Virus record (IMG/VR): IMGVR_UViG_3300043436_003321
Location: 1-26,529 of that record
Direction: 5' to 3' (one strand)
DNA from: a virus
Lineage: Duplodnaviria; Heunggongvirae; Uroviricota; Caudoviricetes
DNA length: 26,529 nucleotides
The position numbers and the translations under genes are program-made. The notes beneath the pieces were generated by a model that ran no database searches, was not told the origin of the DNA, and saw only the letters and a list, made by a program, of their open reading frames with translations. Positions 1 to 26,529 of this stretch are shown piece after piece. Numbering within the stretch: position 1 is the stretch's first letter; each line of letters starts with the position of its first letter.

Positions 1-176
1 GGAATAGCTTCGTTTAGTAGTGAATGTGGCTGCCATGCCTGACCTTCCTGAAGTGCCTTCTCAGTGTTCTCGAGAAGCTGAGCAGTAACAGCACGACGGT
101 GTGAGTCAGCGATCTTTGGCAGATCAGCATGCTCTAGAACTGGCTGCCACTTTTCGTTTAGAGATTCGATTGACAT
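1..176 (-). CDS. gp23: Major capsid protein, 5' portion (runs off left edge)
   Basis: Not in the ORF track; hand translation from ATG at 176 gives MSIESLNEKWQPVLEHADLPKIADSHRRAVTAQLLENTEKALQEGQAWQPHSLLNEAIP, with the KW.P.L...K..R...T..LLEN pattern of T4-like gp23 propeptides. SD AAGGAGA just upstream, late promoter at 212-219, and position directly after gp22. Confidence 0.93.
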   Translation of the reverse strand, partial: MSIESLNEKWQPVLEHADLPKIADSHRRAVTAQLLENTEKALQEGQAWQPHSLLNEAI

Positions 177-211
177 TTAATTTTCTCCTTGTGAGGTTTG
201 TTTACCTGTAT

Positions 212-219
212 TATTTATA
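212..219 (-). promoter_or_regulatory. T4-type late promoter TATAAATA upstream of gp23
   Basis: Exact tatttata on the + strand in the gp22-gp23 intergenic gap. Confidence 0.85.
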
Positions 220-225
220 ATTTAA

Positions 226-1170
226 TTATTTTCTAAGAGTTCTAGAAATAGCTTGAGCGTATGCAGCTACTGATGGATCTGAACTGACAACACTTTTAGC
301 CTCAGTAATGTCTACTGGGTCAATGCCATCGTTATGTTCTTTAAGTACTGCCTTACCCCCAAAATACTGTTCTTTAATGATTTGTATTTTGCGCTCATAT
401 TCAGAAGAATCAGAGAAGCTTACACCTTCAGCAAGAGTGCGAAGTTTTTCTGCCTGAGTATCAGTGAGGCCTTTAGTGAATCCTTCGAGGATTGATTCAG
501 CCTTCATTGATTCTAGTTCTTTACGAAGTTCAATGGTTTCATTGATTGATTCATTAAGAGCAGATTCAGTTGCTTCAAGTTCTTCTGCCATGTCAGCAAC
601 AACATCAATATCCTCTGAAGGTACATTAATATTGTGCTCATTAAATAGGTCACGAAGACCTTCAATGAATGACTCTGCAATTTCTGCACGAATACCACGC
701 TCAATAGCAACCTGGTTATTTTCCATCCACTGTTCAACCACATAGTCAAGGTATGAATCTACCTTTTCTACTAGGTCATTCACAACTACTTCTACTTGCT
801 CATCAAGTTTAGCAGTGAATTCTTCTTCAAGACGCTCTACTTCTTCAGTGAGCTTTGCGTGTACGGCAGCTTCAAAAATTGTAGTTGCCTTTTCTTTGAA
901 CTCTTCAGAAAGATCAGAACCGGCAAACATTTCCTCTACTGATTCTTTCATACCTTTATCTGCTGGTCGTGCTGGGGACTTGCCCTTAGCAGGAGTGAGC
1001 ATGTCTCCGGCGGTTTCACCTGAAAGTTTTGGTGAAGCCTTATCGCCGTTATTCTTATCTGCTGAACGCTTGTGGTTTGATCCACCTGCTGGAGTTACTG
1101 GATCAGCTGTTGATGAATCTTCGCCAGAAGCTTTAAATTCATCAAGCTGTTCTAATTCTTTCTGTGCCAT
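226..1170 (-). CDS. gp22: Prohead core scaffolding protein
   Basis: 314 aa acidic coiled-coil; LSEEFKEKATTIFEAAV, VDSYLDYVVEQWMENN and L++LAEGV-F motifs; lies between gp21 and gp23. Confidence 0.93.
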   Translation of the reverse strand: MAQKELEQLDEFKASGEDSSTADPVTPAGGSNHKRSADKNNGDKASPKLSGETAGDMLTPAKGKSPARPADKGMKESVEEMFAGSDLSEEFKEKATTIFEAAVHAKLTEEVERLEEEFTAKLDEQVEVVVNDLVEKVDSYLDYVVEQWMENNQVAIERGIRAEIAESFIEGLRDLFNEHNINVPSEDIDVVADMAEELEATESALNESINETIELRKELESMKAESILEGFTKGLTDTQAEKLRTLAEGVSFSDSSEYERKIQIIKEQYFGGKAVLKEHNDGIDPVDITEAKSVVSSDPSVAAYAQAISRTLRK

Positions 1171-1205
1171 TGGTTTTCTCCCTATAGAATGAATTAATTC
1201 TAAGT

Positions 1206-1213
1206 TATTTATA
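1206..1213 (-). promoter_or_regulatory. T4-type late promoter TATAAATA upstream of gp22
   Basis: Exact consensus in the gp21-gp22 gap. Confidence 0.85.
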
Positions 1214-1221
1214 AAAACATA

Positions 1222-1887
1222 TTATTCGGATAAAGATCGCATGAATTTGCTGAAAAGACGCGCCGCGTTCTCTTCTAGCTGTTTTGAATTCATGTTCTTC
1301 GTTTCTTCATGGATTCGATCGAAAGTATTTGCCGCCAACCATGAACCTGAAGCAACATCATATACCCATTCTACACCTTCCATGATACCACGGACAAATG
1401 CATTTGGGGCAGAAGGATCTGCAACGATATCGCCGGCAGTTGCCAACATAAAGTCCTCTTGAACTTCCATAATTCCCATTTTATTCGGCTTGAGAGAACC
1501 CATGCCACGTGAAGAAACACCTAAGGTAGCTCCTTCATCCATGAGATTTTTAACCACTTTACCCATTGGGGTATCCATGATTTTTGCTTTACCTACAAAG
1601 TTTGAACCTTCTTGACGTAGGTTTGTGATCATATGAGACACACGATCTAAATTAATGGTTGGGCCATCTGGGTGACCAAGTTCACCAAAAGCTCTTTTCT
1701 TTTGTACAAACTGTTCATTATAACGTTCGGCTTCCTTTGCAAGAACTGATGAAGGATATACACGGCCATTACGATTTTTCATATCGCCCTGCATAAAGAT
1801 ACCTTCAATGAAATATTGCTTTTGGCCAGTCTCAGTGGCTTCAGTAATATAACCTACGTTTTCATTGACTTCGCGTATAAGTTTCAT
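1222..1887 (-). CDS. gp21: Prohead protease
   Basis: IEGIFMQ, NRNGRVY, GELGHP (catalytic His), GVSSRG.GS (catalytic Ser) and D.V..PSAP.A motifs. Confidence 0.96.
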   Translation of the reverse strand: MKLIREVNENVGYITEATETGQKQYFIEGIFMQGDMKNRNGRVYPSSVLAKEAERYNEQFVQKKRAFGELGHPDGPTINLDRVSHMITNLRQEGSNFVGKAKIMDTPMGKVVKNLMDEGATLGVSSRGMGSLKPNKMGIMEVQEDFMLATAGDIVADPSAPNAFVRGIMEGVEWVYDVASGSWLAANTFDRIHEETKNMNSKQLEENAARLFSKFMRSLSE

Positions 1888-1898
1888 TCTAGTTATCC

Positions 1899-2153
1899 TT
1901 ATCTATAGGCCAATGGTGTGCAAAGAAGTGAGTCGCTTGGTGAACATGCAATAGTATCTGTTGGTTCTTTTGCCACGATTTCCACAAATCCAGCCGGAAT
2001 TGTAAAGGTCCCAATGGTGCCGCCAGTATTAGCAACTGTAACCACCGAATTTGCCGTAGCATATACTCTTACAAGTGATGCAAGACTGATGTTGTTAGCA
2101 GTAGTATTAGCTGTAAACTGCGACCCTTTAACTTTGAGAATAATATCAACCAT
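1899..2153 (-). CDS. Small hypothetical beta-rich protein between the gp68 position and gp21
   Basis: 84 aa ORF; its ATG overlaps the upstream stop (TAATG at 2151-2155), which suggests translational coupling. Confidence 0.7.
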   Translation of the reverse strand: MVDIILKVKGSQFTANTTANNISLASLVRVYATANSVVTVANTGGTIGTFTIPAGFVEIVAKEPTDTIACSPSDSLLCTPLAYR

Positions 2154-3487
2154 TATACTGCTTCCTTTGCAAACGCTAGGATTTCGTTAAACCCTTTGGC
2201 ATCCGACATCAGACGTTCTTCCATCTTTTTCTTATTTGAAGAATTGAGTTCATTGAAGAGAGCATTCAGAGTCAATGCCTGTTCTGAAGTGAGTTTTACA
2301 GATGAACCATCACTCAATTTCATAGCACCTGCCTTAAAGGCTTCGTCCATATATTCTTCCATTTTATTGGCAGCTCTATTTAAACCAGTGACACGATTTT
2401 GTCCCTGCTTATAATCTTTAGATGTTAAGGTACCTTTATCAAGCTTTTCTCTTTTACTTTTTAGATCAAGAGCGGCTTTGGCGTGGTAGTTACGAAGAGT
2501 TTCTTGTGAAACTTCATCAAGAGCAACTTCTTCCATTACATAGACGGTTGAGTGACCATGTTTCTTTGCCCACTGCTGTGCAGACTTTTTAGCATCAGAG
2601 AACTTACCACTAGGAGCTGAATACACTTCCTTTTCGTTCTTATGATCTACATCACCCATAGCCTTGTGAGTGAACATCCAAGAACCCGTACCCCCGGAAG
2701 CCTTCTTACCGTGCGATCTTAGGTAACGGTCATGACGAACTTCAATAGCTTCATCGAGGTCGACTTCTTCCTTTGTAGCAAGAACTTTAGCTCTGCCGGT
2801 TTGCTTATCAAATGCTAGGTCGCGACCAAACTTACGCTTACGATACTTATCAGAACCATCATCACCTGATGGTTGATCTGCAAATGCTTTCTGACGATAT
2901 ACATCTAGTTTCTTATCTGATACTTCATCAAGTTCAACTTCCTCGTTAACTTTTTGTACGTGCTTTGATTGAAACACAGTGTTAGGAACGTTTGATTTCA
3001 TGTGACCTGCATCTATGGCTGCCTTCTGCGCCTTTCTAATAGCTTCACCGGCAGTTCTGGCTTTCACCTTGTAACTCTTAGTAGACTTGGTTGGGTGTTG
3101 CACATTCCATGTTGAGTGCGTCATAGCTTCATCAAGTTCGGCTTCTTCTTTCATGGCAGATTTAGTAGCAGTAGCATACATTACTGATTTCCATCTATCA
3201 CCATAACGCTTTTGGAAGTCAGCTTTATTCTTTTTCATGCCCTTTACAATATCTTCACGCTTTTTCATTTCAGCATCTGACATTGTTTCTTCATATACCG
3301 AAGCATCTTCGCCATCATGAAGTGAAGCTTTTTTGCTTTTATCTTTCTTGATATTTTTTACTGAAAGCTGGTCAGGCTTTCCAGCTGGATAATCAATTAT
3401 CTGAACAGTGTGCTTATCAATAAATTCTTTTTGACGACGTGGTGTCGGATCAGTAAGTTCACTGATGATGTCCTTAAATGTTTTCAT
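2153..3487 (-). CDS. Prohead core protein at the gp68 position, expanded to a 444-aa modular protein with repeated EE-x-x-LDE linkers (putative internal-protein polyprotein)
   Basis: Syntenic with T4 gene 68. C-terminal domain (KLSDGSSVKL...LFNELNSSNKKKM...F.EILAFA) resembles gp68-like proteins. N-terminus MKTFKDIISE. Five acidic linkers at aa 114-120, 182-188, 240-246, 319-325 and 377-382. Confidence 0.75.
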   Translation of the reverse strand: MKTFKDIISELTDPTPRRQKEFIDKHTVQIIDYPAGKPDQLSVKNIKKDKSKKASLHDGEDASVYEETMSDAEMKKREDIVKGMKKNKADFQKRYGDRWKSVMYATATKSAMKEEAELDEAMTHSTWNVQHPTKSTKSYKVKARTAGEAIRKAQKAAIDAGHMKSNVPNTVFQSKHVQKVNEEVELDEVSDKKLDVYRQKAFADQPSGDDGSDKYRKRKFGRDLAFDKQTGRAKVLATKEEVDLDEAIEVRHDRYLRSHGKKASGGTGSWMFTHKAMGDVDHKNEKEVYSAPSGKFSDAKKSAQQWAKKHGHSTVYVMEEVALDEVSQETLRNYHAKAALDLKSKREKLDKGTLTSKDYKQGQNRVTGLNRAANKMEEYMDEAFKAGAMKLSDGSSVKLTSEQALTLNALFNELNSSNKKKMEERLMSDAKGFNEILAFAKEAV

Positions 3488-3743
3488 CCTCGGGTTCCTC
3501 TATATCTAGGTTTTCTAAATCTTCAACATCATCATCGTCTTCTACGTCTGAATCCTCAAGCTCATCATCATCTAATTCTTCATCGGAGTCGTATAATGAT
3601 TGTGCTAATTCTTCTCTACGAGCTTCAATAGCAGCGGCCATTTTTGCTTGGATTACATCATTAAAAGCATTTTGTACATCAACTGGGCTGCCATTGTGTG
3701 CGGCCTTAATAATATCTGCAATTGTCATAGGTTCCATATTCAT
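3474..3743 (-). CDS. gp67: Prohead core protein (gp67-like)
   Basis: 89 aa, helical N-terminal half plus very acidic tail, immediately downstream of the portal gene; exact start Met uncertain (MNMEPM). Confidence 0.75.
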   Translation of the reverse strand: MNMEPMTIADIIKAAHNGSPVDVQNAFNDVIQAKMAAAIEARREELAQSLYDSDEELDDDELEDSDVEDDDDVEDLENLDIEEPEDENI

Positions 3744-3753
3744 TCCTTTTAAA

Positions 3754-3761
3754 TATTTATA
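3754..3761 (-). promoter_or_regulatory. T4-type late promoter TATAAATA upstream of gp67
   Basis: Exact consensus between the gp20 stop and the gp67 start. Confidence 0.82.
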
Positions 3762-3767
3762 ATATTG

Positions 3768-5309
3768 TTATTTCACAACTTTAACTGGAGTTGGCTTTGG
3801 TTCAGGTTCGGGCTCTGGTTCTGGAGCATCCTTTGCCTCTTGTTCCATTTCCATATCTATATCCTTAATATCCTCATCTGATTGACGAAGAATATTTTTA
3901 CGAATCCACTTCTTTGAGTAATACTCGCCTGAGTAGTCATTAATTGCTTGTAATGTCTGAAGTCTTTGAGTAAGAATTTCCTGCTCTTTAAGTTCTTCAA
4001 AATGATTGTCTTGTTGAAAATCATAGCGAATGTTGTTTTTAATTTCTTTCCATTCATCAATTGTCATAACATTTTTAAGGACAAGTTGCTTTTCCAAAAT
4101 CTCATCAAACAGAATAGAGAATCTTACACGAAGGCGGCGAATAAACTTATTAAATTTGACTTCATCTCGTGAAATTTCTGATGCACGACCCAATGAGAAT
4201 CCAGTATCCGATTCCATTCTTGAAATAGGAACATTAAGTGCTTTATAAAGATTCTTTTGAAAATAGAGAATATCATCAATTTCACCTAGATTTGCACCGC
4301 CAGGTAATGTGGTAATCTCTGTACCACGCTCACCATTTCGGCGGGTCATCCAAAAATCTTCAAGCATTGTCATGTGCTTACGGTCGTCTCGGACTTCACC
4401 AGTTGATGCATCATATACCAAACGATTCTTATGACGAACCATCATATCACGAAGATATTGTTCAGCTTTAATTTTAGGTAAATTGCCAACGTCAACATAG
4501 AAAATACGACGTTCAGGAGCTCGGGCCAATCTGTAAATGACAGCGGCATCTTCAAGCATTTTTAATTGGTTAAGAGCCTTAATTGCTTTATGAAGATTTG
4601 AAAGGACTAGAGTATTACTCTCATTTAGAATACCTGAGGTTACCTCAATAATTGAATCCGTAGCAATACGAACACCTTTTACACTTTCACCTTCAATTGA
4701 ACTTGATGTTAACTTTGTGCCGAAGCCTTTATCATTGAAAATATAATATTCATTTTTAGTTTGTGATAAGGTCGCGTCAGATGTAACATCTTTTTTCTTT
4801 GCAACTTCACGTATTTTTCTTAACTTACGTGGGTCAACATAACGAAGTTCTTGTATTCCAAGTTTAATATTTTTTTCATCAATAATTGCATGATATCTTA
4901 AGCGACCATCAACATACCATTTTTGAAATATATCATAACCTTTATTCGAAAAGTCGAGAAGATTTAATACTTCGTCAAACTCATCTGTAATTCTTTTCTT
5001 AATATTTGCCGAAAGATCGGTATCATCAAGATTAATTTCTACTACTTTTGAGTCATCAGCAACAACAATAGATTCATTTACAATATCATCTATGGCTCTG
5101 GAAACTTCCGGGTGCATTTCCATTAAACGATATCTTGTAATGAGTTCTGCTTCAGACTTTGCAGTACCTTCCATATCAAGAAATGCACCATAACCAGGCA
5201 TGCTGGTCGATGCTGAAACATTTACTGCGCCGTCATCATCCTCACGTTCCACGAAGGACTTCAGATCAGTATTATCTTTTCTCTTGATTTCAAAGCCAAA
5301 AAGTTGCAT
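3768..5309 (-). CDS. gp20: Portal vertex protein
   Basis: 513 aa; MQLFGFEI start, WYVDGR, LEDAAVIYRLARAPERRIFYVDVGNLPK.KAEQY, MLEDFW, GTEITTLPGG, LNVP.SR, RDEVKF.KF..RLR..F motifs. Confidence 0.98.
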   Translation of the reverse strand: MQLFGFEIKRKDNTDLKSFVEREDDDGAVNVSASTSMPGYGAFLDMEGTAKSEAELITRYRLMEMHPEVSRAIDDIVNESIVVADDSKVVEINLDDTDLSANIKKRITDEFDEVLNLLDFSNKGYDIFQKWYVDGRLRYHAIIDEKNIKLGIQELRYVDPRKLRKIREVAKKKDVTSDATLSQTKNEYYIFNDKGFGTKLTSSSIEGESVKGVRIATDSIIEVTSGILNESNTLVLSNLHKAIKALNQLKMLEDAAVIYRLARAPERRIFYVDVGNLPKIKAEQYLRDMMVRHKNRLVYDASTGEVRDDRKHMTMLEDFWMTRRNGERGTEITTLPGGANLGEIDDILYFQKNLYKALNVPISRMESDTGFSLGRASEISRDEVKFNKFIRRLRVRFSILFDEILEKQLVLKNVMTIDEWKEIKNNIRYDFQQDNHFEELKEQEILTQRLQTLQAINDYSGEYYSKKWIRKNILRQSDEDIKDIDMEMEQEAKDAPEPEPEPEPKPTPVKVVK

Positions 5310-5330
5310 GTATTTTCCCTTATAGATTAC

Positions 5331-5354
5331 GGAGGGGAAATAAATCTCCCCTCC
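5331..5354 (-). terminator. GC-rich hairpin between gp19 and gp20 (partial terminator or RNA-processing/stability stem)
   Basis: Minus strand GGAGGGGAGA-TTTA-TTTCCCCTCC, a 10-bp stem with one G-U pair. No U-tract follows, so efficient intrinsic termination is doubtful. Confidence 0.5.
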
Positions 5355-5363
5355 TGCCTAATC

Positions 5364-5371
5364 TATTTATG
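5364..5371 (-). promoter_or_regulatory. Possible variant late promoter CATAAATA upstream of gp20
   Basis: 7/8 match to TATAAATA directly after the gp19 stop. Confidence 0.45.
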
Positions 5372-5926
5372 TTAGGCTTGAGTACCTGCGTCGCCGGTAT
5401 TACCGCCAACGACACTCCACCAATCGTATTGGAATGTAACATCAAATGTTTCGATTACATCTGTAGTACTCCAATCCATCGCAATACCAGTAATGTCTGA
5501 TGGATACAGACCATTAAACTGATATGTGCGAAGGGTTTCGCCAGTTTTAGAATATTGTATAATTTGAGCTTGAGCCTTATAAAGCGCGGGCGCAGCACCA
5601 CCAGTAAGTCTTAGGTTACCTTGGTGCGAATTGATTGCACTCATCCACTGTTCCATGGCGTTACGAATAAGAAAATCTTCATCATTCATAACAGTAACAG
5701 TCCATGGTTGGAAAGTACGATCCCCAGCGATTTTGATCTTACGACCAAAATATGGAATTTCAATTGTTCCTAGCGCTGATTCTGGAATTTGAGCCGCCTG
5801 AACCATAAATGGCACCTTAATGTCTGCAACTCCATTAATTGGGTTCTGAATTTGAACCTGGAAGTTTGCAGCTTTAGCACCACCATAAGTCAGTTGGCTC
5901 TTCATTTCGTTGATATTAAAAGCCAT
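5372..5926 (-). CDS. gp19: Tail tube protein
   Basis: 184 aa; LG.IEIPYFGRKIKIAGDRTF.PWT.T..ND.DF..R...E.W and IETFDVTF.YD.W motifs. Confidence 0.96.
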   Translation of the reverse strand: MAFNINEMKSQLTYGGAKAANFQVQIQNPINGVADIKVPFMVQAAQIPESALGTIEIPYFGRKIKIAGDRTFQPWTVTVMNDEDFLIRNAMEQWMSAINSHQGNLRLTGGAAPALYKAQAQIIQYSKTGETLRTYQFNGLYPSDITGIAMDWSTTDVIETFDVTFQYDWWSVVGGNTGDAGTQA

Positions 5927-5952
5927 GTTTTTTCTCCTCTACTACCTATTTA

Positions 5953-7773
5953 TTAGAACTGACCTACGATTTCTTCAAATTCTACACCAGTGCGAACAGC
6001 AACAAAGTTGAGTTGGATGTAGTTAATTGAGCGAGCAGGCTTGATGTAAATATCACCAACAAACTCGTTTCTATCAATTACCTCACCAGTGTTGTTTGTA
6101 TCGTCGCATACAACTCTAAAATCATAGATACCACGGCGACCTTGTACGTCACGTAGGAATGGTTCTACCAGGTTTTTGAATTGTGCACGAGTAAATGCAT
6201 CGTTAAATTCAAATAGAGTTGATCTAGCAGCACGAGCAATTGCTTTTTCAAGAACGATAAACAGACGACGAACGTTAATGCGGTCAAATGCACTATCTAA
6301 GCCAGACAATGTTCTGTCACCAAATAGAAGTGTTCCTTGACCAGGTTGTGTAATTACTGGGTTAACACCAGCAGGATAGAGAATGTCGCGTTGTGCTTTA
6401 TTTGGATTGAAGGCTAGTTTTACAACGTTTTTAATGATACCACGGTTGTAACCAGCTGGTGACCACCAAGGATCTCTATCGTTATCAGTACGAGCGGCTA
6501 GTCCAGCCATATCGCCATTCAATGGAGTGTAACGATACTTATCATTGTACTTATCGTAGCGATATTTGTACCCTGAATCCATGACAGCATATGTTGAACT
6601 GCTTAGAGCAGTTCTGAAGGCAATTATTGCATCAATCTCGCCACCAACTGCTACACTACCTGGAACAACATCAGCTGCGGCAGGTGAAATATACGCCACA
6701 CAATCTCTGCGTGATTCTACAATATTGTCAATGATGTAATTTGCAAGACCTGTGTCGTCAGTTCCGTGACCAGCTTTACCCTGAAGAATTAGTGAAATGT
6801 CAATATCCTCGGCGGATGCAAACAAATCATATCCTTCGGCAAGATCACCAAGTGTAACGGTTGATTCGGTAGCACCATCAGTACCGCCAGCCATAGATAT
6901 ATATGCTGCCACGTTGTTTGCAGTTACTGCAGTACCAGTTGAACGGATCCAGCGGCTTTGTGTATCAATAACATCTTTATAATAGACTGAAGCGCCTTGA
7001 CTGCTTTTGACACCTGATGCGATTGCGACATTTTCATATACTTCCAAAATGCTGCCAGCAACACCAGAGATGCCACCATCTTCGTCAATAACTGCCGCAT
7101 GGAATCTACCAGAAGTTGGAGCAGCACTTACATTTTTATAGAATCCCCATTTTCTAGTTGCAGCAGCGGCAGATAGAGCTGCTTTTAGACTTAACTTTTG
7201 AGCAAAAGTAACAGTAGTACTGACAACTGAGGTAACAGTGAGATCCTGGAATCCAATAGCGTTCGAACCTACACGTAGAATATCTCCAGGCGCAAGGTTA
7301 GCTGCATCGGTAACAGTTGCAGTAACTGCACCAACTGACATTGTGACACCAGAAATAGCAAAACTATATGCGTTAGCGGTAGTGCAAGTTGACACCTCAA
7401 GATTATTACCTATAGCACCTGGCCATTTAGCAATAAACTGTCCGATAGTGGTATTCGATACGGTATCAATATACTGTCCTGCAGTACCAGTTCCAACAGC
7501 ATTGTTAGCATCGGATGAAACTACGCGAACTGTATATAGTTTATTTGAGTATGATAGAAAATCTGCTGCAGTAAAGAATGTTTCTGCATTATTATCAGTT
7601 GGTTTACCGAAACGCGCTACTAGATCACTTTCTGACGTAACTAGGGTTCTTTCCAATACTGGACCCCAATTAAATACACCAGCAATAGCAGCTTCAGTAG
7701 TACCCACGGCTGGTACGACAGTAGTTAAATCGAATTCACTTACATTAATACCTGGACTTACTTGAAAGGCCAT
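5953..7773 (-). CDS. gp18: Contractile tail sheath protein
   Basis: 606 aa; SPG..V.E.D, G.F.WGP, W.SPAG.NRG, L.GDRT, FDRINVRRLF, FEFND..TR..F, V.CD..NNT, IKP.RSIN.I.LNFVA motifs. Confidence 0.98.
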   Translation of the reverse strand: MAFQVSPGINVSEFDLTTVVPAVGTTEAAIAGVFNWGPVLERTLVTSESDLVARFGKPTDNNAETFFTAADFLSYSNKLYTVRVVSSDANNAVGTGTAGQYIDTVSNTTIGQFIAKWPGAIGNNLEVSTCTTANAYSFAISGVTMSVGAVTATVTDAANLAPGDILRVGSNAIGFQDLTVTSVVSTTVTFAQKLSLKAALSAAAATRKWGFYKNVSAAPTSGRFHAAVIDEDGGISGVAGSILEVYENVAIASGVKSSQGASVYYKDVIDTQSRWIRSTGTAVTANNVAAYISMAGGTDGATESTVTLGDLAEGYDLFASAEDIDISLILQGKAGHGTDDTGLANYIIDNIVESRRDCVAYISPAAADVVPGSVAVGGEIDAIIAFRTALSSSTYAVMDSGYKYRYDKYNDKYRYTPLNGDMAGLAARTDNDRDPWWSPAGYNRGIIKNVVKLAFNPNKAQRDILYPAGVNPVITQPGQGTLLFGDRTLSGLDSAFDRINVRRLFIVLEKAIARAARSTLFEFNDAFTRAQFKNLVEPFLRDVQGRRGIYDFRVVCDDTNNTGEVIDRNEFVGDIYIKPARSINYIQLNFVAVRTGVEFEEIVGQF

Positions 7774-7832
7774 TTCATTTCTCCTTTATGAATTGTTAAT
7801 TGTATAAAGACTTTGATAGTAATTCTTAGAAT

Positions 7833-7840
7833 TATTTATA
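7833..7840 (-). promoter_or_regulatory. T4-type late promoter TATAAATA upstream of gp18
   Basis: Exact consensus in the gp17-gp18 gap; SD AAGGAG precedes the gp18 start. Confidence 0.85.
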
Positions 7841-7851
7841 AAATAACAAAA

Positions 7852-9462
7852 TCAGAAAGTGATCCAGTTTTGCTGCACAGTATCAATTATATCCGGCTCA
7901 TCATGGCCAGTATTTAAAAATCCTAGAGGAAGCATGTCTGCCTCCATATCTTCTTCAGTCTTTTCTCGCAATTTGGCAAGAGTATTTATGTCTGTCATTT
8001 CTCTGAAATATTTTTGATCTGATAGCCATGCAAAAAGAACCAGACACATTACCATATCATCATGTGTACCAGATTCAGCCTCGTAACTTCCACCCTTACG
8101 AGAAAATGTTGACAACTCATTAATGGTATGATAATCATTAAGAATAAGTTGATCTTGTTCTACAAGTAGTTTCAAAACACTACAGCCAATGGCTTTTACA
8201 GATTTTGTAGTTCTGACACCTATCTCGGATGTCTTACCGCCACTCGAGATAATCTTACCGGATCTGCCATTATTTTGTGTGAAAAGAATGTTTTCATATT
8301 CGTAATCATATTGTAAAGCTTCAGCCACCTGTTGGCCAATATCATTAATTTCAACTAGAATAGCGGCTTCATTATAAGCTTTGACTATTCGGAAGATAAG
8401 TTCTGCATAGTCAAGAGGTGTTATAAAGTTATTACGATATGATAAAACCTGACGATACGGCATTTGCGTTACATCAATTATCTGAAATGCAGAATAGTCA
8501 AGTCCACGACCTCGTGAAACGTCGACAACGCAACTGTATACATGGCCGACTTTGGGTTCTTCATATACGCTAATATCGTTTGTCGAACTTATCGGTTCTT
8601 TGATTACAAGCGCTTTAAGTTTAGAACCAGTGATAAGAGTACCAGACGAACCTTGGAATTCACATTCAAATTCCTGAGCAAACTTCTGTAGGTCAAAATC
8701 CATACCAGATAGAGTTTCTTGTCTCCATTTCTCATCTCGGCCAGGTACTTTATACCAAGGAACCTCAATATAACCATAGCCGTTTGCCCCAGTTTTGGCA
8801 CCTTCACATGTCTTATAGAAATGATTTAAGCCATTCGGAGTTGACGTAAAGAGAATCTTGGTTGTTTTACCTGATGAAATTGTCGGGAACACAGAGGCGA
8901 AGAATTCGTCCCAGCCTTCAACGAATGCCGTTTCGTCGATGTACAAGAACGAAATAGATTGACCACGAATAGCAGATCCTGATGTTGCCGCCGCAATAAT
9001 TCTGGATCCATTTTCAAATTCAACCGAACCTTTGTTCCATTCAATGACGCCTTGTTGCAACCATTTTGGTAATGCTTCAAATGCAGTCTGAATACGAGAA
9101 AGGATTTCACGAGCCGCATCACCTTTGTTAGCCAATAGTGCAATTGTCTTATAGTCATTAAACATTGCATAATGTAGAATTACCACAACGGCGGTGGTAG
9201 TTTTACCGGCCTGACGTGATGTATTGACTGCTACTCGACGACCATCAGTAATCTCTCTAATGATATCTTTCTGATATTCATACAATTCAATTGGAATAAG
9301 TCCGTGGTCGACGTGTACAATCTGAATATACTTTTCGGCAAAATAGATTGGATCGTTTGCACATTTTAAGTATTCTTGAAGAAGCTCTGCTGTCCATTCA
9401 ATGGCAACATTCTTCTTCTTTAAATTGGAATTACCACGAAAGCCATCTTCAATCTGATTCAT
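7852..9462 (-). CDS. gp17: Terminase large subunit
   Basis: 536 aa; Walker A SRQAGKTT, Walker B LYIDETAF, motif III TSTPNG, nuclease DVSRG.G.DYSA and HDD.VM; no intein or intron apparent. Confidence 0.98.
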   Translation of the reverse strand: MNQIEDGFRGNSNLKKKNVAIEWTAELLQEYLKCANDPIYFAEKYIQIVHVDHGLIPIELYEYQKDIIREITDGRRVAVNTSRQAGKTTTAVVVILHYAMFNDYKTIALLANKGDAAREILSRIQTAFEALPKWLQQGVIEWNKGSVEFENGSRIIAAATSGSAIRGQSISFLYIDETAFVEGWDEFFASVFPTISSGKTTKILFTSTPNGLNHFYKTCEGAKTGANGYGYIEVPWYKVPGRDEKWRQETLSGMDFDLQKFAQEFECEFQGSSGTLITGSKLKALVIKEPISSTNDISVYEEPKVGHVYSCVVDVSRGRGLDYSAFQIIDVTQMPYRQVLSYRNNFITPLDYAELIFRIVKAYNEAAILVEINDIGQQVAEALQYDYEYENILFTQNNGRSGKIISSGGKTSEIGVRTTKSVKAIGCSVLKLLVEQDQLILNDYHTINELSTFSRKGGSYEAESGTHDDMVMCLVLFAWLSDQKYFREMTDINTLAKLREKTEEDMEADMLPLGFLNTGHDEPDIIDTVQQNWITF

Positions 9463-9868
9463 TACGCATACTCTTTAACATTTTTTGAAGTTCGGCCGGA
9501 GTGCCCACAAAGAGATTGTTATTGGTTACATTATTTTTTGCTTCTTCTTTAGGCTTTTCGTCCTCTTGCTTCCGTCTGGAAAGTTCTACCAATTCCTTAT
9601 TCGCATCAATAAGCGTTTTCATTGTGGCGGCTAAAACTTCATAAGCTCGAGGGTGTTGTGATTGTGTGGCAACATCTAGTAAATCTTGAAGTGCCTGGTG
9701 ACCAGTACTGATAACTTCTATAAAGTTGTCTCTGGCATATTTGTAATCTCTGTCAGCATCTGACGTATCGACTTTTGCTAACGGCTTATTGGTGGTTTCA
9801 ATAATTTCAGCATCAATAACATCTTTTAAAGGTGCTAACCCTAAATGTTTAGCAATATCATCATCCAT
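9449..9868 (-). CDS. gp16: Terminase small subunit
   Basis: 139 aa; DY.YAR.N, HPRAYEV and NNNLFVG..AELQKML motifs; overlaps the gp17 start. Confidence 0.93.
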   Translation of the reverse strand: MDDDIAKHLGLAPLKDVIDAEIIETTNKPLAKVDTSDADRDYKYARDNFIEVISTGHQALQDLLDVATQSQHPRAYEVLAATMKTLIDANKELVELSRRKQEDEKPKEEAKNNVTNNNLFVGTPAELQKMLKSMRNESD

Positions 9869-10671
9869 TATTCAACATAATCCTCTATTTGTGTAATATA
9901 CGCCCAATCATCATCAAAGTTAATATTGGCATATGGAACGGTTTGACTGATATCAGTTGTTGGTGAACCATTTGCAGTCAGACCTGGCTGAACCGTAATT
10001 GTTTCGAGACCAGTATTGGCGGTTATATCGCCATATATATCTATTTCAACAAATTTAATTACCTTCTTTTGTGTCACTGGACCAAAATAATAACCTTTTA
10101 AGGTAAAGTTTAAAGTCCAAATAAGAGTACGACGAGTGAGATAATCAGAATCATACGTATCTTCAGTGCTAATACTTTCTAAGATAATAGGTATATCAAA
10201 GTATTCGTTTAATGTATCGACTAGTTTCACAGTAGGCGTAAAGTCCGGTCTGAAGAATGGAACGATTTGCTCCAGAATCTTGGTGCCATCTTCTTGATAT
10301 TTAGTCATAATGTTAAGTTGGAATGCTAGATTATATGGCGTAGGTGTAAATATGCTATTAAAATTGGCGTCGTTGGTTGTATTTGCCTTTGATATTCTTT
10401 TAGGTGAGGTTAAGTTACGCTCACCATCATATGTCATACCAGTAATCTCAAATGTAATTCTAGGTAAAGTAATAGCAGGAGCAGTAAGATCTGGATCCTG
10501 CTCAATACGAGATAGAAACTTTTGCATGGGACCATAGTTAACAGGAACTGTCATGGTCTGAATAGTATTAGCAGATAAGTCCTTTCGGGTAATCTTAATA
10601 GTATTAAAGAGTGTACCGAAAACCGCTACATATCTTCTTGTCGTCTCGTTGTAAAATGTATGCCCAAACAT
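9868..10671 (-). CDS. gp15: Tail terminator / sheath stabiliser
   Basis: 267 aa; FGTLFN, VP..YGP.QKF, LPR..FE, P.PYN..F.L, QILEQI.PFF.P and WTL.F..KGY.FGP motifs. Confidence 0.95.
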   Translation of the reverse strand: MFGHTFYNETTRRYVAVFGTLFNTIKITRKDLSANTIQTMTVPVNYGPMQKFLSRIEQDPDLTAPAITLPRITFEITGMTYDGERNLTSPKRISKANTTNDANFNSIFTPTPYNLAFQLNIMTKYQEDGTKILEQIVPFFRPDFTPTVKLVDTLNEYFDIPIILESISTEDTYDSDYLTRRTLIWTLNFTLKGYYFGPVTQKKVIKFVEIDIYGDITANTGLETITVQPGLTANGSPTTDISQTVPYANINFDDDWAYITQIEDYVE

Positions 10672-11330
10672 TAGTAATTACTTTCCCCGAACGGATTTGC
10701 TTCAGTGAAGTCAATAATGCTATCCGCAATTGTTTCGATTGTAAAGTTATCCGCAAGAAGATCAACTGATTCGACATTGGCGATTGCAGAGTTAGTCGTA
10801 AGTATATATCTATTAAAGAGTGTATCAATTTCAAGCACGCCAGTATTAAATCGTTCCTGTGAGTACTCAAAGAGTTCACAACGAAGATCATAGGTCTGCA
10901 ATGACCCCATCTGATAAAAGATTGCTTCATGTTCTACATGTTGAACTTCAAAAATCTTATTATTCAATGGGAAGTAAATAAGATCGCCTTCGTTTGGTCG
11001 AACCTCTTCATTATATAAACCAACTTCTGAATTAAACTTTCGCATGGCAATCGTAAAGGTAATAGAGTCACGAATTTGCAGGCCAAATTTAGATAGAAAA
11101 TCACCATCGCCTTCAAAGCCTTCAACATTCTTAATGTACATTTCCACCATATATGCGGCATCAAATGTTGATAGATCATCTTCGTTAAGTAATTCATCCT
11201 TTGCACCAAGAGTCCTTGGAATATACCAAACATCGTGACCGTATATGCGGATACTTTCAATAATCAGATCTTCAATAAGATTCTGTTCGCCAGAATTTGT
11301 AAAGTTATTGAAGTAAAAATTTGTGGCCAT
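10671..11330 (-). CDS. gp14: Neck protein (head completion)
   Basis: 219 aa; EQNLIEDLIIESI...G.D..Y.PR, SKFGL.IRD, RP.EGDLIYFP, FE...VEHE..FYQ.G and Y.L.CELFEYS motifs. Confidence 0.95.
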   Translation of the reverse strand: MATNFYFNNFTNSGEQNLIEDLIIESIRIYGHDVWYIPRTLGAKDELLNEDDLSTFDAAYMVEMYIKNVEGFEGDGDFLSKFGLQIRDSITFTIAMRKFNSEVGLYNEEVRPNEGDLIYFPLNNKIFEVQHVEHEAIFYQMGSLQTYDLRCELFEYSQERFNTGVLEIDTLFNRYILTTNSAIANVESVDLLADNFTIETIADSIIDFTEANPFGESNY

Positions 11331-11333
11331 AGT

Positions 11334-12077
11334 TTATCCAATCAGATCATGGACGGGAAGCGAATATGAACTGATCATTTCATCCTCAAGTTTCTTAATC
11401 TCTTCAGCGGCGTCCTCAAGAATTTTTTCGCCGTTAAATCTTACACCACCCGGAAGTTGCATATCAGAGAACTTAGTTAAGTTTGATCCCCACTGATATT
11501 TGATTTTGGCCGCCGCATAAGTCTGAAGCCACCGATCTTTCCATACATCAGCATAGGTTTCTGGGTTGACAATCTGATAAGCTTCAACAATAATGTAATC
11601 ATTAACGTCCAGTCGAGTCCAATTTGTATCAATATGAAGTTTATTGACATGTCGATTATAGCGAATTGGCTGTTGACCGACTAACATCTGCTGCATAAAT
11701 TGGATATGTTCGAATGTCATGTAGTAGTGTAACGATTCAAAGTTAGCCAATTCATAGAGATTATTTAAAACAAATTGGTACTCAACGTTGAACATACCCG
11801 AACCAGTCGAAAGGCTTGTCGACAATGGGAAGATATTTACAACGCCAATAATATTTTCTGGTATTGTGATATACCCATTCGCCTTATCTTGAGATGTCAC
11901 TTGATATTTGTAGTATGTCTTTTCAGTACCGTCAAAGTGATAATCCCAATAATAAGAAAGAGCTTCATCTACCCGATCGTCTACTTGATCTGGATCGACG
12001 TTGATTTCAATAACAGGTTTACCCAACTTACGTAGGCACCATTCTTTAAATTCTGTTCTTGTCGTTGGTTGTGCCAT
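11334..12077 (-). CDS. gp13: Neck protein (head-tail adaptor)
   Basis: 247 aa; LRKLG.PVIEINV..DQ..DR..EAL and K.QWG.NL.KF..MQLPGGV..NG motifs. Confidence 0.95.
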   Translation of the reverse strand: MAQPTTRTEFKEWCLRKLGKPVIEINVDPDQVDDRVDEALSYYWDYHFDGTEKTYYKYQVTSQDKANGYITIPENIIGVVNIFPLSTSLSTGSGMFNVEYQFVLNNLYELANFESLHYYMTFEHIQFMQQMLVGQQPIRYNRHVNKLHIDTNWTRLDVNDYIIVEAYQIVNPETYADVWKDRWLQTYAAAKIKYQWGSNLTKFSDMQLPGGVRFNGEKILEDAAEEIKKLEDEMISSYSLPVHDLIG

Positions 12078-12078
12078 G

Positions 12079-15000
12079 TTATCTCTCCATCAACTTTTTG
12101 ACTAAAGCTTTAAGTTCTTCAATGTCTGATTTCATAGTATTTATGGTTTCATTTTGGTCCTTAATAGCTTCGATGAGAACACCTACTATGTTGCCATATG
12201 CAACAGACTTATATTCTCCATCCAATACAACTTCCGGAAGAACTTCTTCCATCTCCTGAGCAATAACACCAACACCGGCAATACCATTTTTATTAAAATA
12301 GACACCACGCATATTTTGAACTAATACTAGAGCATCCTCAATCGTACGAATATTAGTTTTAACTCTAATATCAGATGTTGATGTAATATCGCCAGCAGCA
12401 GTAAAGGCTCCTGTGCTTGGGTTAAAAGTAAGTTTTGTTGACGATACGTTTTCAGCAGATATTGACCCAGATGTTGCAGACGTAAAGGTTAGATATCGTG
12501 TTGCGTTAGTCGTAGTATCGTCTGATATAGTGATACCACTCGTTACGGTAGCCCATGATCTATCACCGCGAAGATATGTTGAGGTATTGGCAGTACCAGA
12601 ACCTAGAACAGCAGAGGTCACTATCTCAGTTTGTACGTTTGCAAGTGTTTTTGGTCTGATCGCACCATCACTTGCTGTTTCCACAAAGTAATGTGATGCT
12701 GCAGTAGCAGTATCCGCAGCGCTTGTTGTAATAGTATTTGCAGAGAAGTTGCCACTTGCATCACGAGCCACTATCGCAGATGCAGTAGCTAGATTTGTAG
12801 CGGTTGTAGCTGCGTTGGATACTTTACCTGCAGTCGAAATAGTTGCTAGATAAGTATCAGTAATAGCAGTTGCGTTCCAAGTACCAACTGTTACGGTACC
12901 AAGTGTTGTTGCACCGGCTGCGTTAACAGCAGCTGTTGTTACGAGTTCGGTTCTTGTATTAGCCAGTGTTTTTGGCAATATGTTTCCGCTAGCAGTCTCT
13001 ACATAATAGTGAGTCGCTGTAGTAGCGGTATCTGCTAGACCTGCAATCGTAATATTAGGAGAACTGATAGTAGTTGTGCCGGCAACACTTGAACCAATGT
13101 TGATATTAGTAGTAGACCCAGCAGCACCATCGGTGCCTAAGTTAACGGTTTTTGTAGTAGCGGTAGCTGTAGCACCAGTCGAAATGTTAGTGGTACTCGC
13201 CGCTGTGCCGTCATATCCTAGATTCAGGGTGGTAGTGGCACCGAACGCGTTCACAGTTGTGGCGGTTGTATCAAATAGACCCATGGTTGCACTAGCTGCA
13301 ACAATACTTGTGGTGAAAGATGGACTTGTACCAAATACAAGAGCACCAGACCCAGTCTCGTCTGAGATGACCCCCGCGAGTTGCGCACTAGTCGTTGCAG
13401 CAAATTGACTTAGGTTCCCAGTTGTAGCAAGAGTACCAGTTGTTGGTAATGTGACGTTAGTAGCAGCAGTTTGTGTTAATGTAAGTGCAAAGTTACCTGA
13501 TGTTGTGACTGAGTTAGCAGTGGTGATGTTACCGCCGAGAGTGATAGTAGAACCTGCAGCTAGCGTTCCAACAGTCAAGTTACCGGTGGTGAGTGTAAGT
13601 GTGCGCCCACCATTATTAACACCGGTTCCGCCGAATGTGCTTGAAATGACTGAGCCATTCCATGTACCAGAAGTAACAGTATTAGTAATAGCAACGTTTG
13701 CTACAAAACTAGCATTACCAGCTGAACTGATCTCAAACGCACTCGCAGAACCAATTGTTCCTCGTCGAATGAAGAACGCATTGGCGTCTTGGCCAATAAA
13801 CGTATTGCCAACACTTGTTTCTTCGAGTTGGATAATAGGCGCAACTGCATCGACAATATGAATATCGTAAGCAGGAGCCGTAGTACCAAAACCAACTCTG
13901 TTATTAACGGAATCAACGAATAATGTATCAGTGTCAAACGCGGTGTTGCCCGAGATAATTGGTGCGGTCAGCGTCTTATTTGTAAGTGTCTGTGATCCTG
14001 TTAGTGTTGCAACAGTTGAGTCAATCGCAATCGTAACACCAGCAGAACCATTGTATGATGTACCAGAAAGTCCTGTGCCAATCGTTAGTGTGTTAAGGTT
14101 GTTACCCAGTGACACGCCTGAGATCGTTGACGCCGCGAGTTTAGTGATTGCGATTGCTGCCGTTGGACTAATGTCAGCGTTAACGATAGTATCATTCGCG
14201 ATCATCGTCGATGTAACAGTGCCGGTGTCAGCAGATGATACGAGTGTTCCACTTGTTGGAAAAGTTACAGATGTTGCTGCTGTTGTAGTGAGTGCAAGTG
14301 CAAAGTTACCAGAAGTGGTAAACGTGTTTGCGGTAGTTACGTTACCGCCGAGAGTAATTGTGCGGCCAGTGTTGTTTACACCTGTGCCGCCGTATTGACC
14401 AGCAATAACACCAGCATTCCAGGTTCCAGTAGTAACCGTTCCAAGAGTAATGAGTGACGCAGAACCAGCAAGAGGCGACGCGTAAGTATTAAAGTTACTT
14501 GCCGTAAGAGCAACGCTGCCGCCAATCGTCAAAGCACCGGTGCTAACCAGATTCAATACACCACGAGCATTGCCGACGTTTGTTGCTCCTAAGTTATGTT
14601 CGACATAAAATTGAATTGCACTACTTGCGCTGGTGTTTAAACTTTCGAATAGTCTAAAACTATCACTGCCAGCAAGATTTAATTTGCCCGTCATCGTATC
14701 GCCGGCTTTTAACACGTTACTCGAAGCAGCACCAGTCAATGCAGCAGTAATTGTCCCAGCACTAAAATTGCCTGATGCATCACGTGCTACAATAGCGTTA
14801 GCAGTGTTTAAGTTAGTAGCGGTAGTAGCGGAATTGGATACCTTACCGGCAGTCGAAATAGTTGCTAGTTTTGTATCAGCAATTGCAGCGCTGGAGTTGA
14901 TATCAGCATTAACAATTGAGTCTGCGGTGATTACTGCTGATATTGTGATATTAGCACTTCCATTGAACGAAGTGGCAGTTCCTGTAACATCACCACTGAT

Positions 15001-17985
15001 AGCTATAGTTCTTGCCGTAGTAAGAGTCGCAGCACTGCCAGTAGTATTCTGGTTACCGGCGGTATTAACTCCAGGAAGATCTATATTAGCTGAACCATTA
15101 AAAGACACACCGCCAATAGTTCTTGCGGTCGTTAAGGTCGCCGCACTGCCAGTAGTATTCTGGTCACCAGTTGTGTTAACCCCCGGTAAGTTAATATTAG
15201 CCGAACCATCAAAGGAAACACCACCGATTGTTCTTGCCGTTTGTAGCGTAGTAGCAGTTGAAGCATTACCACTGAGAGCTGCGTAAACTGTATTCGCCTG
15301 CACGTCTGCATATTGGAATGTAGCATTTGCCGTATCAATTGTCTGGCCTGGTTCTGGAACATAACCTTTAAAGAATTTCCAACGACCATCGGTTGCATCT
15401 CTGAATACACCAGTATGGGCATATGTGCCGTCATTATAATTACCGACAATACCAATATCTGGGTTAGTGATGGTACTGTTTGCATTGAGAAAGATAAGGT
15501 TATCTTCAATCGCGAGTTCAGTTGCGCTAACAGTAGTTGATGTTCCATTAACTGTAAGGTTGCCCGAAAGAACCATATTACGGAATTCAACATCTGATGT
15601 AGTTGAAACAGCCTGACCAATTGCTACAGTTGGTGACCAACCTTCGCCTACAGTACCAGATATAGTAACACCCGTACCTCCGGTCAATCCAGCAACATAG
15701 TCACCAGTTGTATCAGTGCCTAGGGCGACTGAGTTAGATTGTATAGTTGCAGTAATTGTTACGTTAGCCGAACCGTCAAATGTTGCAGAACCTGAAAGAT
15801 CGCCTGAAAGAGCAATAGTTCTTGCGGTGGTTAATGTAGCTGCACTTCCGGTCGTATTCTGGTTACCTGTAGCATTTACACCTGGCAAGTTAATGTTAGC
15901 CGAACCATCAAATGAAACACCGCCAATAGTCCTAGAAGTTTGTAATGTGGTTGCTGTAGTTGCATTACCAATAAGAGCGGCAGTAATTGTATTAGCGGCA
16001 AAATTACCTGATGCATCTCGAGCCACGATTGCGCTGGCGGTAGCGGCATTATTTGCAGTGGTTGCCGAATTGGATACTTTACCAGCAGTTGAAATTGTAG
16101 CAAGTTTAGTGTCAGCAATTGCAGCAGCTGAACTGATGTCAGCATTAACAATGGTATTTGCAGTAATGCCGGCTGAGATAGTAATATCAGCACTACCGTT
16201 AAACGACGTAGCTGTACCAGTTACATCTCCGCTAATCGCAATTGTTCTTGCCGTTTGTAGCGTAGTAGCAGTACTTGCGTTGATTGACCATGACCCGGAA
16301 GCATTTGTGCCATCAGTCCACGCAACGTCTTTAAATGTGGCAAAAGCGGTATTTGCACCAAAACCATGTTGCCATACTCTTAATCCGAGAGCATCTTTGC
16401 GTAGCGATAGAAGGTTATCATTGCCACCAGTCCCATCAGTATATGTTCTGAATACAATGTTATCACTATATGGTGATGTGTTATTGTTGTTCCAAGAACC
16501 AAATGCAAAAGTTGCATACGCAGTACTAAAATCAATCGGGACTATGATTCTATCGTCTAACGCCCTGACTCTCGGTATTGTGATATTAGCAGAGCCATTA
16601 AAGGAAGCTTCGTTGATGTTACGTGCGGTTTGTAATGTAGTAGCAGTAGTCGCATTACCTGACAGCGCTGCGGTAATAGTATTGGCACTAAAGTTACTCG
16701 ATGCGTCACGAGCAACGATTGCACTTGCTGTGGCTAAATTTGTTGCTGTTGTAGCTGAGTTTAGTACCTTACCTGCGCTGGAAATAGTTGCTAGCTTTGT
16801 ATCAGCAATTGCAGCACTAGAGTTGATGTCAGCGTTGACAATAGAATCAGCCGTGATCGCCGCAGAGATCGTGATATCAGCACTACCGTTAAACGACGTA
16901 GCTGTACCAGTTACATCGCCGCTGATGGCTATTGTTCTCGCGCTCTGAAGAGTCGTTGCGGTAGATGCGTTACCAGTAAGAGCAGCAGTAATTGTATTAG
17001 CGGCAAAGTTACTAGAACTATCGCGAATCACTACTTTTGAAGCGGTTGCTGCAGAAGCAGTATCACTTGCAAGAATGATAGCACTACCGCCATATGTAAG
17101 CGACCCAGTACCGGTTCTACCTAGTGCCGTATTGCTACTATTACCAAATACAAGATAGCCCTGCGTAGCATCTTGTTGTCCCGTGATTCGAATAGTATTA
17201 GCTAGGTTAATATCACCAATCCAAGCGTCATCACCAACTTGGAAATTTGTACCAGCGCCGTTATTTGTTGAACTTACCTGGTTAGCAGTGATATTACCAC
17301 TGAACGTTTTTGCACCACCAATTGTCTGTGCTTCGGCGGTTATTACACCAGCAGCAGTAGAGTTTGCGGCAAGAATAACACCATCAGATCCAGTATCTGA
17401 TAAGACAGTTACCGTAGAACCGTTGGCCGAGGTGCTTATATTAGTGACCGAACCTGACAGTAGGTTAGTTCCAACCGTTGATGCGGCTGTGGTAAGATCA
17501 ATATATACCCCACGATTTGTACCACTAGTTTCAAATATTCTAAGACGATTTTGGAAGATATCAATTGCAATTGCACCTGATAGGGTAGTATTCGCGGTTG
17601 GAGAAGCTAATTGAATCTCTCCTCCTTCTTGAGTTCCACCGGCGCCGCTACTATTATTAAAAAGAATATCGCCAGTAAATGTCTTGGCGCCGCCGATTGT
17701 CTGTGTTCCAGCGGTTAATACACCTGCGATTGTGCTATTGGCGGCTAATATATTAATATCGCTGCCAGTATCTGACGTTACAGTCACCGCAGTACTGTTT
17801 GCACTATAACCAAGATTCGTAGTACCGAGACTTAAATCGACTATACTTTCGGTGCCGTTCACATTCTTCTTAGTGAAGAGTTTGCCGTCGTATGTATTGA
17901 TGGCAAATTCGCCAAGTTCTAAATCTGTAGTAATAGGTACTTTGCCCTGTACCGAACTTCTTTTTACCTTAATAATTGTTGACAT
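12079..17985 (-). CDS. Long tail fibre / receptor-binding protein (distal type) with C-terminal intramolecular chaperone
   Basis: 1968 aa, Ala/Thr/Gly/Ser-rich. N-terminus IKVKRS...P...LELGEFAINTYDGKLFTK resembles the T4 gp37-type N-terminal domain. Eight AR(T/N)I...F(N/D)GSA(N/D) shaft repeats. C-terminal S74 domain. Confidence 0.88.
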   Translation of the reverse strand: MSTIIKVKRSSVQGKVPITTDLELGEFAINTYDGKLFTKKNVNGTESIVDLSLGTTNLGYSANSTAVTVTSDTGSDINILAANSTIAGVLTAGTQTIGGAKTFTGDILFNNSSGAGGTQEGGEIQLASPTANTTLSGAIAIDIFQNRLRIFETSGTNRGVYIDLTTAASTVGTNLLSGSVTNISTSANGSTVTVLSDTGSDGVILAANSTAAGVITAEAQTIGGAKTFSGNITANQVSSTNNGAGTNFQVGDDAWIGDINLANTIRITGQQDATQGYLVFGNSSNTALGRTGTGSLTYGGSAIILASDTASAATASKVVIRDSSSNFAANTITAALTGNASTATTLQSARTIAISGDVTGTATSFNGSADITISAAITADSIVNADINSSAAIADTKLATISSAGKVLNSATTATNLATASAIVARDASSNFSANTITAALSGNATTATTLQTARNINEASFNGSANITIPRVRALDDRIIVPIDFSTAYATFAFGSWNNNNTSPYSDNIVFRTYTDGTGGNDNLLSLRKDALGLRVWQHGFGANTAFATFKDVAWTDGTNASGSWSINASTATTLQTARTIAISGDVTGTATSFNGSADITISAGITANTIVNADISSAAAIADTKLATISTAGKVSNSATTANNAATASAIVARDASGNFAANTITAALIGNATTATTLQTSRTIGGVSFDGSANINLPGVNATGNQNTTGSAATLTTARTIALSGDLSGSATFDGSANVTITATIQSNSVALGTDTTGDYVAGLTGGTGVTISGTVGEGWSPTVAIGQAVSTTSDVEFRNMVLSGNLTVNGTSTTVSATELAIEDNLIFLNANSTITNPDIGIVGNYNDGTYAHTGVFRDATDGRWKFFKGYVPEPGQTIDTANATFQYADVQANTVYAALSGNASTATTLQTARTIGGVSFDGSANINLPGVNTTGDQNTTGSAATLTTARTIGGVSFNGSANIDLPGVNTAGNQNTTGSAATLTTARTIAISGDVTGTATSFNGSANITISAVITADSIVNADINSSAAIADTKLATISTAGKVSNSATTATNLNTANAIVARDASGNFSAGTITAALTGAASSNVLKAGDTMTGKLNLAGSDSFRLFESLNTSASSAIQFYVEHNLGATNVGNARGVLNLVSTGALTIGGSVALTASNFNTYASPLAGSASLITLGTVTTGTWNAGVIAGQYGGTGVNNTGRTITLGGNVTTANTFTTSGNFALALTTTAATSVTFPTSGTLVSSADTGTVTSTMIANDTIVNADISPTAAIAITKLAASTISGVSLGNNLNTLTIGTGLSGTSYNGSAGVTIAIDSTVATLTGSQTLTNKTLTAPIISGNTAFDTDTLFVDSVNNRVGFGTTAPAYDIHIVDAVAPIIQLEETSVGNTFIGQDANAFFIRRGTIGSASAFEISSAGNASFVANVAITNTVTSGTWNGSVISSTFGGTGVNNGGRTLTLTTGNLTVGTLAAGSTITLGGNITTANSVTTSGNFALTLTQTAATNVTLPTTGTLATTGNLSQFAATTSAQLAGVISDETGSGALVFGTSPSFTTSIVAASATMGLFDTTATTVNAFGATTTLNLGYDGTAASTTNISTGATATATTKTVNLGTDGAAGSTTNINIGSSVAGTTTISSPNITIAGLADTATTATHYYVETASGNILPKTLANTRTELVTTAAVNAAGATTLGTVTVGTWNATAITDTYLATISTAGKVSNAATTATNLATASAIVARDASGNFSANTITTSAADTATAASHYFVETASDGAIRPKTLANVQTEIVTSAVLGSGTANTSTYLRGDRSWATVTSGITISDDTTTNATRYLTFTSATSGSISAENVSSTKLTFNPSTGAFTAAGDITSTSDIRVKTNIRTIEDALVLVQNMRGVYFNKNGIAGVGVIAQEMEEVLPEVVLDGEYKSVAYGNIVGVLIEAIKDQNETINTMKSDIEELKALVKKLMER
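12082..12375 (-). other. Peptidase S74 intramolecular chaperone domain (autocleavage expected at TS-DIRVKTNI, Ser about aa 1871)
   Basis: SD.R.K.NI..I..AL..V...RGV.F, G.IAQE.E.VLPEVV, Y...VG.LIEAIK followed by a coiled coil. Confidence 0.88.
15851..15894. repeat. 44-nt exact repeat shared between the two fibre genes (partner at 20303-20346)
   Basis: gtcgtattctggttacctgtagcatttacacctggcaagttaat occurs at both positions, inside a longer highly similar block. Confidence 0.9.
16184..16227. repeat. 44-nt exact direct repeat within the 1968-aa fibre gene (partner at 16874-16917, spacing 690 nt)
   Basis: atatcagcactaccgttaaacgacgtagctgtaccagttacatc occurs at both positions. Confidence 0.9.
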
Positions 17986-18033
17986 ATGTCCTCATCCGTG
18001 TATAATGGCTATATAGCCTATGAGATTATTGTA

Positions 18034-21000
18034 TTAGTAAGTTCCACCATCTAGTGTGGCTATTGATACTGCACCAGATGATACCGTAAAGTTATTTGCG
18101 CTAAAACTAGCAACACCTTTGACTGTATTATTAGCATTAATACCGGCGAGTACAAACGATGTACCTTCACCTGCAGCGCCTGTAATGGCAAGGCCTGTAT
18201 CAGAGGTGACACTGACATCAGCCGCATAGTTACCAGTAGTATCAGTACCAAGAGCAACCGAGTTTGGTTGAATTGTTGCGGTAATGCTTACGTTTGCACT
18301 GCCATTAAATGACACAGATCCTGCGACATCACCTGCAAGAGCAATAGTCCTTGCGGTTTGTAGAGTTGTGGCAGTTGACGCGTTGCCGGCCAGAGCTGCT
18401 GTAATGGTATTGGCTGCAAAGTTGCCTGATGCATCACGGAATACAATTGTGTTAGCTGTAGCAAGGGCTGTAGCATTCGAATCAATTGTATATGCAGTAC
18501 CTTCACCTGCAGTACCGGTGAGAGTAAGACCACTACCTGATACGGCTACTGATCCTGCATAGTTACCAGTAGTATCAGTACCAAGAGCAACCGAGTTAGC
18601 CTGAATTGTAGCAGTAATGCTTACGTTTGCACTGCCATCGAATGATGCCGAACCTGCAACATCTCCGGCTAGAGTAATAGTACGTGCGGTTTGAAGTGTT
18701 GTAGCAGTAGTAGCATTTCCAGAAAGAGCTGCTGTAATTGTTCCAGCAGTAAAGTTGCCACTTGCATCACGAGCTACTATCGCACTAGCAGTATTTAAGG
18801 TTGTAGCGGTTGTAGCGGAGTTTAATACCTTACCTGAAGTCGAGATTGTTGCTAGTTTTGTATCGACAATACCGGCTGAAGCATTAATATCTGCGTTAAC
18901 AATCGTACCGTCAAGAATCATAGTCGATGTTACAGTACCAGTATCACCTGTAGTGATCACTGTACCAGTCGTAGCTGGAAGAGTGACTGTGGTTGCGCCA
19001 GCCGCAGCAGATGCCACTAGTGTAGTTGAACCAGAAGTAGAACCATTAAATACTGCTCCGGTACCGCCGATTGTTGGCAGGATCAGAGTCTTATTGGTAA
19101 ATGTTTCTGATCCAGCAAGAGTCGCCAGAGTACCAGTTGTTGGTAGAGTAACGTTCGTAGCTGCGGTAGAGGTGAGTGTAAGAGCAAAGTTACCTGATGT
19201 TGTGAAGTTGTTCGCAGTAGAAATGTTACCACTGAGTGTAATCGTGCGACCAGTATTATTAACACCAGTACCACCATATTGGCCAGCAATTAACGAGCCA
19301 TTCCACGTACCAGTTGCGATTGTGCCTAATGTGGTAAGAGAGGTAGAACCAGCAAGAGGAGACGCGCCAATCGTATTGTATGAAACTGTCCGCGCAGTAC
19401 CGCCGTTAAACGTTGTGCCAGATGCTGCACCAGATCCACTACTGTTGAATGTTAAATCAGTTGATACACTTGTTGCGGTACCAGAAAGGTTTGCATATAC
19501 GGTATTTGCTTGTAAGTCAGCATATTGGAAAGTGGCATTAGCAGTATCAACAGAGGTACTAGGTTCTGGAGTAAGACCCTGGAACACCTTGAATCTGCCA
19601 TCTGTAGCATCACGGAAGAAACCGGCATGCTTGTCACCGCCGTCATTGTAATGGCCTACAAAACCAAGGTCTGGATTAGTGACGTTTCTAGCAGTAGCAA
19701 TACCACCTGAAACATATGTGCCAGTTGCAGCGTTTGTAATACTGAATGTTGAGCTATTAGAAGCAGTAATGGTTTGGTTAGATAAATTATACGCCGAAGG
19801 GTTAACACCTGTAATAGTAACATTTATGCCGACATCAAATGTGTTAGTACCGGAAACCGTATAGACTACAGTGGTACCATTCCCGACTGCACCAGTGATA
19901 GTCTCAGTCACATCGTCGTTTAGAAAAATTAGGTTATCCTGAATAGCAATGGATTGGGCATGAATAGTAATTGAGTTACCAGAAACGGTCAAGTTACCAT
20001 CAATAACGACATTGCCGGTCGAATTGATATCACGGAAGGTTACGTTAGCAGTTGTAGCAACATCCTGTCCAATTGCTACAGTTGGGGTAGTTCCTTCACC
20101 AGTGTTATTACTAATGGTGACACCAGTGCCTTGCACAAGACTTGCTACATAGTTACCGGTAGTGTCGGTACCAAGAGCAACAGAGTTAGACTGGATAGTT
20201 GTGCTAATTGTTACGTTGGCTGACCCATCAAATGTTACAGATCCTGCCACATCACCTGAAAGAGCAATGGTTCTTGCTGTGGTTAATGTAGCCGCACTTC
20301 CAGTCGTATTCTGGTTACCTGTAGCATTTACACCTGGCAAGTTAATATTAGCGCTTCCATCAAATGAAACACCGCCAATAGTTCTTGCCGTCTGTAACGT
20401 AGTAGCTGTAGTAGCATTACCGGCAAGAGCAGCAGTAATTGTATTCGCCGCGAAGTTACCTGATGAATCACGAGCAACAACCTTTGATGCAGTAGCAGCA
20501 GTTGCTGCATCAACAGCAAGAGTGAGAGTTGCACCTTCTGAACCGCCATTACCACCAGTAATATATGATCCGTTAGCGATAGAGGCGACATAGTTACCAG
20601 TTGTATCCGTGCCGAGAGCGACTGAATCCGCCGCAATAGTAGTTGTAATAGTTACGTTACCTAGATTAGTCATTGTGGCTGAACCGGTAACATCACCACT
20701 TAGGGTAATGGTCGGATCTGCAACATCAAAACTAAGCGAACCAGCTCCAGCACCGTTATCGGTATAGGTTACAGTAATACCGTTTTGAGTGCCAGTAAGC
20801 ATTCCACCGACTGTATCTTGTACTGCTTCTGCAAAATCGGTAACTTGTGTCGAAGGAATCGCAATTGTATTTGCAGCCGCAGACGTAATTCTACCTTGCG
20901 CGTCTATAACAATTGTTGGAATAGCAGTAGCAGTTCCGTATGTGCCAGCTGTTACGGCGGTATTATCAAGGTTAATAGTAATATTGTTATTTGTTACCGC

Positions 21001-22023
21001 TGAGGTAAGCCCAGTTCCGCCAGTAACTGTAAGTGTATCGGTAAGAAGAGGAACGGTATCGGTTCCAGAATCGCCGGCAATGGAAAGATTAGTGGCAAGA
21101 CTTGCAGTACCAGCAGCTGTGAGTCGGCCTTGGGCGTCAACCGTAAATGTTGGAATTGCACTTGAACTGCCATAGGATCCAGCGGTAACGGCAGTATTAT
21201 CAAGGTTGATAGTAATGTTATTATTCGTTACGGCTGATGTGAGTCCAGTCCCACCAGATACGGTAAGAGTATCAGTAAGAAGAGGAACTGTATCAGTTCC
21301 AGAATCACCAGCAATAGAAAGGTTAGTTGCAAGGCTTGCTGTGCCAGCTGCGGTCAATCTACCTTGAGCATCAACTGTAAATGTTGGAATTGCACTTGAG
21401 CTACCATATGACCCTGCAGTAACTGCGGTATTATCAAGGTTAATAGTAATATTGTTATTTGTTACGGCTGAACTTAAACCCACGCCTCCGGCAAATGTCA
21501 CAATCTGATTTGAAAGAACCGTATCAGTTGTACCGCTATCTGCCGCAATTTGAAGTACGGCTGAACCGCCGGCAAATTGATCATCGACATATTTCTTAGT
21601 GGCGGCATCAGTGTTTGCGGTTGGCGTGGCAAGGTTAATAATCTTTGCTGAACTTACATCAACACTTCCTGTGCCATTTGGATCAAGAGTAATATTGCCA
21701 TTGGTATCGGTTGATGTAATAGCATTACCATTAATCGTAATATTGTCGACGTTTAGAATATCAATTTTGCTATTTGAATCGACAACAAGCGCCGAGGTAG
21801 CGGTCAAAGTACCTGGCACGTGATCAAGCATGGCAGTAAAGTATTTACCGCCAATGACTTCTATATTTGCTGCAACACCGGATGTTTCAGTACCGGTACC
21901 GATATAAAGGCGATCACCACCGTTTGCTTGCGTTCCGCCAAGGAATGAGTATGCCATTTCGCCTTGTGCAAGCGCACCAGGTGAGCCGGAAGAACCTGAT
22001 CGTTTGATTCTGATGAGTGACAT
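18034..22023 (-). CDS. Long tail fibre protein (proximal/shaft type)
   Basis: 1329 aa, Ala/Thr/Gly-rich. N-terminus IRIKRS...P.AL.QGEMAY. 78-aa tandem repeats, VALGTDTTGNY and TARTI repeats. Ends KGVASF...FTVSSGAV...LDGGTY with no obvious tip domain or chaperone. Confidence 0.86.
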   Translation of the reverse strand: MSLIRIKRSGSSGSPGALAQGEMAYSFLGGTQANGGDRLYIGTGTETSGVAANIEVIGGKYFTAMLDHVPGTLTATSALVVDSNSKIDILNVDNITINGNAITSTDTNGNITLDPNGTGSVDVSSAKIINLATPTANTDAATKKYVDDQFAGGSAVLQIAADSGTTDTVLSNQIVTFAGGVGLSSAVTNNNITINLDNTAVTAGSYGSSSAIPTFTVDAQGRLTAAGTASLATNLSIAGDSGTDTVPLLTDTLTVSGGTGLTSAVTNNNITINLDNTAVTAGSYGSSSAIPTFTVDAQGRLTAAGTASLATNLSIAGDSGTDTVPLLTDTLTVTGGTGLTSAVTNNNITINLDNTAVTAGTYGTATAIPTIVIDAQGRITSAAANTIAIPSTQVTDFAEAVQDTVGGMLTGTQNGITVTYTDNGAGAGSLSFDVADPTITLSGDVTGSATMTNLGNVTITTTIAADSVALGTDTTGNYVASIANGSYITGGNGGSEGATLTLAVDAATAATASKVVARDSSGNFAANTITAALAGNATTATTLQTARTIGGVSFDGSANINLPGVNATGNQNTTGSAATLTTARTIALSGDVAGSVTFDGSANVTISTTIQSNSVALGTDTTGNYVASLVQGTGVTISNNTGEGTTPTVAIGQDVATTANVTFRDINSTGNVVIDGNLTVSGNSITIHAQSIAIQDNLIFLNDDVTETITGAVGNGTTVVYTVSGTNTFDVGINVTITGVNPSAYNLSNQTITASNSSTFSITNAATGTYVSGGIATARNVTNPDLGFVGHYNDGGDKHAGFFRDATDGRFKVFQGLTPEPSTSVDTANATFQYADLQANTVYANLSGTATSVSTDLTFNSSGSGAASGTTFNGGTARTVSYNTIGASPLAGSTSLTTLGTIATGTWNGSLIAGQYGGTGVNNTGRTITLSGNISTANNFTTSGNFALTLTSTAATNVTLPTTGTLATLAGSETFTNKTLILPTIGGTGAVFNGSTSGSTTLVASAAAGATTVTLPATTGTVITTGDTGTVTSTMILDGTIVNADINASAGIVDTKLATISTSGKVLNSATTATTLNTASAIVARDASGNFTAGTITAALSGNATTATTLQTARTITLAGDVAGSASFDGSANVSITATIQANSVALGTDTTGNYAGSVAVSGSGLTLTGTAGEGTAYTIDSNATALATANTIVFRDASGNFAANTITAALAGNASTATTLQTARTIALAGDVAGSVSFNGSANVSITATIQPNSVALGTDTTGNYAADVSVTSDTGLAITGAAGEGTSFVLAGINANNTVKGVASFSANNFTVSSGAVSIATLDGGTY
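18224..18264. repeat. 41-nt exact direct repeat within the 1329-aa fibre gene (partner at 18557-18597, spacing 333 nt)
   Basis: gcatagttaccagtagtatcagtaccaagagcaaccgagtt occurs at both positions. Confidence 0.88.
20878..21471 (-). repeat. Coding tandem repeat with a 234-nt (78-aa) period, about 2.5 copies
   Basis: gtattatcaagg recurs at 21428, 21194 and 20960; unit SAVTNNNITINLDNTAVTAGSYGSSSAIPTFTVDAQGRLTAAGTASLATNLSIAGDSGTDTVPLLTDTLTV(S/T)GGTGLT. Confidence 0.92.
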
Positions 22024-22268
22024 TAGAAGAATCCTCCGTTAATTTCTGTATTTGGATTCTCGATCACAGTCTGAGCTCTCCAAGTTTGTGTCGATGCGTG
22101 GTAAGTAATAAGAGCGCCATCTTGCAAATTGCCGACGACGACATCAGAAAGATCGTCAAGCGTCATATTACTTGAGTTTATCTGGTAATTAGTAACTTGA
22201 ATGTTCTGCTGAGGATTTACCTTAGCAGTTGTCTGAATTCCTTGTGAAACTACAGCTCTAATAGTCAT
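22023..22268 (-). CDS. Small fibre-associated hypothetical protein
   Basis: 81 aa; LDDLSDVV....QDGALITY......W motif seen in fibre-type repeats; stop overlaps the fibre start; ends INGGFF. Confidence 0.65.
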   Translation of the reverse strand: MTIRAVVSQGIQTTAKVNPQQNIQVTNYQINSSNMTLDDLSDVVVGNLQDGALITYHASTQTWRAQTVIENPNTEINGGFF

Positions 22269-22269
22269 A

Positions 22270-22602
22270 TTATGATCTCGTGATACCTGGGGTTACAGTA
22301 ACGATGCCTTCAACCACACGAGTAATAGTCCCAGCCGATGATGTAATCTCTACGTCATATAGATATCTACCGGGTTCAATTGCAGTAGTTGTGTTTGCAG
22401 TCATAGAAAGAAATATTTCACCACCTGCAGAACTATGACTGCCGACAAAATTGATGGCAGTACTTGATGCATAATTTTTTCTCATCTGCGCGGCCACAGA
22501 ATATCCAGTGAGATTAAATACATTATCTGACGTATCAGTTAAATCAATAGTAGCAGTAAATGTTGCGCCTTGATCAACAACTAAATTTGCTTTAATAGCC
22601 AT
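22270..22602 (-). CDS. Conserved T4-like virion structural protein (Ig-like/adaptor beta-sandwich)
   Basis: 110 aa; DQGATF...I......NLTGY...AQMRK.Y.S, GRY.YDVEI, RV.EG..TVTPG.T pattern common in T4-like fibre/baseplate regions; own late promoter and SD AGGAGA. Confidence 0.72.
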   Translation of the reverse strand: MAIKANLVVDQGATFTATIDLTDTSDNVFNLTGYSVAAQMRKNYASSTAINFVGSHSSAGGEIFLSMTANTTTAIEPGRYLYDVEITSSAGTITRVVEGIVTVTPGITRS

Positions 22603-22627
22603 AGATAATCTCCTTGAATCCTATGGT

Positions 22628-22635
22628 TATTTATA
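22628..22635 (-). promoter_or_regulatory. T4-type late promoter TATAAATA driving the fibre-neck-terminase genes
   Basis: Exact consensus, 26 nt upstream of the start at 22602. Confidence 0.85.
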
Positions 22636-22648
22636 AACCATCGCTTTC

Positions 22649-23314
22649 CTATATAAAAGTATTACTACCATCAATCAGATTTTCAAATTTAAACGAAAAC
22701 ACTGCAGTCCGTCTAGTTATTGCCTGAGAAACCACCCGATGATTCCATCCAGTGTTTATAAACCATAATTCGCCAGGTTTCATCTGCAAAGTTTTGAGTC
22801 CTTGTCTATCTTTAAACTCGAAAAGTGAATCATTATCATTGACACATATTTGTGCTCTACACATTACTGATGTATTGGTATCAATATGCCATGCTATAGA
22901 ATTATAGGGTTGTGTTTCACTCAATCTGAATCTACATATCGAATTAAAGTACTTTGATATATCATTAACTGTATTTTTTATCGAATATTTTTCTGTATCC
23001 CATCTTGTATACAACTCCTCATATTCATTAAATACTACTCCATTCACAGCAGTAGACATATTATCTTCATTTGCTTTTTTCTGTAAAAGTATTTGACGAT
23101 AAAAATCTCCTTTGACACCATGCGTATTTTCATAATCTACAGTTTTGGTAATGCTGTATACATCTCCCCCAATATCATTATGTTTATGTTGATCAATGAT
23201 GTCATTTAATTCTTGAATTGTTTCTTTTGAAACTTCGCCTAATTTTACAAAGGTTTTTAATAATGTTCTATCAGGTCCAGTGCCATGAACTCTATTACGT
23301 TTTGTTGTCTGCAT
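22649..23314 (-). CDS. Fe(II)/2-oxoglutarate oxygenase, Asp/Asn beta-hydroxylase-like
   Basis: HxD...H triad (WHID...NHRV), MKPGELWFINTGWNH.V and a downstream Arg, in a DSBH-type C-terminal half. Confidence 0.75.
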   Translation of the reverse strand: MQTTKRNRVHGTGPDRTLLKTFVKLGEVSKETIQELNDIIDQHKHNDIGGDVYSITKTVDYENTHGVKGDFYRQILLQKKANEDNMSTAVNGVVFNEYEELYTRWDTEKYSIKNTVNDISKYFNSICRFRLSETQPYNSIAWHIDTNTSVMCRAQICVNDNDSLFEFKDRQGLKTLQMKPGELWFINTGWNHRVVSQAITRRTAVFSFKFENLIDGSNTFI

Positions 23315-23825
23315 CTATATATCCATACTGTCTAAGTTTTCTGATCATGTTAGCATATACACTATGATAACGAAGTTGGAATAAAAATCTTGGGTGCTCG
23401 TTACCTTCCATCGCATGCGGCGTGAAAGTATCAAAAACAAATCCTCGATTAGAATAAAAATATGTACACTCCTCATCATCAACGTAAAATTTGGTAGGTG
23501 AAAACTTATCTAATGAAGGTAGAACTGCCCATGTTAAAGCTGTTTTAGTCATCATTGTTCTATTGTCAATATGTTTTTCTATAACATAGTACGGATCAGT
23601 TTTTAACATATATGCAATGAATGGTCTAAATTTGCCCATCTTGGGAATTACAGATTCAAACAAGTCTAATTTTAACTTTTTCTGATAAAATCCGCCTTTA
23701 CCATCTGTGCCATAAGGATCTAAATCGTACCACCCACTATCATCCAATGCATGTTCTTTAACAAGAGTCATGATATCATCGGGCAAAGGATATATTTCTT
23801 TAAAATTTTTGTCAAAGTTTAGCAT
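23295..23825 (-). CDS. Putative Fe(II)/2-oxoglutarate oxygenase (DSBH fold)
   Basis: KHID...FDTFTPHAME...HPRFLFQL: HxD, distal His and 2OG-binding Arg in the expected spacing. Confidence 0.62.
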   Translation of the reverse strand: MLNFDKNFKEIYPLPDDIMTLVKEHALDDSGWYDLDPYGTDGKGGFYQKKLKLDLFESVIPKMGKFRPFIAYMLKTDPYYVIEKHIDNRTMMTKTALTWAVLPSLDKFSPTKFYVDDEECTYFYSNRGFVFDTFTPHAMEGNEHPRFLFQLRYHSVYANMIRKLRQYGYIDADNKT

Positions 23826-25020
23826 TTAAAATATTTTTCACTCTACTTATTAGTTGATCATAATACGCATCATCTGCTATTAATGGTGTGCACATATTTA
23901 GTTTCTTACCTTGATACATACGACCGGTCAATCCATACTTCATCAACGAATTTACAGATTTGTTTAAATCAAGAGATAAGAACAGACCTGATACTCTATA
24001 TTCATTTATATAGTTCTCACTCTTAAAATACTCGCCTATTTCAATCAATCTTTTTGATATGTCTAACGACTTTTCTAATAGATTATCCCTCTTGACTATT
24101 TCGACAGTCTTTAATGCAGCATATACTGATCCAGCATATGGTTGTAAAGTGTGGCAATATGTAAAGTTATACTTATTCATCCCTCGATAAATCTTATTCG
24201 TACACATTGCTATTCCGACAGGTGTATGCCCGGCAGTAATTGCTTTGCCTCCTGCCACAATATCTGGAATAACCGGGTGGTTTAAATGTGAAAACCAATT
24301 ATTGCATTTGCCGTAACACAAAGCAACATCATCTATTATCATTAATATTTCATATTTATTACATAAATTGCGAATTGCAATCCACCAATTTTTAGAATAT
24401 TCAAGCGAGCCAGATATCCAAGGTACTGGATCAAATATTATACCAGCTATCTTACTGTTGGTTTGTAAATGTTGTTCTATTTCTATTAACATTTCTTGCT
24501 CACAAGAATCTCGGTCGGCAATATTTGACCATCTCTTAGCATTAATGTTTATAACTGTGTTATCTTTGTTCTCTGTAATACCATTTAGTTCAAGACACAG
24601 TTTAGATGTACCGTGCCAAGTTGGAACTATACTAATAATGGTATCGCGACCTGATGGGGCCATATAGTTTAATGCAATATTAATAGCAGATTCCACCGCT
24701 GCGGTACCAGAATTAGACCAGACTATATTTGACATTTTAGCTACATTACATAGAAAATCGTTTATATCCTCTACGTCTTTAGAAGTATGATTGTAGATAA
24801 TCTGGGGTCGACTTATAGTCTGCATTTTCTTGGAAATAAAATCTAATATTTCCTTATTTGAGTAACCTAAAATAAATGCAGACCCACCAGCTACTGTGTC
24901 AATAGCGCTAAAGTTTACAAATTCGTTAATGTACGAGTGCTGATTAACAAGTACATTGGGCATATCACTAATTAAATTTGCGAATGGCGATATCTGTCTG
25001 TTCATTTTATCATTATCCAT
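23812..25020 (-). CDS. Class III PLP-dependent aminotransferase (BioA/omega-transaminase-like)
   Basis: SG..AVESA, WHG, IIFDP, IDDVALCYGK, PDIV.GGKAITAG (PLP Lys) and HT motifs. The true start may be the ATG at 25005 (ATGA overlap with the upstream stop). Confidence 0.88.
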   Translation of the reverse strand: MDNDKMNRQISPFANLISDMPNVLVNQHSYINEFVNFSAIDTVAGGSAFILGYSNKEILDFISKKMQTISRPQIIYNHTSKDVEDINDFLCNVAKMSNIVWSNSGTAAVESAINIALNYMAPSGRDTIISIVPTWHGTSKLCLELNGITENKDNTVININAKRWSNIADRDSCEQEMLIEIEQHLQTNSKIAGIIFDPVPWISGSLEYSKNWWIAIRNLCNKYEILMIIDDVALCYGKCNNWFSHLNHPVIPDIVAGGKAITAGHTPVGIAMCTNKIYRGMNKYNFTYCHTLQPYAGSVYAALKTVEIVKRDNLLEKSLDISKRLIEIGEYFKSENYINEYRVSGLFLSLDLNKSVNSLMKYGLTGRMYQGKKLNMCTPLIADDAYYDQLISRVKNILNAKL

Positions 25021-25649
25021 TTAATAAACCATGCGGCTGGATCCCATTCATACCACTTTTTACCGATTTTCCAATCTCTTGGTTTTTCGTGATGATTAGC
25101 ATGCCAACCTTCACCGCCTGTAAAGATATTTGCGACTACGGAATTTCTCACGCCTTCTCCACTATGACATAGCGTATTAATCAATCCAAAACCTATGTAA
25201 CCATATATCATGGGTGAGACAATTAGAATTAACCACCATTGGATCGGCAATAATACTAAACCGCCTAAAATTGTAGCAACTCGAATCTTCTTGTGATGTT
25301 TATAGAACCACATTACTCTTGGGTTTCTTAACATATCAACCACGTGCCGATGTTTAATTGGGGGCACTTTAAAAGTTGACGTTAATATCCGCCAAACTGG
25401 TTGATGTTTCGGAGAATGTGGATCCTTAGGGGTATCTGAATGATTATGGTGCAATCTATGAACACCTACCCATCCTAATACAGGCCCCGATCCCGATAAT
25501 GGCCCAAGAATCAAGACAAAGTATTCATACCACAAAGAAACTTTAAATGATCTATGGGCAAAATACCGATGGTATCCAGCCGATACTACAGTCGACGATA
25601 GGAAAAACCACCAAATAAAACTTATCAGTATGTAAATTAAAATAGTCAT
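25002..25649 (-). CDS. Membrane-bound fatty-acid desaturase (delta-9/OLE1/DesC-like)
   Basis: Three His boxes GYHRYFAH, HRLHH...SD...DPHSP and GEGWHANHH, plus N.LCH; hydrophobic segments. Confidence 0.93.
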   Translation of the reverse strand: MTILIYILISFIWWFFLSSTVVSAGYHRYFAHRSFKVSLWYEYFVLILGPLSGSGPVLGWVGVHRLHHNHSDTPKDPHSPKHQPVWRILTSTFKVPPIKHRHVVDMLRNPRVMWFYKHHKKIRVATILGGLVLLPIQWWLILIVSPMIYGYIGFGLINTLCHSGEGVRNSVVANIFTGGEGWHANHHEKPRDWKIGKKWYEWDPAAWFIKWIMIK

Positions 25650-25696
25650 AGTCTATTCGTTAAATCCTATATTCATTTTATGTCGACATTTAGACT

Positions 25697-25704
25697 TATT
25701 TATT
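25697..25704 (-). promoter_or_regulatory. Possible variant late promoter AATAAATA upstream of the desaturase
   Basis: 7/8 match in a 60-nt AT-rich gap; could be chance. Confidence 0.25.
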
Positions 25705-25709
25705 CCAGC

Positions 25710-26330
25710 CTATTCGACTGATTTATATATCTCAAAGTCTTTAGAATAGATTTGATATAATTGGTCAATGTCAGTATGCGATAATACATAATCTGAACTG
25801 TTCGTGGTATTTACGGTTGGCAATTTTTTATTAATCAGTGCCTCTACCTTGTCCAATTGTTCCATAGAATACAATTTTGGTATAATGGTATTTTCATATT
25901 CTACATAACTATATTGCGATCTAAAAATTTCTTCTCGGCTATCGTTAGGCGTTTCAAGTAAATAAGATAATACACTCGATATGTCACTATACTTAATAGA
26001 TTTTAGTTTACGATTATAAGCTAACTGACTTTTAAATCTATCAATGGGATCTCTTAATACTGTAAAATTAAATTCGCCGTTTGAAATAGCCTCATCCTTC
26101 GTTATATAATTGGATGCATCAGCTTCATGCACCCATCTCTCTATTTCTTTATATTGTATAGTCTTGACTACACCATAACGCCTAAAATACGTACTCTCAA
26201 TTTTAGGTTTGTTAGAATTGTTATCTATTAAAGCAATTTTTATAGATGTATTAGCATTTTTAGGTATACCCCAAAAATTAAATTGGCCAACATTAATAAT
26301 ATTGGATAAGAATGGGATCTCCATATTCAT
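25710..26330 (-). CDS. Sulfotransferase (Sulfotransfer_2 / carbohydrate sulfotransferase-like)
   Basis: 5'-PSB loop IPKNANTSIK and 3'-PB motif FTVLRDPIDRFKS; C-terminal I..IYSKDFE.F/Y pattern. Confidence 0.85.
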   Translation of the reverse strand: MNMEIPFLSNIINVGQFNFWGIPKNANTSIKIALIDNNSNKPKIESTYFRRYGVVKTIQYKEIERWVHEADASNYITKDEAISNGEFNFTVLRDPIDRFKSQLAYNRKLKSIKYSDISSVLSYLLETPNDSREEIFRSQYSYVEYENTIIPKLYSMEQLDKVEALINKKLPTVNTTNSSDYVLSHTDIDQLYQIYSKDFEIYKSVE

Positions 26331-26529
26331 TTAAATAACCCGTGTTGACTATTTTGGTATTAGTCAAATTTTCAAAAAATGAAGCTCGTTGTGACCATTC
26401 ACGCATTTTACAAAAATCGTGTGATTCGGTAGCATCCATATATGTATTTATGATACCGCAGGTATAACCGAGAGATTTGGCGTCGGCAACCCGTAATTTA
26501 TTCATTTCATAATATACTTCAATCGGGTA
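26293..26529 (-). CDS. Hypothetical protein, C-terminal part (frame open to the right edge)
   Basis: The frame of the track ORF 26293-26505 has no stop up to 26529 (YPIEVYYE-MNKLR...), so the real start may lie outside the window. Confidence 0.55.
   Translation of the reverse strand, partial: YPIEVYYEMNKLRVADAKSLGYTCGIINTYMDATESHDFCKMREWSQRASFFENLTNTKIVNTGYLNEYGDPILIQYY

What the first reader, a model, noticed from the sequence alone, without database searches (positions are those of the whole stretch)
2153..3487. Capsid-internal polyprotein: basic mini-domains strung between repeated prohead-protease linkers
Seen: the 444-aa ORF at the gp68 position carries a periodic acidic linker, EEAELDE (3128-3148), EEVELDE (2924-2944), EEVDLDE (2750-2770), EEVALDE (2513-2533), EEYMDE (2342-2359), plus VYEE near aa 66. 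Four linkers are followed by LDE-A or LDE-V. The linkers delimit modules of about 47, 62, 52, 73 and 52 aa and a 62-aa gp68-like C-terminal domain. Hand counts give net charge of about +6 (aa 68-114) and about +8 (aa 121-182). Established: T4 gp21 cleaves after Glu in (I/L)-x-E motifs; T4 gp68 is much shorter (about 140 aa); T4 internal proteins are packaged, trimmed by gp21 and ejected with the DNA, and IPI* inhibits the GmrSD nuclease. Inference: this gene is a cassette-style polyprotein loaded into the prohead with the core and cut by the adjacent gp21 into several small DNA-binding cargo proteins that may be co-ejected, for example anti-defence or DNA-protection factors. The array would be expandable by adding modules.
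Basis: partly seen in the sequence, partly recalled or inferred. Interest (0 to 1): 0.88.

Follow-up and report, generated by a model that had tools for sequence, protein, structure and literature searches.

The report
Head-packaged polyprotein of swappable mini-proteins
An uncultured T4-like phage encodes, next to its head protease, one long protein with a T4-type head-loading tag followed by small basic domains separated by repeated protease-type cut sites; near-identical phages carry different sets and orders of these domains, so it looks like a way to pack a changeable payload into the head, though cutting and packaging are untested.

Summary
The 444-aa ORF (2153-3487, minus strand) has four EE-x-x-L-D-E heptads and one weaker EEYMDE. 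None of 200,000 shuffles gives three or more.

- **Loading tag:** the first 10 residues, MKTFKDIISE, match the T4 IPII/IPIII capsid-targeting sequence MKTYQEFIAE.
- **Cut sites:** all five [LI]-x-E motifs are the tag and the four linkers, and this phage's capsid protein has L-N-E|A near T4's L-T-E|A maturation site.
- **Family:** there are at least 2,817 relatives at the 50% clustering level, all from metagenomes. In 130 of 235 examined, the same N- and C-terminal domains enclose 53-810 aa of 45-90-aa modules (282 types, 94% basic).
- **Exchange:** phages with 99% identical portal proteins have different module sets, and the breakpoints lie on the linkers.
- **Site avoidance:** module interiors avoid [LI]-x-E (34 seen, 54.7 expected), unlike control motifs.
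- **Minimal form:** Sinorhizobium phage phiM12 has only the N and C domains (135 aa) at this locus.

Not supported: similarity to T4 gp68. Unknown: what the modules do.

I found no published description. Earlier notes of this scan reported tag-led internal-protein clusters on other DNA.

The parts
3458..3487 (-). Capsid-targeting-type leader, aa 1-10 (MKTFKDIISE), ending in an I-S-E cut motif
   Evidence: T4 IPIII and IPII both start MKTYQEFIAE. hhalign of the N-domain profile against IPIII aligns only residues 1-12, E 0.0077. M1, K2 and E10 are nearly invariant in 26 relatives.
3287..3457 (-). Conserved N domain, aa 11-67, ending in VYEE
   Evidence: phrog_26626, E 5.6e-11. It is 40% identical to Sinorhizobium phage phiM12 gp070 residues 1-68, E 1e-12. 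It sits at the N-terminus of 134 of 235 relatives.
3128..3286 (-). Module A, aa 68-120 (core net +7), including linker 1 EEAELDE (3128-3148)
   Evidence: phrog_12788, E 1.3e-9. It also occurs inside cyanophage proteins and in Salicola phage SCTP-2 gp457.
2924..3127 (-). Module B, aa 121-188 (core net +9), including linker 2 EEVELDE (2924-2944)
   Evidence: A rare module: 5 hits among 235 relatives. It is absent from the near-identical phages L014 and L016.
2750..2923 (-). Module C, aa 189-246 (core net +6), including linker 3 EEVDLDE (2750-2770); belongs to the commonest, roughly 58-aa module type
   Evidence: Cluster 0 has 275 members. AlphaFold2 on alignment A6 predicts three helices, mean pLDDT 70, with the last 4 residues below 50.
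2513..2749 (-). Module D, aa 247-325 (core net +6, 6 His), including linker 4 EEVALDE (2513-2533)
   Evidence: Up to 95% identical in otherwise different proteins. AlphaFold2 gives pLDDT 82 and pTM 0.70, a beta-alpha-beta-beta-alpha-beta fold with a disordered linker. It occurs directly behind a 10-aa leader in P0222.
2342..2512 (-). Module E, aa 326-382 (core net +7), including the weaker linker 5 EEYMDE (2342-2359)
   Evidence: Same module type as C. Relatives have a canonical L-D-E before the C-terminal domain at this junction.
2156..2341 (-). Conserved C-terminal domain F, aa 383-444
   Evidence: It sits at the C-terminus of 150 of 235 relatives. hhalign against phiM12 gp070 residues 80-133 gives probability 94%, E 1.2e-7. 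It matches the C-terminal end of phrog_4187.
1222..1887 (-). gp21-type prohead serine protease, the presumed processing enzyme
   Evidence: Pfam Peptidase_S77, E 1.4e-32; phrog_207, E 3e-79. The blocks conserved with T4 gp21, GELxHP and GVSSRG, are present.
3474..3743 (-). gp67-like acidic prohead core protein; overlaps the start of the polyprotein gene by 14 nt
   Evidence: phrog_1064 'prohead', E 2.5e-8. It has the same layout as T4 gp67.
1899..2153 (-). Conserved 84-aa ORF between the polyprotein gene and gp21; its start overlaps the polyprotein stop codon
   Evidence: phrog_19805. 98.8% identical in L014. It contains no [LI]-x-E.
3..176 (-). [quoted passage not shown]
   Evidence: T4 gp23 has F-L-T-E|A at residues 62-66. 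The gp21 rule L/I-x-E is from PMC9026906.

Best explanation
**What it is.** The gene encodes a precursor that is loaded into the prohead core and cut apart there by the phage's gp21-type protease.

**Layout.**
- A 10-residue T4-type capsid-targeting leader.
- A conserved N domain and a conserved C-terminal domain. Together these are the 135-aa protein that phiM12-group phages encode at the same locus.
- Between them, an exchangeable array of five small basic modules (46-72-aa cores, net +6 to +9).
- Each module ends in an acidic EE-x-x-L-D-E linker whose last three residues are a gp21 L-x-E cut site.

**Predicted products.**
- The leader, aa 1-10.
- N plus A, aa 11-120, or N and A separately if VYEE is also cut.
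- B, C and D as 58-79-aa pieces.
- E plus F, or E and F separately if M-D-E is cut.

**Why this format (inferred).** One leader would load several cargo proteins in equal amounts. The array changes by recombination at the repeated linker-coding DNA.

**Fate and function (inferred).** The released basic pieces are in the size and charge class of T4 IPI* and IPII*. They probably stay with the packaged DNA and enter the host with it, acting in DNA charge neutralisation, in counter-defence, or both.

**Shown versus inferred.** Shown: the motif, the leader match, the conserved frame, module exchange, avoidance of cut motifs inside modules, and confident or moderate fold predictions for the two modules tested. 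Inferred: loading, cleavage, retention, ejection and function.
For: **Motif.**
- 4 heptads, against none of 200,000 shuffles with three or more.
- All five [LI]-x-E motifs in the protein are the leader and the four linkers. The scaffold gp22 has 15 in 314 aa.
- In 235 relatives, 619 of 686 EE[VATSI][ED] sites are followed by [LI]-x-E at +0 or +1, so the L-x-E survives a one-residue insertion.
- Ala follows 37% of sites, against a 9.9% background.

**Leader and protease.**
- The leader matches the IPII/IPIII capsid-targeting sequence.
- 152 of 235 relatives fit the leader pattern.
- An intact S77 protease is encoded 266 nt downstream.
- The phage's own capsid protein has L-N-E|A near the position of T4's L-T-E|A.

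**Conserved context.** Portal, (gp67-like), X, a 74-84-aa ORF, gp21, gp22, gp23 in L001, L003 and L014-L016.

**Exchange.**
- 130 of 235 relatives have both N and F, with 53-810 aa between them.
- L014 has 99.2% portal and 98.6% gp21 identity but only 54.5% in gene X. DNA blocks break at aa 120, about 237-246, about 318-325 and about 376-382.
- L016 has modules C and D in the opposite order.

**Modules as units.**
- 1,278 segments, median 70 aa, in 282 clusters.
- Core median net charge is +6 and 94% are positive.
- [LI]-x-E inside 191 non-redundant cores: 34 seen, 54.7 expected, 1 of 1,000 shuffles as low. Control ratios are [LI]-x-D 0.92, [LI]-x-Q 1.12 and [AG]-x-E 0.97.
- Module D folds with pLDDT 82 and a disordered linker. 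Module C is helical, pLDDT 70.
- P0222 is a 10-aa leader followed directly by module D.
- DUF3008 occurs as a whole module.

**Minimal form.** phiM12 gp070 is N plus F.
Against: - There is no experimental evidence. No cultured phage carries an array, so no virion proteome exists.
- In T4, gp67 and gp68 at this locus are cut into fragments that mostly leave the head (PMC9026906, PMC5694885). Retention of the pieces is therefore an assumption.
- Each released module would keep a strongly acidic tail, leaving it nearly neutral (net +1 to +4). That weakens the DNA-binding argument unless the tail is also trimmed.
- Two junctions in this protein (VYEE and EEYMDE) lack L or I at P3.
- The leader match covers only 10-12 residues (E 0.0077 for one comparison).
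- The depletion test rests on my own junction rule and on shuffles that ignore secondary-structure preferences.
- No module has an annotated function.
Confidence: 0.62

Rival explanations
1. It is an accessory scaffold or core protein, the functional counterpart of T4 gp68. The prohead protease cuts it at the linkers only so that it can be cleared. The fragments leave the head before DNA packaging and carry no function into the next host.
For: - It lies in the gene 67-21 interval of the head operon.
- T4 core proteins gp22, gp67 and gp68 are cut at several sites and mostly removed (PMC9026906; PMC5694885).
- The commonest module type is helical, like scaffolds.
- The N and F domains are conserved, and alone they make the phiM12 protein.
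Against: - Module content differs between phages with 99% identical portal and 98.6% identical protease. That is unexpected for a part that sets head geometry.
- Module interiors avoid cut motifs, so defined 50-80-aa pieces are preserved. The scaffold gp22 has 15 motifs in 314 aa.
- The same modules occur behind short leaders in genes outside the head operon.
- The same modules also occur as free-standing small proteins.
- The cores are strongly basic.
Confidence: 0.2
2. It is packaged but not cut between modules. It would be a beads-on-a-string internal protein in which the acidic heptads are flexible, charge-balancing spacers between basic domains, with at most the leader removed.
For: - The linkers are predicted to be disordered.
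- Each acidic linker roughly cancels the charge of its module.
- The ESM Atlas model of the whole protein has pTM 0.23 and pLDDT 0.58, as expected for independent beads.
- Large uncleaved polyvalent virion proteins exist (PMC5512222).
Against: - A spacer would not need an invariant L at P3 and E at P1 that survive a one-residue insertion.
- A spacer would not explain the Ala preference after the site.
- A spacer would not explain selective avoidance of [LI]-x-E, but not [LI]-x-D or [LI]-x-Q, inside modules.
Confidence: 0.1
3. It is not a head protein at all. It would be a cytoplasmic late protein with repeated acidic motifs that serve another purpose, such as protein-protein docking, and the resemblance to the loading tag and cut sites is coincidental.
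For: - Both the tag and the cut motif are short.
- No direct evidence of packaging exists.
Against: - The position is fixed within the head-core operon in all five contexts read.
- The gene overlaps both neighbouring genes.
- The tag is nearly invariant at M1, K2 and E10.
- Tag, cut motif and protease occur together.
Confidence: 0.05

Closest known systems
Phage T4 internal proteins IPI, IPII and IPIII with their capsid-targeting sequence (Mullaney and Black 1996, cited in PMC9026906; Ip1-3 as GmrSD inhibitors, PMC12373910)
   Same: - A 10-residue N-terminal leader of the MKT[YF]xx[FI]IxE type, ending in an [LI]-x-E site.
- A T4-like phage with an S77 protease.
- Predicted mature products that are small basic proteins of about 6-9 kDa, like IPI* and IPII*.
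- High diversity between related phages.
   Different: - T4 has one leader per cargo protein in separate genes at hypervariable loci. Here one leader precedes five to seven units in one reading frame, separated by internal acidic cut-site linkers.
- The gene sits in the head-core operon between conserved N and C domains.
- There is no sequence similarity to IPI-III beyond the leader.
T4 prohead core protein gp68 (phrog_1049)
   Same: - The same position between gene 67 and gene 21.
- Expected to be cut by gp21 at several sites.
- The minimal phiM12 form (135 aa) is about the size of gp68 (141 aa).
   Different: - No detectable homology: BLASTP E 0.23; hhalign probability 0.4% (N domain) and 0.1% (F domain); different PHROGs.
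- gp68 has no exchangeable module array.
Sinorhizobium phage phiM12 gp070 (SmphiM12_070, hypothetical protein, 135 aa)
   Same: - A true homologue of the N domain (40% identity, E 1e-12) and of the F domain (hhalign probability 94%).
- The same locus, between portal and gp21.
   Different: It has no modules between N and F. Its function is also unknown.
Polyvalent proteins of phages and conjugative elements (Iyer et al. 2017, PMC5512222)
   Same: - Many unrelated domains in one polypeptide, thought to be delivered with the DNA.
- Extensive domain shuffling.
- Release of domains by proteolysis is proposed for some.
   Different: - Those proteins are large and built from recognisable enzymatic and anti-restriction domains, often with embedded peptidases.
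- Here the units are 45-90-aa basic modules without known domains.
- Here the cut sites are uniform repeated linkers for a separately encoded prohead protease.
Head proteins of giant phages phiKZ, 201phi2-1 and SPN3US, processed by gp21-like proteases (PMC5694885, PMC9026906)
   Same: - Cutting after Glu at short motifs.
- Several sites per substrate.
- Propeptides that target ejection proteins into the head.
   Different: In those phages the multiple sites lie in long propeptides that are discarded. No arrays of cargo units separated by a uniform linker are described in those papers.

Membership tests
T4-type internal proteins (capsid-targeted, gp21-processed) | N-terminal capsid-targeting sequence of about 10 residues, similar to MKTYQEFIAE and ending in [LI]-x-E | tested here: met
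   MKTFKDIISE against T4 IPII/IPIII read from NC_000866. The hhalign match covers residues 1-12, E 0.0077. It is conserved in relatives.
T4-type internal proteins (capsid-targeted, gp21-processed) | Encoded by a phage with a gp21 (Peptidase_S77) prohead protease and a T4-type core | tested here: met
   Peptidase_S77 E 1.4e-32, T4_CASP scaffold E 3.6e-72, Portal_T4 E 6.6e-172.
T4-type internal proteins (capsid-targeted, gp21-processed) | Mature product is a small basic protein | tested here: met
   Cores are 46-72 aa with net +6 to +9. In the family the median is +6 and 94% are positive.
T4-type internal proteins (capsid-targeted, gp21-processed) | Present in mature heads and ejected with the DNA | not testable with these tools
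   The phage is uncultured and known only from an IMG/VR contig.
T4-type internal proteins (capsid-targeted, gp21-processed) | One cargo protein per gene | tested here: not met
   Five modules plus N and F domains lie in one ORF.
T4 gp68 prohead core protein (phrog_1049) | Sequence homology to gp68 | tested here: not met
   BLASTP E 0.23. hhalign probability 0.4% (N domain) and 0.1% (F domain). gp68 is phrog_1049, whereas the query matches phrog_26626, 12788 and 4187.
T4 gp68 prohead core protein (phrog_1049) | Gene position between gene 67 and gene 21 | tested here: met
   Gene order is 20, 67-like, X, 84-aa ORF, 21, 22, 23, compared with T4.
Protease-processed viral polyprotein | Repeated, conserved cleavage motif of a virus-encoded protease at domain boundaries | tested here: met
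   Four L-D-E linkers plus the leader I-S-E. Family consensus K-E-E-V-E/D-L-D/E-E then A/V. The gp21 rule is L/I-x-E (PMC9026906).
Protease-processed viral polyprotein | Demonstrated cleavage into separate products | not testable with these tools
   This needs biochemistry or proteomics.
Polyvalent proteins (Iyer et al. 2017) | Contains recognisable conflict-related enzymatic or anti-restriction domains, often with an embedded peptidase | tested here: not met
   The query has no Pfam domain. Seventy long relatives show only DUF3008, DUF7443, an HWE_HK-like stretch and ApoLp-III.

The most novel reading that the evidence does not exclude
Aquatic and other uncultured T4-like phages use a payload format that I could not find described: internal-protein polyproteins. 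A single capsid-targeting tag loads a string of unrelated mini-proteins. The prohead protease releases them at a universal acidic linker, and they are co-ejected with the DNA as a multi-part counter-defence or DNA-protection kit. The linker-coding repeats also serve as recombination points, so strains swap modules much as T-even phages swap whole ip genes.
Probability: 0.35. Interest if true: 0.88.

Novelty: new variant of a known kind. Interest (0 to 1): 0.76.

Why it matters
T4 internal proteins are the classic case of phage proteins injected with the DNA, and all three are now known to block type IV restriction enzymes (PMC12373910). They have been studied almost only in coliphages, as one tag per protein.

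**What this family would add if the model holds.**
- Protein co-injection would be a large, fast-evolving part of the arms race in environmental T4-like phages. The family has at least 2,817 clusters at the 50% level, hundreds of module types and strain-level exchange.
- It would supply a catalogue of several hundred small candidate effectors with defined boundaries, ready for expression screens against defence systems.
- It would show that a tailed phage can use polyprotein logic with a uniform linker.
- It would offer a natural design for loading several cargo proteins into T4-type capsids with one tag.

**Testability.** Co-expression with the cognate protease followed by mass spectrometry would settle the cleavage question.

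Tried and rejected
- **Similarity to T4 gp68.** Tested by BLASTP, by hhalign with the N and F profiles, and by PHROG assignment; nothing was found. A short EFIxKH match between the N domain and gp68 residues 67-73 is below significance and was left as a lead.
- **Known domains.** Pfam on the query gave nothing above threshold. Seventy long relatives gave only DUF3008, DUF7443, an HWE_HK-like stretch and ApoLp-III. PDB sequence searches with the protein and with the module C profile found nothing.
- **Fold search for module D.** No PDB match had E of 0.001 or less. In BFVD there was one unnamed 67-aa viral protein, TM 0.65-0.75.
- **Whole-protein alignment.** MAFFT stacked all module fragments on one region, so the alignment was discarded. 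Whole-protein folding with an alignment was therefore not possible, and two modules were folded instead.
- **First depletion test.** With the strict linker pattern it was confounded, because many weaker linkers stayed inside the 'cores'. It was redone with a broader junction rule and a bias correction.
- **Cultured phages.** The search found only module A in cyanophage and Salicola phage proteins, and the N domain in the phiM12 group.
- **Second array gene.** None was found in the 90.5-kb contig; the contig is about 53% complete.
- **Literature.** Six full-text searches found no description of such polyproteins. The phiM12 virion proteome paper was not in the library.
- **Complex prediction.** Not used, because protease-substrate pairs are a poor use of that test.
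Full report
**Setting.** The window is the first 26.5 kb of a 90.5-kb IMG/VR viral contig, estimated 53% complete. On the minus strand it carries a T4-type late operon:
- terminase large subunit (7852-9462), sheath (5953-7773), tube (5372-5926)
- portal (3768-5309; Portal_T4, E 6.6e-172)
- an 89-aa acidic gp67-like protein (3474-3743; phrog_1064)
- the 444-aa ORF in question (2153-3487)
- a conserved 84-aa ORF (1899-2153)
- gp21 prohead protease (1222-1887; Peptidase_S77, E 1.4e-32)
- gp22 scaffold (226-1170; T4_CASP, E 3.6e-72)
- the start of gp23 (3-176)

The ORF therefore sits where T4 has gene 68. The nearest cultured relatives by portal protein are the Sinorhizobium phiM12 group, Stenotrophomonas DLP6, cyanophages and a pelagiphage, at 53-57% identity.

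**Observation.**
- The pattern E[ED]xx[LIVMF][DE]E occurs four times. In 200,000 composition-preserving shuffles it never occurred three or more times.
- In the whole contig the pattern appears in only one other ORF, once.
- The five module cores are 46-72 aa with net charge +6 to +9.
- The protein has exactly five [LI]-x-E motifs: I-S-E at residues 8-10 and the L-D-E of the four linkers. The scaffold gp22 has 15 in 314 aa.

**Leader.**
- I read T4 IPIII and IPII from NC_000866. Both begin MKTYQEFIAE, the capsid-targeting sequence whose first 10 residues suffice for loading (PMC9026906).
- The ORF begins MKTFKDIISE. A profile of 26 N domains aligns to IPIII over residues 1-12 only, E 0.0077.
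- M1, K2 and E10 are nearly invariant.

**Cut-site logic.**
- gp21 cuts after Glu in L/I-x-E (PMC9026906).
- T4 gp23 matures at F-L-T-E|A (residues 62-66). This phage's gp23 has L-L-N-E|A at residues 53-57.
- The protease shares the blocks conserved with T4 gp21, GELxHP and GVSSRG.
- Across 235 relatives the linker consensus is K-E-E-V-E/D-L-D/E-E followed by A or V.
- Without forcing the last three residues, 619 of 686 EE[VATSI][ED] sites are followed by [LI]-x-E, at +0 (395, of which 358 are [LI][DE]E) or +1 (224, of which 220 are [LI][DE]E). The L-x-E is kept even when a residue is inserted.
- Ala follows 37% of sites, against a 9.9% background.

**Family.**
- The word-indexed search gave more than 936 hits of 257-769 aa.
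- The exhaustive search gave 2,817 representative clusters at E of 0.001 or less, 91 to over 1,000 aa long. All are metagenomic.
- Mapping the seven parts of the query onto relatives shows the N domain (1-67) and the C-terminal domain F (383-444) as fixed ends, with modules A-E and many others in varying number and order between them.
- Of 235 proteins, 130 have N at the start and F at the end, with 53-810 aa between.
- Cutting at acidic-context [LIM]-x-E gives 1,278 segments with a sharp size peak at 45-90 aa (median 70) that fall into 282 clusters.
- The gene context is the same in all five loci read.
- A second class lacks N and lies elsewhere in T4-like contigs. It starts with a short leader that runs straight into a linker, for example MKRFxKFVxESIExxELDE|A.
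- P0222 is a 10-residue leader fused directly to module D, which is the T4 internal-protein layout.

**Strain-level exchange.**

| Locus | Portal identity (aa) | gp21 identity (aa) | Gene X identity (aa) |
|---|---|---|---|
| L014 | 99.2% | 98.6% | 54.5% |
| L015 | 96.7% | 95.9% | 60.5% |
| L016 | 96.1% | not on contig | 71.8% |

- DNA similarity blocks end at aa 120-121, about 237-246, about 318-325 and about 376-382, that is, on the linkers.
- In L016 modules C and D are in the opposite order.
- The linker-coding DNA is a 27-nt repeat family, a plausible substrate for such exchange. This last step is inference.

**Selection against internal sites.**
- The test used 191 non-redundant module cores with the linker removed.
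- Counting only sites that my junction rule would not have removed, [LI]-x-E occurs 34 times against 54.7 expected (ratio 0.62; 1 of 1,000 shuffles as low).
- Control ratios: [LI]-x-D 0.92, [LI]-x-Q 1.12 and [AG]-x-E 0.97.
- [VM]-x-E is at 0.73.
- This is what one expects if the modules are exposed to a Glu-specific protease and must survive it.
- Caveat: shuffles ignore secondary-structure preferences.

**Modules as folded units.**
- Module D (alignment A3, 30 sequences, 77% mean column identity) folds as beta-alpha-beta-beta-alpha-beta with pLDDT 82 and pTM 0.70. The last four residues are below 50.
- The commonest module type, to which C and E belong (A6, 46 diverse sequences), is predicted as three helices, pLDDT 70, again with a disordered end.
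- The ESM Atlas holds the whole protein with pTM 0.23 and pLDDT 0.58, which fits independent beads.
- The Atlas also finds 75- and 81-aa viral protein clusters with the D fold.
- DUF3008 occurs as a complete module in P0030 and P0087; in P0030 a linker begins two residues after it ends.
- No module has an annotated function.

**The frame.**
- phiM12 gp070 (135 aa), between portal and gp21, is N plus F with nothing between. N is 40% identical (E 1e-12), and F matches with hhalign probability 94%.
- Among 50,697 deposited phage records, N is found only in this Sinorhizobium group and F is not detected by tblastn.
- The array is best read as an insertion platform within a phiM12-type core protein.
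- Homology to T4 gp68 was not detected, so 'gp68 position' is right and 'gp68-like domain' is not.

**Mechanism.**
- Most likely (0.62): the leader, and perhaps N and F, dock the precursor into the assembling core. gp21 then removes the leader and cuts after each L-D-E. The basic pieces of 6-12 kDa, the size class of T4 IPI* and IPII*, stay in the head and leave with the DNA.
- One tag would load several cargoes in equal amounts, and the cargo set changes by cassette exchange.
- Functions are open. Charge neutralisation of DNA and counter-defence, by analogy with Ip1-3 (PMC12373910), are both plausible.
- An unresolved point is the acidic tail left on each piece, which nearly cancels its charge. 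In three of the five linkers a hydrophobic residue (V or M) lies two residues before the first Glu, so a second cut that removes the tail is conceivable but speculative.
- The main rival (0.20) is that the fragments are simply cleared from the head, as with T4 core proteins.

**Novelty.**
- Six full-text searches found no description of tag-led, linker-separated internal-protein arrays.
- The polyvalent proteins of Iyer et al. 2017 differ in size, in domain content and in having embedded peptidases.
- Earlier notes of this scan (e1-1850915, e1-1838290) reported tag-led internal-protein gene clusters in other genomes. One mentioned strings of small basic peptides, so the theme has been seen before within the scan on other DNA.
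- I did not re-test those loci.

Noticed in passing
window 1899-2153 (-): A conserved 84-aa ORF lies between the polyprotein gene and gp21, and its start overlaps the polyprotein stop codon. It matches phrog_19805 (function unknown), contains no [LI]-x-E, and is 98.8% identical in L014. T4 has no gene at this spot. L001 and pelagiphage Mosig carry a different 74-78-aa protein there.
   Followed up: partly
L002:6001-6930: A second class of linker-separated arrays lacks the N and F domains (example P0016). It starts with a short leader that ends in a linker and lies outside the head operon, near PG_binding, DHFR and thymidylate synthase genes.
   Followed up: partly
L011:2468-3139; L012:2108-2917; L013:1187-2824: Module A (the KKREDIVKGMKK...YGD.WKSVMYATATK motif) also occurs inside hypothetical proteins of cultured cyanophages (P-RSM4_119, S-B43 QDH50537) and in the 440-kb Salicola phage SCTP-2 (gp457). 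SCTP-2 gp457 begins with a leader ending ...LNQLDE|A.
   Followed up: partly
L009:6523-8023: Pelagibacter phage Mosig has five separate small ORFs (75-130 aa) between portal and gp21, where this phage has one polyprotein gene. They show no obvious loading tags.
   Followed up: no
window 3406-3426 (aa 21-27) vs L005:3024-3449: There is a short EFIxKH match between the N domain (F22, K25 and H26 are invariant or nearly so in the family) and T4 gp68 residues 67-73. It is below significance (hhalign probability 0.4%), but it could hint at very remote kinship of the two locus occupants.
   Followed up: partly
P0033:354-406; P0073:158-212; P0030:152-207: Some modules in relatives match cellular or widespread small-protein families. 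One is an HWE histidine-kinase-like helical stretch (E 4e-8). Another is a complete DUF3008 (E 1e-20).
   Followed up: no
window 226-1170 (-): The gp22 scaffold has 15 [LI]-x-E motifs in 314 aa, so it is expected to be degraded to short peptides as in T4. This contrasts with the polyprotein, where the motif occurs only at boundaries.
   Followed up: yes
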